A stretch of 64,000 nucleotides of DNA, from the NCBI GenBank assembly GCA_963827165.1, contig CAWGZR010000010.1, forward strand, positions 224,001-288,000, given 5' to 3'. This document shows positions 1 to 64,000 of the stretch, in pieces. This DNA is from Candidatus Bathyarchaeota archaeon (GTDB taxonomy: Archaea > Thermoproteota > Bathyarchaeia > Bathyarchaeales > Bathycorpusculaceae). The position numbers were made by a program, and so were the translations under genes. The notes beneath the pieces were generated by a model. It worked only from the letters and a program-made list of their open reading frames with translations, was not told the DNA's origin and did no database searches. Numbering within the stretch: the stretch's first letter is position 1; each line of letters starts with the position of its first letter.

Positions 1-569
1 CACTTGATGGCGTTATGCAGGCTCCCGGAGGACCCGAAGAAGACACTAGCGGGAATTTCAAGTACGGTGGATGGACAGTTGGCTACTGGGACGATTTCAT
101 GGCAGAGGTCATGGCAATACAAATGGGAAAACCGTTTGATCTATTGCTTGGCCGCAAAACCTATGAAATATTTGCAGGTTACTGGCCGCACGCGACAAAC
201 GAGCCAGCCCATAAGCTCAATGAAGCAAGAAAATATGTTGTCTCTACCAAACTAACTATACTTGATTGGAATAATTCCACTCTCATTTCAGGTGACACCG
301 TGGATTTAATCAAAAAACTAAAGACACGCGATGGACCTGAGATTCAGGTGCACGGCAGTTCTAATCTTATTCAAACTCTGCTACGAAATGACCTTGTCGA
401 TGAATTCCGCTTAAAAATATTTCCGCTTACCATAGGCACAGGCAAGCGTCTCTTTGGAGACGGCACCATGCCGGCCGGTTTTAAACTTGTCGAATGTAAG
501 ATTTCAACAAAGGGTGTAATAATAGCAACATACGTGCGTGACGGGGAGATAAAAACGGGATCGTTTTAA
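1..569 (+). CDS. Dihydrofolate reductase / RibD C-terminal family protein (5' end outside window)
   Basis: Frame is open from the window edge (LDGVMQAPGGPEED); LLLGRKTYEIFAGYWP, VHGSSNLIQTL, LVDEFRL..PLTIGTGKRLF are RibD_C family motifs. Confidence 0.85.
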   Translation, partial: LDGVMQAPGGPEEDTSGNFKYGGWTVGYWDDFMAEVMAIQMGKPFDLLLGRKTYEIFAGYWPHATNEPAHKLNEARKYVVSTKLTILDWNNSTLISGDTVDLIKKLKTRDGPEIQVHGSSNLIQTLLRNDLVDEFRLKIFPLTIGTGKRLFGDGTMPAGFKLVECKISTKGVIIATYVRDGEIKTGSF

Positions 570-739
570 TGCATAATCCCCAGTCGGCGCAATATTAATC
601 CTATCAAACACGGGAGATCCCCTGTTCATCAATTTTGCGACAACGCGTATAGTTCAAAAACTCATTCCAGAAAATGACCATTCTTAGAGAAACAGTTTTT
701 ATCCTTCCCTGCGGCATTATAAGTAGATAAACCAATTGT

Positions 740-1552
740 GTGGATGATATGGATGATATAGTGCTTTCTCTCAAAATTGTTGTTGCCACTTTGTTGATAT
801 TAACGATGTTGGGTGGAGTTGGGACCATTTTTGCGCTCACATACGGGCCATCAAACGGTTACGTGCAATACAAAATCGCTGCAACCGGTTCATCTAGCTT
901 TTTTCAACCTACTAGCGGCATCATAAACGAGTCTGTTCAACCCACTGGACAAACGGGATTTCTGAACCTCATTCTGGACATTTCCTCGTTGTCTGCAAAC
1001 CTTACCTACTCAAAAGTTGTTAATGCCACTTCTCTGCTAGAAATCTTCCCCTATTTGCCCGCCGTAACAAATCAGTCACTTTCATACCAAGTGAAAGGAA
1101 CCTCAATTAACGCAAACTTGATAAACACAGGTCAGACTCCAGTAACCTTCAGTAACGCGACGTACCAAGCAACAAGGTTTTTAGTCGCCTTCTCAGCGGT
1201 CAACTCATCCAGTGATTTATCATTCTCGGGAAATGGCAGCATAGTCACCATGCCATCGGGCTTAATCGACACGGTTCAACTCTCGCTGAACCAAACAGGT
1301 TCAATCAACGCGGCCCTCTTATCGACAAATCTTTCACTTAAAACGCCAGCTGGCAACATAAATCCCATTGGTGCCTCAGTTCTGGGCGCCGCCCTGTCAG
1401 TGGCAGTTGTAATTGCAGCTCCAACAATATACAAAAGAGAGAAGAAAAAACACGAAGAGCAACAGTGCGAAGCCGAAAACAAAAATAATCAGGAAAGCGA
1501 TGCGAAAAAAGAAAACGAGGACAAAAACAAGCCGTCTTACTGGGTTGATTAG
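740..1552 (+). CDS. Hypothetical membrane-anchored protein
   Basis: N-terminal hydrophobic segment, S/T/N-rich middle, C-terminal TM helix and charged tail; directly upstream of ABC genes. Confidence 0.7.
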   Translation: MDDMDDIVLSLKIVVATLLILTMLGGVGTIFALTYGPSNGYVQYKIAATGSSSFFQPTSGIINESVQPTGQTGFLNLILDISSLSANLTYSKVVNATSLLEIFPYLPAVTNQSLSYQVKGTSINANLINTGQTPVTFSNATYQATRFLVAFSAVNSSSDLSFSGNGSIVTMPSGLIDTVQLSLNQTGSINAALLSTNLSLKTPAGNINPIGASVLGAALSVAVVIAAPTIYKREKKKHEEQQCEAENKNNQESDAKKENEDKNKPSYWVD

Positions 1553-1613
1553 CATTGAGTTATTCTAAAAGCGGCAGTTCAAGATCAAACATAAAAGTTT
1601 AGGTGGAATTGTA

Positions 1614-2595
1614 ACGGCTGACTTTTCGGAGGTAATTGAGCTAAACAATGCAGTAAAAGATTATGGCAGCAACAGGCGAATTGGCCCCGCAAATCTCACG
1701 ATCAGAAAAGGAGAGATTGTGGGTTTTCTCGGTCCTAACGGATCAGGCAAGACCACCTGCATCAGACTTATCTTAGGTTTAATCAGGCCAACCTCAGGCA
1801 TGGTGAAAGTCAACGGGTTTGACCCAATTGCCAACCATGTTGAAGCATTAAGGCACGTAGCGTATTCTCCTGAGTTGCCTAACATACAGACTTTTCTAAG
1901 CCCAAGAGAACTTCTTAATTTAATTTCTCATGAACTCTATTTCCCGGATAACGCAAACAGAAGTGGCGAGATAGACCGAGTGATTGAACTGGTCGGTTTA
2001 CACGACTACGCGGACACAAAGGTCGGCAAACTCAGTAAAGGGATGATTCAAAGACTGAGCGTTGCCCAAGCGTTAGTCGGCTCGCCAGAAACTTTAATTC
2101 TGGATGAACCGATGATCGGTTTGGACCCCGCAGGGGTTGTTCATTTTAGGGATGTTTTCAGGGATTTCGCAGCCCATGGGAAAGGGACAGTATTCATGTC
2201 GTCACATATCATGAGTGAGGTGGAATCGCTTTGTACCTCAGTAGCAATGATTCACCATGGGAAAATACTATTCAAAGGGTCAGTCGAGGAAGTAGTTGGA
2301 AAAGTGTTGGATTATTCTCTTGTTGAACTGGAGACTAGCCCTTTAACGCCTCAAACAATCCAACAACTAAAAGAGATTCCCGGAATAACTCAAATAAACA
2401 TGGCAGACAACGACCAAGCGGATGCCATGCTCAGTCGAAATTACAGTTTGTGAACGTGACCATGATATTAGACCAGCAATTGCCGATATCGTAGTCAAGT
2501 CGGGCGCCAAACTCTACACCATCAAGCAGGGTGAAAACATGCTAGAGAAGGCTTACATAGAAGCGCTTAAAGAAACGAAAGGTGGCAAACCTTGA
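1614..2595 (+). CDS. ABC-2 type transporter ATP-binding protein (frameshift near 2430-2460; start inferred at ACG 1614)
   Basis: Walker A GPNGSGKT, signature LSKGM, Walker B LILDEP, SSH loop; conserved N-terminus continues in frame upstream of GTG 1719. Confidence 0.85.
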
Positions 2596-3442
2596 AACGC
2601 GCTGAAGTCATTTTCACTTTTGCAAGGTATGAAATCAAGCGTGCCATCGCGCGCAAAAAAGTTTTGGCTCTAGTTGCTTTCACAATACTTCTGAGCGTAC
2701 TACCATATTACGCTTTGTCCCAAGCAGGAACCAATCTGATTCCCACAAATGTCTACTCGTACCTTTGGGTACTTGCAGTACTCCTGGTTGGTCCGCTCTT
2801 CTTAAACTTCACTGCAATCCTGATAGCTGCAGGGTCGATGTCAGAAGAATACGAGCAGGGCACAGCCGAACTTCTTTTGTCAAAACCAGTAAGACGAAGC
2901 GACTACATCGCTGGCAAATTCCTCGGCGGTTATATTCTGTTTCTTTTTATTCTTAGCTTTAACTCTTGTCTTATCCATTTCATCAGCCTTCACTTTTTTT
3001 GGCGCCCAAAACAACCTTTACCTAATTCCCGGATTATTCATAGCTCAAGCCTTTAGTTCACTATTATTCTTTTCTTTGGCTTTCATGCTTGGAGAACTAA
3101 TCAGGCGCTCTTCTCTTGCGTACATTTTCTCGTCAGCGGTTTTCTTTTCAAGTTACATTATAAGCATTTTTTTGAGCGCAATCTTTAGGGCCACGGGTAA
3201 AGTAGTTTATAAAACCGTTCAGATGTATCTTCCAACTTCGGCTGCAAGCTCGCTTCCTATTCAATATGCTTTACCGAGGCTTCCCTCGACTTTATCAACA
3301 GCCCTTTCGTCCATTCAACACTTCAACTTCTGGACCCACCATCAGCTTCTCAATCGAAATCCTGCTTGTCTACATAATCATATCAGTAACAATTGCAGCA
3401 GCTTACTTCCTGCATGCTGACATTTCAAGAAAACTAAGTTAA
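2592..3442 (+). CDS. ABC-2 type transporter permease (frameshifted)
   Basis: SEEYEQGTAELLLSKPVRRSDYIAGKFLG motif, multiple TM segments, split over ORFs 2592-3056 and 3076-3420. Confidence 0.8.
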
Positions 3443-3557
3443 TTTTATGTGAAGGATACATCACAGTTAACGAATAGATTTCTTCTCCTTTTTCCCTTTT
3501 TGCTGTTTTTGCCTGAATGGTATAACATAAAAGCAGGTTTAGGCAACATACCCAAAG

Positions 3558-4958
3558 ATGACCTCAACTCTCAAATGCATCCACTGTCAGAGTGAATTTC
3601 CAGTTTATCCCTTGAGAAGTAACTGCGAAAAATGCGGAGGAACATTAGAATTCACGGCAGACTTACCTAGAAGCAGGGGAACTGAGTTTTTCAGATCAAC
3701 TTGGATTCTGGCGATACAGGCAGGTGCTTCCCCCTGTAAATCATGTAGTAAGCTTAGGAGAAGGCGGAACGCCGATGCATAAGGCTGAGAGACTTGCTGG
3801 AGCAATCGGCTTAAAAGAACTCTACTTAAAAGATGAGACGCGCAATCCGACCAACAGTTACAGAGATCGGGCAGCCGCTTTCTTGACATCAAACGCGATT
3901 GACCGAGGCTTTGGTACACTGGTTTGTGCCAGCAACGGTAACATGGGAGCTTCCTTAGCTGCCTACACCGCAAAAGCAAGCTTGATCTGCCACGTGTTGG
4001 TCCCTAAAGTGGTCGATGTAGGCAAGTTGGCGCAAATGATCGCTTACGACGCCGTAATTGAAGAATCAGGGAATATCGTAGATGACTCCATTCGCAAAGC
4101 TTCTGACTTAGCAAAAGAATCAGGCTGGTACCAAGCAACCGCAGAACTTAACCCGTTCGTCGTTGAGGCACAAAAAACTATTTCCTACGAGATAAACGAG
4201 CAATTGTCAACCCCTGGCTGGATTATTGTCCCGATGGGAAGCGGCGGTACAATCTATTCGCTTTGGAAAGGCTTCAAAGAACTCAAACAGCTTGGGCTCA
4301 CTCAAATCGCTGCCTCGAATGGTTGGGGTTCAGACTGAAGGCTGCGCGCCAATAGTCAGCAAATTAAAAGAAAAAGCGCCAGTCAAAATCGTGCAACCCG
4401 TCGACCCGTGCATTGGCTATCCTCGTTGGCGAACCCTTGCAAAGCGACTTAGCTGTGAAAGCAATTAAGGAATCGAACGGATTGGCTTTAACAGTTTCAG
4501 ATGGCGAAATTTTGGCTTCTGAGCTTTTAGTGGCAAAACTGGAAGGGGTCTTCGCTGAACCTGCAAGTTCAGCCGCCGTGGCAGCGTTACAGAAACTGAA
4601 AGACAATCAGGTTTCTAGTGACGATAGCGTGGTGTGCCTTATCACTGGGAGCGGCTTAAAAGCCACTGATGTTTTGCAGGCGTTGAATAAAAAGCAGAAG
4701 GCGGCTGGCTTGGGACTTGCGGTCAGTACTAAACAGAAGATTCTCAAGATTCTCAGCGAAAAAGACTCCTACGGTTATGATTTGTGGAAATTGCTGGGGC
4801 AGGTTATGACCCGTGGTGCTGTTTATCAGCATCTTAATGAGTTGGCTGATAGAGGTTTGGTGGTTGGTTACGAGGCGGATGGGAAGAGGTTTTTCCGCAT
4901 CACTGAACGTGGAAGGAAGGTTTTGGCTGCGTTTGATGAGATTCAGTTGCTTATGTGA
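3558..4958 (+). CDS. Threonine synthase-like (fold type II PLP) protein with Lys-to-Arg at the PLP site and a C-terminal winged HTH; probable transcription regulator (frameshifts)
   Basis: N-terminal CxxC..CxxC, SLGEGGTP, NPTNSYRDR (canonical NPTGSFKDR), ASNGN, VPMGSGG, EPASSAA, ITGSGLK, then ILKILSEKDSYGYDLWK..RGAVYQHLNELADRGLV..KRFFRITERG. Confidence 0.8.
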
Positions 4959-4990
4959 GTTTTGGGAATGCTTATTAGGAATATAGCCAC

Positions 4991-5014
4991 AACTATAATA
5001 TAGTTATAACTATA
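4991..5014. promoter_or_regulatory. Overlapping palindromes, candidate operator
   Basis: AACTATA-A-TATAGTT (4991-5005) and perfect 16-bp TATAGTTATAACTATA (4999-5014) immediately before ATG 5017. Confidence 0.55.
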
Positions 5015-5016
5015 CT

Positions 5017-5577
5017 ATGGCGGTAAACATGGGATTCCGAACTAATCGAACAATAACACTCACAGTTGCACAGGCAGGAATCATGGCAGCACTAGTAGCA
5101 GTCGCAACGTATGCAGTGCAGGTTCCTATCCCAGCCACAAAGGGGTACCTGAACTTCGGCGACATAATGATCTTCGTTAGCGCTTTGACTTTCGGTCCAT
5201 TGGTTGGCAGCTTCGCAGGAGGCGTTGGATCTGCGTTATCTGACGTCGCAGGGGGATACGCATCAACGTACGCCCCGTTTACACTAATCATAAAAGGTGC
5301 AGAAGGAATCATCGTTGGCTTGATCGCTAAAAGGGGAAGCAGAAAAAGAAGCATCTTAGCCGTCGCCGTGGCGGGCGTGGAAATGGTGTCAGGATACTTT
5401 TTGGCTGAATTCTTCGGTCTTTCCCTCGGGTGGGCGGCGGCAACAGAAGTGCCCTTCAACATATTACAGATAGTCGCAGGCGGCGTAATCGGAATTCCAA
5501 TTGCTGTAATTCTTTGGAAGAGACTTCCCGAAGCTTGGCTAAACCCAAAATCCGCCCCAACAGTTCAGACAGCTTAA
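5017..5577 (+). CDS. ECF transporter S-component, HmpT/PdxU-like
   Basis: AALVAVAT..IPATKGYLNFGD..GPLVGSFAGGVGSALSD..YAPFTLIIKG; ~6 TM. Confidence 0.85.
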   Translation: MAVNMGFRTNRTITLTVAQAGIMAALVAVATYAVQVPIPATKGYLNFGDIMIFVSALTFGPLVGSFAGGVGSALSDVAGGYASTYAPFTLIIKGAEGIIVGLIAKRGSRKRSILAVAVAGVEMVSGYFLAEFFGLSLGWAAATEVPFNILQIVAGGVIGIPIAVILWKRLPEAWLNPKSAPTVQTA

Positions 5578-5603
5578 AAGCTAGATTTCACAGAGGATAA
5601 GTT

Positions 5604-6611
5604 ATGAAACTTCCCCCAGGAAAAATCCCGGTTGAAATCCTCAAGGAAATCGTTTTCAAAAATTTAGGCGCTGAACGCAGCGAAGTAATTTTGGGTCCAG
5701 CCGCAGGATTAGACGGCGCAGTCTTGGACGTTGGAAGCAAAAATGCAATCGTCTCGATGGATCCGATAACGGGCGCGGTTGAACGCATAGGTTGGGAAGC
5801 CGTCAATGTCAACGCCAACGACGTCGCAACCTTCGGGGTTGAACCCGCCTTCCTATTTTCATGTCTGATGCTACCAGAAAACGCGGATAGCGAGATAGTC
5901 CAAAACATAGCAACCCAAATGAACGCTGCCGCAAAAGAGCTTGGTATCGCAATAGTTGGCGGGCACTGTGAGTCAACGCCAGGACTAACTAACCCCATCG
6001 TTGTCGGTTGTATTATGGGGTTAACTGAAAAAGGCAAATACGTCACAGCGGCAGGAGCCAAGAGCGGCGACAAATTGATTTTAACGAAAAGCGCAGGGAT
6101 CGAGGGCACAGCTATTTTGGCTTTTGATCGAGCGGACCAATTGAAAAAGGTCCTCAATCCATCTCTACTTTACAACGCAAGAAACTTTTACAATCAAATA
6201 AGCGTGGTAAAAGATGCGTTAACTGCTTATAAGGCGGGTGGAGTTCACGCGATGCATGATCCAACCGAAGGCGGGATCTTAAACGGCATCCACGAATTGG
6301 CAGATGCGGCAGGGTTAGGTGTAAAGGTTTTTGAGGACAAAATCGCGGTTGAGCCTGAAACAGCTAAAATCTGCCGTTTCTACGAAATAGACCCGTTACA
6401 GTTGATGGGTTCAGGCGCGTTACTCATATCTGCGGAGCCAGAAACCGCACCCAAAATACTCGATGCATTAAGCCAAGCACACATTGTTGCGGAAGAAATC
6501 GGTGAATTCAACCCGAGCCCGCAAAAGCGAATACTGATACTTAAGAACGAGTTGTCCAAGATGCTGCCAAGACCAGTCTCAGACCACTTATGGATTGCGT
6601 TAACCCACTGA
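5604..6611 (+). CDS. AIR synthase (PurM/HypE/ThiL/CblS-like) family protein
   Basis: GKIP, GLDGAV, DPITG, NANDVAT.G, IVGGHCE, MHDPTEGGI, DPLQLMGSGALL. Confidence 0.85.
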   Translation: MKLPPGKIPVEILKEIVFKNLGAERSEVILGPAAGLDGAVLDVGSKNAIVSMDPITGAVERIGWEAVNVNANDVATFGVEPAFLFSCLMLPENADSEIVQNIATQMNAAAKELGIAIVGGHCESTPGLTNPIVVGCIMGLTEKGKYVTAAGAKSGDKLILTKSAGIEGTAILAFDRADQLKKVLNPSLLYNARNFYNQISVVKDALTAYKAGGVHAMHDPTEGGILNGIHELADAAGLGVKVFEDKIAVEPETAKICRFYEIDPLQLMGSGALLISAEPETAPKILDALSQAHIVAEEIGEFNPSPQKRILILKNELSKMLPRPVSDHLWIALTH

Positions 6612-6647
6612 CCCTTTGACGAACGAGTGAAAACAACAAAACCGCGT

Positions 6648-7514
6648 TTAGGATTCGATTTTCTGTCTTGCCACTGTTTCTTCTGAAAAAGGCGCAATCT
6701 TATCAGAGTTCGGTTGGAACACTTGTTGCGTCATGATCGGGCTCTGATGCTGGTTAGGTTTCGGAATCGAGTTGTTTCTTAACCAGTTAAGGGGCACTTG
6801 GAACATCCAGTATAGCAAAAAGGCTGGGTAGAACAAGGTGTAGGCGTATAGATGTGAATAGACTAAACCGCATTTAAATTCGACTATGGCTTGTGAGAAA
6901 CCGGTTTTTACGTTCCAGCTGGTCGGTGGCTTGAAGTGAAGGCAGTATGCTTCTGTGGCAACCTGCACTTTGAAGCCTTGTTCCTTGATATGCTCGATAA
7001 TATAGGCGTCTTCGTAGATCTGCAGGTGATCGGGAACGATTATACCATTGACCGATTTGGTGAGAATCAGAGTGTCGTGGGTTCCGCCGCGTAAATTGAA
7101 GCATTCCCGGGCAAGTATACTCTGCAACCGAAGAACCCGCTTATCCCTCACGTTTGGGATAACATCAACGTTTAAACCCCAAATCGCTGCAACACCATTG
7201 CTCATATCCCTCTGCGCTTTTCTGTACCAGTCCTTGCAAAGAACAACGTCACTGTCAACAAACAAAAACCATTCAGTGTTGACGTGGCGGATGCCTTCGG
7301 TTCGTGCTTTAGCCCTTGAACCGTCAATTTGAATAAGTACAATGTTTCCATGCGCCTTGTTGAAGCCGTCAAGGATTTCCAGGGTTCTGTCGGTTGAGAA
7401 GCCGTCGATCACGATTAAGTTTTTCACGGGCACATTTTCATAAACCGACGTTAAACAATTGCTGAGAACGTGCTCACTGTTCTTAGTCAGCAATACCACG
7501 TCAACTTGATCCAT
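6648..7514 (-). CDS. Glycosyltransferase family 2
   Basis: VIDGFSTDRT, FLFVDSD (DxD), YEDAY. Confidence 0.85.
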   Translation of the reverse strand: MDQVDVVLLTKNSEHVLSNCLTSVYENVPVKNLIVIDGFSTDRTLEILDGFNKAHGNIVLIQIDGSRAKARTEGIRHVNTEWFLFVDSDVVLCKDWYRKAQRDMSNGVAAIWGLNVDVIPNVRDKRVLRLQSILARECFNLRGGTHDTLILTKSVNGIIVPDHLQIYEDAYIIEHIKEQGFKVQVATEAYCLHFKPPTSWNVKTGFSQAIVEFKCGLVYSHLYAYTLFYPAFLLYWMFQVPLNWLRNNSIPKPNQHQSPIMTQQVFQPNSDKIAPFSEETVARQKIES

Positions 7515-7577
7515 CAGTGTGCCTCAAAGTTTGGGTTTTGTATAGCATTACACATTTAGCACTTAAAAAGGTAAAGT

Positions 7578-8312
7578 TTAACGCTGCCCCTCTCGCCTGG
7601 CAACCTCATAGAGCGCGTAGCCTGAGTAAAACGCGTAGGCAGCAAGCAACTTGCCGATCAACCATACATCCCCAAGCGTAAGGGCTTCAGCAAACAACCC
7701 TATGCTGCCTCTAAATGTCCAAACGTTCGGCGGACGGTAATGAATGCAGAATGGGATGTAGCAGGGGATTACGCGGTAGCCTTTTTGTTCAATCCAGTCT
7801 TTTATGTAGGCGTCTTCGTAAACATGAAGTTTCTTTGGAATTTGAATATCTTTAACTAGTTCGGTTTTGATGAGGGTGTCGTGGGTTCCGCCGCGGACCT
7901 CAAAAATTTTCCGTGTAATCCGCAAAAAAATGCCCATGGTCACGGAGCTTCCGATTGTTGACCAAATCTCTGTTCCCCAAACCGCACCAACATCCTCGTT
8001 AATGTACTGTTGGGCTTTTTTGTACCAATCATTACAGAGGATGACATCACTGTCGACAAACAGAAACCATTCTGTGTTTACGTCAGCTATGCCTTTTTGG
8101 CGTGCAGTGGCACGGTTGCCTTTGTCCATTATGATTTTTACGTTGTGGTATTTTTCGTCAAACCAATTAAGAACATCCAAGGTTTTGTCCGTTGAGTATC
8201 CGTCGACTGCTATGAGTCGGGCAACTGGCACGTTGTTATACACGGATTCTAGGCATTCTTTGAGTTTTCTGTCGCTGTTCTTAGTCAACAGCACAACGTC
8301 AACCGAGTCCAC
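7578..8312 (-). CDS. Glycosyltransferase family 2 (tandem paralog)
   Basis: AVDGYSTDKT, FLFVDSD, RGGTHDTLI shared with neighbour; start inferred at GTG 8312. Confidence 0.85.
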   Translation of the reverse strand: MDSVDVVLLTKNSDRKLKECLESVYNNVPVARLIAVDGYSTDKTLDVLNWFDEKYHNVKIIMDKGNRATARQKGIADVNTEWFLFVDSDVILCNDWYKKAQQYINEDVGAVWGTEIWSTIGSSVTMGIFLRITRKIFEVRGGTHDTLIKTELVKDIQIPKKLHVYEDAYIKDWIEQKGYRVIPCYIPFCIHYRPPNVWTFRGSIGLFAEALTLGDVWLIGKLLAAYAFYSGYALYEVARREGQR

Positions 8313-8573
8313 GCAACCAACTCCTTTCTTGACCGCTAAGTTAACGGTCAACTCATAGAGGCTATGCAAAACAACTTAAAAAACAACTTGCTTGACAAAA
8401 CAATAAGGGTTGAATGTTTGCGCAAAAAATAGCCAGAAAACTTCGCATTTAACGCACAAGTTAGCGCTATACAACCGATTCTGGGCATGTACAATCCGTA
8501 CTTAAATGATTTATATTTCCGCATGAACTACAGGAAAATGAGTTCAGAGTCTTTTGTGTCTGAGGCGGGTTGA

Positions 8574-9186
8574 TTGATGATTGTTGGAGCCGTCGTTCTT
8601 GCAGCGGGCAAATCTGAAAGGATGGGTCATAACAAGCTTCTTTTAAGTTTGAATGGGAAGAAACTGATTGATAATATTTTGGATGCGCTGGCGGAGTCGG
8701 GCATAGATGAGCAGGTGGTTGTGTTGGGGCATAAACCGGATCAGAGTTGTAGAAGCCTTAAACCGAGAATGGACAAAGTCAAATAGCTATAAACAGTGGA
8801 TTATCGAGCACGGGATGACTTCCTCATTCCAACTGGATTGCAATTTTTGAGGCATGTAGATGCGGCGTTTCTGGTTCTTGGCGATGAACCCATCTTTGAC
8901 CCAAGATTATGCGCTCATTGATCGAGACTAATGGAAAAAAACCATATAGCGTTGATTGTGAGCCCCGATTTACAAAGGAAAAAAGGGTCATCCGCTTCTT
9001 TTCCACAGCCAACTCTTCGCGGAAATATTAGATTTGAAGAGTTCCCAGACCATCCGCGATGTTGTTCATCGCCACGTGGACAAAGTGGTCAAAATTGAGG
9101 CACCACAGTGGACAACTATGGATATAGATACGCCTGAAGACTACCGCCGCATAAGCGACTTTATGAAAACAAATCAAGTTCGATAA
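8574..9186 (+). CDS. Molybdenum cofactor cytidylyltransferase (MocA-like) nucleotidyltransferase (frameshifted)
   Basis: VVLAAGKSERMG.NKLLL; downstream frames give GDEP, GKKGHP, DIDTPEDY; next to xdhC. Confidence 0.75.
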
Positions 9187-9200
9187 ATGGTTCTTTCTAT

Positions 9201-10010
9201 TTATTTTTGCTGTTGCCGCTTAAATTGTATGATTTGCGCCAGAATGCTTACTCCGATTTCTTCAGGAGTCTCTGCACCTATGTCCAAACCAACTGGGGTA
9301 TGGAGTTTTTGGAGTTGAACATCGCTTAAACCTTCAGCCTTTAGCTTCTCGGTTAGACTTGCGGCTTTTTTTGAACTGCCTAGTAACCCGACGTAGTCAG
9401 GGTTCTTTTCAAGAAGCTTTTTCACGGCCATGAAGTCATGTTGGGGTTCGCCATGGGCTACTACTGCATAGTCACCTGAACCCAATTCCAGAGCGCCGAG
9501 AACCTCGCTGAAGTCGCCTGCGATAACTTGCTCAGCCATCGGGAAAGCGTCTTTAGTGACTAATCGGCGTTCATCGTCAACAATAACTATTTTGAACCCT
9601 GCGAGGCTGGCGAGTTTAGCTAGGGGCAAGGCAACATGACCCGCCCCGACAATTAGCAGTCTAGGGACAGGTTCCATTACATCAGCAAGAACGGTTAATT
9701 CCCCACCGCACATCATGCATGTTACAACTGCGCCCTCCCTCTGCTCCGGTGAAAGGCTGAAGGTGACGGTTTTCGACCTCCGTTCCCTCAATGCTCCGAG
9801 GCATTCGCCAACCAAAGTGCGTTCGAAGTCGCCGCCACCTATGGTTCCCAAGGTTTTCCCGTCCTCTGTGACAACCATTTTTGTACCAACATCTCTCGGT
9901 CCATGACCCTTTTTCTCAACAACCGTGCAGAAAACAAGCCTTTTTCGGCTTTCAAGAAGGCGAGACGCTTCATTCAAAAGCTCAAGGTCAGAAGGCATAA
10001 AAATCAACAA
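9201..10010 (-). CDS. XdhC/CoxI family maturation protein
   Basis: GTIGGG, CGG, LLIVGAGHVA, YVGLLGS, PVGLDIGAETPEEIGVSILAQII. Confidence 0.9.
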   Translation of the reverse strand: MLIFMPSDLELLNEASRLLESRKRLVFCTVVEKKGHGPRDVGTKMVVTEDGKTLGTIGGGDFERTLVGECLGALRERRSKTVTFSLSPEQREGAVVTCMMCGGELTVLADVMEPVPRLLIVGAGHVALPLAKLASLAGFKIVIVDDERRLVTKDAFPMAEQVIAGDFSEVLGALELGSGDYAVVAHGEPQHDFMAVKKLLEKNPDYVGLLGSSKKAASLTEKLKAEGLSDVQLQKLHTPVGLDIGAETPEEIGVSILAQIIQFKRQQQK

Positions 10011-10055
10011 TAGTGTTATTTGCAGCTTCTGATTTTAGGTTACCGCTGAACCCTG

Positions 10056-12081
10056 TTATTCAATTAATTCTTCAGGTTTAACGGGCGTGTGTCTTATGCG
10101 TTTTCCGGAAACTTTTTCGATCGCTCTTACCAAAGCGATGGGAACGCCTATTGTCGGCGCTTCTCCTAAGCCTTTGGCATGATGTGGCTCAAATGAGGGA
10201 TTCTCAACTATCTGAATCGAAAAGGTGGGCATGTTTTCAGCCGTGGGCAAACCCGCTTCAAAAAGGTTTTTTGTAGCCAAATTGCCTTCGGCGTCATGGA
10301 TAACTTCTTCGTAAAGCACTTGTCCTATGCCTTGTATGGTTCCGCCGATTATTTGGCTTTCAACCATCTTGGGGTTAATCGACCGGCCAACGTCGTAGCA
10401 TGCTACGCATTCCTTCACTTTCACCATCCCGAACTTGTCGATGTCTACGGTTGCCAGTTCAGCGCCAAAAGAATTCAACTGAGGCTGAATTGGCCGCTCC
10501 CACACTTCAGATGAATTATTCACCCGAAAGCAAGTTCTCCAATGAGAATTTTCCCCATTTCTTTTCAACCTGCGCTTTCAATTTTCGAGCTGCGGCTACA
10601 ATTGCTGCCCCTCCAACAATGGCACTGCGGCTACCCCACGTGCCCACGCCGCCCTCAAGCATGTCAGTGTCGCCGTGGTTCAACATTACTAGTTCTTCAG
10701 GGATGCCTAGTTCATCCTTGAGCAGTTTCCTAACAAAAACGTAGTGTTCTTGACCGTGTTGGTTCCCGCCTAACCAAACGTTCACTTTACCATCTTTAAC
10801 AATTATACGTGCGGACTCTCCGGCCGAAATGAACCCTGGGACCAAAGTGAAGAAGCCAAGCCCAGCGTTCTCGCTTTTTGATCTTTCCCTGTATTTGAGG
10901 TCGGTAACGGCTTTAGTGAAGAATGGTCGTGAAGCATCTATTTCTATTCCTAATGGCGACTTGAATGGCTCGGTTGTCGTGTTGATGAGGCGGACCTCGT
11001 CGGCTTCCAAGCCTAGTTCATCTGCAAGTAGATCCATCATGCGTTCCATAAAGAATGCTGCTTCAGGCCTTCCTGCGCCGCGGTATGGTCCTTGTGGAGG
11101 CTTGTTAGTCATAACCGCCCTTGCGAGAACACGTGCTTTTTCGATGCCATAGGGACCCGTCATCTGCATTGAAATGAAAAAAGGCGCCCTTGACCCAGCA
11201 GTGCCGCCGTATGCGCCTGCATCCACAGTTACTTCTCCTCTTAGCGCTGCCACTTTGCCTTTCCTGTCGGCGAACAACTTGATTTTTCCCTGCACACCTC
11301 TGCCGGGCTGCATAGCAGTCAGTTCCTCGTTTCTGCTTGCAACCCATTTTATCGGTCGCTTAAACTTCATGGCAGCGTATGAAGCAATAATATATTCTGG
11401 GTAAATGGCGCTTTTCGAACCGAAGGCGCCTCCGGTATCCGCTTGGATAACATGCAGCTGCTTCCTATCTATTTTTAGAGAAGCGCTTATGCCTTCTTGC
11501 ATACTGTTGACTGACTGGGTGGAGATGTAAACTGTTAGTCTTGACCCGTCAAAATCCGCGATTAAACCGTGGGGTTCCAAGGAGTTATTGGCTATTCTGG
11601 CGTTTGCAAACTCATCCTCAAGCACTACTGGCGAATTTGGGTCTTCGAAATCGTTGCCGACCCACGTTTGGCTGATAACATTGGATTGCGTCCTAGGGTG
11701 CATTGGACTGGCAGCAAGGGATTCCTCCACGTTCATTGCGGGCTTGAGTTTTTCATACTCAACCTCCACTTCATCCAACTTGTCTTCTGCTTCATAGCGA
11801 TCATCTGCAAAAACAGCGGCAACTGGTTGACCCGCATAGTACACTTTTTCTTGGGCAAGGGCTGGATGCTGCAAAGCTGGATTCATTCCGCCTCCGACGC
11901 TTCCCTCACCTGCGCTACCCACTGCCAATTTCAGCTCGTTGCCGTTCAAGCCGCCTTTTACCGAAATTATGCGCGCGTGTGCATAGGGGCTTCGTGCAAC
12001 CATCATATATAGTATGTTTGGAAGTTTAATGTCGTCAACGTATCTTCCTGCGCCTTTAACCAGAAGGTTGGATTCACTCAC
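10056..12081 (-). CDS. Xanthine dehydrogenase / CODH family molybdopterin-binding large subunit (frameshift near 10520)
   Basis: GAGRYVDDI, RSPYAHA, DTGGAFGSK, PYRGAGRPEA, GTWGSRS, INPKMVESQIIGG, AKGLGE. Confidence 0.85.
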
Positions 12082-12569
12082 TGCTTGACAGCCTCCTGCT
12101 TCTTCATCATTTCTTGAGCGTACTTGACTGCCTCAACGATTCCGCGGTAGCCTGTGCATCGGCAGATGTTGCCGTGCAGCATGTGCTTTATTTCTTCTTC
12201 GCTCAGGTGCCTGTTTTGATTTAGCATCCAGCAACTGGTCATTATCATTCCGGGCGTTGAGAAACCGCATTGCAATCCTTGCTTTTCAATAAAAGCGCGC
12301 TGAATAAGATGCAAATGGCCTTTTTCCTCCAAGCCTTCGATAGTGAGTATTTCTTTGCCGTTAGCTTGGACGCCTAGTATCGTACAGGATTTGACCGCTT
12401 TGCCATCAACCAGGACTGTGCATGCACCGCAATTTGTTGTTTCGCAGCCCTGATGGGTTCCCGTCAGACCAAGGTCATCTCGGAGTACGCTTACCAAAAG
12501 GCGCCTAGGTTCCAACTCAAGCTCAAATGGTCTTCCGTTCACCCTAAAATTTGTCTTAACTTTTTTCAT
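12078..12569 (-). CDS. 2Fe-2S small subunit (CoxS/CutS-like)
   Basis: GCETTNCGACTV, QCGFSTPG, GNICRCTGY. Confidence 0.9.
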   Translation of the reverse strand: MKKVKTNFRVNGRPFELELEPRRLLVSVLRDDLGLTGTHQGCETTNCGACTVLVDGKAVKSCTILGVQANGKEILTIEGLEEKGHLHLIQRAFIEKQGLQCGFSTPGMIMTSCWMLNQNRHLSEEEIKHMLHGNICRCTGYRGIVEAVKYAQEMMKKQEAVKQ

Positions 12570-13461
12570 AATCTCCCATCACCGCTCTTTTGAAAGACAA
12601 TTCCAAAGCGTCTTTCACAAGAATACCCAAAATTTTCCGTCGATACTCAGCTGAAGCGTAAAGGTCACTGACCGGTTGGGAAGCCTTCACCGCGAGCTCG
12701 GCAGCGAGATCCGAAAGAACAGGCTCTAACTTTTTTCCCACAAGTGCTTGTTCGGCTTTTTGAAGCCTGAGAGTTTTTGGCCCCACACCGGTCAACGCCA
12801 ATCTGCATGATGAGACCGAATTATCGTCTTCAATGGAAATGTTTGCTGCCACACCAGCTATTGTAAAGCCGCCGCAGCCCTTCTTGACCTTGCGATAAGC
12901 ATTTCCACATCTTTCTGTTTGCAAAGGAATTTGAATTTCCGTGAGAATCTCGCATGGTTCAATTAAAGTTTTGTGAGAGCTGACGTAAAGCCGTTCCACA
13001 TCAATTTTTCGGTTCCCGCCAAAAGAAGACAAAACAACTGAAGCATTAAGGGCGATCATCGGAGCAGGCAAATCGTTTACTGGGTCGCCGTAGCAAAGAT
13101 TGCCGCCGACCGTTCCGAGGTTTCTCACGAGCGGGTCGGCAATTTCGGAAGCTGCATCCTTTAGAATAGGCAGCGAAGAAGAAAGCGGTAAATCGTTTTC
13201 TAAGGTACTCACCGTTGTTAAGGCACCGATTTTATACGTATCGCTTTCTTTGCGGATGTAATTGAGCTGTTCGATTCCAGTTATGTCAACGACGCTCTTG
13301 AGCGAAGATATCAATGTGGAATTGCGTGTTTTCAGGGCGGGTATGAGACTTTGACCACCCGCCAACACTTTCACTTGTGAATCGCCATTTTTGAGAAGCT
13401 CTAAAGCCTCGCCGAGACTTTTCGGCGCGAAATAATCAAAAGATCGAGGAAACATGACCAA
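12556..13461 (-). CDS. FAD-binding medium subunit (CoxM/CutM-like)
   Basis: LAGGQSLIP, VRNLGTVGGN, ASAEYRR. Confidence 0.9.
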   Translation of the reverse strand: MVMFPRSFDYFAPKSLGEALELLKNGDSQVKVLAGGQSLIPALKTRNSTLISSLKSVVDITGIEQLNYIRKESDTYKIGALTTVSTLENDLPLSSSLPILKDAASEIADPLVRNLGTVGGNLCYGDPVNDLPAPMIALNASVVLSSFGGNRKIDVERLYVSSHKTLIEPCEILTEIQIPLQTERCGNAYRKVKKGCGGFTIAGVAANISIEDDNSVSSCRLALTGVGPKTLRLQKAEQALVGKKLEPVLSDLAAELAVKASQPVSDLYASAEYRRKILGILVKDALELSFKRAVMGDYEKS

Positions 13462-13606
13462 ACACTACTCGCAAGAGAAAGTTCAACAGTTTGCAGGATA
13501 TAAACAATTGTTGGCACGCAACGGTTTCAATTTTAATTTATAACCCAAGAAAAACCGCAAAATTATTTGGACGAGATCATTTGTGAAAAAAACAAAAAGA
13601 AGTTCG

Positions 13607-14554
13607 TTAAGCCGCCGAATTAGCTTTTTCGAAGAGCACATTCGGGCTCATTAGATTAGCCTGTAACTCTTTTCGGAGTTCCTGCAGCGAAATGTTTGTG
13701 CGAACAATCGGCAGCTTGTATCCGCCCTTTTTCAGAAGTGATCTGACGACTGTGTTTTCCCGAACTTTATCTTCGAAAACCACGAAACGAACCCGGAAGT
13801 TGTTTTTCTCAAGAATAACCAATAACTCATCCATCTTTTGAGGAGAAATAAACGGCAACCCATAGTGCAGCTCAACAAGAATTTTGACGTCGCCTTTGAG
13901 GGTTTCAGGCATCCCTTTGATGATTTGGTATTCCCATCCTTCAACGTCCATTCGAATTAGTTTGGGACTATCCTTTCCTTTGCAAAAAGAATCCACTGTT
14001 TCAACTTGCACTGGCTGCGCGCGTTGGATTTTGCCGCCGACAGCGTTTTTATTCATGGCGCATAAGTTGGATTCGTTACAGACGTAGATTTCTGATGTTT
14101 CGACTTTTTCGCCGAAGGCAAAATTAAACGCCGAAACATTCTTCAGGTTGTTTAGGCGCACGTTGTTCTCCATTAATTGAAAGGTGCTGGTTACGGGTTC
14201 TACGGCAAAGACCTTTCCTGTTTTCCCAACGAGCTGCGATTCAATTAGAACGTAGTAGCCAATGTTGGCTCCTATGTCTAATACGGTGTCGCCTTCTTTG
14301 AGGATTTTTGAGTTAATCAAAAACTCGGTGCAGAGCGGTTCTCTCTTCTTGTACAGAAAAAGATCGTAGTTGATACCGCCTTGCCTTGGGAAAAGAAACA
14401 TTTTTGAGTTATTTATTCTTGTAATGGTTGCTTCGGGTAGGTATTTTATGCGTTCGCCAACTCGTTTTAGTGCTATCGCCAAAATCATTGAGGACGTCTT
14501 AGCTAACCCGTTACGTCGGGCAAGTTTTATTGTTCTGGAAAAAGGAACACTCAA
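13607..14554 (-). CDS. FkbM family methyltransferase
   Basis: VLDIGANIGYY, FAVEP, IRMDVEGWE; start inferred at TTG 14554 after GGAGG. Confidence 0.85.
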   Translation of the reverse strand: MSVPFSRTIKLARRNGLAKTSSMILAIALKRVGERIKYLPEATITRINNSKMFLFPRQGGINYDLFLYKKREPLCTEFLINSKILKEGDTVLDIGANIGYYVLIESQLVGKTGKVFAVEPVTSTFQLMENNVRLNNLKNVSAFNFAFGEKVETSEIYVCNESNLCAMNKNAVGGKIQRAQPVQVETVDSFCKGKDSPKLIRMDVEGWEYQIIKGMPETLKGDVKILVELHYGLPFISPQKMDELLVILEKNNFRVRFVVFEDKVRENTVVRSLLKKGGYKLPIVRTNISLQELRKELQANLMSPNVLFEKANSAA

Positions 14555-14757
14555 GTTAAACCCTCCTGTAAACCCAAACTTAGTTTTTTCTTTTCGAGAG
14601 GCACACTGTTGGGACATCTCTCTGAACGAGTCCAGTCGGGAATGTCTAGCTTCATTTTCAAGCGTCTGTTTAACGAAAACTGTTGTTGCTTCATTTAAAC
14701 ATGTTGCTAAACCACGCAGACCCACGCAGAAAACGACAATCGAAAAAACCGGCCAAT

Positions 14758-17700
14758 TTAACGTTGTTTTGGCGGGAAGAGGTCTTGAAAGTCAATGTTA
14801 ATCTGGCCATATTTCTGTTGTATCGCCCTGTTTATGTTTAGCCAATCGTCAAATATCAAAGGCCAAATGTCGCTGGTTACGACGCGCTTGGTCACGTATT
14901 CTTTGATCGGCCCCGTCCTCTTGATTATACGCCTGTGCCAATCAACCTCGATTAAACCACCCCGACGCAGATGCTGCAAGTTCTGATAGACGCGGTCTGG
15001 GTCAGCGGGAAAGTTTAGACTCTTCAGATCTTCAATTAGAGAATCAAGTGAGATCTCGTTTTCTTGGCGCAAGCAAACTACTGCAGCTATGTCTAGAGCC
15101 AACCTTCTGTTTGAACTTAAGTACAAAGTTCTCCGTTTCGGAACTAAAACCTGCTCAATCCTAAACGCGTGGCGTTTGTAGAACCAGCGTTTGACAACTT
15201 CAGCGAGCATCAGGTAAACCACGATAAATGTCACTAGGAAAGCGTAGAATAATGGAGGAGGAGGATAAAACTTGAACACTCTGCCCAACGGTGTGTAGGG
15301 TATTATGAAGGCTGCGGCAACCACTGAGAAACTGCTGACAACCAGATATTTCCCAGGTTTGCTTTTCCAAAACGGCGACTGCCTAGTCCTAATCACAAAA
15401 ACAACGATTGTTTGGGTACAAAGTGACTCTATGAACCAAGCCGTTTGAAATTGTGATTGCTGAATAGCCGTTGCTAACGGAACCCCTGCCGCAGTCACAC
15501 CAAGAGGAATACCAAAAACCAGAACCATAGTGAAGAAAGTTGCGTAATCGAAAATTGAGCTTAAAGGCCCTTCAAGAATCATAAAGTTCCTAATGAAAGA
15601 TATGTCCCACCTTTTTGGGCGCTCTAAATATTCTTCATCTACGTTATCAGTTGCTATCGTGGTTTGGGAAGCTGTGTACAAAAGGTTGTTTAGCAATATT
15701 TGAATGGAAATCATCGGAAAGAATGGTAAGAAAAGAGCCCCACCCGCTACACTGAACATGTTCCCAAAGTTTGAGCTGATACCCATCATCACGTACTTCA
15801 TTGTGTTGCCGAATGTTTTCCTACCTTCAACCACACCTTCGGCTAGCACCGTTAAGTCATTTTCTAAAAGAATAATGTCTGCCGCTTCTTTAGCGACGTC
15901 TACAGCGTTGTTAACAGAAACACCGACATCAGACGTTTTAAGAGAGGGCGCATCGTTTATTCCATCACCCATGAAGCCGACAACATGACCATTGCTCTTC
16001 AACAAATTGATTATCCGGTCCTTTTGCACAGGAGTAACGCGAGCAAACACGTTAGCCTCTTCAACGACCCTGGCTAACGCGTCATCGTGCATCTGGGCGA
16101 TTTCCCCTCCCAGAACTACACCTTTAATTTCGAAACCAAGCTGCTCACACACTTTTCTTGTAACTAGTTCATTGTCACCAGTCACGATTTTTAGTTCAAT
16201 TCCTTCTTTGGCAAGCAGTCGTATTGACTCTTTAGCTGTCTGCTTCGGCGGGTCCAAGAAAGCGATAAAACCAAGAAAGACCATGTCAGTTTCATCGTTT
16301 ACCGAGTAGGTAGTTTTTTCTATTTTGAGTTTTTTGTATGCTACGCCTAAGACCCTTAAGCCTTCAGAACTCAAGTCGAAGTATTTCTGTTCTATTCTTT
16401 TTCTGACTTCTTCGCTTATGTCCTGGATAAAACCGTCTATTTCGCAATAAGTTGAGACCTTCAAAATCTCTTCTGGAGCTCCTTTTGCTATCAAAATTCT
16501 TTCCCGTTGCTGCTCGACTACGACTGAAACACGTCTTCTTACAAAATCAAAAGGAACTTCATCGATTTTCTGGAAAGGGGACACGTCAATTTCTTTGTGG
16601 ATAAGGATAGCCTCGTCGAGTGGGCTTTTGAGTCCAGTTTGGTAAAAGCTGTTTAGATATGAGTAATGGAGAACTTTGTCGTCGTCTTTACCTTCAAAAT
16701 CAATATGCATAATAAGAGATATGCTGTTTTCCGTCAAGGTTCCTGTTTTGTCCGTGCACAAAACATTCATGCTGCCGAAATTCTCGATCGAAGGCAAATG
16801 CTTGACTATGACGCCTTTCTTGGACATGTTTACTGCGCCCTTCGATAGGTTCATAGTAATAATCATGGGCAAGAGCTCAGGAGTCAACCCTACTGCGAGA
16901 GCAGCAGCAAAAAGCAGTGAATCTATCAAACTGCGGTGGAACAAGGCGAGAACGGCAAAAACGAAGATGATAAGAACAAAAGTGACTTGCATGATGAGAT
17001 AACTGAAGCCTTTAACGCCTCGTTCAAATTCAGTTTCAGGCGGCTTCGAAACGAGCCTCTTAGCGATTTTCCCATACTCTGTTGAACCACCTGTTTTCGC
17101 AACCACAGCCGTTGAACTGCCGCTTACGACGGAAGTCCCCATGAACAAGTAGTTATCCCATTCTGTGATTGAACCAGACGATAGATTAACAGAAGCTAAC
17201 TTGTTTGCTGTTTTTTCAACTGGGAATGATTCCCCAGTTAAAGAGCTCTGATTGATAAAGAGGTCTTTAGCTGTAATTATTCTTGCGTCAGCGGGAGCTA
17301 TGTCTCCGGCAGAAAGGTAAATTATGTCTCCAGGAACCACCTGGGAAAGCTTAACCTCTTTCTTGGCGTTATCGCGGATCACAGTCGCTGTAGTGCTGAC
17401 CTTTTCCCTTAGAAGTTCAGCGGAGTTTTCAGCTTTAGACTCCTGGTAATGATCGATGCTGACGCTGATCAATACGATCACAAAAATTATGGAGAAGTCT
17501 GGAATGTCGCCGGTGGCTCCTGCGAAAGCGCTCGCAGCTAAAAGTATCAGGATAAGCGGGCTTTTAAAATGGAGAAGAAAACTGACGATGTTGGAACGTT
17601 TCATTTTTCGCGCTAATTCGTTGGTACCGTAAATACTGATTCTTCGTTCCGCGTCTTCGGTGCTAAGACCTTGTGTTGAAGTCCCAAGCTTGGACAGTAA

Positions 17701-17832
17701 GTCATCCGCGGGCAGAGTCAAAACTTCGTCCGTGGTTACCGGCGGCTGCGCTACAGGAACATTTTCTTTGACTGTGAATATTTCTGGGTTGCTTTGCGCG
17801 CCATTCGCCAAGTTCTCCCCGCCAGCATCCAC
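14758..17832 (-). CDS. mgtA: Magnesium-translocating P-type ATPase with C-terminal wHTH-like extension
   Basis: TGES, PEL, DKTGT, KGAPE, TGDN, GDGINDAP, SSNFGNMFS. Confidence 0.9.
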   Translation of the reverse strand: MDAGGENLANGAQSNPEIFTVKENVPVAQPPVTTDEVLTLPADDLLSKLGTSTQGLSTEDAERRISIYGTNELARKMKRSNIVSFLLHFKSPLILILLAASAFAGATGDIPDFSIIFVIVLISVSIDHYQESKAENSAELLREKVSTTATVIRDNAKKEVKLSQVVPGDIIYLSAGDIAPADARIITAKDLFINQSSLTGESFPVEKTANKLASVNLSSGSITEWDNYLFMGTSVVSGSSTAVVAKTGGSTEYGKIAKRLVSKPPETEFERGVKGFSYLIMQVTFVLIIFVFAVLALFHRSLIDSLLFAAALAVGLTPELLPMIITMNLSKGAVNMSKKGVIVKHLPSIENFGSMNVLCTDKTGTLTENSISLIMHIDFEGKDDDKVLHYSYLNSFYQTGLKSPLDEAILIHKEIDVSPFQKIDEVPFDFVRRRVSVVVEQQRERILIAKGAPEEILKVSTYCEIDGFIQDISEEVRKRIEQKYFDLSSEGLRVLGVAYKKLKIEKTTYSVNDETDMVFLGFIAFLDPPKQTAKESIRLLAKEGIELKIVTGDNELVTRKVCEQLGFEIKGVVLGGEIAQMHDDALARVVEEANVFARVTPVQKDRIINLLKSNGHVVGFMGDGINDAPSLKTSDVGVSVNNAVDVAKEAADIILLENDLTVLAEGVVEGRKTFGNTMKYVMMGISSNFGNMFSVAGGALFLPFFPMISIQILLNNLLYTASQTTIATDNVDEEYLERPKRWDISFIRNFMILEGPLSSIFDYATFFTMVLVFGIPLGVTAAGVPLATAIQQSQFQTAWFIESLCTQTIVVFVIRTRQSPFWKSKPGKYLVVSSFSVVAAAFIIPYTPLGRVFKFYPPPPLFYAFLVTFIVVYLMLAEVVKRWFYKRHAFRIEQVLVPKRRTLYLSSNRRLALDIAAVVCLRQENEISLDSLIEDLKSLNFPADPDRVYQNLQHLRRGGLIEVDWHRRIIKRTGPIKEYVTKRVVTSDIWPLIFDDWLNINRAIQQKYGQINIDFQDLFPPKQR

Positions 17833-18116
17833 TCCGAGAAGAGCGAAAAGATTCTAGCATACAACCAGTACACATCATTTATAAAAACCCTCGCAAAACT
17901 AATCCAAAACTCTGCCTGAAAAAAGTGTCACCCGACTTCTCTTAACCATCTTTATATGTGTTTTCGAAAAACCGCTTGAAAGCTTGCCAAAAAAAGCGCC
18001 TTCTCGAAAAATTTCTTCAAACAAAAAATAGGTTAAGAAAAATTGATAATTAATAATTCTTTTTATACCCTACTTTTATTACTCTAACCATCCAATAAGC
18101 AGCCCGTGATAATTGT

Positions 18117-19163
18117 TTGAGTCCAGACCTCAAAAAAGCAGCATCCGTTACATTACGCTCACTTGCACCAGGTAAACCTCATCACGCTCAGTGGCTAGTA
18201 ACAAGAAAATGCAATTACCGCTGTGCAGGCTGCAGCGTCTGGAAAGAACAGAATGATGAAAGTGAACTTCCGGCTGAAGAGATAAAAAAAGGGTTGGATA
18301 TCTTAAAGAAACTTGGAGTAGCAGAAGTGGTTATCTCAGGAGGAGACCCCCTTCTTAGAGACGATATCGGCGAAATAATCGATCACGCCACAAAATCATT
18401 CATCACAACAGTCTATGACAACGGCAGTATGGCTGCAAAAAAAATTGATCTTCTCCGAAACGTAGATTTCGTCGCCATTTCAATCGACAGTCTGGACGAA
18501 GCGAAAAACGATTCGATCAAAACTGTCCCTGGCGCATGGAAAAGGGCGATGGAAACGGTGGAGACCCTACACAGTGAAGGAATAAACGTCAGTGTGACGC
18601 CGACAATCTCGCAGAAAAACCTGTATGAAATTGCCGAATTAACCGAATATTTCACCCAAAAAGAAATCCCAGTTTGGTACTCGCTCTACTCGTACGATGC
18701 TTCAGCGAATGAAGAACAACTTTTTAGAATCGGAAAAGAAAACGACGAATTCATAATTACCGACAAGCAAGCCATGGTTAAACTCTGGGATTCAATAATT
18801 GAAATGAAAAAGAAAAACAAGAAAATACTGATGACAAAAAAACTGCTAAAATCACTGAAAAACTTCTACCAAGAAGACAAAAGAACATGGAAATGCGAGG
18901 CACTCAAAAACTTTTTCGTCATTGACCCATTAGGCAGAGTAGCAGGATGCCACAGCCAAGACTTCGCAGGCTCGGTGTTCGATTTGCCTAAGCTCTGGAA
19001 AAGCCAAGAATTTAAAGACCTACGCCGAGGCTACCGAGAATGCAAAGAATGCAATTATTTGTGCTACATTTTTTATTCGCTGCAGGGAGGCCCGCGTGGA
19101 AATGTGTCTGTAGCTTTTGACCAATGGAGAAACGCTGGTTTAGTTTTTAAAAAAAGCCGTTAA
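18117..19163 (+). CDS. Radical SAM protein with C-terminal SPASM/twitch-like cysteines
   Basis: CNYRCAGC, ISGGDPLLR, C-terminal CEA..GCH..CKEC..C. Confidence 0.85.
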   Translation: MSPDLKKAASVTLRSLAPGKPHHAQWLVTRKCNYRCAGCSVWKEQNDESELPAEEIKKGLDILKKLGVAEVVISGGDPLLRDDIGEIIDHATKSFITTVYDNGSMAAKKIDLLRNVDFVAISIDSLDEAKNDSIKTVPGAWKRAMETVETLHSEGINVSVTPTISQKNLYEIAELTEYFTQKEIPVWYSLYSYDASANEEQLFRIGKENDEFIITDKQAMVKLWDSIIEMKKKNKKILMTKKLLKSLKNFYQEDKRTWKCEALKNFFVIDPLGRVAGCHSQDFAGSVFDLPKLWKSQEFKDLRRGYRECKECNYLCYIFYSLQGGPRGNVSVAFDQWRNAGLVFKKSR

Positions 19164-19218
19164 GACTTTGTATTTCAAATGGTCTATATACAATCAGCAG
19201 TCTTTATGGTGGACAGTC

Positions 19219-19836
19219 TCATTGCGTCAACGCAGAACTCGGTACAACAACGCTGCCTATTACTCTGCACAAAACCTCAAAAACTTCGTCAGCATTCAAT
19301 TTATCAGTATCTAAAACCAAGTCAAAAGGCGCGAAATCTTCACCCAAAACAAAACCGTAAAGCTTCTGATAAATCGCTCTCGTTCTAGATTCCTTCTCTT
19401 CCAGAACCTTTATCGCCTCTTCAGGGGAAATTCCGTCACGCACGGCAACTCTGGCAGCTCTCTTCTCAATCGAAGCCATCAGCCAAATTTTAAAACCGCC
19501 TTTCAGCAGCCACGGCATGGTCCAGCTGTCCAAAAGGACATTTCCTTTAGCAGCGTACTCCAACAGTTTGGCATCTACGGCCTGATCAAATTTAGGGTCA
19601 CCAGCTCTTTTCTTAAGAAAATTCAAGCCTTCAGTGGTTTCCCACCAACCTTCACATGACGCGTCCAAACCCTCGGCTTTTGCCAGCTCCTTTAGCGCGT
19701 CGCCGCCTGAATAACATTTAAGGTCGTATTTTTTCGCAAGCTTCTTTGATAACGTGCTTTTTCCTGTTCCAGCCATTCCTGAAATACAGATTACCATTTT
19801 TGTGTCATGAAAACATGGGACAGATTGTTTTGACAT
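19219..19836 (-). CDS. cmk: Cytidylate kinase (archaeal type)
   Basis: ICISGMAGTGKST P-loop, RAARVAVRDG, YQKLYG; follows DUF106 gene. Confidence 0.85.
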   Translation of the reverse strand: MSKQSVPCFHDTKMVICISGMAGTGKSTLSKKLAKKYDLKCYSGGDALKELAKAEGLDASCEGWWETTEGLNFLKKRAGDPKFDQAVDAKLLEYAAKGNVLLDSWTMPWLLKGGFKIWLMASIEKRAARVAVRDGISPEEAIKVLEEKESRTRAIYQKLYGFVLGEDFAPFDLVLDTDKLNADEVFEVLCRVIGSVVVPSSALTQ

Positions 19837-19858
19837 CCTTGGGCACCTTTTTGCTGAG

Positions 19859-20809
19859 TTAGGGTTCAATCGGCATTATTCCAAGTAATCGTGATGCTAA
19901 CAGTCCGAGGAAGAACGAGCAGATTGGATACCAGTAGACTACTGAGACGCCGCCGAGACCTGGCAGGTAAACCATTGAGGTAATTCCATAGGTTGGTGTC
20001 AAAACGAAAATCCATATGAAGATATACAGAAATGATACGCCAAGTTGAACCATCTGCGGCTTGAGCATTTTTGCCTGCATGTTATTAATTTGGGATTGCC
20101 TTTTCTTGAGTTTTTCCATCTGTTTCTTGTCCTTACTTCTTGCGGCGGCCATAGTTTCTTGTCTGTACTCGTTCATCTCCTTTTGCATAACCCTGTACTG
20201 TTCCCAGCCTATGAAATAGTTGATTAGAACTCTGTTCAACGCGGTGTTTAAGAAGGCGATGCCTAGCGCGATAACCAATATCAAAAGGGCAGCGGTAATC
20301 GAGCTTATGGCGACGGAAGAACTTTTCGTTAGGGTAATTAGTTGTGGGACGTTAACTCCGGTAGAGGTCGTATTTCCGTTAACGCCAACCACCCAGTTGT
20401 AAGTCCCTTCAGGCAAGGGGTTTCTTGCATTAAAAGTGAAAGTGACACCCTGACTCGAGCTTAACCCTGTTGCTGATCCATAAAGAAGAATGTATTCTTT
20501 AGAACTGGTTTTGGAAGTTTCCAGAGTCGCGGTCCATCCCTGCGAAGTTGGCTGCGTAACAGCAAAATTGCCGATGTTACTGTAGCCAGATGGAACCGTT
20601 ATGTTCGCGCTGCCAATGGTGTCGGTTCCAGTGTTGGTTATTGCAACCGTGTACGATGTATTTTGCCCAACGGCGGAAGACTTAGCGGAGATAGATGCTG
20701 AAGCGCTCAAACCGCTTGAAGCTGACGCCGAAGCAGTTAAGAGGCTTATTGCTGAAACTGCAACCAACGCAAGTATCAAGGCAATAAACATTTTCTTCAT
20801 TACTTTCAT
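19859..20809 (-). CDS. EMC3/TMCO1 (DUF106, Oxa1 superfamily) membrane protein with N-terminal extracellular domain
   Basis: TM, coiled coil QKEMNEYRQE..KKQMEKLKK, MLKPQ, WYPICS; usual position between secY and cmk. Confidence 0.8.
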   Translation of the reverse strand: MKVMKKMFIALILALVAVSAISLLTASASASSGLSASASISAKSSAVGQNTSYTVAITNTGTDTIGSANITVPSGYSNIGNFAVTQPTSQGWTATLETSKTSSKEYILLYGSATGLSSSQGVTFTFNARNPLPEGTYNWVVGVNGNTTSTGVNVPQLITLTKSSSVAISSITAALLILVIALGIAFLNTALNRVLINYFIGWEQYRVMQKEMNEYRQETMAAARSKDKKQMEKLKKRQSQINNMQAKMLKPQMVQLGVSFLYIFIWIFVLTPTYGITSMVYLPGLGGVSVVYWYPICSFFLGLLASRLLGIMPIEP

Positions 20810-21040
20810 GCATCAATCTTCCTGTTTCACGGTCAACCGCGGTTTCTTATCTTTGGGTAATGCGTAACTTGTTTCCTTGTTAATAACCGTTTTTGCTTCT
20901 AAACGTTGCAAGGTGGTATGATTTTGGTTACTTTTGAAACAGGTAGAGGCTTAGGTATGGTAGATAATCTCGGGATTTTTTCTTTGCGTTTTGCGTTGCT
21001 TTTCTTGTTTGGGACTTGGATTGTTTGTAGGTTGAGTCTT

Positions 21041-21080
21041 AAAATCTCTATAAATCTCCTTAAATCTCTATGAATCTCTC
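21041..21080. repeat. Four imperfect 10-bp tandem repeats (AATCTC core)
   Basis: AAAATCTCTA TAAATCTCCT TAAATCTCTA TGAATCTCTC. Confidence 0.6.
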
Positions 21081-21201
21081 TCCTCCCAAAGCCGACATGG
21101 CACAAAATTTTCCTCAACTCTTTTGAAAAATCATTATCAAACTTAAGGAGAAAACCTCCGGAATTTCGATTGAAACGGAGGACAAAAATTTTGGTTGAAG
21201 A

Positions 21202-22053
21202 CTAAGCTTGACTATTGAATGGGTAAACTCTATTTGTTTCTAAATATCTCAACGATTCAACGGTTTTCTTTATTGTTTCGGTTTCAAATACGACTTCGGG
21301 GTTAACTTCGTATTTCTCGACGGTTTCTGTTAACGCAAGCCAATTGATATTTCCGCAGCCTATCTGCAGGTGCTGATCCGACTCGCCCATGTTGTCGCTT
21401 AAATGCATATAAGGAATTTGTTTTCCCAGTTTTGCCACCCATTCGTCCATGCACACTTTCGAGAAAGCATTTACGTGCCCTGTGTCCAAGCAGACTTTTA
21501 GGCGAGGCATGTTTACCTCCTTTAGTAGTGCATTAAAAATTTCGGGTGAAAACTCCCAAAAATTCTCCAGAAGTACTGTAGTCTCGTAGCTCTCGAGAAC
21601 TTTTCGCCAGAAATCGGCGTTTCTTGCGATCCAATTGCTTTTGTAGAGTTCGCCATAGACGAAGGGGTTGAAGTTTGCGTGGAAAACCACGTATTTGGCG
21701 TTGAGGAATTGGGCAATTTCCATATTCCTGAGTATTCGCTGTTTTGAGACCTTGGCTATTTTGCTGTCATTGCTGTGTACGCAGATATCCTGGAAGACAC
21801 CATGAACCGACACTTTGCCTTTGAACGTTGATAGTGCTCGTTGATGCCCCCTCACGAGGCTGCGCCAATTACTGTCTAACGCGTTAGCGTAGGCAAAGGT
21901 TCCCAGTTCAAGGTTGCAGTCGTTTGCTTCGGCAAATCTTAGAAAATCATCAAAACAATACTCAGAATGCTCTGCTATGCCTTGGCTCTTCCAAATTCTA
22001 GGCTGCACATATATAATTGACACTTTAATTTTCCCACGTTTGAATCTACACAA
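21202..22053 (-). CDS. Sugar phosphate isomerase/epimerase (AP endonuclease 2 / xylose isomerase-like TIM barrel)
   Basis: VVFH, LLEN, CLDTGH, HLSDNMG..DQHL..G.G.I. Confidence 0.8.
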   Translation of the reverse strand: MCRFKRGKIKVSIIYVQPRIWKSQGIAEHSEYCFDDFLRFAEANDCNLELGTFAYANALDSNWRSLVRGHQRALSTFKGKVSVHGVFQDICVHSNDSKIAKVSKQRILRNMEIAQFLNAKYVVFHANFNPFVYGELYKSNWIARNADFWRKVLESYETTVLLENFWEFSPEIFNALLKEVNMPRLKVCLDTGHVNAFSKVCMDEWVAKLGKQIPYMHLSDNMGESDQHLQIGCGNINWLALTETVEKYEVNPEVVFETETIKKTVESLRYLETNRVYPFNSQA

Positions 22054-22558
22054 TCCCTTATCTGCTTATCGCCCACGCGCTGCATTGCTAAACATAATCT
22101 TCGAGGGTCTTATTATTTCCACGAATAAGTTAACTTGGTTTGAATCAATATGCCCATGATCTTTAGAAGTTGGGGTTTACTTTCTTGTTCCATATGAAAG
22201 CCGATGACTATGTCATTTAACCCTTATTCATTGGAAAACTTCGCTTCTGTCGATTCATAGAAGGCATTTTTTTTAAAGTGCAAATAACTTTGAAAGGTTC
22301 GCGCTGAATTTTCGGTAGCTCAGTTCGAAAATATTCGCCTTATACATTCATGAGGCGAGACTAAAAAGCAAGGTTGGTTCTAATTCAAAATATTCTGGCG
22401 AGGGCGTTACTGAAAGACTGGATTTCCAATCTAAAATACACACAAAACTATCTCTGGCAAAGAAGACAAAGACCCTGATCATCATGCCTCAGGTAGATTT
22501 GAAAAAAACTTAAAAAAAAATTAAAAAAAGGGAAATAGTTGTTGTTTTTGCCTTTAGT

Positions 22559-25338
22559 TTACGGGTGTTTTCTTGTGACGAGGAGTGCTAGTACTGCGCC
22601 GATTATAACGATGACGATGATGATTGCGATGCCTAAGTATTCAAGTGTGGCTTGTGTTGCGATGCCGCTGAGAGGTGTCGCTGTTGGCACCGCTGTTGCT
22701 GCTGGTGTGCCTGCATAGAAGAATGTTGATGATGATGATGAGTAGTATGCGTCTGTGCCTGGGAATGTTGCGTAGACTGTGTAGTTGCCTGCGATGTCTG
22801 GTTTCCATGTCAAGCCGTAGTCGCCTAAAGCGTTGGTTGTTGTTGTGCCGATTACGCGGTAGTTATTGTTGCTGTCTAAGACTGATAATGTGACTGGTAC
22901 TCCGGTTGCGTTGTGTGGCATTGGCTGCTGCATATATACTGCTGCCATAAACTGTGACATGCTGGCATCGGAAACGCATGGTAATCCGTTGGGGAAGTTT
23001 AATGCTACTGCAGCTTGGGATGCGCCTGCAGAAATGTCTGTGACTGAGCCAGTTATGGTTATGGGTGTAGATGTTGTTACGCCAGTTTCTGGTGCGGAAA
23101 TTGTTGTTTTGCTTGGTCCTTGCCCGTAAGCATATACTTGGTTGTCGTAGGCGTTTAGTGTTGTCATTATACCGTAGGCTAATTCAGGGTTCGAATCAAC
23201 GTCCATAGATGGAATGCTCCAGATTAGTTTTCCAGTCGTTGTGTTTAGGGCTAACAGTTGCGCTCCGATGAATAGTGGTGGAGCATATTCGTGACCTTCT
23301 TCAAGGAATTCTACTCCGCCGCCTCCGCCGATGCCGGTTTGTACCCAAATAGGCCATACGTTGTATGGAGTGTTAAAGCCTGCTGCACCGGTGAGTTGGG
23401 TGGTGTTGGTGTACCAATTGAGTTTGCCGGTTGCTATGTCAAGTGACCAGGCGTCGCCACCGAAGCCGAAGAGAAGGAAGCTGTTGCCGTAGACGCTCCC
23501 TTTGATTCCGCCGACTGTGTCGTATGGTTGGATGTTTGCGCCGTTGGCACCTGTAAGCGTTGTTTGCCATACTAGGTTTCCTGTCTGAGTACTGTAAGCA
23601 GTGACTTGGCCTGTTTCTTTGATGACTGTCGTAAAGACGCCGTCGCCGACGTTGCCATAGTTGTCTAAGTTGTCTGCTGCGTAAGGTGTGAGGGTTATGT
23701 TTTTCTCAAAAAGCATGTTGCCTGTCGTTAAGGAGTAGCCAGTGAAGATTGTGTAGCCTGTCGTGAAGTAGTTTGTAAGCCCGAAGTTAGCTGCTGAATA
23801 AAGAAGGGCTACGCCGCTGTTACATCCAATAATAGTCCAAGTGTTTGGCAGCGTTCCAACGTTTCCATCAGCTGGAACGGGTACTGTACCTGGGAGTTGC
23901 CATGCTGATTGTATTCCGTATGAGAACGAAAGCACTCCGTCTTGTGGGGGTCTCCATTGCCAACCTGAGGCTGATGAAGCCCAATTTCCGTTTGCAAGTT
24001 CGATGCATTGTGTTGAGTTCCATGCTTCAAGTAGCGTGTTACCTGCGGTTAAAGAGACTTTTGTGGGTGATGGTCCGACGTTAGGTATCATTACATGCGG
24101 GTTATAGTATGTTTGTGTGCCGACTGTTGTGTTGGTGTAATATGAACCAGGTCTCCACCTTGGTCGACGGTGAGTCCGTAGCTGAAGCCTGTGCCGTTTA
24201 CAATGCTCAATATGTATTTTCCAGTCATCGCGTCAAACATGTTCAAGCATGTTCCAGTTGATACGATTCCAGCAGGTGTTCCAGATTCCCAAAGGTATGG
24301 GATGCCTCCGTACTGGTTGGGTGATACGTAGTCAAGTACTTGTCCGCATGAAAAGGGCATGACTATACCAGCTGATGTTAAAGCAGTCTGTTGTGGAGAA
24401 CCGCCGCCATAGTTGCTGCTGTCGTCTGTCCAAACAGTTTGCCCAGTGTATAGGTCGATGCAAATGTTTGCGACTGGGGTAGTCGAGCTTCCTGGAAACT
24501 CTGTGTAGAAGAGGTAGCCGTTGATGACTATTGGGTCGTATTTGCGTTCGTACTGGGATGTTGAGTAGTAGTTACCATAGGTGGTTGTTCCGCCTGCGTC
24601 TCCGCCGATGGCGCCTCCGTAGGCGACTGGTCTTGTCCAAATGATGTGTGAACTCATTGGTGCTGTTGAGTATGGGTTAAAGTTTGTCGTGGTATTGTAG
24701 TTTCCGGCGCCTTTTCCCGCACTATAACCAGTGTAGAGAGAAAGGTATGGACCGCCGAGAACGTACCAATTTTGGACATTCATTGCGTTAATTGGGGTCT
24801 GCCAGTAGCTGGTTGGAAGCGGGGTTGCTGGGATTGATCCGACTGGACTTTGCTGCACGTCGAGTGTTGCAATGTTGCTGGTTGCGGGCAAAATTGTGTC
24901 GTTGACGTATGCATTGGTGCTGGGTGCTACGTAGGTATTGTAGGTTGAGCCTGTTAGATTTTCGCCTGGGAAATACATCTGGAATGTGTAGACACCGACT
25001 TGAGTAGGTGTAAACTGGGTGGATGTTCCGCCTGTGTCGTCAGAGATGAATGGACCCAGCGTTTCATTTTGTCCGTTGGGTTCAGTTACCGTGACTTTCA
25101 TGCCGCCGAATCTGTCACCATAGGGACCACTTGCCGTCATTGGAGGTTGGTTGAGCCAGAAGCCGACCGTGGCAGTTTGTCCTAACCCGATGGGACTTGG
25201 ACCGACGTTGCAGAAAGCGAAGAACTGAATCTGCCAAGCGGGGGTGTGAGCGTTAGCATTGGGCAATATCGTAACCATTGAAAGAGCGAAGAATATAGCT
25301 ATAGCAATTGCTAGAGATTTCTTTTTACTAATAATCAT
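22559..25338 (-). CDS. Large PQQ-like beta-propeller cell-surface protein (frameshift near 24100)
   Basis: Signal peptide, repeated TGxxxW motifs, NAYDNQVYAYGQGPSKTT, C-terminal TM anchor; split into 24091-25338 and 22559-24091. Confidence 0.8.
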
Positions 25339-25572
25339 TTCTTTTTTCTCCTATTTTTTTGTTTGAAAACGAGAGCCAAAAGGCCTCGTTATGAACTAAT
25401 GTTTTCTAAAACTTCTCTTATAAACTTTTTTCAGCTCAAATTTTAAAGAACGCTGTGTCGAGCATTGTATCTATAGGCATTTTTCAATGCAGTCACAGTA
25501 TTCAACGCATAACTAGCCTAAAACGTTAGAAATAAAAAGTTTTAACAAGAGGGAAAAAAGCCCGATTTTATG

Positions 25573-27003
25573 CTATTCGCCTAGGATTCGTCGGAAGGCT
25601 GGATACATTTCCGCGGCGCGTTCTTGCATTAGCAGTTCATAGTATTGGTAGATTATGCCCACTGACAGCAGTATACCTGTTCCTGTACCGAAGGTGCCGA
25701 AGAAATCTGCGCTTGCAGCTACGAGCCCCACGATGATTCCTCCGAGCACTGTAACTACGGGGATGTAGCGTTTAAGGACGGCTTCGATGGGTTTTCCTGA
25801 TCTGCGGTACCCTGGGATTTGCATGCCTGAATCCATGAGTTGCTGTGCAACTTTTGATGGGCCTAAGCCGCCGACTTCGAGCCAAATTAGGGAGAAGACA
25901 GCGCAGAAGGCCACAAGAATCCCTAGGTAGGCAGCGGCTCTTATTGGAGCAAGTGCAACTTGTTGTATGTTGGCTGGCGCTGTTACAAGCCATGCGAGCC
26001 CTCCGACTGGTGCAACGCTTGTGCTTCCTGTTGATGGGTTAACCGTTGCGTTGAATTGCCCCAGTAGTGAGAATAGCAGATTGTGTGCGGAGGGTGGGGG
26101 GCTGCCCATTTGGCTCCAGAGCAGCTGTGTGAAGAAATAAACGTTTGCAAAGAGGGCTGATGCAAAGATTACAGGTAAGTTTGAAACATATAGCAGTTTA
26201 ATTGGGTATCTGCTTCGGAAGCCCTTGTATCCTGCGTAGCTCATCGGAAGCTCGATTCTCACGCCGTTTAGGTAGATAACTACTAGGAAGGCAGCTATTG
26301 TGGCGAAGAATCCGATTAGAGAGGGGTATACGCCTGAAGATGAGCCGACTATCCAAGTCACTAGATTCATGCCGTGACGTAAATAAGCGTCTAGTGATCC
26401 AACAAATAATCCTGTGGCGGGCGAAAACATATCCCAAACTACTGATTGAGCGACACCTGCCATGATGAAGAGGCTGATTCCGCTGCCTAGACCCCAGCCT
26501 TTCTGGATGAGTTCGTCCATAAGCATGACCATGAGTCCTGCGGTGAGAAGCTGGAAAAAGATAATCAGTGCAGTTGACCCTGCGAGGGAGCCGAACATGC
26601 CGCTTATGATGTATGCGGCTGCTTGGATTCCTGTAAGGGCGATGCTGAATACTTTGCTCGCGGAGGTGAATAGTCCCCTGTCCTCCGAGTTGGACATGTC
26701 ACATTGAATGATTGAGGAACCTGCGAGTAACTGCAGAATCAAACCAGCTGTAACGATAGGTCCAATGCCCAGCTGCATCAAGGTTCCGTTATTAGAAGCA
26801 AAGATAACTCTTAATTGACTAAATGAACTTGAAACTGATGAGGAAATCCCGTAAAGCGGGATTTGAGACATAACTAGGAAAATGACTAGGGTAAGGCCGG
26901 TCCAGAAGATTTTTTCATTGAAACTTACTTTTCGCTCGGGCTTCTTGATTTCAGGCAGAACTCTTCCAATTGGCTTGAAGAGGCTGAGGAATCTTCCGGG
27001 CAT
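25573..27003 (-). CDS. secY: Preprotein translocase subunit SecY
   Basis: LGIGPIVTAG, KGWGLGSGISLFI, YPIKLLYVSN, QIPGYR, GTGILL. Confidence 0.97.
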   Translation of the reverse strand: MPGRFLSLFKPIGRVLPEIKKPERKVSFNEKIFWTGLTLVIFLVMSQIPLYGISSSVSSSFSQLRVIFASNNGTLMQLGIGPIVTAGLILQLLAGSSIIQCDMSNSEDRGLFTSASKVFSIALTGIQAAAYIISGMFGSLAGSTALIIFFQLLTAGLMVMLMDELIQKGWGLGSGISLFIMAGVAQSVVWDMFSPATGLFVGSLDAYLRHGMNLVTWIVGSSSGVYPSLIGFFATIAAFLVVIYLNGVRIELPMSYAGYKGFRSRYPIKLLYVSNLPVIFASALFANVYFFTQLLWSQMGSPPPSAHNLLFSLLGQFNATVNPSTGSTSVAPVGGLAWLVTAPANIQQVALAPIRAAAYLGILVAFCAVFSLIWLEVGGLGPSKVAQQLMDSGMQIPGYRRSGKPIEAVLKRYIPVVTVLGGIIVGLVAASADFFGTFGTGTGILLSVGIIYQYYELLMQERAAEMYPAFRRILGE

Positions 27004-27012
27004 TTAGCAGCT

Positions 27013-27426
27013 TTACTCTCCGTTGACTGGGGAGCCGACTATTTCTCCGCCTGCTTTTTTGATTTTGTCAGCTGCTGCTTTAGAGAAAAAGGGTACCTGC
27101 ACGGTCAAAGCCTTCGTGATTTTGCCCGAACCTAAAAGTTTTGTGTAACCTAATGCTGATAGATCAATCCGCTGGTTTGCTTGGGCTAATTCTTCAAGTT
27201 TCTTGAGGTTAATCGGGTTCACCCGTGTATGAAGGCTTTTAGGTGAAACGAAGCCGGTTTTTCCGAAGTATTCAGGTTCATGAGTTACAACCCAGCTCCA
27301 CAAATGCTTGTGTCGTCCAACTTTTCTGTGCCCTTTAGACCCAGAGTCTCGGTGCTGGCCTATTCTACCGTAGCCTACCGTTCTTGAGCCCCTAAATTTC
27401 CGTATTTTTCTAAGTTTATGCGGCAT
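27013..27426 (-). CDS. rpl15: 50S ribosomal protein uL15
   Basis: RGSRTVGYG..HR..G, FGKTGF, KLLGSG, KIKKAGG; ATG 27426. Confidence 0.92.
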   Translation of the reverse strand: MPHKLRKIRKFRGSRTVGYGRIGQHRDSGSKGHRKVGRHKHLWSWVVTHEPEYFGKTGFVSPKSLHTRVNPINLKKLEELAQANQRIDLSALGYTKLLGSGKITKALTVQVPFFSKAAADKIKKAGGEIVGSPVNGE

Positions 27427-27907
27427 TTTGGTCAGCTTCTTTGTCAATTGCTGTCTCTGCTTTTCGCAGTTTTATTTCGAGCACACCATTCTTGAATTTG
27501 GTGTACATGACGTCTGGAATCACTAACTTCGGCAGATTTAAACTTTTATAGTATCTTCGATCTTTTGATTTTGCCGACAACGTGATTTTCTGGTCTTTCA
27601 CATGAATTTTAAGGGTATCCTTATTAAACCCTGTGATTTCGGCTACGACTGTTATGAAGTTGTTTTCTTGGAAAATGTCAATTAATGGCTTTTGCTCTTG
27701 GAATTTTCGTTCGCTGAAGTTTTTGGATGGCCGAAAGCTTGCGGGAACAGATATGGATTTTAATCGGTAAGCGTGTTCGGGTCGAACCGTTTTCGATTTG
27801 CCGGTTTTAGATGGTTGGTCGTTAAAATCTAGCCACTTACGGTTTTTTGCGCTTCTACGCCATTTTGCACTCGTGTCTTTCCCCCTCCAATACCTAACGG
27901 ATTTCAA
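27416..27907 (-). CDS. Hsp20/alpha-crystallin family protein overlapping the uL15 start
   Basis: PLIDIFQE..VVAEITG..YYKSLNLP..FKNGVLEIKL. Confidence 0.8.
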   Translation of the reverse strand: MKSVRYWRGKDTSAKWRRSAKNRKWLDFNDQPSKTGKSKTVRPEHAYRLKSISVPASFRPSKNFSERKFQEQKPLIDIFQENNFITVVAEITGFNKDTLKIHVKDQKITLSAKSKDRRYYKSLNLPKLVIPDVMYTKFKNGVLEIKLRKAETAIDKEADQNAA

Positions 27908-28761
27908 ACTCGTAACTATAAAATGTATCGCACATAAAAGATGAATAAACGCGGCTTTTCAAAGAGGGAGTTTTATGTCAAAAATAGCCACTGTGGAAAA
28001 TGGAGCTTGGTTTTAAGGTCAGCCTTGGCTTTTTCTTACGCTTCTTTGACAGCTTTTGAGCTTTTCTGGTCATCTGCCGTCGCACATTTCTTAATTGAAA
28101 TGTTTGGTTTTGTGAATGATGCGACTTTCGTGAAAACTTTTTGTGTTTTGAGTTGCTTCCTTGGAATAAAGCTTGGATTGGCAGCAACAGTTCTCTAAAA
28201 AAATCTTAGAAACATCTAAATTCATCTGAAAAGTTCAAAAAAAACTGAAAAAGATCCGAGTTAATAGCAAATAAAAACCGAAAAAAGCTAATAGAAGTCC
28301 CAGTTGACCAAGGCTTCACGATTTCAGGGTGTAGAAATTTTTCTCGGTACTGTGTTTTTTTGGTTTGGAACCAGAAAGGGTTTGCAGGTTGCGACTTTTG
28401 AAGCAGTGTTCCTCTTTATTGTCTCTTGATGCTGTTTTGGTAGTTTCCAGCAGGCATACAGACACCTTTGTTGAAGCAGAGAGATTGTGCTTTCTTATTC
28501 GGATAAGATTAACTTTTCTCGTTTAGTTCTTTCTGCAATTGATCCAAATTGGCTTGAGTGCTACGAAAGATAGTGGAGTGAATATTCAACAATTTATCTG
28601 GTTACACCGACGTCCTGAAATTGGATAAAGTTAGTTGCCGTCTTCTTTTCTCCATCAACTAGTTTTTTAGCTACGCTTCGTCTATACAATTTATGGTGTA
28701 TATTTTGAAAAACCTGACCTCAGACACATTTTTTTCATGTAGGGCAGTTGAAGCGTATGTT

Positions 28762-28860
28762 TTGCCCGAAGAGCCGCCCACTCCTTTTCCTCAGCCGAAT
28801 CCTGAACCAGAACCGGAACCTGATCCTCAACCGGGACCGAAGCCAGAAGGGAGTCTTTAA
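28762..28860 (+). CDS. Putative 32-aa Pro/Glu-rich peptide
   Basis: TTG start, MPEEPPTPFPQPNPEPEPEPDPQPGPKPEGSL-TAA; Pro codons vary (CCG/CCC/CCT/CCA). Confidence 0.4.
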   Translation: MPEEPPTPFPQPNPEPEPEPDPQPGPKPEGSL

Positions 28861-28930
28861 GACTCTTGCAAAGAATTAACTGAAGGAAGTTTAAAAGAAA
28901 TTAATAAAAAAATTTGATTTAAGTGGGGAC

Positions 28931-29419
28931 TTAAATCATGCGTTTTACTAGGTCGTTTATTTTTTCTCCGCGGTACCCTGCTTCGCCGCCCGCGTTGAAG
29001 CTTTTCTTGGTTTTTCCTTTGTATCCTTTGCTTGGCGGATGAAATCTGAACACGGGCTGTGTATCTGGCAATTTTTGGTAAGCGACTTTGCAGTTTATGA
29101 TGGCTTCGGCGAGGTCGTCGAATGATTTGTAGCCTTGTTTTTGGATGTATTCTTCTGTGAGTTTTTTTCCGCCTACCAATTTGGCGCGTTTCTGCAGCAT
29201 CGCCGAGACGATTTCTTTTGTGGGTTCGCCGTAAGTTACGTAGTTGTTTACGCGTTGTAGCATTCCAAGGTAGGCTGGTCGGCTGTCGAGGAGCAATGCG
29301 TGGTTAGTGTGGTTTAAATGCAGGAGTTCAAGAGTTTCGCGTGCTTCTTTTTGGGCGCTTACTGTTCCTCGGACACGAACGGCTACGAGGCATTTGCAAT
29401 CTTCGGTTTTCTGTGCCAT
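28931..29419 (-). CDS. rpl30: 50S ribosomal protein uL30
   Basis: AVRVRG, YVTYGE, FRFHPPSKG, GYRGEKIN. Confidence 0.95.
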   Translation of the reverse strand: MAQKTEDCKCLVAVRVRGTVSAQKEARETLELLHLNHTNHALLLDSRPAYLGMLQRVNNYVTYGEPTKEIVSAMLQKRAKLVGGKKLTEEYIQKQGYKSFDDLAEAIINCKVAYQKLPDTQPVFRFHPPSKGYKGKTKKSFNAGGEAGYRGEKINDLVKRMI

Positions 29420-29420
29420 T

Positions 29421-30071
29421 TTACCGCACCCAATCCACTTGAGTGATCAAGTAGTATGTTTTCTTTAGACCGTCGAAGATTGCGCATGCGTAAGAGGGCA
29501 CTGTTCTTGTTGAACCATAACTTCTCATCCAGAGATCTTTCACTCCTGCTAAGCCCAAGATGACCTTGGCTACTTCGCTTGAAACCAAACCTAGGCCTCT
29601 TGGTCCCGGAACAATGACAACTCGGACGCCGCCGCATTTTCCTTCGACTTGGAATGGTACTGAATGTGGTTTGCCGCATCCGCATTCCCAACTGCCGCAT
29701 CCACGTTTAACGGGGATAATGTTTAGGCGGGCGTTAGCTGCTGCTTTTTCAATGGCGTTTCGCACTTGACTGGCTTTTCCTGAGCCTAAGCCGATGTAAC
29801 CGTCTCGGTTTCCAACTGCAACGATGGCTTTGAACCGGGATTTTTCGCCGGCGTCAGTTTGTTTCTGTACCAAGTTAACGTTTATGACTTCTTCTTGCAA
29901 GTCAGGAATCAGGGAATCGACGATTTGGGCTTCTGAAATTTTTATGCCACTTAGGAAAACGTCTTCTATGGTTGTTATTTTGCCTTCCTGGATCATTTTG
30001 CCCAAACGGGTTTTCGGTACCCATGCTTCCAAGTTACTTTGTCTATTATCTCGCCTTTGCGTTTGACTCAT
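29421..30071 (-). CDS. rps5: 30S ribosomal protein uS5
   Basis: WVPKTRLG, VQKQTDAGE, RGCGSWEC, PGPRGLG. Confidence 0.97.
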   Translation of the reverse strand: MSQTQRRDNRQSNLEAWVPKTRLGKMIQEGKITTIEDVFLSGIKISEAQIVDSLIPDLQEEVINVNLVQKQTDAGEKSRFKAIVAVGNRDGYIGLGSGKASQVRNAIEKAAANARLNIIPVKRGCGSWECGCGKPHSVPFQVEGKCGGVRVVIVPGPRGLGLVSSEVAKVILGLAGVKDLWMRSYGSTRTVPSYACAIFDGLKKTYYLITQVDWVR

Positions 30072-30817
30072 TCTTTCTTTCCACCTTTTTTACTTGCCTT
30101 CGCCTTTTCTTTGGGTGCCTTCGCAGCTTTTTCTTTCACCGCTTTTGGAGCTTTTTCCTTTGGCGCTTTAGCCGCAGTCTTTTTCGGAACCTCTTCAGCT
30201 TTATTTTCGGTTTCAGCCGCGGGCTTGCCGCCTTTAAAGACCGCTGTTATTTCGCCCTTGACTTTGGTGAAGTGCTCTGGCAGCTTCTCTGGAGCAACAC
30301 CTTGAGCGATGTACTTTGAGAATTTTGCGTTGTACTCTTCCGATCCGACGCCTAAACTTTTGGCGTATTTAGCTATATGTTCGCCTTTCATTCGTTCCTT
30401 GACGATTTTCTCTTCACTGTGAGGTACATCCACGCCGGCGTCCACAACTCCGCTCATGGCGGCGAAAACTTTAGCGCCCTTGGTTGGAGCAATCAAACCG
30501 ATGTCTAAAATGGCTTCTTTTATGCCTTTGGCTTTCGCCTTTAAGCCGCAAAGATAGCCAGTCAGGTAGGCTGATGAAATGTTGCCGGTTGGAGCTTTCC
30601 ACCCATAGGTTTTGCCGAGTTCACGGCTATTTGCTGCCGCTAACACTTCGTCACCAGAAGGTTTAGCAATCGCTATCTGCACGGTGATGTTTTTCAGTGA
30701 AGCGCGTGTTATAAGCCGTGGCTTTTTAGAAGTCACTAGAGCTTTACGTGCTTGGTAGTCGGTTTTTCCTTCTCGTCTACGCCTAAGTTTTACTCGGTAA
30801 TGACCGTTTGTCGCCAA
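30068..30817 (-). CDS. rpl18: 50S ribosomal protein uL18 with K/A/E-rich tail
   Basis: RRRREGKTDY, AYLTG, LDIGL. Confidence 0.95.
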   Translation of the reverse strand: MATNGHYRVKLRRRREGKTDYQARKALVTSKKPRLITRASLKNITVQIAIAKPSGDEVLAAANSRELGKTYGWKAPTGNISSAYLTGYLCGLKAKAKGIKEAILDIGLIAPTKGAKVFAAMSGVVDAGVDVPHSEEKIVKERMKGEHIAKYAKSLGVGSEEYNAKFSKYIAQGVAPEKLPEHFTKVKGEITAVFKGGKPAAETENKAEEVPKKTAAKAPKEKAPKAVKEKAAKAPKEKAKASKKGGKKE

Positions 30818-30818
30818 C

Positions 30819-31274
30819 TTAACGTTTCCTCCATAAATCGTTTGCTTTTAGGTTGCGTTCCAACTCCGCTATTGACTGGAATCTTCCGCTGCCAGCCATT
30901 CGGTAATATTGGGTGTATGTATCTTCTGTTATAGTTCTGGCGGCTTTTAACTCGCGGAGCTTCCGTCTAAGAGAGCGTATCCTGATCATCCAAGCCTCTT
31001 TCTTAGTAACTTTTGCGTGGGCAGCTCCAGTTATGCTGCCAGGTCCGCTTCGCCTGCCCTTGACTTTTTTGGCTCGAATAACTTTCGCTCTTGAACGACT
31101 TACGCCTTTCTCAGGCAGAGAAATGATGACTCGCTCGTGAATCAGCTTTCTAACTTCTTCGCGTGTAATTGCGCTTTCAACATCATCCATGAATTCTGGG
31201 TTAATCCAAACGCGGTTTCGCCCAATCTTTAGGATTTGAGATGCTAAACGCCTTTGACTGGTCAGGTTAGTCAT
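30819..31274 (-). CDS. rpl19e: 50S ribosomal protein eL19
   Basis: QRRLAS..G.NRVWI, AITREEVRKLI, GRRSGPGS. Confidence 0.95.
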   Translation of the reverse strand: MTNLTSQRRLASQILKIGRNRVWINPEFMDDVESAITREEVRKLIHERVIISLPEKGVSRSRAKVIRAKKVKGRRSGPGSITGAAHAKVTKKEAWMIRIRSLRRKLRELKAARTITEDTYTQYYRMAGSGRFQSIAELERNLKANDLWRKR

Positions 31275-31928
31275 TGTTCTTCTTCCCCTTCCTCTTCAGT
31301 TTCTTCCGTATCCTTTTTAGACTTGGATTTTTTAGGTTTCTTTTCTTTCTTCGGTTTCTCTTCCGCTTCTTCTGGCTCTTCTGTTTCGGTTTCCTCTACT
31401 TCTGCGTCCTTCGTACCCTTGGGGGCTTCTTCCTTTTCAGCCTCGGTTTCCTCGTCTTCAGTCTGTACTGTTTCTTCGCCTTCAGCTTCTTCTTCGTCCG
31501 CTTTCTTTTTCAGGCACCGCAGAAACTTTGACGTTTAGGATTTTAATGTTTAGTTTCTTGGCGTCTGCGATGATTAAGGCACGTTTTCTTTTGCCGACGG
31601 TGTGTGCTATACGCGCAGCTTGAGTGTTAAGGTCAACTTTGGATAAGTCCTCAACATTAAAAACTATAACTTCCCTGTAACCTGAAGGATGAAGACCTCT
31701 TGCGATTTTTGGCCCTTTGTAACCGGTGCTTGAACCCGGTGGCCAACCCTTGATTTTTCGGCGGATCTTGTTGTCTAAGCCTCTAGGTCTTCTCCAGCTA
31801 ATGCTGAATCGGTCATATTTCCAGCTTTCAGCTCTCACGAACTTTGGTTTCTTGTTTCTTGAGCGTGCTCTAAGTCTTAGAGCTTCTCGTGAAAGTTTAG
31901 GTTTCTTTTCGATTTTTTCAGCTGTCAT
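31271..31928 (-). CDS. rpl32e: 50S ribosomal protein eL32 with acidic tail (frameshift near 31500)
   Basis: WRRPRGLDNK, RGLHPSGY; Glu-rich tail in the shifted frame ends at TGA overlapping the eL19 start. Confidence 0.9.
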
Positions 31929-32472
31929 TAGGCTACTCCCTCGTTTCTTTCATAAACATACATGCCGTCAAGGAAGACTCGGGGGTCTTTTCCTCTTACT
32001 CGTGTGGCTTGTTCGATGTTCGCGGCGGTTTGGCTTACATCTTCCAAGTTTGCGCCTTCAACAATGATGTCGTCAGGTTCAATTTTGATTTTGGCGTCTC
32101 CCAGAATTTTTATTCTGCGTTCTCTTCGTTCGCCGGTGAAGTTTTCGATTAGAATTTCTTTGCCTTGAACTTTCACTGAGATTGGAAAGTGCGAGAAGAC
32201 GATTTTGAGCTTGTATGGTAGCCTTTTGTTACGCCTATTATCATGTTGTTGATATGTGAGTATATTGTTCCTACAAGGGCAGCTTCCTTTTTGCGTGGCC
32301 ATTTCGCCCAAACGCGAATAGTTTTGCCTTCGCCTTCTATAGCGATTGTAGCAAAGGAGAAGTCACGTGTTAAGGATCCTTTTTCGCCTTTGAAGCTGAT
32401 TTTTTTGCCGTCCATTTTGACGTCTACGTTATCGGGAACTTGAATGGTTTTGGATATTTCTGGAAGCCGCAT
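31928..32472 (-). CDS. rpl6: 50S ribosomal protein uL6 (frameshift near 32215)
   Basis: HINNMIIGVT.G; SHFP, ENFTGE, QTAANIEQ, DPRVFLDG. Confidence 0.92.
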
Positions 32473-32483
32473 AAATTACACCT

Positions 32484-32866
32484 CTAGTAAACGAAGGCTA
32501 AAAGCCTTCCTCCAAGATTCTTTTCTTCTGCATCCTTGTGGGCTATTACGCCTTTGGAAGTGGAAACAACCATTATTCCAACATCTCTGGATGGCAAATA
32601 CTTCTTTTCCCAATCTTCAAATTCGCCTACTTTGGCGGGGTACGTGGCTTGATTGGTCCACATTTGTTTATTCTGCCAAGTAGTTGAACCTTGAATTTTC
32701 CTGAGCGTCCATCGTCTATAAATTCAAATTCGCCTATGTAGCCGTTAAGCTGCATTATGCGGAGGACTCTTCCCAGAAGTTTAGAAGCAGGGCTAATTAT
32801 GCATTCGCGCTTGTTCCGCATCTCGTTGTTTATGATGGTTATCAAACCATTGGTTAAAGTATCCAT
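32484..32866 (-). CDS. rps8: 30S ribosomal protein uS8 (frameshifted)
   Basis: PASKLLG, GYIGEFE, DGRSG, GRINKCG; ends GGFxxAFVY-TAG. Confidence 0.92.
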
Positions 32867-32878
32867 ACTTTTTAGCTC

Positions 32879-33043
32879 CTACTCATATTTTTTGAAACCA
32901 AGTTTCGGGGCTGCTTCCCTGAAACAGTGCCTACATAAATATAAATTGTACCGTCGAATAACGGGTCCATACGAACCGCATCTAACGCAGGGTCTTGAAC
33001 CTTTGCCGTATTTTCGCACTTTCTTAATTTGCTGCTTTCCCAT
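32879..33043 (-). CDS. rps14: 30S ribosomal protein uS14 (Zn-binding; below the ORF track cutoff)
   Basis: [54 protein letters not shown]. Confidence 0.93.
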
Positions 33044-33060
33044 ACATTCATCCTCTGTTC

Positions 33061-33599
33061 CTAAACAATTTCTACTCCTAACGTTTGTCTGATGAAAACG
33101 ACCGATTCCTCAGGTGTCAGCATATGTTTGCGCCGACAGGTTGCTTTTGTTTTCTCCGAATCTTTACCCTTTGACCAGGACGATTAACCGTCACACATAT
33201 GTCCATACCGAAGATTCCAATTTCAGGGTCATATTTCGCGCCTGGGATCTCAATGTGTTCTTTCAGGCCAAAGGCAAAGTTACCTCGCAGGTCGAAGGCT
33301 GTTTTAGCGACCTTATTATCCACGACAGGTAAGACTTTTTTTAGGAAATCAATTGCCTCTTGCTTGCGCAGTGTTACGACGACAGCAATTGATTCGCCCT
33401 CGCGTATGCCAAAGTCCCTAATGGTTTTCTTAGCTTTTTTCTTGACTGGAGTATGGCCAGTGATTTCTTTGAGCACTTTGTTGGCTTTTTCTAGGGGTTC
33501 ACCTGATTTGCCAACGTTAAGGTTAACCACGACTTTTTCGATACGCGGCATAAGCATCGGATGCTGTTCCCAATTTTTAGTTATTGCTTCATCAGACAA
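33061..33599 (-). CDS. rpl5: 50S ribosomal protein uL5 (frameshift near 33125)
   Basis: [34 protein letters not shown]. Confidence 0.93.
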
Positions 33600-34356
33600 C
33601 TGGTGTTTCCTCCACTACTCTAATGAGGGGTTCAGTTTCGCCTATGGAGAAGATAAAGTCTAAGATCGTTTGATATCTAACGCCTTTCGCGTCTTCAATC
33701 ACCACTAGCGCCTGTCGCCTCTTTTTTGCTTCAGTCTTTTCTATTTCAACGATTTTGCCGCTTTTACCGATGTTTTTTCCTCCGGTAATCACAGCCAAGT
33801 TTCCTTCCTTGGTTTTCAACGTGGATGCAACGAGTTTGTCTGCGTAACTGAACTTTAAAATGTCAAATGTTTCGTAAGTGACTTCCACGGGATTTTTGAT
33901 GTCTGCAACCTTCACAAGCATGTTTGACCCATCATGCAACGCGATTTGCACGCCCTTGTTAAGGGTTGTTTTGCCTTCGACGCGCAGCAGTTTGAAATTT
34001 GCTTCTTCTTTGCTGATTGGGTTTAAAACAAGCCCTTTGTGAGATGGCATTACCCGATAGTACTTGTCGGCAGAAGGCATTGAGATAACATCCATCAAAC
34101 CTACTGGGAAATCGTCTTTCCTTCGGATTTTTCCGTCAACCAATACTTTGCCTTCGGAAAGTATCATTTTGGATTCTTTTCGTGTTTGTGCAACGCCTAG
34201 AATGTCCCTTAAGACAAGAGTTAAAGGCAAACATTTCTCAAGTGAATGTGAACCCGATGAGGGCTTCAGTATCCACGGCAATTCTTTCCTATGAATTGGC
34301 CAGAATCTTGGAGCTGGCTTACGTTTCAATCTTGCAGTTTTTCCTTTTTTGCCCAA
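33592..34356 (-). CDS. rps4e: 30S ribosomal protein eS4
   Basis: LKRKPAP..W, LRDILG, FPVGLMDV, ITGGKNIG; start TTG 34356. Confidence 0.93.
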   Translation of the reverse strand: MGKKGKTARLKRKPAPRFWPIHRKELPWILKPSSGSHSLEKCLPLTLVLRDILGVAQTRKESKMILSEGKVLVDGKIRRKDDFPVGLMDVISMPSADKYYRVMPSHKGLVLNPISKEEANFKLLRVEGKTTLNKGVQIALHDGSNMLVKVADIKNPVEVTYETFDILKFSYADKLVASTLKTKEGNLAVITGGKNIGKSGKIVEIEKTEAKKRRQALVVIEDAKGVRYQTILDFIFSIGETEPLIRVVEETPVV

Positions 34357-34357
34357 A

Positions 34358-35204
34358 TTATTGTCCTCCTTCAGTGGCTTTACTCTTAACACGGGGTTTA
34401 TTCGTCGTTTCCTTAGCCGACGCTTTTTTTGCGGGTGCTTCTTTTGGCTTAGCGAGTTTCTTCGCTGCCGCCTTCGCCTGTGCTGCTTTCTTAGCAGGCG
34501 CTTTCTCTTCAACTGCTCGAGCAGATTCTTCCTCTTCAGCTACCAGTTCCTCTGGAACCTCTTTAGCCGCGGTTTTCCTTAGCAGCTTTTGCCTCAGGCT
34601 TTTTTGCTCGTGTTTTCTTTGCCGCCTGAGCTTCTTCGGGTGCTTCCTCAACTTCCGCAATTTTTGCGGCGGGAGCTTCTTCGTTTACAACTTCAGGTGC
34701 AACTTCTTCGACGGGCATTGCTTCTTCAGGTTTTTCTTGTTCAACTTCCCTGACTTCTTCCGCTGGTTTCGTACGAGCTTCTTTGGTTTCCTTTGGTGCG
34801 GCTTTCGGCTTTTCTTCTTTAACAGGCTTTTCTATTGCTTTCTTTCGTGCAAGAATATCTTTGCGCCATTTGTCGTCTAAGTTGAGGTTTCTTATCTGGA
34901 TTTTTGATGGGTGAATCGGAAGGAAAATGTTTGTTCCATCGACTTTTTCTCGTGTTAATCCTTCCATGTAAATGCGATATTCTTTTAGGGCGACGCGTGA
35001 AACTTTACCTTCGAAACCTTTGTTGTCGCCGCGCATGATGCGGACAGTATCGCCTTTTCTGACTGGTAGAGTCTTAACGCCTCTTGAAGAGGCAAGTTCA
35101 CTGGAAAGCGGAGCTGACATAAGCTTGTGGCGAATGTGGGCTGGAGCGTTAAAGAGCCTTTTTCGTTGTTTGCCAGGATTTTTTACACGTTTTGTCTTTT
35201 GCAT
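34358..35204 (-). CDS. rpl24: 50S ribosomal protein uL24 with long E/K/A/P tail (frameshift near 34570)
   Basis: PGKQRK, VRKGDTVRIMRG, PIHPS. Confidence 0.92.
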
Positions 35205-35215
35205 AATCTTGACAC

Positions 35216-35656
35216 CTATACTATGATGCTGGAGGCACTTGCAATTCTTGGCCATCTTTCAGCTGCCTCTCGAGCTACTGGACCTCTTATTTCTGAACCT
35301 TTCATTTCGCCTTCTGGCGTGATGATTACTGCCGCGTTATCTTCAAATTGTATCCAGACACCGTCCACGCGTCTGAAACATTTTCTTTGGCGGACGATTA
35401 CTGCCTGGAAGATCTTTTTACGCATGTCCGGTGACCCTTGCCTGACGGACACTGTGACTTTGTCGCCGACTGTTGCTGATGGGTAACGTCTAAGTCTTCC
35501 TTTGTAACCCATTGCTTGGATTAAGCGTAATACGCGTGCACCTGTGTTGTCGGCGCAACGCAGTTCTGAACCTGAAAGTAGACCTCGACTAATTTTGTTT
35601 CCGTGTGAAAGCATTCCTTTTGCGACAAGGGCTCTCTGTTTCGCTTTCGCCGCCAT
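35216..35656 (-). CDS. rpl14: 50S ribosomal protein uL14
   Basis: CADNTGA, FEDNAAV, GPVAREAAERWP. Confidence 0.97.
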   Translation of the reverse strand: MAAKAKQRALVAKGMLSHGNKISRGLLSGSELRCADNTGARVLRLIQAMGYKGRLRRYPSATVGDKVTVSVRQGSPDMRKKIFQAVIVRQRKCFRRVDGVWIQFEDNAAVIITPEGEMKGSEIRGPVAREAAERWPRIASASSIIV

Positions 35657-35657
35657 T

Positions 35658-35984
35658 TTACTTTTCCTCTCCTAGTTTTTCAACAACCACAAACGACACC
35701 GTTTTGCTTATTGGCCGGCACTCAGCGATTCTTACCCGATCGCCTTCTTTGACGTCGATACAGGGTGGATTGTGAGATGGGATGTGACCGTGCCTTCGCT
35801 CGTACCTTTGGAATTTAGAAGTGAACTGCAAGAATTCCCTATCCACTATTACTGTTTTATCCATTTTTGCCGTGTCAACTACACCGTCAAGTACACGTCC
35901 TCTTATCGCAAGGGTTCCGTGGAATGGACAGTTTCGGTCGTCACATGTTTTTTTAGGTTGCTTAAAAGACATTGACATTACCAT
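35658..35984 (-). CDS. rps17: 30S ribosomal protein uS17
   Basis: CDDRNCPFHG, KMDKT, ECRPISKT. Confidence 0.96.
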   Translation of the reverse strand: MVMSMSFKQPKKTCDDRNCPFHGTLAIRGRVLDGVVDTAKMDKTVIVDREFLQFTSKFQRYERRHGHIPSHNPPCIDVKEGDRVRIAECRPISKTVSFVVVEKLGEEK

Positions 35985-36259
35985 AACCTCTTAATGCTTT
36001 TCTTGAGTCGATCCTCTGTTCTACCAACCAAAAGTTTACCGTCAATCTGCACAACTGTGCCATCGTCAAAATTGAAGTCAAAGATGGCGGATTCCTTGAT
36101 TACGCTTCGGCTCAGACCTTCACCTAGGAAAGTGAAAGTGTTTCTTGTTTCCTCAATTATTTTGCCACCAACGCCAACGTAATCTAGATGTGGACTTTTT
36201 GCGACTTTACCTTTAACACCGATGAATTCGTAGCTGATAATTTCCGGAGTCACTTTCAT
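35978..36259 (-). CDS. rnp1: Ribonuclease P protein component 1 (Rpp29/Pop4)
   Basis: EFIG, GKIIEETRNT, IDGKLLVGRTEDRLKK; conserved position. Confidence 0.9.
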   Translation of the reverse strand: MKVTPEIISYEFIGVKGKVAKSPHLDYVGVGGKIIEETRNTFTFLGEGLSRSVIKESAIFDFNFDDGTVVQIDGKLLVGRTEDRLKKSIKRLW

Positions 36260-36570
36260 TGAGCCGCAGTCTCCTCAACTTTCTTAGCCTTCGGCTTTTT
36301 CTCAGGTTTTGGGGGCGTCTCAGCTTTCTTCTTGGGCTGTGCCTCTTCTTTCTCAGCGCTCTTGCGGATGCCAAGTTTAACTTCATTTTCAACGGTAAGA
36401 ATTTGAGCGATTGTTTTCCGAATTTCTCTTACTCGTGTTGGATTCTCAACGGCGCCGCCTGCTTTAACCATGGTTCTGATGCGGGCGAGTTCTGCACGTA
36501 AGTCGATAAGTTTCTTGCCTCTATCTTCAGAAGTCATGCCTTGGATTTCTTTTAGTCGAATTATCGCCAT
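36256..36570 (-). CDS. rpl29: 50S ribosomal protein uL29 with charged tail
   Basis: ENPTRVREIRKTIAQILT. Confidence 0.93.
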   Translation of the reverse strand: MAIIRLKEIQGMTSEDRGKKLIDLRAELARIRTMVKAGGAVENPTRVREIRKTIAQILTVENEVKLGIRKSAEKEEAQPKKKAETPPKPEKKPKAKKVEETAAQ

Positions 36571-37322
36571 TACTCTTTTGCCTCCTCACCTTTCGGTTCA
36601 TCCTGAACCTCTTTTGCCTGGACCGTTGGCTCTTCCGCTGCCTCTGCTTCCTGCTCTGTCTTAACTGCAGTTTGAGTCTCTGCTGGTGGCGCTTGCTCTG
36701 AAATCATTACGGCTTCTTCGGGAGGCGCTGCATCCAAAATCTTAATTCTGTCAGGGAAATATGCGTCTGGAGGCATGATTTTCACTCTGACGCCGATAAT
36801 ACCTGGTTTAAGTTGAACATGAGCTTCAGCTTTTTTCATAGCTACAAGCGCCGGTTCACCGCAACGTGGGAAATAACCAGCACGGAACTTTTCGAAGCGT
36901 GCCCGTTCGGTTGTGAGTTTACCGCTTATGACTATTTCAGCGCCGAGGGCACCTGCCTCCATAACCTGATTGAGCGCCCAAAAACCAGCACGCCTAAAAT
37001 GAACACCACGTTGAAGCGCTGAAGCAACACGTGAGGCAATAACATAGGCGTTAAATTCTGGAACCTCAATTTCAGAAACTGAAATTTGAGGGTTTGTTAC
37101 TTTGAAGTTTTGTTCCAGCGAAGAAGCAAGGTCTTTTATTGTTTCTCCACCTCTGCCGATGACTAAGCCTGGACGCATCGCATAGATAACCACGTGGGTT
37201 CCAAGCGGGGTTTTAGAAATGTTAACTCCACCATATCCGGCTCGGTCAAGTTTTTTCTGTAAAAACTCATCAATTTCTGTTTTCTTGATTGATTCCGTTA
37301 TGAAACGTTTGACAATACTCAT
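36570..37322 (-). CDS. rps3: 30S ribosomal protein uS3
   Basis: RAGYGG, RPGLVIGRGG, GVHFRRA, ISGKL. Confidence 0.96.
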   Translation of the reverse strand: MSIVKRFITESIKKTEIDEFLQKKLDRAGYGGVNISKTPLGTHVVIYAMRPGLVIGRGGETIKDLASSLEQNFKVTNPQISVSEIEVPEFNAYVIASRVASALQRGVHFRRAGFWALNQVMEAGALGAEIVISGKLTTERARFEKFRAGYFPRCGEPALVAMKKAEAHVQLKPGIIGVRVKIMPPDAYFPDRIKILDAAPPEEAVMISEQAPPAETQTAVKTEQEAEAAEEPTVQAKEVQDEPKGEEAKE

Positions 37323-37802
37323 TTACTTTTCTCCTGAGGTCGGTTTTTCATCGAGCACAATTTCGACATGTGTTGTTGTGTCAAATTTCGGCGAAGACGT
37401 TCCTTGTGCTCTCGGCTTAAACCGTTTAAGTTTGATGCCTTGATACGCTGCCGCGTGGATTATGCGTAGGCGGTCAACATCTAAACTTTTGTTTTCAGCG
37501 TTCGCCTGAGCAGACTGCAAAATATTAAGGATTACTCCGCAGGCCTTAATGGGATATCTTCCCGAGAAACTGTTCACTTGTCCATGTCTGTGAGGCAATT
37601 TCTTGTTGTATCGCATATAGGGAATTGATCTCTTTTTAGCTTGAACATCCCGCAAATACTGTTTCGCATCGTTTAGCATCATGCCTTTGATAGCGTGGCA
37701 AACCTCACGCGAGGCTTTATGGGATACTTTAAGTTCTCTGCCGCTTGCTTTCGCTGTTTTTTCTTCATTTAACTCGATTACTGAGTATCCCCATTTTGGC
37801 AT
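37323..37802 (-). CDS. rpl22: 50S ribosomal protein uL22
   Basis: SHKASREVC, GRYPIK, NAENK, PRAQG, THVE. Confidence 0.95.
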   Translation of the reverse strand: MPKWGYSVIELNEEKTAKASGRELKVSHKASREVCHAIKGMMLNDAKQYLRDVQAKKRSIPYMRYNKKLPHRHGQVNSFSGRYPIKACGVILNILQSAQANAENKSLDVDRLRIIHAAAYQGIKLKRFKPRAQGTSSPKFDTTTHVEIVLDEKPTSGEK

Positions 37803-38297
37803 TTTTACAACTCCGATGCGCATTCAAACACGTAAAAGCAATTTATATGGCTTTCCGTATCAAAACAAAAGTTTCGACTGTGTCGACTACTTAAGTTAGC
37901 CCTTGAACGAGGGCAGGTTCGTTCCTGTGAGGTGTACAAAACTGGATTACGTTTTCGCCTTTTATAGTTTACCTAAAAAAATCTATTACTACTATATAGT
38001 CGAGTTTTTAATGCGCCGAGACTTTTGCATACCTTTTTCTCCAGATGAGAAGAGAAGTTGTGGGGGTAATTATTCCAAATCCTCCCGCCTATCGCGCCTT
38101 GCGCTCAGATGTTTTAAGCACTCTCAAAGGGTTCAATACAAGATTCATCGAAGCAATAGGCTGTAACGCCGTTAAAGGATTCAAATCCTATTCTTCGCCG
38201 ATCTTGCTTTGATTTTTGCAAAATGTTCCATACTGCTAAAACGTTTATGTTCACCTTAGGGGTATTTGCTATTGTAACTAACTGGGAGTAAAATTAA

Positions 38298-39365
38298 ATG
38301 GCTAGCAAAGAAGAAAAAATTACCATGCTGCATGGAGCAGGTGGCACAGTCATGCACAACTTGGTCAAGAACTACATTGTGAAATACTTCGGAGGCTTAA
38401 CCAATGATGCTGAAGTCCCGCTAGAAGCCATGGATGATGCGGCGGTAATAGGCGACATCGTTTTTAAAAGCGATTCTCACGCGGTTAAACCTATATTTTT
38501 CCCAGGCGGTGACATCGGGCGTTTATCCGTTTCAGGCACCGTTAACGACATTTCAGCAATGGGTGCGATGCCTTACGCTTTAGCGTGCGGCTTCATTTTG
38601 GAGGAAGGTTTGCCGCTGGCGGACTTGGAGCGGATTCTGGTAAGCATGCGTGACACATGCATTGAAGTTGGCGTCGGCATAGTTACGGGTGATACCAAAG
38701 TCGTAGAAAAGGGCGCGTTAGGCGGCTTAGTCATGAATCTATCAGGCATAGGCAAACGAACCCCGGCCTTAGACAGTAACCTAGGCGTGGCGAACCAATA
38801 TCGCAAAGTTGCCAGCCGTTGGACTCTGGACTCTAACGTTGTGGAAGGCGACAAAATCATCCTCACAGGCACAATCGGAGACCACGGAATAGCAGTGCTT
38901 TCCGCTCAGCAGGGACTCAAGTTCGGCAGCGAAATAAAATCCGACGTAAGACCATTAAATCGCATGCTTCAGCATTTGTTTGGACAAATAGGGGGGGTTA
39001 TTTCAGTAAAAGATCCCACTCGTGGCGGTTTAGCTGACGCGCTTAATGAGTGGGCGGAGAAATCCCACGTGGGAATATTGATCCAGGAAGGGAAGGTTCC
39101 TATCCGCGAGGATGTTCAGGCGGCATGCGACATGCTTGGCTTGGACCCGCTGGAAGTTGGGAACGAGGGTAAATACATAATCGGAGTGGTCAAAGAGAAA
39201 GCGCAGGAAGCCTTAGAGTTTTTGAAGCAGACGGAAGAGGGGAAGAACGCACAAATAATCGGGGAAGCGACAAGCCAATTCAAGGGCGTAGCGATGCAAA
39301 CTGAGGTCGGCGGTAAAAGAATTATCGCAAGACCAATTGGCGACCCTGTGCCAAGAATTTGCTAA
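38298..39365 (+). CDS. hypE: Hydrogenase maturation protein HypE
   Basis: HGAGG, PIFFPGGDIG, GDTKVV, DPTRGG, NEG, C-terminal PRIC. Confidence 0.96.
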   Translation: MASKEEKITMLHGAGGTVMHNLVKNYIVKYFGGLTNDAEVPLEAMDDAAVIGDIVFKSDSHAVKPIFFPGGDIGRLSVSGTVNDISAMGAMPYALACGFILEEGLPLADLERILVSMRDTCIEVGVGIVTGDTKVVEKGALGGLVMNLSGIGKRTPALDSNLGVANQYRKVASRWTLDSNVVEGDKIILTGTIGDHGIAVLSAQQGLKFGSEIKSDVRPLNRMLQHLFGQIGGVISVKDPTRGGLADALNEWAEKSHVGILIQEGKVPIREDVQAACDMLGLDPLEVGNEGKYIIGVVKEKAQEALEFLKQTEEGKNAQIIGEATSQFKGVAMQTEVGGKRIIARPIGDPVPRIC

Positions 39366-40450
39366 TTTTGGACCGCTACGTTTTTTGCCCAGACTCTGCA
39401 GGTGCCTTCGCTGCTGACCATGCATGCGCCGACGGGTTTCTCGGGCGTGCAGGCTTTCAGAAATAAGGAGCAACCATCAGGTTTGATTCTCCCGATAATG
39501 ACAAGGTGGCATTGGCATCCTGTGATTATATCTTTCCCTGTCTCGACATGAACATCATATTTCTTTCGAGCGTCCAGTTCAGCGAGTGACTCTCGGATTT
39601 CGAGAGCGGAGTTTTCCAAGTTTCCAATGCCGCGCCAGTTGCCGCTTGTAACCTTGAACGCTTCGTTCATAAGTGCTATGGCTTTGGGATTACCTTGTGG
39701 TTTGACCACGCGTGGATATTCATTCTCAAGCCTTGCAGTTCCCTCAGCCTTCTGCTTCACGACCATATAGATAGCCATCAAGACATCAAGGGGTTCGAAG
39801 CCCGCCACAACCGTTGGCATGTGATAGTCTCGAGGGAAAGGCTCATATGGTTTGAGGCCGATGATTGCGCTGACGTGTCCTGGCGCTATAAAACCATTAA
39901 TCTGAAGATCACCTATTCCAAGCAAAAGCTCCATGGCGGGCGGAATCAAACGGTGAGAAACAAGGAAGCTTAGGTTCTTGGGCGGGTTATTAAGCGCTTC
40001 GACCGCAGTTGATGGAGCTGTAGTTTCGAAACCTACAGCGAAAAAAACGAATTGCTTGTTGGGTTCCCGCTCGGCCATTTCAATCGCATCAGAGGCGGCG
40101 TAGACGATTCGGACGTCGGCGCCGACCGCTTTAGCTTCCAAAAGGGACACTTCGCTACCAGGAACCCGCAAAACGTCTCCGAAACATGTGACCACAACCC
40201 CTTTCTTTGCCAGTTGCACCGCTTCATCGATTTCAGCCGCAGGCACAATGCAAACAGGGCATCCGGGACCTGCGATAACTTCGACCCCGTCAGGTAAGAG
40301 GCTGCGCAACCCGAAATGCGTAATTGTCCACTCGTGCGTGCCACAGACATGGCATATTTTGGTTTTTCCAGCTTTAGGCGCCAGGCTTTTAATTTTCGCA
40401 GCAATGCTTTGAGCTAACTGGGGGTTCCGGAACCTTAGGTTTTCAGCCAT
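39362..40450 (-). CDS. hypD: Hydrogenase maturation protein HypD
   Basis: CGTH, GPGCPVC, GFETT, PGHV, GACMVSSEGTC. Confidence 0.96.
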   Translation of the reverse strand: MAENLRFRNPQLAQSIAAKIKSLAPKAGKTKICHVCGTHEWTITHFGLRSLLPDGVEVIAGPGCPVCIVPAAEIDEAVQLAKKGVVVTCFGDVLRVPGSEVSLLEAKAVGADVRIVYAASDAIEMAEREPNKQFVFFAVGFETTAPSTAVEALNNPPKNLSFLVSHRLIPPAMELLLGIGDLQINGFIAPGHVSAIIGLKPYEPFPRDYHMPTVVAGFEPLDVLMAIYMVVKQKAEGTARLENEYPRVVKPQGNPKAIALMNEAFKVTSGNWRGIGNLENSALEIRESLAELDARKKYDVHVETGKDIITGCQCHLVIIGRIKPDGCSLFLKACTPEKPVGACMVSSEGTCRVWAKNVAVQN

Positions 40451-40474
40451 GCTGACCCTTCAAAATTACCTGTC

Positions 40475-40696
40475 CTATTGGCCTGCTTCAAGGATGCTGT
40501 TCCACAGGCTGATGGTTTCTTTGGCGTCTTCTTCTTCGATTATTTGTATAGCGTAACCTGCGTGGACCAACACGTAGTCACCGACTTTGGCTTCGACGAG
40601 CGACACGTTAACCTCCCTTAGGACGCCTTGGCCAAAATCCACGTTGGCTTTATCGCCTTGAAGGTTCATAACTTTAGCGGGAATGGCTAAACACAT
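40475..40696 (-). CDS. hypC: Hydrogenase chaperone HypC
   Basis: MCLAIP, VGDYVLVHAGYA. Confidence 0.95.
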   Translation of the reverse strand: MCLAIPAKVMNLQGDKANVDFGQGVLREVNVSLVEAKVGDYVLVHAGYAIQIIEEEDAKETISLWNSILEAGQ

Positions 40697-40744
40697 AACT
40701 ATCAATAAATAAAACGTTTGAAACGGCGATAAAAACAGATTGGT

Positions 40745-43024
40745 CTAAAAGCGTGAAAAGCCGCCTACGACAGCCTGACCAAAAGAAATCCCTCCATCAC
40801 CTGCTGGAACAGCCTCATGAACCAGAAAACGAAATCCAGCAGCCTCAACCGTTTTACGCATGACCTTAGCGAGAATCTGGTTACACGCAGCGCCGCCTGA
40901 AAAACCAATGCTCTTAACACCTAAAGCCATGGCTTTTTCAACCGCCAGTGAGCCCAGACCTCTTCCAAGGTAAGCGTGTGCTGAGTAAGCTAAGTCGCCA
41001 GAGGAGAATTCGGCTTTGTTTTCAAAAATCAGCCGTAACAGGGAGGACGTTTCCAAGATCTCACCTTCAATGGCGGATTTCAACTTCAGGACATCTTTGC
41101 AACCGATTGCAGCGGATTCAAGTTTCATGGCAGGTTCACCCTCGTAGCTTCTCTCGTAACAGATCCCTAAAACGCCTGCAACCGCGTCCAAAACTCTGCC
41201 GCAACTTGTCGTTTCAATTCCAGAGTTTTTCCCGAGTTGTGTGAGGATAAGGTTGACTTCGGTTTCGCCGAAAGGCAAATGCGCACTGTTCTCTCGCAGC
41301 CAAGGCTCAACTTTGACGTGAGCTTTTGCCAGAATTCCAGCGGCAATCCTTAGCGGATAACGACTCGCGATGTCCCCGCCAAGCAGCGGCTGAGGCTCTA
41401 AATGCCCAAGACGCTTAAACTTTGACGATTCGCGCGTGCAAAACAGGATTTCTCCTCCCCATGCGCCTCCGTCTGAGCCGTAGCCGTACCCATCACAGAC
41501 AACGTTGACAGCTTCCTCCAAGTTGTGCTCAGCCATTAAGGCGGCAGCGTGCGCATGATGATGTTGAACCTGGACGAGCGGCGCTCCATCTGCCTCCGCC
41601 ATCTCTTTCGCGAGAGCGGTTGTGGTGAATTTTGGATGCAAATCGCAAACGACGGCTTCGGCGTGGCAGTTAGTGAGGGTGTAGAGGTGGTTTGCTGCTT
41701 GCTGCAGAAAGCTACGCGTTTCCACGTTTTCGACGTCGCCAATGTGTTGGCTGATGAAGGCTTTGTCGTCTTGAAGGACGCAGGCTGTGTTGTTGAGTTC
41801 ACCTCCTAAACCCACGACGCATCGTTTAGCCTTCGCTTTGAGCTTTATGGGTGCGGGAGCGTATCCGCGGCTTCGGCGGATGAACACTTGGCGATTGCCA
41901 TGGACGCGCATTACAGAGTCGTCGCATCTATGGGCGATTCTTCGGTTGTGAAACAAAAAATAATCGACCGTAGCACTCAACGTCTTGATTGCGTGGTCGT
42001 TATCGAAAACGATGGGTTGATTGGGCGGATTAGCGCTGGTCATCACAAAGGCGAGGTCATCCACCTTGTCGAAGAGCATGTAATGCAAGCCTGTGTAGGG
42101 CAGCATGACGCCGACGTTATGAAGGTTAGGCGCAGTCAGCGACGAAAGGTTGTATCCAACGCTTTTGTTCAGCAGCACAATAGGCCTCATCGGCGACTGC
42201 AACAACTCCTGCTCCTTCGAACCCACTTCGGCGAAGGATTTAGCTGCCTCCAAACTTTTGGTCATTACAGCAAATGGTTTCTCCCGCCTGAGCTTCGTTG
42301 CTCGAAGAGCCCGCAACGGCTTATCCAACATCACTGAACATGCAATGTGGAAACCGCCATACCCTTTTATCGCCAAAATATTGCCTTCCGAAAGAAGCCG
42401 CCCCGCCTCACGCACGGGGTCTTTGACTTCTACTGGTTCGCCGTCGCGTCCTGTCAAGTAGGCTTTGGGTCCGCAGGATGGGCAAGCAACAGTTTGCGCG
42501 TGAAATCGCCTGTTCTCTGGGTCCTCGTACTCGCTTTGGCAGAAACCGCACAAGGGGAACTCTCGCATGGTGGTATTTTCGCGGTCGTAGGGCAACCGCT
42601 CAATTATGGTAAAGCGCGGCCCGCAGTTGGTGCAAGTGATAAAGAAGTATTCGTAGCGGGGGTTTTTGGGGTCGCGCAGCTCGATGAGGCATTCGTTGCA
42701 GATTGCGATGTCAGGCGGGATGACCGAACCTAAAAGATTCGCCTCATTCGAACTCTTCCAAATGGTAAATTCGGTGAACTGGTTTTCGCCTGGAAGCTTG
42801 ATGGATTTGATGCTGTCAATCTGCGCTATCGGCGGCTTCTTCTCTGTTAAATCCCGCGTGAAATTTTTGATGTTTTGCCCGTCACCCTCCAAGAGGATTT
42901 CAACTCCCGCGTCTCCTCGATTGCGGACGTACCCTGCCAAACCGTTCTGTACTGCTATTCGGAAGACGAAGGGGCGGAAACCAACGCCTTGAACGATACC
43001 CGTGACGTTTAATTTAACTCTCAA
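40745..43024 (-). CDS. hypF: Carbamoyltransferase HypF
   Basis: GIVQGVGFRP, CTNCGPR, CPSCGP, HHHAH, GDGGISFGQ. Confidence 0.96.
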   Translation of the reverse strand: MRVKLNVTGIVQGVGFRPFVFRIAVQNGLAGYVRNRGDAGVEILLEGDGQNIKNFTRDLTEKKPPIAQIDSIKSIKLPGENQFTEFTIWKSSNEANLLGSVIPPDIAICNECLIELRDPKNPRYEYFFITCTNCGPRFTIIERLPYDRENTTMREFPLCGFCQSEYEDPENRRFHAQTVACPSCGPKAYLTGRDGEPVEVKDPVREAGRLLSEGNILAIKGYGGFHIACSVMLDKPLRALRATKLRREKPFAVMTKSLEAAKSFAEVGSKEQELLQSPMRPIVLLNKSVGYNLSSLTAPNLHNVGVMLPYTGLHYMLFDKVDDLAFVMTSANPPNQPIVFDNDHAIKTLSATVDYFLFHNRRIAHRCDDSVMRVHGNRQVFIRRSRGYAPAPIKLKAKAKRCVVGLGGELNNTACVLQDDKAFISQHIGDVENVETRSFLQQAANHLYTLTNCHAEAVVCDLHPKFTTTALAKEMAEADGAPLVQVQHHHAHAAALMAEHNLEEAVNVVCDGYGYGSDGGAWGGEILFCTRESSKFKRLGHLEPQPLLGGDIASRYPLRIAAGILAKAHVKVEPWLRENSAHLPFGETEVNLILTQLGKNSGIETTSCGRVLDAVAGVLGICYERSYEGEPAMKLESAAIGCKDVLKLKSAIEGEILETSSLLRLIFENKAEFSSGDLAYSAHAYLGRGLGSLAVEKAMALGVKSIGFSGGAACNQILAKVMRKTVEAAGFRFLVHEAVPAGDGGISFGQAVVGGFSRF

Positions 43025-43047
43025 AATTAAGCCATCTTCTAAAGTTG

Positions 43048-43152
43048 CTACTGGGTTTTGGCTCTGTTAACGGCGTCTTCCCTTGCAAGCTTTTCAGCCT
43101 CAATTCTCAGTCTTAATGTTCTGTCGCTTTCGTCGATTACTTCGTCATGCAT
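43048..43152 (-). CDS. Putative 34-aa helical small protein upstream of hypF
   Basis: ATG..TAG, MHDEVIDESDRTLRLRIEAEKLAREDAVNRAKTQ. Confidence 0.4.
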   Translation of the reverse strand: MHDEVIDESDRTLRLRIEAEKLAREDAVNRAKTQ

Positions 43153-43203
43153 GATAATCCCCAATAATATTGTAAAACTTTGAATTAAGAATTACCTAAA
43201 AAT

Positions 43204-44844
43204 CTAAATTTGGCCTTTTCTTTCATTAAGCAGCAGCCGCTTTAAAACTTTGCCTGCTGAGCTAACCGGTAAATCCGTTCTGAACTCGACCTCTCGGATC
43301 GCTTTATAGGGTGCTACCTTATCGTTAACGAAGGCTTTGATTTCCTCAGCCGAAACAACTGCACCTCCATTAAGCACAACATAAGCCTTTGGGACTTCTC
43401 CAGCGAGAGGGTCAGGTTTGCCAACTACTGCGCACAGTTTGACCGCTGGGTACTTGCAGAGAATATCCTCAAGTTCCTTTGGGTAAACACTAAAACCACC
43501 GTATTTTATGAGGTCTTTTTTGCGATCAGTAATGTAAAAGTAACCATCTTTATCCATGTGTGCTATGTCCCCTGTGAGAAGCCACCCATCATGCAGAACC
43601 AAAGAGGTCTCCTCAAGGCTGTGCCAGTAACCCTTCATGACCTGTGGTCCCTTCACCGCAAGCTCGCCCGTCTCGCCTACACCAAGAGTTTTTGCGCCTG
43701 TGCCTAAATCCACTATTCGTGCATCTGTATCTGGTAGGGGCAAACCGATAGAACCGACTTTCACCATTTTCATGGTGCTGTCTATGGGATTGCAGTGGGT
43801 AACTGGTGATGCTTCTGTTAAACCGTAGCCTTCAGCTAAAAATCCTCCTGTGACTTGCATGAATCGTTTTTGGGTTTGCGGTGGCAACGGTGAAGCGCCC
43901 GAAATGCAAACACGAATCGATGTTAAGTCATATTTACCAAGCTCTGGGTTAGCTAAAAGTGCCTGGTACATGGTGGGAACACCGCAGAAAATTGTAATCC
44001 TGTTTTTTTGAAGGGCTTCCAAGGCTTTGGCCTGATCGAACTTTGGCATCAAAACCATTTTTGCCGCCAAACTGATGGGTACAGTCATACTGGTTGTCAT
44101 GCCGTAAATATGGAAAAGCGGCAGCGCAGTTAGGAAGGTTTCTTGAGCTGCCCTACCCCTTATCCAAGCGCCGAAAGCGAGTGCATTAGAGAGGAGGTTG
44201 GTATGTGTTAGCATGGCGCCTTTAGCTGTTCCAGTTGTGCCACCGGTGTATTGCAGGACGGCCAAGTCCTCGTTTGGGTTCAATTTTACGTTTGGAGCGT
44301 AAGCTGATTCTTTTTCTAATAAAGCTTGAAAAGCTAAAGTGTTTGGAACGTCAAGGGGACGCGTTTTTTTGTAGCAATACTCGTCTTGGCCTGTTACTAT
44401 TATGTTTTTTAGCTTGGTTTTTTGCTTAATTTTCGCTATGCTTGGATAAAGAGAATCCAGCACAATAATAGTTTGTGATCCTGAATCATTCAATTGGTAC
44501 TCAACTTCGCGCTGTCGATACATGGGGTTTATGGCTGTTACAACCGCGCCAGCTCCAAGCACACCAAAATAGGCCACCAGGAACTGAGGAACATTAGGCA
44601 AAAAAATTGCAACACGATCACCTTTTTTCACCCCTAACTTAACAAGAGATTGGGCAAACTGGTTTGAGAGCGTTTCCAAATTGCCATAAGTGATTTCTCG
44701 CTCGCCATAAATTATGGAGGTTTTTAGCGGAAAATCATTGGCGCTTTTGTGAAGGATTTCTTGGAGAGGAACCTGTGGAAGTTCGAGGTGCTTTGGCACT
44801 TGAGCAGGCCACGAATTAAACCAGGGGGTATTTTTTTGGGGCAA
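43204..44844 (-). CDS. Long-chain fatty acid--CoA ligase
   Basis: QYTGGTTGTAKG, EGYGLTE, TGDI, DRKKD, SSAGKV. Confidence 0.92.
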   Translation of the reverse strand: MPQKNTPWFNSWPAQVPKHLELPQVPLQEILHKSANDFPLKTSIIYGEREITYGNLETLSNQFAQSLVKLGVKKGDRVAIFLPNVPQFLVAYFGVLGAGAVVTAINPMYRQREVEYQLNDSGSQTIIVLDSLYPSIAKIKQKTKLKNIIVTGQDEYCYKKTRPLDVPNTLAFQALLEKESAYAPNVKLNPNEDLAVLQYTGGTTGTAKGAMLTHTNLLSNALAFGAWIRGRAAQETFLTALPLFHIYGMTTSMTVPISLAAKMVLMPKFDQAKALEALQKNRITIFCGVPTMYQALLANPELGKYDLTSIRVCISGASPLPPQTQKRFMQVTGGFLAEGYGLTEASPVTHCNPIDSTMKMVKVGSIGLPLPDTDARIVDLGTGAKTLGVGETGELAVKGPQVMKGYWHSLEETSLVLHDGWLLTGDIAHMDKDGYFYITDRKKDLIKYGGFSVYPKELEDILCKYPAVKLCAVVGKPDPLAGEVPKAYVVLNGGAVVSAEEIKAFVNDKVAPYKAIREVEFRTDLPVSSAGKVLKRLLLNERKGQI

Positions 44845-44883
44845 GACACGTCGCGTTACATTATGAGCTATTAGGTTAAAACC

Positions 44884-45252
44884 TTACTCTAACTGGGGTC
44901 TCTTATTCTTAGAATAGTCGGTTATGCCAAGTCTGTTGCCGTAGGGATCTTCGAATTCAACCGCCAAGCCCGTGTGAATCTCGAAAGGTTCGGAGAGAAA
45001 CTTTAAGCCTTTGGCGCCGAGCCGCTTATACTCTTCTTGCACGTTGTCAACCACGAACCAGATCGTTGGCTTTGCGGCTGAGAACTTGCAGGTGTCTTTG
45101 AGAATGATTGCAGGTTCGTTCTCGCCGACTTTGAATGCGACCATTCCCATGTCTGAAAAATCAAATTTGAGGCGTAACCCCAAAACGCCTTGGTAGAACG
45201 CCTTACCTTTCTCCAAGTCGCCGCTTGGCAAGAAAAAGTTATCATAATCCAT
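44884..45252 (-). CDS. VOC/glyoxalase family protein
   Basis: FYQGVLGL, FEDPYGNRL. Confidence 0.85.
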   Translation of the reverse strand: MDYDNFFLPSGDLEKGKAFYQGVLGLRLKFDFSDMGMVAFKVGENEPAIILKDTCKFSAAKPTIWFVVDNVQEEYKRLGAKGLKFLSEPFEIHTGLAVEFEDPYGNRLGITDYSKNKRPQLE

Positions 45253-45324
45253 CCGTTTGTCACTTCGAATTCAGTGTGTCGCATGAACCTAATAACACTT
45301 CACAAAAGGCAGTATCTTGGCGTT

Positions 45325-46005
45325 TCAAATGCGGGAGGGCTCGGTTTTTTTATAGAAAAGCAGCGCGGGCAATGAGGCAACAATTACGAAGGCAGAGTTG
45401 AAGATGTATGCGCTTGATTGGATGGCTGAATTGCTATTCTGGATCATTGGAATCACGATAGGTGATGAGGGGAACCATCCTGGCGCAAAGAATTGTGGGT
45501 ATCCGATGTAAACCCAGAGCAGGTAGATTATGCCGCTTGCGATGGTGGTTAAGACGAAGTACCTGTTGAGTGTCATGTATTTGTAGGATATGAAGGGCAG
45601 GCTTATCATCATAAGTGTCCAGTAGAGAGGGTAAGTTGTTGCTGAAGTATTGAAGTTGAAGTTCAAAGTGAACAAGGTTTGTGCAACTGCTGTGGGTGTC
45701 CTAGCTTGTGCATAGCCGAAATGGTACAGTCCTTGTTGCAGCCAGATTCCAGCGGCAACACACGCCACCGCCACAAGGTACCTCTCATAGCCAACGCCTT
45801 GGCGCCTTAGAAAAAACTCCGCGAGGACGAACGCAAACCCATAAATTACAACCGAACTTGTGAGTACAGCCGCTGATGAGGTGCTCTCCCCTGCGAAAAC
45901 AAATCCTCTTCCCCGCCAAACCAGCAAAGCCGCAATCACACATAGGCAGATTACCTCAAACCAGTTCCGCTTAAACCAGCCAACGGCATTTTCAAAAGCC
46001 AGCAA
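45325..46005 (-). CDS. Hypothetical multi-pass membrane protein
   Basis: 226-aa ORF with several TM segments. Confidence 0.65.
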   Translation of the reverse strand: MLAFENAVGWFKRNWFEVICLCVIAALLVWRGRGFVFAGESTSSAAVLTSSVVIYGFAFVLAEFFLRRQGVGYERYLVAVACVAAGIWLQQGLYHFGYAQARTPTAVAQTLFTLNFNFNTSATTYPLYWTLMMISLPFISYKYMTLNRYFVLTTIASGIIYLLWVYIGYPQFFAPGWFPSSPIVIPMIQNSNSAIQSSAYIFNSAFVIVASLPALLFYKKTEPSRI

Positions 46006-46199
46006 AACGACTCCTCAGAAGAACCTTCCCATTTATCGCTACAATGTTAGTTTGGGTACGGTTGGTTTAAAATTTTTGGTTTCTTGAAATCCTACATGGA
46101 AAAATATTCATTAAAAGAAGGCAAAAAAGCTCCGGACAAGTAAAACCCTTTTGAAGTTGTCAAGGTTTAATTAATTAGAAAATTGTGTTGTTAACTGGC

Positions 46200-46379
46200 T
46201 TATTTTTGCTTTTTCGTTTCTTGATCAATGAGCTGTGATAGACGGTAGGTGACGTAAGCTGAAAAGCTTCGGATGCCTTTCTTGATGATGTATTCTTCTT
46301 TGACTTTAAGCCACTCGCTAAAAAAGTAATCATAGACTTCCGCCTTTACAGTGATGCTTTTGTAGCCTTTTTTCGGCGT
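46200..46379 (-). CDS. Small RHH-like DNA-binding protein (ACG or ATA start)
   Basis: (M)PKKGYKSITVKAEVYDYFFSEWLKVKEEYIIKKGIRSFSAYVTYRLSQLIDQETKKQK. Confidence 0.6.
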   Translation of the reverse strand, partial: TPKKGYKSITVKAEVYDYFFSEWLKVKEEYIIKKGIRSFSAYVTYRLSQLIDQETKKQK

Positions 46380-46548
46380 TATGGTTCCCTCTTAAGTTAG
46401 TTAGCGAACGTACATTTATTTAAGGTTTCACGATATTTGGTTCTATCTAATGGCTGTATATCACGAGATTAGATGTTCAGTCAGAGGGTAACACCGTTAA
46501 TTATATATTCCACGTACGGTAAAGTACGAAAAGGAGTTCTGGTAGTTT

Positions 46549-46695
46549 TTGCCACGAAAAGGGTACAAATGCTTAACCGTTTCAGACAAAGTTCACGAAG
46601 ACATTAAAAACAGAGCCAAAGAAAGCAAACGCAATATGCGAGAATACGTTGAATACTTGCTTGCTAAAGAGAAAGTTGCAAAGGATGGAAAATAA
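46549..46695 (+). CDS. Small ribbon-helix-helix protein
   Basis: TTG start after AGGAG; MPRKGYKCLTVSDKVHEDIKNRAKESKRNMREYVEYLLAKEKVAKDGK. Confidence 0.65.
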   Translation: MPRKGYKCLTVSDKVHEDIKNRAKESKRNMREYVEYLLAKEKVAKDGK

Positions 46696-46697
46696 AT

Positions 46698-46871
46698 CTG
46701 ACCATCAAGGTTCTTCAATTCAACGATCGCGTCGCAGAAGTACAATTTATCTGCGATCGCTGTGGCAAACTGGTAACATCCAGAGTAATAAAGCGGGAAG
46801 AAGCTGAAGCGGAAAGAAACACAAAGACCATGTGCTACCAATGCAGTCTTACCCAACACAAAAAGAAATAG
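46698..46871 (+). CDS. Small Zn-ribbon protein (CTG start or frameshift)
   Basis: LTIKVLQFNDRVAEVQFICDRCGKLV..TMCYQCSLTQHKKK, two CxxC. Confidence 0.5.
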   Translation: MTIKVLQFNDRVAEVQFICDRCGKLVTSRVIKREEAEAERNTKTMCYQCSLTQHKKK

Positions 46872-47074
46872 ACGCCGATTTTTAAGACAAAAGAAGCCAT
46901 CCGCCACTAAAAACCATGTGCGCAGATTAGTCGAAAATCTTGGACTTACCAATTTTCTTCTTAGTCCAGAAACCTATACAAGAATCCTTAAAACATCAGT
47001 GCTTCCAAATGCAATCAGCTTCAACAGTTTTGACGCTCACCAAAGTCCGAATTATTAGACTTTTTTTCAACGGT

Positions 47075-47212
47075 TGGTGCCGGGGGCGCGATTCGAGCAC
47101 GCGACTTCTGGCAAAGAGCGCTTAGCCCCTTTTGACTCCAGATTTCTCATATGGGTACTGCGTGTATCCAAATTATGAGTCTGGCGCCCTGGCCAGGCTA
47201 GGCTACCCCGGC
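47075..47212 (-). tRNA. tRNA-Met(CAT), elongator type, CCA encoded, two 30-nt introns (37/38: 47144-47173; 45/46: 47106-47135)
   Basis: Removing both introns gives a 78-nt cloverleaf GCCGGGG..CCAGA-CTCATAA-TCTGG-AGGTC-GCGTG-CTCGAAT-CGCGC-CCCCGGC-ACCA; BHB helices CTCA/TGAG and CTGG/CCAG. Confidence 0.9.
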
Positions 47213-47414
47213 ACACAATTCGCCGCCGTTTCCGTTGGCTGAATCCATTTAGTTTATTTTCCATCATTTAAACTTTTAAGCCCAGCAATAGCCAATTGCT
47301 TTGAGTCGACAAGGCACCGCGAAAAACCGATGGGGGCACCACGGTCATTTTTGCGGGTTTATTTGCATAAAACTTATTGGAGCGGAAAACGATGGGCTTA
47401 GCGTGGAGATGTGT

Positions 47415-48011
47415 ATGTCTTCGGAAAGTGACGATGAAAATCCTGAGTGGATCAAGCGCAAACGGGCGAAGGATCCTTTCTTTGGGGATATTGATGACAT
47501 GTTCCGTGAAATGGAAAAAATGATGGATGAGAAATTGAAGAACTTCACGGATAACGTGCCGAAGGAATATGTGAAGGAACGCAAGTTGCCTGACGGAAGC
47601 ACGGTCAAGGATTTCGGACCGTTCGTTTATGGTTACAGCATGAAGATAGGTCCCAACGGGAAGCCTGAAATCCAAGAGTTTGGGAACATCAAGAAAGGGC
47701 TCAAAGGGGCGCCGCAGGTTAAAGAGGAACGCGAACCCCTCGTTGATATCGTTGACGCAGACGGCGAAATCCACGTAGTTGTCGAGTTGCCGGGCGTGGA
47801 GAAAACCGACATTAAACTGCACGGCACTGAAGAGTCATTGACGATTTCCGTAGATACGCCACAATACAAGTATTACAAGGATGTTGAGTTGCCAGCAAAA
47901 GTGCGGGTTAAAGAGGCAAGGTCAACATACAAAAACGGAGTCTTAGAAGTCGTTGTGCCTAAGGCTGAAACAGAAGGCAAGCCGAAGGGAGAGCCCATCG
48001 GCATCGGCTAA
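47415..48011 (+). CDS. Archaeal small heat shock protein Hsp20
   Basis: GPFVYGYSMKIGPNGKP..EFGN, EREPLVD, YKNGVLEV. Confidence 0.92.
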   Translation: MSSESDDENPEWIKRKRAKDPFFGDIDDMFREMEKMMDEKLKNFTDNVPKEYVKERKLPDGSTVKDFGPFVYGYSMKIGPNGKPEIQEFGNIKKGLKGAPQVKEEREPLVDIVDADGEIHVVVELPGVEKTDIKLHGTEESLTISVDTPQYKYYKDVELPAKVRVKEARSTYKNGVLEVVVPKAETEGKPKGEPIGIG

Positions 48012-48048
48012 AAACCAAAATTAGATCCGATTAATCTTTCAGTGTTGC

Positions 48049-48468
48049 ATGCAAATAATGGGTGAAAACCAAGAATTAGACTCGTTAAACACTATCTGCC
48101 GTGAAGCAAAGGTAGCCGGCAAACTGTCAGGTACTGACTTGACTGAGCTCTATGAGCTTTTCGGGTCACGATTCACAAAAGCTCTTGACGCCTTAAAAGA
48201 GGGCAGAGTCAAAAAATACACGTTTAAGCCCAGTTGCAGGGTTGTTTGGATAGTTGTGGGCAGAGAACGAGACTACCTTATCATGCCTGAAGCTGAATTC
48301 TGCACTTGTGACGACTTTTACTTTCGAGTGCTTGACAAAAAAGTCCATATGTGCTATCACCTTCTAACTCAAAAGATCGCGCAGAACCTATGTTGGTTCG
48401 AAACAATCGATGCAGAGGACGACACCTACGAAATGCTGATGAACGAGTGGAAAAAAGCGACACCTTAA
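48049..48468 (+). CDS. SWIM zinc finger protein
   Basis: FCTCDDFYFR..CYHL. Confidence 0.8.
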   Translation: MQIMGENQELDSLNTICREAKVAGKLSGTDLTELYELFGSRFTKALDALKEGRVKKYTFKPSCRVVWIVVGRERDYLIMPEAEFCTCDDFYFRVLDKKVHMCYHLLTQKIAQNLCWFETIDAEDDTYEMLMNEWKKATP

Positions 48469-48512
48469 ATATTTAGATGCTACAAGAATATGCAATTGCA
48501 GGGAGAATCCAT

Positions 48513-48635
48513 ATGAATTTAGGCGCATACTTCGTAACCTTAGAGTACGTCGCGATGAGTGGAATTTTCATAGCGTTAGTCCTAATATTCCTCTACGCAT
48601 ACTACGGCAAAGATGAGGAAGAAGAAATAGATTAA
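48513..48635 (+). CDS. Small single-TM protein (40 aa)
   Basis: GGGAG RBS; MNLGAYFVTLEYVAMSGIFIALVLIFLYAYYGKDEEEEID. Confidence 0.55.
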   Translation: MNLGAYFVTLEYVAMSGIFIALVLIFLYAYYGKDEEEEID

Positions 48636-48661
48636 AACTTCCCTGCACACTTTAGCCGAAA

Positions 48662-48946
48662 TTAACCTCGTCTTTTATTCATCACTAAAAACAAAACTAC
48701 GCTTAACGCCGCAAGAATTATCCCGATTATTATCAACAGCCCCGCGTTTGGACCAGAACCAAAAACAATCGGGAACGGACCGATAAAAACAACTACCCCA
48801 ACACTAGATGAACTGCTGAAAACCAAGGAAACAACAAACAAAACCACGACGCCGACAAAAACCAATGCGATGCCCAATATGAGGAGCCAAAGGAGCCTGC
48901 TTGAAACAACGATGCCGCCGTCTTCAGATTCATGTTCATCCGCCAA
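48662..48946 (-). CDS. DUF131 family membrane protein
   Basis: GVVVFIGPFPIVFG. Confidence 0.8.
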   Translation of the reverse strand: MADEHESEDGGIVVSSRLLWLLILGIALVFVGVVVLFVVSLVFSSSSSVGVVVFIGPFPIVFGSGPNAGLLIIIGIILAALSVVLFLVMNKRRG

Positions 48947-48953
48947 ACCATTT

Positions 48954-49220
48954 TCACCTCAACAAAAAGTAAAACACAACCATCGCGACAATCACGGCGA
49001 TAACAAGTGCTAAAGCCAGCACCAAAATCGTTTTGACGGATTTTTTGTCTGTTCCGAAGATTATCGGTATAGGCCCTATCATGATTACACCAGCGGCTTT
49101 CACTTTACCCTGGTTTTTGTCTCCGCCGCGGGTCGAAGCAGCGATGATTACGGCTAAGATAACTACGATTCCGATAAGGATTAAAGCGACGCCGACCGCG
49201 TAGAAAACCGCTAGATTCAA
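48954..49220 (-). CDS. DUF131 (TIGR00304) family membrane protein
   Basis: AGVIMIGPIPIIFGTDK. Confidence 0.82.
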   Translation of the reverse strand: MNLAVFYAVGVALILIGIVVILAVIIAASTRGGDKNQGKVKAAGVIMIGPIPIIFGTDKKSVKTILVLALALVIAVIVAMVVFYFLLR

Positions 49221-49650
49221 CCTTTTTCCTCCAGCAGCCTCACGTTAGTTGAGTCAGCGTTTTTAATAAACATGGACAACCGAATCCCATGAACCCAAGA
49301 AACCGCAAACTAAAAACTGTTAATCCACCTCGAAAAAAACGAACCGAAATAACCATGCCTGAGCAAGCTGCGAATTTGAAAGATCTCATCAAATCAGGTA
49401 TCAATGGGTGCTTACCTGATTTTTCAGCGGCACCCTGTATTTTGTTTTGTAAAGCGCACATTGCTTTAATTCCCGATGTACCATCGACCTCGGCTGGAAG
49501 AGGACCTATTCTTTGCAGCAGGAAAAGCTCAACAAAATAACGACTACAGGCTGGGTGTGGTGGGCTTCTGGTTTCTTTGCTCTTCTCCGAAATAGTTAAA
49601 TGGGGAGAGTTCAAGTATAGAAGAGATAACGGAATCATGAGGATTACACC

Positions 49651-49878
49651 ATGAGCGAAATGACCACCGAAATCCTTGAACAGAACCTCGGCAAAGTTGT
49701 ATTGGTACGGCTTAAAGGCGGAAAAAGCCTACGGGGAAGACTGAAGGGTTTCGACCAGCACTTAAACCTTGTTTTAGAAGAAACAGAAGACACAACAGTA
49801 GTTGAAAACCAAAAGAAACTGGGACTAATCATCGTCCGAGGAGACAACGTAGTCCTAATATCGCCGCCGCCCAGGTGA
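49651..49878 (+). CDS. Sm-like (LSm/SmAP) RNA-binding protein
   Basis: VRLKGG..RGRLKGFDQHLNLVL, IIVRGDNV; linked to eL37. Confidence 0.93.
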   Translation: MSEMTTEILEQNLGKVVLVRLKGGKSLRGRLKGFDQHLNLVLEETEDTTVVENQKKLGLIIVRGDNVVLISPPPR

Positions 49879-49883
49879 CCTAA

Positions 49884-50072
49884 ATGGGAAAAGGCACTCC
49901 ATCAATGGGCAAGCGCCAAGGCAAAACTGTCCATATAAAATGCCGACGCTGCGGAAGACGAGCATACCACGTACGCCACAAACGATGCGCGGCATGCGGT
50001 TTTGGCGAAACCACAAAAATGAGACACTACACTTGGATGCGCAAGACTCTTCAAAGAGTAAGAGTCGTTTAA
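49884..50072 (+). CDS. rpl37e: 50S ribosomal protein eL37
   Basis: [24 protein letters not shown]. Confidence 0.96.
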
Positions 50073-50203
50073 ACCGTCGACAAGAAACAGTTTTTTATTT
50101 TCAAAACAACATATTTTTAGAGACAAAATTACTGTAGCGGAAGCTTCAGTTTTTGAAAAAAACAAATAGGCTGTAAGAAAAATAAAATGATAAGGGCGCC
50201 TGC

Positions 50204-50854
50204 TTAGCTTGGCGAGTTGTAGTAGCCCTTGTCCACCTTAACAAAGATCAATGGACCTTTGCTCTGCGACATCTCGCGGGCTTTCCGAAGTGCCTCGTTA
50301 ACGATGGTGAACACTTGCTCGCGTTCGTTCAGTTCTTGCACGCGTTTTTCACCGAGCTCCATCTTGAGCAGGTTCTCAGACAATATTTCGGTGCCACAGA
50401 TTTCCCCGTTCTTAAGTAGGGTTGTTATGATGATTTCTTGAAGCTCCTGCTTGTGATCAATCCGTTTCCATAGCGGCTCGGCACTGGTGAGAGTCTTGGA
50501 AATCTTGTTCCATCGAGTGGCGTTCTGGTCGCCTATCAGCAACTTAACGCGTTCCTTCCATTTCTTAAACCAAATCCCAATCCAAACAGTCAAGAACGCT
50601 TCTAACTCTGAGGAATCCTCCTTGAAAACTGCCTCCAACCGTTCTACCAACTCACATTGGCTAGCCTCTCTTCCAATCAGATCCCAATGAAACTTCAGGA
50701 AATTTGTAAAGTCCTGGCAAGCCACTTGCAATACTTTGCGGTCAGACCCCATAATGTCAAGAGCTGGATCCGCATCCTTCAATTTCTCCCCTATCATCAA
50801 TTCAACAAAGTTCATTCTGATTCCCGCTCCAAAGCCCTCTCCAATTAAGACCAT
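50204..50854 (-). CDS. Hypothetical protein
   Basis: 216-aa ORF with protein-like composition, no motif recognised. Confidence 0.65.
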   Translation of the reverse strand: MVLIGEGFGAGIRMNFVELMIGEKLKDADPALDIMGSDRKVLQVACQDFTNFLKFHWDLIGREASQCELVERLEAVFKEDSSELEAFLTVWIGIWFKKWKERVKLLIGDQNATRWNKISKTLTSAEPLWKRIDHKQELQEIIITTLLKNGEICGTEILSENLLKMELGEKRVQELNEREQVFTIVNEALRKAREMSQSKGPLIFVKVDKGYYNSPS

Positions 50855-50948
50855 AGATCAAGGTTTCTGATAAACCTTATTTTTTCTATCAAATATAAAG
50901 GGCTAAGATGGTTTCAGACAATATTTCGAATTTCGATATATCGCAGAA

Positions 50949-51605
50949 TCATCCGATGAAATTCGGAAGCGCGGTCACATCGTCTAAAATTAAATCTGGC
51001 TCTTCCCTCTCAAGTTCTTCACATTGGAAAAGTCCCGATAAAACAGCAACGGTCCGCGCTCCAGCTGCTTTTCCGGCACGCACATCATTAACAGAGTCGC
51101 CCGCAATCACGCAGTCAGCAATGTTAACGCCTAAAGTCTTGACGCAACTAAGCAACGCTTCAGGTGAAGGTTTAGGCTTGAACGCGTCCAAAGCGGTTAC
51201 GACATAGGTAAAGTACTTTGATATACCGAAAAACTCCAGTTCGTCCAGGATAGATTGCTTTGGAACGTACCGCATAGTTATCAAGGCGAGCTTCTTTTTT
51301 TCTGCCAAAGCCTCTAGTGCAGACTTAACATTGGGAATAAGTTTGGTTTTGTGTTGAGTAATTGAGTAGTAGGTTTTCAAGTATGCGCTTAGGAACTTTT
51401 TGCTTTCACCATATGTGATGTCGTTTATTGACAAACCCTGTTCAAGTCTTCGGGGGATTTCCAAAGCAGTTACATTGGGTACAGGAGGTTGACCGATGGC
51501 TTCAAACGATACTCGTGCCGCTTCCACGTAGGCTTCGGTAGAGTCAACTATGGTGCCATCCAAATCCAAGAAAACACATTTTGCCTTGAAACCATTTTCA
51601 AGCAT
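50949..51605 (-). CDS. HAD family hydrolase (phosphoglycolate phosphatase-like)
   Basis: DLDGT, KPKPSP, GDSVND..GKAAG. Confidence 0.9.
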   Translation of the reverse strand: MLENGFKAKCVFLDLDGTIVDSTEAYVEAARVSFEAIGQPPVPNVTALEIPRRLEQGLSINDITYGESKKFLSAYLKTYYSITQHKTKLIPNVKSALEALAEKKKLALITMRYVPKQSILDELEFFGISKYFTYVVTALDAFKPKPSPEALLSCVKTLGVNIADCVIAGDSVNDVRAGKAAGARTVAVLSGLFQCEELEREEPDLILDDVTALPNFIG

Positions 51606-51740
51606 TTCTCTCTCGCTCCAACTGTGCTCTATATTTCTTAAACGTTTCCTACAAATCGCAATAAAACTAAGTTCTCGACATGATTTCTGCATCGCCCCAT
51701 ATCTGAAAGAAAGGAGGAAGAAAAGAGACTCTTTTTATCT

Positions 51741-53186
51741 TTATGCAGCGGATGGACGTCGTGTTTCTTTTCCCCTTATGTATGAGAGTATTCCTGCGAA
51801 TGCCAATATGGCAACGGACGCGTAAAAAGCGTGGTCTATTCCGGATATGAATGCTTGGCTTACCCCGCCAGATAGGCTTGTTGTTCCGATAAACACTTCG
51901 AAAGCAACATAGCGGGGAATCGAAGCAGAGGCAACAGAGATTGATAAAACGTAGCTGCCGACTAACCCGATGTTCTGGACAGTTCTCAGCAAACCCGATA
52001 TACTCCCGTATGATCCGGCCCGTGCATTAGCCATAACTGCGCTGTTGTTGGCCGGGAAAAACATGGATGTTCCTAGACCTGATACTGCTGAAGCGAAAAG
52101 CACGATGTAAAGCGGGGTCATCGTACCCATGGTCAAATAAATCAGCACTGCGACTGCCAAGAAGAATATTCCCATTGTAGCGATTTCTCTGGACCCGTAC
52201 TTGTCCGAAAGCCTACCCATTATTGGACCCAAAAAGCTGCCTGCTACGTATCCTGGAACCAGAAGCAGCGAGGCATTGAGCGGAGTGAGCGCCCTTATTC
52301 CCTGCAAATACATAATTACAAGAAATATCACAGAGAAGTAGCCGACACTGGTGAAAAACGCCGCCAAGATGGCGTTTCGAAGAACTCTGATTCTTAGGGC
52401 CTGAAAATCAATTAAAGGATTCACAAGCCTGCGGTCGTAAAGTGCGAATACGGGTATCAAAGCCGCTCCAATCACCGACAAAACGAAATTTAACTTGCTT
52501 AGACCCTCAGCTGCGAAATTGACCAAGCCGTAGGACAACAAGACCAGTGCTGTGGCGAGTAGCCCCATTCCAACAAGGTCTAGTTTGGCATTTGTTTTCT
52601 CTGAATCCTTTAGGTATTTTAGCCCTACAATAACTGCGATTATGCCTATTGGGATGTTTATGAAGAAAATGTATTGCCAGCTGATGAAGCTGGTTATGAT
52701 TCCGCCCAGTACAATGCCAAGCAATGCTCCTGCCGTGAAGCCCAGGGAATTGTAGCCGTATGCTCTGCCGCGTCTTTCTCTAGGAAAGTAATCAGCTATT
52801 ATGGCGCCGCTGGTGGCTTGCAGGATAGCTCCTCCCGCCGCTTGCACCACTCTGAATGCTATAAGCAGGTATATGTGAGTGGACAGACCGCATAGGGCTG
52901 AGCCGACCGTGAAAATTACAAAGCCTAAATTGAATATTTTGCTTCTGCCATAGATATCTCCGATTCTGCCCATTTGCGTAGTCGCGACGGCTAAGACCAG
53001 AAGATAAGCCAGAATGATCCAAAGTGACGTGGCAAGGTTTGAGTGTAAGCTGTCGTTTATTGTGGGAAAAGCCAAAAGAACAATGGTGCTGTCCAAAGCT
53101 CCCATCAATGTTCCCAGCATAACGATGCCTAAAACTATGCTGCTATGCCTGGGTAAGACTTCAACCGGTTTACTCGGGTTCTGCAT
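51741..53186 (-). CDS. MFS transporter, DHA2 (EmrB/QacA-like)
   Basis: LDSTIV, GRIGDIYGR, WQYIFFINIPIG; 14-TM size. Confidence 0.9.
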   Translation of the reverse strand: MQNPSKPVEVLPRHSSIVLGIVMLGTLMGALDSTIVLLAFPTINDSLHSNLATSLWIILAYLLVLAVATTQMGRIGDIYGRSKIFNLGFVIFTVGSALCGLSTHIYLLIAFRVVQAAGGAILQATSGAIIADYFPRERRGRAYGYNSLGFTAGALLGIVLGGIITSFISWQYIFFINIPIGIIAVIVGLKYLKDSEKTNAKLDLVGMGLLATALVLLSYGLVNFAAEGLSKLNFVLSVIGAALIPVFALYDRRLVNPLIDFQALRIRVLRNAILAAFFTSVGYFSVIFLVIMYLQGIRALTPLNASLLLVPGYVAGSFLGPIMGRLSDKYGSREIATMGIFFLAVAVLIYLTMGTMTPLYIVLFASAVSGLGTSMFFPANNSAVMANARAGSYGSISGLLRTVQNIGLVGSYVLSISVASASIPRYVAFEVFIGTTSLSGGVSQAFISGIDHAFYASVAILAFAGILSYIRGKETRRPSAA

Positions 53187-53400
53187 TCCAGTGCCTCTTT
53201 TCGATAGCTCTAAAACCTGTTTCTTCCTCAATTACTGACTAAGCGTCAATTTATAAATCTGGCGCAGTCGGAGAAATTGAGCGAGCAGACACATAATTGT
53301 AGGGTAGGCTGAAGATGCCTTCGTTGATGGTTAATGTACAAAAACAGTCTAGATAAGTAATTATAATTCAAAGAACCCTATTTTCAGAACGAATCTGCTC

Positions 53401-53886
53401 TTGCTAGTGTTTCAAATGCCTGAGAAAACCGCTTCTCCAACCGACATCTTCAGTTTAATGTCAGAAGAGAGCCCTGAGCAGGCGAAAAAGAAGCAGCGAC
53501 ATGAACTTCTGGAACCAACAGGTGTAAAAGACCTTTTCGCCGAAGGCAGGATAGACATAAACAATTTCACCTGCGTCGGAGTTCAATGTAAACTTTGCAT
53601 CAAAGCCTGCCCAACCAACGCTTTATACTGGACAAACGGCAAGGTAGCGGTGATAGATGATTTATGCGTTCACTGCGGCGCCTGTGTGCTAAACTGTATG
53701 GTTGACGACTGCATAAAAATTGAGCGGAAAAGAGAAGACGGTACAAAAGAATGTTTCAGTAAACCAAAAGACGTTGTTGCGCTAACTGATAAACTGAATT
53801 CCAAGAGACGCTTAGGAAGGGTGAAGACGATCTTCCCGACCGCTGAAGATTATCGGCACAGGTACCTCGATAAACCTGAGCTGTGA
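53401..53886 (+). CDS. 4Fe-4S dicluster ferredoxin-like protein
   Basis: CVGVQCKLCIKACP and CVHCGACVLNC. Confidence 0.85.
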   Translation: MLVFQMPEKTASPTDIFSLMSEESPEQAKKKQRHELLEPTGVKDLFAEGRIDINNFTCVGVQCKLCIKACPTNALYWTNGKVAVIDDLCVHCGACVLNCMVDDCIKIERKREDGTKECFSKPKDVVALTDKLNSKRRLGRVKTIFPTAEDYRHRYLDKPEL

Positions 53887-53933
53887 TTTCAAAGTTGCTT
53901 CGGGAAACGAACTATAATTCTTAATCAGCAATG

Positions 53934-55100
53934 TCATCCAAGGGAAGCTTGCAGATGTTTTATTGAAACTGTCGTTCCGCTACGAGTCGATAACTCGATT
54001 TTTTCTCCGAAGCCTCTCTTTGCATAAGCGTTTTCTAGGAGCAATTCGTCGCCTGCTTTCAAGGCTTCAAGCGCGTCTGCATGTTGGCGCCAAGCTGTAA
54101 CCCGAACGGTGCCCGACTCGTCTTTCAGGTCAAAAACGATTAATTTCACGCTTTCACCTTTGCCGGTGGTTACTTGCTTGTTTTGGGGAGCCGACGCTAC
54201 GATGCCTTGAACGTTAACGGTTTGGTTTTCCATTAATTTATCGATTTTCGTCAGCAACTGCTGGGCTGTTTGAACATCGATGTATGTGTATGAGTCCACG
54301 TGAACTTCAAAGCCGCCGTTTTGAGTTTCTTTCACTCGGGCATTTAGAAGGAGCAAACGCGAATTGACTTTTAGGGTTTCTATTTCGACCGTTTTCTCGT
54401 TCCAAACCACGGTTACGACTTGTCCTGAATCGTCAGCAAGAGTAACCCTCATCACTTTTCCGTCAACGTCGCCGCTTCGAGGAAACGTCGTTAAACCTGA
54501 AACAGCTTTTACCGTGCCTGCAAGATGAACCGTGCCTGATATACATGTCAAAGAACCTATTTTTGTGGCGAACTTCTCAGCAGCTGGGTAAATACTGGTT
54601 TTTTCTGTGGGGTCAACTTCAATTTTGCTTTTGCCGCCCATATGCAACTCCACTTTTCCGAAGCGGTCTTCCTTGGTGTATCCGTGCATGAGCTTGACGT
54701 CTTGTCCAACATCGAGTTCGCCGCATTCAACTATGCTTGCTTTGTCATTCCAGAGCATAACCCGAATGATTCCTTCTTTGTCTGCAAGCATTAAAGTCGC
54801 GTATTTGCCTGGTTTTTCTCCTTCGAAAGTGCGAACTGGGTAGACTGCGACTAAGCGACCCTCCACCGTAACATCGTTTAAGCCTGCGAATAATTGGCCA
54901 GTGGATAAGGTTCCGCTGTTGCTGATGCCGTTTTGCTGCACTTCAACCCCATACTTTGCGGCGATGAGCCTAAGAAGCGTCTCGTCACCAAATAAACCGC
55001 CGCTCCTCGACCGCTCATCTTTTAGCCTATCAAGAACTTGCTCTTGGGTAACCTCAGGGTTCTGGGCGAGAATTTTCTGAATGATGTCAATAGCACTCAT
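53934..55100 (-). CDS. Replication protein A / multi-OB-fold ssDNA-binding protein
   Basis: Three repeats of xDxxGxxxVxxW (LADKEGIIRVMLW, LADDSGQVVTVVW, LKDESGTVRVTAW). Confidence 0.85.
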   Translation of the reverse strand: MSAIDIIQKILAQNPEVTQEQVLDRLKDERSRSGGLFGDETLLRLIAAKYGVEVQQNGISNSGTLSTGQLFAGLNDVTVEGRLVAVYPVRTFEGEKPGKYATLMLADKEGIIRVMLWNDKASIVECGELDVGQDVKLMHGYTKEDRFGKVELHMGGKSKIEVDPTEKTSIYPAAEKFATKIGSLTCISGTVHLAGTVKAVSGLTTFPRSGDVDGKVMRVTLADDSGQVVTVVWNEKTVEIETLKVNSRLLLLNARVKETQNGGFEVHVDSYTYIDVQTAQQLLTKIDKLMENQTVNVQGIVASAPQNKQVTTGKGESVKLIVFDLKDESGTVRVTAWRQHADALEALKAGDELLLENAYAKRGFGEKIELSTRSGTTVSIKHLQASLG

Positions 55101-55327
55101 GTTGCGCCGACACGAATACAATTCGGATGCTTTTAATTTTTTTGCATTTCTCGTCTCCTTCCTCGGCATGAAGTTGTGACGAGTTAAATCTCAAAAGAAA
55201 TCTGCTTTTGCGGTCGGATTTGGGTTATTTTTTTGGTTTAGGCTCAGGTTTGAGTTTAGGCAAGGTCACTGGATGAAGATAACAAGAAAACTGAGAAAGG
55301 CGGAAACGGGAAGTTTGATCGTTTTTC

Positions 55328-55906
55328 CTAAGAGGCGTGTTGTTCGATGAATTTGCCTAAGTCAAGAATTGTCAAATCGCCCTTACAGATAGTGCAGAAC
55401 CTTGGAATTTGAGTTGCCTTCGCCCCGATCTTAAGCTGCGTCCCACAATGCGGGCAATAATAAGTCAGCGTTTGCCCCGTCTTAGCCAGATTTTTGACTA
55501 GATCTCCAGCAGCTACATTTGGCTTAGGCATTTTTCTCCTTGCTGCTTCCGCTTCTTCTTCCATACCCCATTTGTCGTACCCAGAGGCTGCCTCCTCAAA
55601 TTTTCCCTGCGACTCAAGCTTCTTGATTTCCGCAACCGCAACATCTTTGTCATTGGAGAAGTCGCCGCATTTTTCAGCCTCAACAAAATACAGAGTGTAA
55701 CCAACCGTCACCGGCTTTAGCTTTTTGCCCCGTTTTTTGCAGGTTTCCTCGGTGAAGTAGCTGCATTCCTCACAGCTGCGAAGACCCTTATACTCCTTCT
55801 CAACTTTCCAGTAGCAATCCGCACAGTAAGATCGTTCTTCGCCGCCGATTTTCGCGGTCGGCATATTGCCCTTAGATTCTTTGCTGCAACCGTAACATTT
55901 AGCCAT
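55328..55906 (-). CDS. Hypothetical multi-CxxC zinc-binding protein
   Basis: CYGC, CADC, CEEC, CPHCG, CTIC. Confidence 0.7.
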   Translation of the reverse strand: MAKCYGCSKESKGNMPTAKIGGEERSYCADCYWKVEKEYKGLRSCEECSYFTEETCKKRGKKLKPVTVGYTLYFVEAEKCGDFSNDKDVAVAEIKKLESQGKFEEAASGYDKWGMEEEAEAARRKMPKPNVAAGDLVKNLAKTGQTLTYYCPHCGTQLKIGAKATQIPRFCTICKGDLTILDLGKFIEQHAS

Positions 55907-56057
55907 GTCTTAAGACCTCAATTCCAAGTTTGTTTTCTGGAACTGATTAATTGCAATTAAAGGTTGAGGTGTAATATAAAAAAGCGACGCAACACTTGCC
56001 CGGCAGATTTGGGGCAAAGTTAAATCTAAGCTTGATAAATACGGTAAGAGAAACAAC

Positions 56058-56564
56058 ATGACCATCAAACAACGAAGATATCCCCTGAAAAACAAAGAGG
56101 CAAAACAGGTCCTATCCGAAGCTTCAACTAACCTCAAACTTGACCTCGAAACACTTTTCGGCAGCAAAGCCACGGTGGAAGTCGTCGAATCCGAAGTCGG
56201 CCAAATATACCTTATCGAAGGAAAACCCATACTCTTCAAAGCTGACGGCAAAATCTTTCCAACCCTACACTTCACCGAGTACATCGTTGGCGCACCCAAA
56301 ATTGTCGTGGACATGGGCGCTGTACCATACGTCTGCAAGGGCGCAACAGTGATGGCTCCGGGCATAGTGCGAATTGAAGGAGAGTTCAGCAAAGACAACC
56401 TTGTCGTTGTTATAGATATTAAACATGGGAAAGCTTTGGGGCTTGGCGAAGCACTGATGAACGCGGAAACGGCTCGGCAAACAAAGAAAGGCCCAATAGT
56501 TAAAACTCTGCATTTTGTGAGCGACAAGATCTGGGATGCGACAAAGACCTTATTGGAATCGTAA
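56058..56564 (+). CDS. PUA-domain RNA-binding protein (pre-PUA/DUF1947 + PUA)
   Basis: IFPTL, VVDMGAVPYVCKGATVMAPGI, LHFVSD.IW. Confidence 0.88.
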   Translation: MTIKQRRYPLKNKEAKQVLSEASTNLKLDLETLFGSKATVEVVESEVGQIYLIEGKPILFKADGKIFPTLHFTEYIVGAPKIVVDMGAVPYVCKGATVMAPGIVRIEGEFSKDNLVVVIDIKHGKALGLGEALMNAETARQTKKGPIVKTLHFVSDKIWDATKTLLES

Positions 56565-56584
56565 ATTAAGCGGATTTCGTAGCT

Positions 56585-57448
56585 CTATTCCTCGAGTACA
56601 CCAATTAAATTCTCGATGTCTTTGATCCAAGTGTTTATTGATTCTATGTTTTCATCTTGGTTTCGTGATACTTTCTGCATTCCGCTCAGTTGGTCAAGCT
56701 GGTGCTTGTAGTATCCAGCCAACAAGTTCAATGGCTTTATGAATTGCGCTGTTGGTTCATGTCTTTCTATTTTATTGCCTAAACTGCTAAGCGCCATGGT
56801 CATTTCTTCCACGGTCATGTCAGCGTTTTTCTTGAAATCTTGAAGTACCCACTGCTTGAAGACTATATTGCGTTTTCTCCAGCCAGTGGATTGCTCAGTG
56901 AAGGTTTTGAGCACGGCTTGATAAAGCGGCATGACAGGTTCTGTTTCAGGCGTGGACATTTTAGGCGAAACAATGGAGCTTTTTTCCACCGCCAAAGAGT
57001 CATAATGCGTCTCGTCGAAAGTTAGAGTCAAACTAACGCAAGCCCTAAGTGGGGTACCTAACGCAATCCATAGGTTACTCATCTCAACCACAGAAAGTGA
57101 ATCCATTTTTACCCTGAAACCCCTAATGCTGTCATCATCTGAACTAGCAATCGTCGATGCTTGAAAAAATACATGAATTATTTTTTCGAGCAATGAATGA
57201 GCGTCTTTATCATTTGCACTTAGTGGTGTAACAAGGTAGTGCAATGCAAAAACTGGTTCAACTGTTATGTTATAGAGAAAAATCGATAATTTTCCCAGTC
57301 CATGTGTGCCTACAGTTTTCGGAGACGAAAACGAAATCTGCTCGTGGCTTAAGACCAAATTTTTTGAGGCGGACTCTTTTTCTACGCCTTTCCAGACAAG
57401 ATTCGACAGCACCTCGTCGGCATAAGAGATGAAGGCCTTTTGAGACAT
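56585..57448 (-). CDS. Pvc16/DUF4255-like N-terminal domain protein with unknown C-terminal domain
   Basis: LSIFLYNI, HYLVTP, LLEKIIHVF, LSVVEMSNLWIALGTPLRACVSL match the Pvc16_N pattern from memory. Confidence 0.6.
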   Translation of the reverse strand: MSQKAFISYADEVLSNLVWKGVEKESASKNLVLSHEQISFSSPKTVGTHGLGKLSIFLYNITVEPVFALHYLVTPLSANDKDAHSLLEKIIHVFFQASTIASSDDDSIRGFRVKMDSLSVVEMSNLWIALGTPLRACVSLTLTFDETHYDSLAVEKSSIVSPKMSTPETEPVMPLYQAVLKTFTEQSTGWRKRNIVFKQWVLQDFKKNADMTVEEMTMALSSLGNKIERHEPTAQFIKPLNLLAGYYKHQLDQLSGMQKVSRNQDENIESINTWIKDIENLIGVLEE

Positions 57449-57584
57449 AAATATCGATTAACTACGTTGTCAGGTTCCTAAAAAGAGTTTGTAGCCAAAA
57501 TTCTTTTCGATTTAACGAAGATTCTGCTTAAATAAGAACTTTGAAAGTAAGAAATGAAACCCGGGCTATAGATTGCTAATGTTT

Positions 57585-59283
<1,699 letters not shown>

Positions 59284-59451
59284 TCAGACCTAACTGAGCA
59301 ATTAGTCAGGTCCACATACGTGTCCCCGCAACTGGAGGCCAACACCATCATCCCTGCAAGGCAATCGCCGTTTCGGTACGGGTTGAGCCGCCGCCATGTG
59401 AAAATTGCGGGGCTAGCAATTATAGCTGAATTCTTACAGAAGCGCCCTTAT

Positions 59452-59470
59452 CCGATATAAACATTTCTTT
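59452..59470 (-). promoter_or_regulatory. Probable rRNA promoter (BRE/TATA)
   Basis: Minus strand AAAGAAATGTTTATAT upstream of a GC-rich leader. Confidence 0.5.
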
Positions 59471-59976
59471 AACATTGAAATAAACATTATCACGTTGAGC
59501 CTGAGCCGTTTTGCTGTGCTAAATTCAAAGATTCCCGTTAACCTTATGCGCCAGCGTAATGGAAAAAAGGGAAGAAACATATGCTTTCTAAGGTTTGAGT
59601 TACCAGCCTTTGCTACCGCTGCTTTTCATGTGGACTTCGGACTGGTGTTTGTCGTATTCTTCCCGTGTTTTGAAGGTTTTATTGTCTTGGACGAAGATGA
59701 ATTTGCCGTCTATTCTTCAGGATCAATTAGGTCTTTATTATTTCTGCTTTGCAGTTGCTGCCGCCCAATCGAGTTATGTTTGTTTTAACGTGGTCATGAA
59801 CCCTTGCATCAGTAACACGTATTACTAAATCTTGAACTCGGCAATACGTCCCTTTTAGGGTTACATTCCGCAGTTTTTAGGCAAGCTGTCACCGATAAAA
59901 ATCAGTGTACGGAACAATAGTCAAGTTTGTCAGTTTAGCGTTAAAAACGATTTATTAAATAAGAGGAAAAAAGGCT

Positions 59977-60213
59977 TTAGCTCTTTTCTTTCTCATAGAT
60001 TTTATGCCTATCCATTGTTTCTTTGGTAGCCCTGGTTTTTCCTAAACTACCGTTGTGTGCACTCAAGACAAATTTCAAAGTATTTTCCTTAAAAAACTCT
60101 CTAAATTGGTTTCCGCATTGGGTACACTTGTACATTTTAATATGGAATTGGCCAAATTTCCATTCCTTATCAGGTTCTTTCACGTGGGCGGTTCAATTCG
60201 GACATTTCGGCAT
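59977..60213 (-). CDS. Small Zn-ribbon protein with in-frame TGA at codon 7 (pseudogene, base error or recoding)
   Basis: MPKCPN*TAHVKEPDKEWKFGQFHIKMYKCTQCGNQFREF; TGA at 60193-60195. Confidence 0.55.
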
Positions 60214-60356
60214 AAATTTTCAACCTATCAAATCAAAGGGCAAAATAACTATATATACCAATTCAGACGCAGATTTCCTAACCAAATTTTTCGTCTCTTA
60301 GAAAGAAACTAATTCAAATCCAAATGGGGGAACTCAATTTTAGAGAATAAGTCGTT

Positions 60357-60557
60357 TTATCCTCTGTTTGGAGCAAGCTTGAATTGGCGTCTTTGTTTTT
60401 TTCCGCGAGGGGTGCGTGACCCTGATGGTTTTTCATTTTGCTTCGTACTTACTTTTTTGTTCTTCTCACCACTGTATCTATTCACATCTTTTTCGTGAGA
60501 AGAGGGTGGCTGCTTCGTCTCTTGCTCAATATTTTTAATATTTTCTTTTTCACTCAT
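60357..60557 (-). CDS. Small basic hypothetical protein
   Basis: GGAGTG RBS, 66 aa, hydrophilic. Confidence 0.45.
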   Translation of the reverse strand: MSEKENIKNIEQETKQPPSSHEKDVNRYSGEKNKKVSTKQNEKPSGSRTPRGKKQRRQFKLAPNRG

Positions 60558-60571
60558 TATCTTTCACTCCA

Positions 60572-60898
60572 CTATTCGGGTTTTAATTCTCTGTCTTCAC
60601 TGTAGTCTCTGTCCTCGTGGACTTCCTCTTCAGCTTCGTCTTCTTTTTCTTCTTCCGACTCGATTGCTTCTTCGCCTTCAGCCGCTGCCTTGTCTTCTGC
60701 TTCGCCTTTTGGCGGATAAGCCTTGTCTAACCAAACTTCAAACTGCCTTCTGCTGTCAGAGACAGAAAAAGTCCACTCACACAATCCACTAATGACTTTG
60801 CTAACGTCAATGTCGCGTTCGTCAGCTAAACGTTTCAAATACTCTTCCCAATTTGCAGGCAAAGACACGGAAAAACTACCCATAAAAAATATCTCCAC
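60572..60898 (-). CDS. RHH/CopG-like protein with acidic tail
   Basis: FSVSLPANWEEYLKRLADERDIDVSKVI. Confidence 0.6.
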   Translation of the reverse strand: MEIFFMGSFSVSLPANWEEYLKRLADERDIDVSKVISGLCEWTFSVSDSRRQFEVWLDKAYPPKGEAEDKAAAEGEEAIESEEEKEDEAEEEVHEDRDYSEDRELKPE

Positions 60899-60966
60899 TA
60901 CCTTGTTAGTGCCAAGTTATATTTAAACTTCAAAACCCTGAAATTTGCGGCCTATAATGGATGTGT

Positions 60967-61119
60967 CTATCTTTGCTCTTTCAGTAATTGTAATCTCTTA
61001 GCAACTTCTTTGGAGATTTTTTCTAAACCCTGTGCTAAGTCTTCACGATCGACTTCGTCTAATGGGTAATATTTCCCTTCTTTGTCGATGAACACAAGTT
61101 CCAATTTTCCGTTTACCAT
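60967..61119 (-). CDS. Small hypothetical protein (50 aa)
   Basis: MVNGKLELVFIDKEGKYYPLDEVDREDLAQGLEKISKEVAKRLQLLKEQR. Confidence 0.5.
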   Translation of the reverse strand: MVNGKLELVFIDKEGKYYPLDEVDREDLAQGLEKISKEVAKRLQLLKEQR

Positions 61120-61605
61120 AATTTTCGCCTTTTCGATTAAATTCTTATTGTGTTCGCGATTCGCTTAAACTTTTCTTGTTTCAGTTAGAAGCGGCGCTGC
61201 AATCTCGATGCCCGGAATGATGGACATTTTTGCCACAGAATAAATTTGGATTATGCAGCTGTTCGCCTTATAGGGTTCCATTGGCACTGCTGGCAGCAGC
61301 TCAAGCTAATATCGAGGAAAGAAAGAACCATAAACCGTTTCACTATCCTATTGATTCTGAAAAATGTGGTTATTTGCAGCGTATTATTTGTTTGTTCCGT
61401 GGTGGCTCCATTTGCCATTGCAGCAGACGTTGTAGTCGCAGGTTACGCATGAATCTTTTACCCCGAGCTCGCAAACATCATTGATTTCATCGTCGTTCAT
61501 TTTCGAATCTCCAGTATCAATGTAATCATGAGTAGTAATATAAGTGGAATTTCTAAACTTCGAATATATCGGGAAACGTAATACCCTTGCCGAGCTGAGT
61601 TGGGT

Positions 61606-61822
61606 TTAATCTTTGGGGAGGTCTTCCTCTTTAGCGTTTGAAAGAGTGCTTTCTTTCAGGCGAAACCTTCCGCGCCCAGGATACTCAAACATATCACACT
61701 GAGCATCAGGATGACTTTCTTTCCTGTTGTAAACGCCTTTATCGATTAACATGATCAATAGATCAAGGCACCTTTGCGTAAGCCTAATAGTTATGGGTTC
61801 ACGCTTCTTATTATTTTGACAC
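61606..61822 (-). pseudogene. Degenerate RHH (CopG/Arc-like) gene
   Basis: KREPITIRLTQRCLDLLIMLIDKGVYN with no clean in-frame start. Confidence 0.35.
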
Positions 61823-61951
61823 TTTTAAAGTCGCTATTCACGCCCTCTTTTGCCCAATTTCAATTCGGGAGCAATGGCGCATAAGGTCAGGTTAGATAAA
61901 CAGCCCCCATTTGTCGGCCAAAAGATCAAGCTCAGAATGTGTGAAAACCAA

Positions 61952-62572
61952 TTAAGACAAAATTCGCTTTCCTATAAGCACGCGGAAACCGCTTCCCCTA
62001 GCAAGAACCTCGACATTACCGAAAGTCTCTTCGAAAGCAGCGGGCAAAGTTTTAGAGCCGATTTTGGAGCGAATAACCATCTGGAAGGTCCCTCTATCAG
62101 CCAACACACAGGGGGCACCTGTGATAATTGCTTTAACCGTATCCATACCTGCACTGACAGGCGGATTAGATAAAACGCAGCTGAAAACTTGGTCTTTCAC
62201 AGGCTCATAAAATTTCCCATGGTGCACTTCGGCGTTGAAGGTTTTGTTTTTTTCTATGTTTTTCCTTGCCAAGCGGACAGCCCGTATGTTCACGTCTGTC
62301 ATAACCACATGCAGCTTCGGGTTAAGCTTTGCACCAACAATTCCGACTGCCCCGTAACCGCAGCCGATGTCGAGGACACAGCCTTCCTTGGGCAGCATCA
62401 TCGATTCAATAAGCAGTCTTGTGCCTAAGTCAATGCGTCGCTTCGAAAAAACGCTCGAAGCGGTTAAAAACTCGAAGTTTCTGCCGCAAAGACAGGTTCG
62501 AACCAGCCCGAGGCGTTCCTCAGATTTGGGTGCGCCACTGAAATAATGATCCGTATCATTTTTCAGGTTCAT
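61952..62572 (-). CDS. Class I SAM methyltransferase, RsmC/MTS-like
   Basis: DHYFS, VFSKRRIDLGTRLL, LDIGCGYG, SNPP. Confidence 0.88.
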   Translation of the reverse strand: MNLKNDTDHYFSGAPKSEERLGLVRTCLCGRNFEFLTASSVFSKRRIDLGTRLLIESMMLPKEGCVLDIGCGYGAVGIVGAKLNPKLHVVMTDVNIRAVRLARKNIEKNKTFNAEVHHGKFYEPVKDQVFSCVLSNPPVSAGMDTVKAIITGAPCVLADRGTFQMVIRSKIGSKTLPAAFEETFGNVEVLARGSGFRVLIGKRILS

Positions 62573-63578
62573 GTTTCGACCCTGTCTTCCAAACCTTTGG
62601 GTAAGTACCTCGCTCCATCAAAACACGTTCCAACCCTACCACCGCGCCATGCTTCAAATCCAAAATCTCCTCGCTTGACAAAAGTGATTTGCCCAATGCC
62701 ACAGCTTCACCTTTCAAAGTGAAAACCGCCAAAATCGAACCTTTCCTGATTCCCGCCTCAACCTGTAACACTCCAGGAGCTGTCAAATTTGCGCCGTGAC
62801 ACAGAGCGTCTACAGCTGAGTCGCGAACAACGACTTTAGGCAACAGAGAAAGCGCCTCCTCCATGGGAACGATAAACTTGTGCAGAATCGCTCCATCCTT
62901 TTTGCTTTCCCACTCGCCAAACCAGTAAGCCACATCATGCAAAGTCACCGTGGAAGTGCTGTTCTCAGTGAATGGTCCCGATCGAGTTCGGCGCAACTCC
63001 TGCATGTGTGCGCCTACGCCGAGGATTTCACCGATGTCAAAGCACAATTTTCGTATGTAAGTTCCGGCTTCGCATCCGACGAGAAAGAGAACATTGCGCC
63101 CGTCAGTTTCTAAGTAGTCGATGTAGTAGATACGCCTAGTACGAAGCTGCCGTTTAACTGAAGATCGTAGTGGCGGACGCTGATAAATCTCATCTTCGAA
63201 CTCGCCCAGAACCCGTTTGATATCTGGTTCCGCTGCGTTACCGTGAAGCTTCATAACGCAGACGTATTCTTTGCCGCTGTAGAGAAATGCCTGAACAACC
63301 TTCGTTGCATCCTCCAAGGTAATGGGTAACACCCCGGTTACTTTGGGGTCAAGGGTCCCTCCGTGCCCGATGTTGCTTACCTTCATGATTCTTTTTACCC
63401 ATGCTGCAACTTCATGGCTTGTAGGACCTGCGGGTTTGTCAAGGTTGATCGTGCCATATTTGAGGTATTCTTCGGCGGGTCTTTGCGAGGGTTGATGCCC
63501 ATATTTTGGGTTGGTGCTATCCTGTGCCTTGGTTAATAGTTCCCGTTTAATCTCCCATGGCGGCGTTGTTCTAGGCAT
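62556..63578 (-). CDS. cbf5: H/ACA RNA-guided pseudouridine synthase Cbf5
   Basis: LDKPAGPTSHEV, GHGGTLDP, GTYIRKLC, ELRRTRSG, PUA domain. Confidence 0.96.
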   Translation of the reverse strand: MPRTTPPWEIKRELLTKAQDSTNPKYGHQPSQRPAEEYLKYGTINLDKPAGPTSHEVAAWVKRIMKVSNIGHGGTLDPKVTGVLPITLEDATKVVQAFLYSGKEYVCVMKLHGNAAEPDIKRVLGEFEDEIYQRPPLRSSVKRQLRTRRIYYIDYLETDGRNVLFLVGCEAGTYIRKLCFDIGEILGVGAHMQELRRTRSGPFTENSTSTVTLHDVAYWFGEWESKKDGAILHKFIVPMEEALSLLPKVVVRDSAVDALCHGANLTAPGVLQVEAGIRKGSILAVFTLKGEAVALGKSLLSSEEILDLKHGAVVGLERVLMERGTYPKVWKTGSKHEPEK

Positions 63579-63635
63579 AAAGTGTTCAATCCTAAACTGT
63601 TGATAAGAAAAAGAAACGAGATATTAAAGCTTAAA

Positions 63636-63914
63636 CTATTCAACCTTAACGGTCTGCGTCATTTCCTGAAGTTTGCCTGCAGCCTCTAAAACCTGGGCAA
63701 CCTCGTCGTCAGACGCGCCACGTTTTACCTCTATTTTTTCTTGCAGGGGCATTACATGGTTGATGTTTACGCGTCGCCGCTTGACGCCGGTGACTTTTTT
63801 TGGTCCTGTAACCAGAACGAAGCTTTTATCCATGACATCGATAACGACGCATTTTTTGCCGTTTTCCCGACCGGCTTGCTTTACGCATATTCTTCCAACT
63901 TCTATAGCGGGCAT
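63636..63914 (-). CDS. rpl14e: 50S ribosomal protein eL14
   Basis: [30 protein letters not shown]. Confidence 0.95.
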
Positions 63915-64000
63915 CCTTAAGTCATCTCCTTGTGAAACAAACATACCGCATTCGGCAGATATAAGCGTAACATAAAATTCGTGTTTTTGAGCTATTTCCG

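Follow-up and report, generated by a model that had tools for sequence, protein, structure and literature searches.

The window analysed here, a stretch of 64,000 nucleotides from the genome of a soil archaeon of the Bathyarchaeia, carries three co-oriented genes that probably constitute the archaeal counterpart of the bacterial PdxR-PdxK-PdxU route of vitamin B6 salvage, at a rough probability of 0.6, assembled from unrelated parts: an S-component (S1) for uptake, the gene 3 product as kinase and a regulator (REG) as switch. Gene 1, coding for REG (3558..4958, forward strand), combines a zinc ribbon, a threonine-synthase-like sensor domain of PLP fold type II and a C-terminal PadR-type winged helix. 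Gene 2 (5017..5577, forward strand) encodes S1, a member of the PF07155 (PdxU/HmpT) group of ECF-type S-components, proposed to bind and transport a B6 vitamer, and gene 3 (5604..6611, forward strand) encodes an ATP-utilising enzyme of the PurM superfamily, the proposed B6 vitamer kinase; the fold calls rest on sequence matches to solved structures. Genes 1 and 2 are separated by 58 nt and genes 2 and 3 by 26 nt. The outer coordinates, common orientation and gaps are those reported in a preliminary description of this DNA, whose gene order and domain content also hold; gene 1, which it took as a single open frame, is instead distributed over three frames in the window.

The comparative analysis was based on a class sample of 101 Bathyarchaeia genomes; the source genome of the window (G000) comprises 3.13 Mb and is 94.5% complete. 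The neighbourhood survey across the class that the preliminary description had proposed revealed that REG adjoins PF07155 S-components in 23 of the 42 genomes possessing REG; since the arrangement recurs in many genomes, it is far from chance. Neither a loss of synteny elsewhere nor a non-B6 grouping of the S-component, the two outcomes that the description had named as fatal to its B6 module, was found, and the module draws support from the neighbourhoods of REG, from an operator type common to pdxS and S-component genes, from a gene 3-pdxS-pdxT gene order and from a source genome where neither PdxS nor a PF08543 kinase was found.

The frames of gene 1 are represented by the ORF pieces 3558..3782, 3724..4338, 4226..4468 and 4413..4958, and the +1 changes between them coincide exactly with three surplus bases, one each at positions 3668, 4300 and 4384 of the forward strand. 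These were compared with Logan short-read contigs from three soil metagenome runs (X1-X3) belonging to two studies. The first base is absent from X1, X3 and all contigs covering the position, the second from X1 and X2, and the third from X1, X2 and X3, so that each is missing in every covering contig; in addition, REG orthologues of related genomes have an unbroken frame of 465-476 amino acids. Indel errors in the assembly are thus the most likely cause of the breaks in gene 1. As the Logan contigs are about 1% divergent from the window and could derive from a sister strain, gene 1 may also be a true pseudogene in the window strain.

Gene 1 matches PF00291 (PALP) with 164 bits and PF03551 (PadR) with 41.9 bits (cut-off 27), as expected from its earlier description as a regulator with a PLP fold; the PadR-type winged helix-turn-helix DNA-binding domain lies at 4740..4928 of the forward strand and takes up residues 110-172 in the final ORF piece. 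The best NCBIfam model is NF004170 (PRK05638), of the threonine synthase family, which aligns at profile positions 52-240 and 277-441, the winged-helix part included, and whose cut-off was reached by no control genome. An intact REG orthologue is also clearly similar to the solved ThrC structure 2zsj (E 2.4e-60), and the public name of REG proteins is 'threonine synthase' throughout. Alignment to 2zsj, however, places an Arg codon (3862..3864, forward strand) at the position of the Schiff-base lysine, NPTNSYRDR in REG versus NPTGSFKDRG in ThrC. This lysine is replaced in all 22 REG proteins examined, by Arg in the window and in subfamily A and by Met, Ile, Leu or Val in subfamily B, whereas a canonical ThrC retains it; REG proteins have preserved the glycine-rich phosphate loop and the GNxG motif. 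Because of this consistent replacement, and of a canonical ThrC lacking the winged helix encoded elsewhere in the source genome (G000:C5:876059-877186), REG is very probably a pseudoenzyme regulator that is mis-annotated in public databases, and its predicted ligand is PLP or a close relative.

Full-length REG proteins of subfamily A occur in 30 of the 101 genomes and those of subfamily B in 12. The former are encoded less than 1 kb from a PF07155 gene in 19 of the 30 genomes, the latter in four of the 12; in three of these 12 the REG-B gene is divergent from pdxS, and both pdxS and pdxT were confirmed by Pfam in all three.

A 22-bp palindromic predicted operator, TAATATAGTTATAACTATACTA, lies at 4996..5017 of the forward strand and abuts the start codon of gene 2, and a weaker copy lies at 4979..5000. 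With a matrix built solely from the sites of eight relatives, the window palindrome scores 33.4 of 37 and is the single strong site of its own genome, where the next-best match reaches 17.6. All eight relatives examined have the subfamily A palindrome in their REG-to-S gap, as does the window. For a PadR-type factor, the element at 4996-5017, conserved in relatives, is a candidate operator near the regulated promoter. When up to two mismatches were allowed across the class sample, 11 of 15 motif A sites were located directly upstream of PF07155 genes, six of these unlinked to REG; the reversed pattern, used as control, matched in eight genomes. Motif A matches were also seen in the sample genomes G078, G010 and G031. 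The palindrome of subfamily B, TATATRRG-N6-CYYATATA, has exact matches in 14 genomes (three for the control): eight sites are upstream of S1, five of them outside the set from which the pattern was derived, and three are upstream of pdxS. Hence one operator type precedes pdxS and the S-component gene alike. Three exact motif B matches in family f14 and one motif A match in G093 fall within coding frames and were discarded as false positives. Because the palindromes are rich in A and T and share positions with probable TATA boxes, their conservation may be partly that of a promoter. No operator was found 5' of gene 3 in any of the 14 genomes where this gene either converges on S1 or is not linked to it, and no motif match precedes such copies even at two mismatches or fewer in the class sample; gene 3 would therefore be part of the regulon only as a member of a common operon with S1.

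The second component, S1, was assigned to the PdxU/HmpT-like S-components with 128.3 bits against PF07155 (cut-off 26.7), and the GYxNxGD motif noticed at first inspection is present as GYLNFGD at residues 43-49 of gene 2. PF07155 is described in PMC9997740 as the family of PdxU and PdxU2/HmpT. The only PDB relative of S1 is the PdxU2/HmpT protein of Lactobacillus brevis (PDB 4HZU chain S; E 2.2e-15), a member of the same Pfam family for which PMC4860826 reports pyridoxamine binding and a conserved pocket formed by Glu41, His84, Gln87, Tyr120, Asn140 and Gln143. The window equivalents are Asp49, Lys93, Glu96, Tyr127, Asn148 and Gln151, with three identical residues (Tyr, Asn and Gln) and one conservative replacement. 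The orthologues of S1 keep these three residues and mostly have Glu at position 49; S1 differs from 4hzu_S by Lys for His84 and Glu for Gln87, with Glu or Asp in place of Glu41; the GYxNxG[ED] loop of the archaeal proteins is absent from 4hzu_S. None of the four pocket residues kept by S1 is found in S2, the paralogue encoded in a thiamine cluster of the same genome. A B6 vitamer is the predicted substrate of S1, on the context evidence of an operator type in common with pdxST, and four PF02361 matches above cut-off indicate EcfT genes in the source genome. For regulator and transporter together, the B6 reading is well supported.

A need for external B6 is suggested in this group. PdxS was not found in the source genome at its 94.5% completeness, and it was found in none of three genomes of the same genus, in one of nine of the same family and in 20 of 101 overall; with PdxS not found in 81 of 101 genomes, most of the class seems to rely on B6 from outside. 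Likewise, no PF08543 protein (PdxK/ThiD-type kinase) exceeded the cut-off in the source genome or in the three same-genus genomes. A full-length PF08543 protein occurs in 55 of 101 genomes, and a scan of one of them showed a ThiD-ThiN fusion. According to PMC9997740, ThiD-type kinases can phosphorylate B6 vitamers in some bacteria; thus, a new kinase is not required everywhere.

PurM-superfamily enzymes are known to phosphorylate a carbonyl oxygen, selenide or phosphate. The assignment of gene 3 to this fold in the preliminary description was borne out by matches to AIRS (62.9 bits) and AIRS_C (82.6 bits), both above their cut-offs and the only domains matched. This two-domain architecture is common to ThiL, HypE, SelD and PurM, as are the invariant Asp/His columns of metal/ATP type and the Gly columns, all kept in gene 3. 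Among PDB structures, HypE (E 5e-22) and ThiL come closest; however, the protein remains below all curated NCBIfam cut-offs (HypE, 108.6 versus 251.6; ThiL, 95.3 versus 184.15; SelD, 75 versus 125; PurM, 46.2 versus 236). An identity as HypE, ThiL or SelD was rejected, true members of the three families being encoded elsewhere in the source genome, and so was membership in the PdxK/PdxY/ThiD2 family, as gene 3 has no PF08543/PfkB fold and could only be an analogue. ESM Atlas matches are confined to 'AIR synthase family protein' clusters. Among fused forms of gene 3, fusions to HAD, GIY-YIG and NYN were seen and none to an S-component.

The neighbourhood of gene 3 suggests a role as B6 vitamer kinase. 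Orthologues (E<=1e-60) are present in 87 of 101 genomes and adjoin a PF07155 gene in 25 of the 87 (11 co-directional and 13 convergent pairs), in at least 10 GTDB families; one sample genome (G007) has the order gene 3-pdxS-pdxT. A quick IQ-TREE search places the window protein in a supported clade whose 19 rows include 15 adjacent to an S-component and one adjacent to pdxST, and an operon common to genes 2 and 3 is indicated in family f1, by the 26-nt gap, and at 12 of the 15 S-adjacent loci. The main competing explanation confines the B6-responsive uptake unit to REG and S1 and gives gene 3 some other, housekeeping ATP-dependent role, its position being retained synteny; the vitamer would then be phosphorylated by ThiD-type or unknown kinases, or used in phosphorylated form. 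Several observations fit this possible, though rather unlikely, alternative: gene 3 is near-universal whatever the state of PdxS and ThiDN, 62 of its 87 genomes have no adjacent S-component, operators were found before it only where it is co-transcribed with S1, and convergent adjacency to S1 could be a mere relic. PdxS and gene 3 occur together in 14 genomes and both are missing from eight at the thresholds used, and some genomes (G037, G044) have REG and S1 with no gene 3 match at E<=1e-60. Among bacteria and haloarchaea with PdxK-type genes, homologues at about 40% identity are frequent, and 72 of 80 loci analysed with bacterial homologues show no recurring neighbour. Against a housekeeping role, adjacency to S1 persists through an inversion of orientation across those 10 or more families, the order in G007 and the putative operons link the gene to B6, the genus of the window lacks detectable PdxS and PF08543, and a paralogue of gene 3 is paired with ThiE by the same logic.

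This paralogue belongs to a separate cluster of the source genome composed of S2, a methyltransferase, a PurM-like protein and ThiE, and it bears on a second alternative, the salvage of a thiamine precursor: S1 would import hydroxymethylpyrimidine (HMP) in the manner of HmpT, and gene 3 would phosphorylate HMP or HMP-P in place of ThiD. PF07155 does include HmpT-type proteins, 4hzu_S itself having first been named HmpT (PMC4860826), ThiC, like PF08543, was not found in the source genome, and two further clades in the gene 3 family have links to thiamine. Nevertheless, this explanation is quite improbable, because the same genome has the S2/PurM-like/ThiE cluster with its different pocket signature and the operator of S1 is of the type common to pdxST, not to thiamine genes. 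Moreover, most genomes with ThiDN have gene 3, whereas orthologues of the ThiE-linked paralogue are confined to eight of the 101 genomes, all eight without PF08543. Rfam scanning of eight loci (seven with bacterial gene 3 homologues and one S-component locus) detected a single TPP riboswitch and a single SRP RNA; one gene 3 homologue lies beside a TPP riboswitch and ThiT, but the Bathyarchaeia loci involve no TPP riboswitch.

The same scan gave no cobalamin riboswitch in the eight loci, which argues against a CblT/CblS-like unit for salvage of alpha-ribazole, the cobamide lower ligand. This very improbable interpretation takes up the analogy drawn at first inspection with an S-component-like transporter paired with a kinase, and a homologue of gene 3 on Haloferax volcanii pHV4 (41.6% identity) does stand beside genes for cobyrinic acid a,c-diamide synthase (cbiA) and an adenosyltransferase (cobA); still, the source genome has a CobT-like gene adjoining CobS, the regulon link is to pdxST, and no annotated CblT/CblS locus was among the 40 listed plasmid matches obtained by tblastn with genes 2 and 3. 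Finally, that the database name of gene 1 is correct, the gene being a functional threonine synthase here decayed to a pseudogene and coincidentally placed, is barely credible despite the public names, the strong ThrC similarity and the three frame changes, given the absence of the catalytic lysine in 22 of 22 proteins, the fused PadR domain, the canonical ThrC elsewhere, the conserved operators and neighbourhoods, and public contigs free of the frame changes.

In the preferred reading, an archaeal B6 salvage locus, S1 would bind an external B6 vitamer and carry it into the cell, probably with a shared ECF module as its docking partner. The gene 3 product, co-transcribed with S1, would phosphorylate the vitamer with ATP and trap it as the 5'-phosphate, substituting for the ribokinase-fold PdxK missing from the source genome. 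The REG pocket, devoid of the Schiff-base lysine, could act as a reversible binding site for PLP or a close relative, and a REG dimer would sit, through its PadR winged helix, on the 22-bp palindrome over the promoter and start of gene 2. The presumed direction of regulation is that REG shuts the operon when B6 is replete. A broader proposal, to which we give slightly less than even odds, is that B6 homeostasis in archaea, the Bathyarchaeia at the least, relies on two unrecognised families: lysine-less regulators derived from ThrC that sense PLP non-covalently, controlling either pdxST or a PdxU-type transporter, and a PurM branch of hydroxymethyl-pyridine/-pyrimidine kinases, with gene 3 acting on B6 and the ThiE-side paralogue on HMP, which would replace ribokinase-type PdxK and ThiD.

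Transporters, salvage kinases and regulators of B6 are named as gaps in PMC9997740, and the locus supplies one candidate sensor, one candidate transporter and one candidate kinase. The annotations 'threonine synthase' and 'hydrogenase maturation factor HypE', both widespread, would be corrected. If true, the lysine-less PLP-fold sensor would be a clean case of conversion from pseudoenzyme to ligand sensor and the PurM-fold vitamer kinase would broaden the chemistry of its superfamily; both matter for predicting the cross-feeding of vitamins and for designing media to grow uncultured archaea, Bathyarchaeia being an abundant class in sediments and soils.

Among known systems, the threonine synthase family NF004170 has a model that covers the whole of REG, which differs from this family by the lack of the catalytic lysine. 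In CblT-CblS of Firmicutes, as presented in PMC6461909 and PMC6167548, a small membrane transporter is likewise coupled to a salvage kinase; neither a cobamide context nor, in the eight scanned loci, a cobalamin riboswitch was seen, the Bathyarchaeia context being pdxST, S1 and REG. The closest parallel is the bacterial PdxR-PdxK-PdxU system, where PdxR regulons are reported to comprise pdxST, pdxK and pdxU (PMC5320631; PMC11619246). PdxR has an aminotransferase-like domain of fold type I and an N-terminal GntR domain, whereas REG has a ThrC-like domain of fold type II without the Schiff-base lysine and a C-terminal PadR domain; membership of REG in the MocR/PdxR family was thus rejected on architecture, the likeness being one of proposed function, and PMC5320631 states that MocR regulators are absent from Archaea. 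Similarly, the proposed kinase is PurM-fold while bacterial PdxK is ribokinase-fold. Conversely, the S-component is homologous (PF07155) between bacterial PdxU loci and the Bathyarchaeia locus, and the logic is the same: a regulator joining the fold of a PLP enzyme to a winged helix is encoded next to a known or proposed B6 S-component and kinase, and elsewhere divergently from pdxST.

The locus lies in a Bathyarchaeia genome (G000; the window is C10:224001-288000) of 3.13 Mb, assembled in 14 contigs and 94.5% complete, and consists of three genes on the + strand: gene 1 (3558-4958), gene 2 (5017-5577) and gene 3 (5604-6611), encoding respectively a regulator (REG), an S-component (S1) and a protein with AIRS and AIRS_C domains. 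The preliminary description had stated that the three genes are co-oriented and separated by 58 and 26 nt, and that gene 3 encodes a PurM-fold enzyme; orientation, spacing and domains all agree with it. Two tandem paralogous glycosyltransferase-like genes follow on the - strand (6648-7514 and 7578-8369); nine related loci have a homolog after gene 3, a pattern that resembles lineage synteny and has no obvious functional tie.

The gene 1 product begins with a CxxC...CxxC zinc ribbon, matches PALP (PF00291, 164 bits) and carries a C-terminal PadR domain (PF03551, 41.9 bits). Its relatives are publicly named 'threonine synthase', as is its top NCBIfam model, NF004170, whose profile spans the winged-helix part too. 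The C-terminal 136 residues gave 893 matches, and both PadR and PALP are precomputed in all the 120 proteins listed. The Schiff-base Lys, kept in the canonical ThrC of one compared locus (L028, NPTGSFKDRG) and in the solved ThrC 2zsj, is replaced in 22 of 22 REG relatives: the position is Arg in the window copy and 10 relatives of its subfamily (REG-A), and Met, Ile, Leu or Val in 12 members of the sister subfamily REG-B. Since this Lys is lost, the GNxG and glycine-rich phosphate-loop motifs are retained and a canonical ThrC without winged helix is encoded separately in G000, REG is, judging from its sequence, a pseudoenzyme joined to a DNA-binding domain.

In the window, the open frame of gene 1 is broken and runs through three frames; its relatives have an unbroken frame of 465-476 aa. 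Logan contigs from four soil metagenome runs (X1-X4) were aligned to window 3400-5100, and every covering contig lacks one base relative to the window at 3668 (X1, X3), 4300 (X1, X2) and 4384 (X1, X2, X3), positions that coincide with the three frame changes; X4 contigs do not reach them. We read the breaks as assembly indels, but with a divergence of about 1% between contigs and window elsewhere, gene 1 may possibly be a pseudogene in the source strain. Other window genes look split or shortened (1719-3420, 8574-8786, 10056-12081): an ABC ATPase begins within its P-loop region, an ABC-2 permease is spread over two frames, a MobA-like stub has 70 aa and a molybdopterin oxidoreductase occupies two overlapping frames, which fits scattered assembly indel errors, as in gene 1.

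Gene 2 matches PF07155 with 128.3 bits. The GYxNxGD motif previously proposed for its product occurs as GYLNFGD, and its sole solved relative is 4hzu_S (E 2.2e-15), an S-component whose co-purified ligand was identified by mass spectrometry; originally named HmpT, it was, according to PMC4860826, afterwards shown to hold pyridoxamine. PdxU and PdxU2/HmpT are likewise assigned to PF07155 in PMC9997740. The assignment to the PdxU/HmpT-like S-components is thus borne out by the family match and by the solved relative. S1 orthologues retain the equivalents of the Glu/Asp, Tyr, Asn and Gln of the 4hzu_S pocket.

Gene 3 falls under the cut-off of every curated equivalog, including HypE (108.6 vs 251.6), ThiL (95.3 vs 184) and SelD (75 vs 125). 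It was therefore rejected as the HypE, SelD or ThiL of the genome, the true ones being other genes; the true HypE lies in the same window (38298-39365; TIGR02124, 367.5 bits vs 251.6), which shows the label 'HypE / hydrogenase maturation factor', given to gene 3 relatives by one source, to be wrong. Alignment of 52 gene 3 homologs revealed 17 invariant columns, Asp, His and Gly positions among them, which makes an active ATP-using enzyme likely on sequence grounds. A GAGGA-like site precedes the start codon. A quick maximum-likelihood tree with 98 rows places the window protein in a clade of 19 Bathyarchaeia rows (SH-aLRT 99), 15 of them adjacent to an S-component and one to pdxST. One homolog (P0167, 565 aa, 42% identity) carries a fused N-terminal HAD-family phosphatase domain, and GIY-YIG or NYN domains occur in other fusions; joining a phosphatase to a kinase would make sense in a phospho-vitamer cycle, though P0167 may also be a gene-call artefact.

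Neighborhoods were compared in two sets. Among named species, 80 loci have a gene 3 homolog, of which 72 were analyzed, the gene 3 frame having been lost by the greedy gene picker in eight. The S-component is the only strongly recurrent neighbor (15 loci, all archaeal), lying directly upstream on the same strand in 12 of the 15, with REG present in six; homologs adjacent to an S-component are also carried by Thermoproteota and Asgard genomes (L030, L037, L051). No neighbor recurs around the bacterial homologs among these 72 loci. In a class sample of 101 Bathyarchaeia genomes with completeness of at least 80%, gene 3 was found in 87 (E<=1e-60), PF07155 in 93, full-length REG-A in 30 and REG-B in 12. 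With S-component coordinates taken from the best 100 of 150 PF07155 matches listed (79 weaker matches lie outside the list), the distance between gene 3 and an S-component is at most 3 kb, and mostly below 150 bp, in at least 25 of the 87 genomes; at least 11 pairs are co-directional and at least 13 convergent, in at least 10 GTDB families. On the same basis, REG-A lies less than 1 kb from an S-component in at least 19 of 30 genomes and REG-B in at least four of 12. REG-B is divergent from PdxS in three of its 12 genomes, pdxS and pdxT being Pfam-confirmed in all three, and in G007 gene 3, pdxS and pdxT follow each other on one strand (Pfam-confirmed). The complete trio recurs outside G000, as expected of the proposed module: it is present in five sampled genomes (G000, G008, G075, G071 and G031) and in six loci of named genomes.

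This gene architecture is accompanied by a regulon. A 22-bp palindrome with consensus TAGTATAGTTATAACTATACTA occupies the gap between REG and the S-component in eight relatives and in the window, where it lies at 4996-5017 and touches the gene 2 start codon. A subfamily-A matrix trained on the relatives' sites alone, the window site being excluded, singled out 4996-5017 from the entire 3.13-Mb genome (33.4 of 37; next best 17.6), and a shuffled-genome control gave one match above 18. The 18-nt core, with up to two mismatches, occurs once each in 15 genomes (reversed-pattern control, eight genomes); 11 of the 15 sites are directly upstream of PF07155 genes, six of these 11 distant from REG. The subfamily-B palindrome, TATATRRG-N6-CYYATATA, was derived from sites ahead of pdxS in three genomes and of S1 in three; an exact search found it once each in 14 genomes (control, three), with eight matches upstream of S1, five of them outside the derivation set, and three upstream of pdxS, while the remaining three, in one related group, fall within a coding frame and were discarded as false. 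No single argument for S1 in B6 metabolism is stronger than the common operator type at the PLP synthase operon and at the S-component; its caveat is that both motifs, rich in A and T, overlap what are probably TATA boxes.

A second type of PF07155 gene, shorter (64-73 bits) and unlinked to the regulator, has the subfamily-A operator in front of it as well, at G043:C2:1793-2317, G073:C22:343-833, G036:C3:1091-1520, G041:C14:1998-2456 and G089:C38:22614-23071, suggesting that some genomes carry two regulated S-components. Subfamily-A sites occur in tandem at two loci (L006, L008) and, less clearly, in the window, where the weak second copy is at 4979-5000; the subfamily-B operator ahead of S1 is doubled, with copies 18 bp apart, at L129-L131 (G002, G010, G034).

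As for whether salvage is needed, no PdxS was found in G000; it is present in none of three same-genus genomes, one of nine from the same family and 20 of the 101 sampled. Neither G000 nor its genus yielded a match above cut-off to PF08543, the family of PdxK, PdxY and ThiD; a full-length match occurs in 55 of 101 genomes, mostly in frames of 440-530 aa, and the one such protein scanned for domains is a ThiD-ThiN fusion. Gene 3 and PdxS were both found in 14 genomes, gene 3 alone in 73, PdxS alone in six and neither in eight, counts from which no statistic is drawn because related genomes are not independent.

A parallel cluster lies on the contig that holds the window, some 103 kb farther upstream (G000:C10:121120-124855), and encodes a TetR protein, another PF07155 S-component (S2), a SAM methyltransferase, a PurM-like paralogue of gene 3 (33% identity) and ThiE; ThiC was not found in G000. 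S2 retains none of the four pocket equivalents of 4hzu_S. True orthologues of this paralogue (E<=1e-80) are present in eight of 101 genomes, with S2-type genes beside it in six of the seven other loci, and form their own clade (support 100) in the 98-row tree. Since PF08543, and thus ThiD, is absent from all eight genomes, the paralogue is a candidate non-orthologous HMP or HMP-P kinase.

In the proposed mechanism, S1 would take up a B6 vitamer, for which ECF modules are available in G000 (four EcfT genes), and gene 3 would phosphorylate it. REG would hold PLP or a close relative non-covalently, sit on the palindrome over the gene 2 promoter and, when loaded, repress the operon; the sister regulator would act likewise at pdxST in prototrophic relatives. 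Gene 3 is the weakest link of this mechanism, because neither motif search found an operator ahead of it at places separate from the S-component operon, because in roughly half of the genomes the B6 kinase could be a ThiD-type enzyme, because CblS is a putative precedent at most for a hydroxyl kinase in the PurM superfamily, and because homologs elsewhere have other contexts. In Haloferax volcanii (L086, pHV4 493903-497203), a homolog with 41.6% identity is flanked on one side by a gene of the alanine-glyoxylate aminotransferase family and on the other by those for cobyrinic acid a,c-diamide synthase (cbiA) and corrinoid adenosyltransferase (cobA); in an uncultured bacterium (L075:5995-7756), a TPP riboswitch (RF00059, 67.8 bits) and the thiamine S-component ThiT (PF09515, 162.6 bits) come after the homolog.

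All three putative roles, regulator, transporter and kinase, are open to direct testing. A full-text search of a limited literature, covering main texts, turned up neither a ThrC-derived regulator nor an archaeal B6 regulon or PurM-fold B6 kinase. PMC5320631 reports that Archaea lack MocR regulators. The window locus is a functional mirror of two bacterial arrangements outlined in PMC5320631 and PMC11619246, the PdxR-PdxK-PdxU locus and PdxR-pdxST; its regulator and putative kinase share no homology with PdxR and PdxK.

Follow-up and report, generated by a model that had tools for sequence, protein, structure and literature searches.

A threonine-synthase-like protein without its catalytic lysine, fused to a PadR winged helix, as a candidate regulator of vitamin B6 uptake and salvage in Bathyarchaeia

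The window, a stretch of 64,000 nucleotides from a Candidatus Bathyarchaeota genome (contig CAWGZR010000010.1, positions 224,001 to 288,000), carries near its start a gene for a threonine synthase (ThrC) homolog, which translation reads across three frames in the GCA_963827165.1 assembly. It is followed on the same strand by a TATA-like box, two overlapping copies of a palindrome and two candidate target genes. The features are listed below, with coordinates referring to the window.

3558–4958, + strand: putative regulator gene, comprising a zinc ribbon, a ThrC-like PLP-fold presumed sensor domain and a PadR winged helix-turn-helix (wHTH); about 465 aa when intact
3576–3635, + strand: N-terminal zinc ribbon, CxxC...CxxC (Cys 7, 10, 23 and 26)
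3668, + strand: first frameshift, one extra base, missing from the X1 and X3 run contigs
3748–4649, + strand: PALP domain (fold type II PLP enzyme), closest to threonine synthase
3862–3864, + strand: AGA, arginine at the Schiff-base lysine position (NPTNSYRDR)
4300, + strand: second frameshift, one extra base, missing from the X1 and X2 run contigs
4384, + strand: third frameshift, one extra base, missing from the X1, X2 and X3 run contigs
4740–4928, + strand: PadR-type winged helix-turn-helix (Pfam PF03551) at the C-terminus
4971–4978, + strand: TATA-like box CTTATTAG (TTTATTAG or TTTAATAG in relatives), directly upstream of the candidate operator
4979–5000, + strand: putative operator site A, the palindrome in degenerate form (16.2 bits)
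4996–5017, + strand: putative operator site B, TAATATAGTTATAACTATACTA, which scores 33.8 of 38.5 bits and departs from the 22-bp family palindrome at one position
5029–5577, + strand: target gene 1, ECF S-component (PF07155), a PdxU/PdxU2-like candidate B6 vitamer transporter
5604–6611, + strand: target gene 2, AIR-synthase-family (ThiL/HypE/SelD-like) protein, a candidate ATP-dependent B6 salvage enzyme

The modular composition of the protein is readily recognised. Pfam PF00291 (PALP) matches the two large gene pieces (9.4e-48 and 4.1e-12), and the motifs ASNGN, VPMGSGG and ITGSGLK named by an earlier note on this DNA all lie within the translated stretches CASNGNMGAS, VPMGSGGTIY and LITGSGLKA. 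The domain thus has the Asn loop, the Gly-rich phosphate loop and the T-G-x-G-L-K ring-nitrogen motif of the fold-type-II PLP domains. The genome's canonical, unfused ThrC likewise has the N-terminal zinc ribbon. The wHTH that the earlier note had called PadR/ArsR-like matches PF03551 at the C-terminus (1e-10; 41.9 bits against a gathering cut-off of 27), PadR regulators come nearest among solved chains (9qbc_A, 2.5e-5), and the recognition helix (...AVYQHL...) is almost invariant in the fused proteins, for which the fusion is a family trait. A domain search gave no match to a GntR or aminotransferase domain, which places the protein outside the MocR/PdxR regulators.

Fold-type-II PLP enzymes need the Schiff-base lysine for catalysis. 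Three-frame translation places the motif NPTNSYRDR at 3844–3870, with arginine at this position, as had been claimed. The suspicion that AGA is a misread AAA can be set aside: the arginine is found in 80 out of 80 related genome loci (77 by pattern; three read SPTNSYRDR), and contigs from four public sequencing runs cover the codon without difference. Among close homologs, 112 of 120 carry the arginine in the motif, the other eight being truncated or missed by the pattern. Conservation of the lysine-to-arginine exchange holds in these loci but not in the wider fused family. The wHTH is carried by 60 of 150 representative relatives, and in the 61 fused alignment rows (these 60 plus the closest homolog, P0004) the lysine column reads R17 L13 I11 V5 M4 T4 K2 S1 Y1 F1 N1 A1. 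Lysine is therefore absent in 59 of 61 fused representatives, against its presence in 56 of 56 unfused rows. It is also kept in five of five sampled loci of the families f56 and f54. Since this Bathyarchaeia subgroup retains it, lysine loss does not define the family, nor does the presumed regulatory role require it.

The remaining cofactor pocket is under strong constraint in the fused family. N96, P97, D103, R104, G127, G229 and G365 are invariant among 75 fused proteins, while T98, N128, G227, E333, T362 and K367 are conserved in at least 90% of them. The substrate site shows a different picture. In the canonical enzyme, the STGNT loop and NS..NPxR are what we take to be the O-phosphohomoserine-binding motifs. 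The first has become SNGNM in the putative regulator; the second (NS-INPFR) has become A-ELNPLV in P0004 and NPFV in the window. Both are altered in every fused member shown, including those that bear the lysine, and the arginine of NPxR is missing from all of them. The protein thus lacks both the Schiff-base lysine and the substrate-site motifs of the canonical paralog.

A 22-bp palindrome, TAGTATAGTT-NN-AACTATACTA, follows the regulator gene with at most two mismatches in 79 of 80 loci, and none of 100 shuffled controls gave a match. It lies within 200 bp downstream of the regulator in 77 loci and has moved along with a displaced S-component gene in two others (L018 and L061). In 62 of 74 loci it is located 5–32 nt before the target ATG, directly 3′ of the TATA-like box. 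A PWM scan of the 3.13-Mb genome returned only two sites above 12 bits, both at 4979–5017. The conserved palindrome lies inside the region 4960–5020 for which binding had been predicted. Upstream of the regulator itself, the same scan gave no site that could serve autoregulation in this genome. The idea that the palindrome forms a terminator hairpin for the regulator gene was rejected, as it accompanies the S-component when the genes are separated (L018, L061) and also occurs upstream of unlinked S-component operons.

The genes behind the palindrome are equally conserved. A PF07155 S-component follows the regulator in 77 of 80 loci, and in the other three (L014, L019, L022) pdxS-pdxT stands behind the same palindrome. 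In the window, the S-component (PF07155, 4.1e-37) more likely starts at the ATG at 5029, because the one at 5017 falls inside site B. Its sole PDB match is 4hzu_S (E 2e-15, 60 bits), and the RibU structures gave no match even at E up to 10. PMC4860826 describes 4hzu_S as HmpT/PdxU2 with pyridoxamine as substrate, and PMC9997740 assigns PdxU and PdxU2 to PF07155, a family that also includes riboflavin transporters. The HmpT pocket residues named in PMC4860826 (E41 H84 Q87 Y120 N140 Q143) correspond to D K E Y N Q in an alignment read by eye, i.e., three identical and one conservative. The protein is accordingly PdxU/PdxU2-like by family and structure match, with a B6 vitamer as its candidate substrate; the genome also has EcfT (PF02361) genes. 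The AIR-synthase-family partner occurs in relatives after either the S-component or pdxST, and the Protein Atlas annotates the copy at 5604–6611 solely as ‘AIR synthase family protein’. It is not ThiL (TIGR01379, 95 bits against a cut-off of 184); the true ThiL lies at C5:55023-55979 (255.5 bits).

Taken together, we consider it probable, at about 0.68, that the gene encodes a B6-responsive repressor controlling a B6 uptake and salvage operon, an archaeal fold-type-II counterpart of PdxR. It would be a one-component transcription factor in which a threonine-synthase-like domain, catalytically dead but with its cofactor pocket retained, acts as the sensor. The C-terminal PadR winged helix, presumably dimeric, would bind the two overlapping palindromes, which lie downstream of the TATA-like box and ahead of the S-component/AIRS operon's start codon. 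PLP or another phosphorylated B6 vitamer, held non-covalently in the pocket, would most likely cause the operator to be occupied and transcription initiation to be blocked, so that an ample supply of the cofactor would turn off B6 uptake and salvage. In the relatives with pdxS-pdxT, the same regulator and operator would control these genes instead. A bolder version, which is possible but which we doubt, holds that non-covalent vitamer sensing by lysine-less pseudo-threonine-synthase/PadR proteins is an archaea-wide system of B6 control, that the AIRS partner is an unrecognised B6 salvage enzyme, possibly a pyridoxal/pyridoxamine kinase replacing PdxK, and that its ThiE-linked paralog replaces ThiD (HMP kinase).

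Several alternatives were weighed against the B6-responsive repressor. The regulon may be the same and the signal may be something other than free PLP, either PLP or PMP as a fixed cofactor that forms an external aldimine with an amino compound, or another phosphorylated metabolite such as O-phosphohomoserine or 4-phosphohydroxythreonine. Regulators of the GabR type within MocR act through a PLP-effector aldimine. GabR itself is reported to require PLP plus GABA (PMC5320631), a lysine-less pocket leaves the aldehyde free for adducts, and one subgroup retains the lysine. We nevertheless regard this signal as unlikely, considering that the canonical substrate positions are changed even in the lysine-bearing members. 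Direct end-product sensing is favoured because the targets themselves are B6 synthesis and uptake genes.

It is less probable still that the regulon does not concern vitamin B6 and that the regulator senses riboflavin, HMP/thiamine precursors or another micronutrient brought in by the S-component. This reading draws on the naming of PF07155 after riboflavin S-components and on the history of HmpT, which was initially thought to be a hydroxymethylpyrimidine carrier (PMC4860826). Moreover, UbiX/UbiD follow the regulator in one genus (g44), and a paralogous S-component and AIRS pair in this genome adjoins ThiE. That pair, however, has its own TetR regulator and lacks the palindrome. The S-component also matches HmpT/PdxU2 and not RibU, and pdxS-pdxT is found next to regulators of this kind twice over, behind the palindrome in the three R-clade loci and divergent from a sister clade in three genomes.

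The frameshifts could mean that the regulator in this genome is a decaying pseudogene, given that it is read in three frames in the window and is absent from all five same-genus genomes. Contigs from three independent runs (X1, X2 and X3; 95–99% or higher likeness), however, lack exactly the three extra bases. The gene pieces are free of stop codons and other damage and match P0004 at 416 of 461 aligned residues (90% identity), homologs are intact at 462–469 aa, and both candidate operator and target operon are intact. Since independent contigs omit the extra bases and the homologs are intact, the breaks are probably assembly errors or very recent changes, and decay is a very improbable explanation.

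The least probable alternative of all is a bifunctional ‘trigger enzyme’, i.e., a threonine synthase or related fold-type-II enzyme that also binds DNA, for which the score of intact P0004 above the TIGR00260 cut-off (206 against 167 bits), the two genomes (G141 and G264) with a fused protein as sole over-cut-off ThrC match and the lysine in two of 61 representatives can be cited, but which conflicts with the lysine loss in the other 59, many of whose replacements are non-basic, with the altered substrate-site motifs and with the complete canonical thrC that was found, upon checking, on another contig (G000:C5:876053-877186; TIGR00260, 363 bits) with NPTGSFKDR and the other canonical motifs.

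The family does exist in databases, be it under the label of threonine synthase. The earlier note knew of no characterised family of this kind, and our literature search, which covered articles without the supplementary tables of PMC9997740 and PMC5320631, gave no description of a ThrC-wHTH regulator and only unrelated hits for ‘threonine synthase’ or ‘PadR’. A single Protein Atlas cluster of these proteins has 1978 members. The NF004170 (PRK05638) model itself spans the wHTH: intact P0004 scores 403.6 bits against its cut-off of 421, and a lysine-less Thermococcus protein scores 799.6 bits. With the gene split, the window pieces (TIGR00260: 123 and 50 bits; NF004170: 223, 14 and 120 bits) do not reach the cut-offs. 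The name threonine synthase is attached to thousands of these proteins, and a curated ‘equivalog’ model is centred on lysine-less ones. Threonine prototrophy is probably over-predicted in Bathyarchaeia and other archaea, since lysine-less proteins carry this name and the only ThrC call of some genomes is a fused protein.

Concerning the B6 pathway, PdxS, PdxJ and an over-cut-off PF08543 (PdxK/ThiD-type) kinase were not found in this 94.5%-complete genome, nor was PdxS in five other genomes with the S-component arrangement. Archaea are reported in PMC9997740 to have the PdxST route only. PdxS is over the cut-off in 24 of 151 Bathyarchaeia, namely in two of 42 genomes that have the regulator and 22 of 109 that do not. 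Because most Bathyarchaeia lack PdxS anyway, the link to auxotrophy is weak; the regulon itself suggests that many of them rely on external B6. A general absence of PF08543 kinases was ruled out, as 71 of 151 Bathyarchaeia have one; the gap is limited to this genome, its genus (0/5) and most of its family (2/15).

To our knowledge, regulators of B6 have been described from Bacteria only (MocR/PdxR); the regulator would, if our reading is true, fill a recognised gap, namely the control of B6 in Archaea. MocR regulators are reported in PMC5320631 as not present there. Following the description of PdxR/MocR in PMC5320631, the likeness would extend to the reuse of a PLP-enzyme fold as the sensor of a one-component regulator, to a regulon of pdxST and/or B6 salvage genes with the pdxU transporter and to the layout divergent from pdxST, which the archaeal sister clade shares. 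The construction is different: MocR proteins combine an N-terminal GntR wHTH with a lysine-retaining aminotransferase domain of fold type I, whereas the archaeal regulator has a ThrC-like fold type II, a C-terminal PadR domain and usually no lysine. It shares with ThrC the fold, the N-terminal zinc ribbon and about 40% identity to solved structures (2zsj, E 6e-63), and differs in the missing catalytic lysine, the changed substrate-site motifs and the extra PadR domain. Classical PadR proteins are about 110–180 aa long with a helical dimerisation tail. The regulator resembles these repressors in its PF03551 domain at the C-terminus and its palindromic candidate operator, but its wHTH is appended to an enzyme-like domain of about 380 aa. 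Archaeal precedents are ThiR and RbkR, one-component vitamin regulators in which a (pseudo)enzyme sensor from the vitamin's own metabolism is fused to a wHTH. Their sensor folds (ThiN and riboflavin kinase, respectively) and vitamins are different, and the sensor of the present regulator derives from a PLP-using enzyme rather than from a B6 pathway enzyme. As to the target, the S-component is similar to HmpT/PdxU2 and PdxU in its family and sole PDB match; the similarity is distant (60 bits), the host is an archaeon and the substrate is a candidate.

The system would be a clean case of a PLP enzyme turned cofactor sensor, with K, R or hydrophobic residues occurring naturally at the Schiff-base position, and the family could reveal PLP sensing without a covalent link. 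Its regulon points to one candidate each for an archaeal B6 transporter and a salvage enzyme, and direct testing is possible because a cultured species, Thermococcus chitonophagus, carries a member.

The PALP-PadR fusion forms an archaeal family, with members in Bathyarchaeia, Nitrososphaerota, Asgard groups, Aigarchaeota and Thermococcus. A FastTree tree of 117 rows separates fused from unfused proteins by one split (98); on 52 rows, a quick IQ-TREE tree requires two changes of this label. When metagenomes were scanned with P0136 from Thermococcus, the one locus recovered was distant and lacked the wHTH part. The sister clade has L, I, M or V at the lysine site; besides the pdxS-pdxT arrangement noted above, it is divergent from the S-component in eight genomes. 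Two genomes carry its related palindrome some 40 bp before an S-component and AIRS operon that is not linked to the regulator. The AT-rich element TATAWRAG-N6-CYYAYATA occurs in none of the 80 R-clade loci and once each in 19 of 150 loci (15 genomes), always at pdxST or S-component sites. With up to two mismatches, its reversed control pattern is about equally frequent genome-wide, and the element could consist of two back-to-back TATA boxes.

The predicted regulator is a single gene with three frame changes along it, according to the ORF list and the three-frame translation, and its parts are as follows.

3558-4958 (+): whole gene
3558 to ~3692 (+): zinc ribbon, CxxC...CxxC
~3691-4314 (+): first two thirds of the PALP domain
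3844-3870 (+): NPTNSYRDR motif
3862-3864 (+): AGA, Arg at the Schiff-base Lys position
~4304-4411 (+): short middle piece
4410-4958 (+): end of the PALP domain, linker and winged helix

Pfam profile PF00291 matches at 9.4e-48 and 4.1e-12, and a PF03551 (PadR) match at 1e-10 bears out the C-terminal winged helix-turn-helix (wHTH) fusion claimed by the earlier note. All motifs quoted there recur in the translation: besides NPTNSYRDR, it contains CASNGNMGAS, VPMGSGGTIY and LITGSGLKA. Intact close homologs from Bathyarchaeia comprise 462-469 amino acids, and the nearest, P0004, is identical to the pieces in the window at 416 of 461 aligned residues. The Arg motif is present in 112 of 120 close homologs (the remaining eight being truncated or not caught by the pattern) and in every one of the 80 genome loci that P0004 retrieved (77 by pattern, three as SPTNSYRDR). 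Contigs of four public soil-metagenome runs, aligned over 3400-5100, show no difference at codon 3862-3864; the Arg at the Schiff-base site is thus real. Run contigs omit one base at 3668 (runs X1 and X3), 4300 (X1 and X2) and 4384 (X1, X2 and X3), coinciding with the three frame changes. One run possibly represents the window's own sample, though its contigs are a separate assembly all the same. In its natural form, the gene lacks these frameshifts. An ABC-2-type permease in the window (2592-3420) likewise appears split, into ORFs 2592-3056 and 3076-3420; with three single-base insertions within 1.7 kb beside it, further genes that look disrupted here may also be assembly artefacts.

The fused gene is not the sole ThrC homolog of the window's genome (G000), as a separate canonical thrC lies on contig C5 (876053-877186; 363 bits against TIGR00260). 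Its translation carries a zinc ribbon, NPTGSFKDR with the Lys, CASTGNTSAS, NSINPFRIEGQK, IGNAGN and TTGHGLKD. A caveat is that the bin consists of 14 contigs and the two genes sit on different ones. In databases, the fused family is named 'threonine synthase': NCBIfam NF004170, a curated equivalog of that name, spans the wHTH, and a Thermococcus protein without the Lys reaches 799.6 bits with this model. The TIGR00260 cut-off, too, is exceeded by fused proteins, P0004 among them. Because a fused protein is the sole over-cut-off ThrC in two nearly complete genomes (G141 and G264), threonine synthesis may be over-called from ThrC models in genomes with such proteins.

A full HMMER search with a 208-aa piece of the regulator yielded 150 representatives; a profile built locally for the C-terminal domain detects the wHTH in 60 of them. 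Together with P0004, these 60 were aligned to 56 unfused rows, each 380-440 aa long and the ThrC of G000 among them.

Residues in the Lys column of the alignment
Fused, 61 rows: R17 L13 I11 V5 M4 T4 K2 S1 Y1 F1 N1 A1
Unfused, 56 rows: K in 56/56

In a FastTree tree built on the PALP region, a single branch (SH-like 98) sets all unfused rows apart, and the fused rows split into an R clade of 23 rows, to which both K rows and the type found in the window belong, and a hydrophobic sister clade (38 rows). With 28 of 61 fused and 24 of 56 unfused rows (52 in all, Lys column removed), a quick IQ-TREE tree recovers a 14-row R clade (support 99) but requires two changes of the fused label, so the data are compatible with a single origin of the fusion, which would be one possibility. 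Names on ten clusters are Bathyarchaeota, Lokiarchaeota, Helarchaeota, Aigarchaeota and Thermococcus chitonophagus, and Atlas clusters with PALP and PadR domains are 99-100% archaeal, the largest having 1978 members.

Among 75 fused proteins, N96, P97, D103, R104, G127, G229 and G365 are among the invariant residues; T98, N128, S132, G227, E333, T362, L366, K367, the four zinc-ribbon Cys and Y422, Q423, H424 and L425 of the recognition helix are at least 90% conserved. The conserved pocket columns argue that the cofactor pocket is under constraint. The ThrC loops STGNT and NS-INPFR, as they read in G000 and which we take to bind O-phosphohomoserine, are altered in every fused member inspected, including those with a Lys; in P0004 they read SNGNM and A-ELNPLV, with NPFV in the window. 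The Lys-to-Arg change holds for the P0004-type loci; other residues occur across the family, and Lys is kept in two Bathyarchaeia families (f56 and f54), where all five sampled loci (L131-L135) encode NPT[SN]SFKDR. This subgroup is ~50% identical to P0004 and without ThrC substrate-site motifs; in two of the five loci, the regulator is followed by an S-component and by a palindrome of variant form, TATTGTAGTT-NN-AACTATAnTA.

The loci have a palindrome in common, TAGTATAGTT-NN-AACTATACTA, located between the stop codon of the regulator and the gene that follows. It is found with at most two mismatches in its 20 fixed positions in 79 of 80 loci (none in 26, one in 35, two in 18); L085 has no copy at this threshold. 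It lies within 200 bp 3' of the regulator in 77 loci, and in L018 and L061 directly 5' of an S-component gene that is itself apart from the regulator. Scanned with a weight matrix derived from these 79 sites, the entire 3.13-Mb genome contains only two that score above 12 bits, both in the window.

4971-4978 (+): TATA-like box CTTATTAG, directly 5' of the first palindrome copy
4979-5000 (+): palindrome site, 16.2 bits
4996-5017 (+): palindrome site, 33.8 of a possible 38.5 bits

With up to three mismatches, the pattern occurs once in the window and in none of 100 shuffles. A TATA-like box (TTTATTAG and TTTAATAG in the loci) immediately precedes the first copy, and the last copy is 5-32 nt from the target ATG in 62 of 74 loci with a callable ORF start. 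The predicted operator would cover the expected transcription start, probably a typical position for an archaeal repressor.

The gene after the operator encodes a PF07155 ECF S-component in 77 of 80 loci (tblastn, Pfam): directly downstream in 68 (tblastn), displaced in L018 and L061, without a palindrome site in L085, and by Pfam in L074, L084, L066, L070, L076 and L077. The S-components of L066, L070, L074, L076 and L077 reach ~300 aa, because ~140 aa of N-terminal extension precede the PF07155 part. In the other three of the 80 loci (L014, L019 and L022), the gene after the operator is pdxS-pdxT (PF01680, 2.2e-102; PF01174, 3.2e-54), next to regulators 81-86% identical to P0004. Whichever gene comes first, an AIR-synthase-family (AIRS-like) gene (PF00586 and PF02769) follows in 73 of 80 loci; its protein reaches 109 bits for HypE and 95 for ThiL in NCBIfam, both far under the cut-offs. 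For the S-component in the window (5029-5577, +), a PDB search at E up to 10 gave one match, 4hzu_S (2e-15), reported as HmpT/PdxU2 with pyridoxamine as substrate (PMC4860826); PdxU and PdxU2/HmpT are described as PF07155 proteins (PMC9997740). EcfT genes were found in G000. Two paralogous family-2 glycosyltransferase genes (6648-7514 and 7578-8369, -) converge on the AIRS-like gene; 50-51 of 80 related loci have a homolog, so conservation extends in part to the neighbourhood outside the operon.

In G000 (94.5% complete), no PdxS (PF01680), PdxJ (PF03740) or over-cut-off PF08543 kinase was found. Since PdxST is reported as the sole archaeal B6 synthesis route (PMC9997740), the organism is likely a B6 auxotroph. 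A paralogous module outside the window, ~100 kb upstream (C10:117000-128000, L130), comprises a TetR regulator, a PF07155 S-component, a methyltransferase, an AIRS-like protein and ThiE (TMP-TENI); its AIRS-like protein is 31% (E 4e-53) and its S-component 33% identical to those in the window. Given that no PF08543 (ThiD/PdxK) kinase was found, the AIRS-like pair might replace the HMP and pyridoxal kinases. Across 151 sampled Bathyarchaeia, PdxS exceeds its cut-off in 24 and an R-clade-type regulator (E <= 1e-110) occurs in 42, two of which also have PdxS. Five same-genus genomes (G077, G169, G190, G234 and G258) lack the regulator at this threshold, and neither PdxS nor PF08543 was found in them. 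As ~90% identical copies occur in MAGs outside the sample, this suggests a patchy distribution or a contig C10 atypical of its bin.

The sister clade points independently to the same B6 targets. Its regulators are divergent from pdxS-pdxT in G270, G366 and G369 (Lys-site residue M or L in the translated L122 and L124) and from a PF07155 S-component in eight genomes of other families; PdxS was found in none of five genomes with the latter arrangement (four of the eight and one further). Elements resembling TATATAAGTT-NN-AACCTATATA lie in the shared intergenic regions and have the 10-2-10 layout and inner AGTT..AAC core of the R-clade operator. G037 and G069 have the regulator and the S-component and AIRS-like operon on separate contigs, and the best genome-wide element match (one mismatch) lies ~40 bp upstream of that operon, which encodes an AIRS-like protein with 51-52% identity to the one in the window; we read this as a sister-clade regulator probably acting in trans. 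A degenerate form of the element, TATAWRAG-N6-CYYAYATA, is present as a single copy in 19 of 150 loci examined (15 genomes), always at these regulator/target sites, and in none of the 80 R-clade loci. The element is AT-rich and may double as divergent TATA boxes; in the genome-wide search at up to two mismatches, a reversed control pattern matched about equally often.

Bacterial PdxR resembles the regulator in its targets (pdxST, PdxU-type transporter, salvage) and divergent arrangement. MocR regulators, stated to be absent from Archaea (PMC5320631), differ from it: here a fold-type-II sensor is combined with a C-terminal wHTH of the PadR type, and the Lys has mostly been lost. Full-text searches of open-access articles returned no paper on a ThrC-wHTH regulator. 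The earlier observation is confirmed and its interpretation as a regulator is supported; the evidence has grown to include a defined operator and B6 genes as its regulon, and we infer that the protein binds a ligand and DNA, as well as the sign of regulation. A perfect sister-clade palindrome also lies between a regulator and a divergent GNAT acetyltransferase and EamA transporter pair (L092/L142, G252:C66); RimI/RimL-type acetyltransferases and putative transporters are listed in bacterial PdxR regulons (PMC5320631). In genus g44 (L100-L106), UbiX-like flavoprotein and UbiD genes lie 3' of the sister-clade regulator on the same strand, and the S-component is divergent from it.
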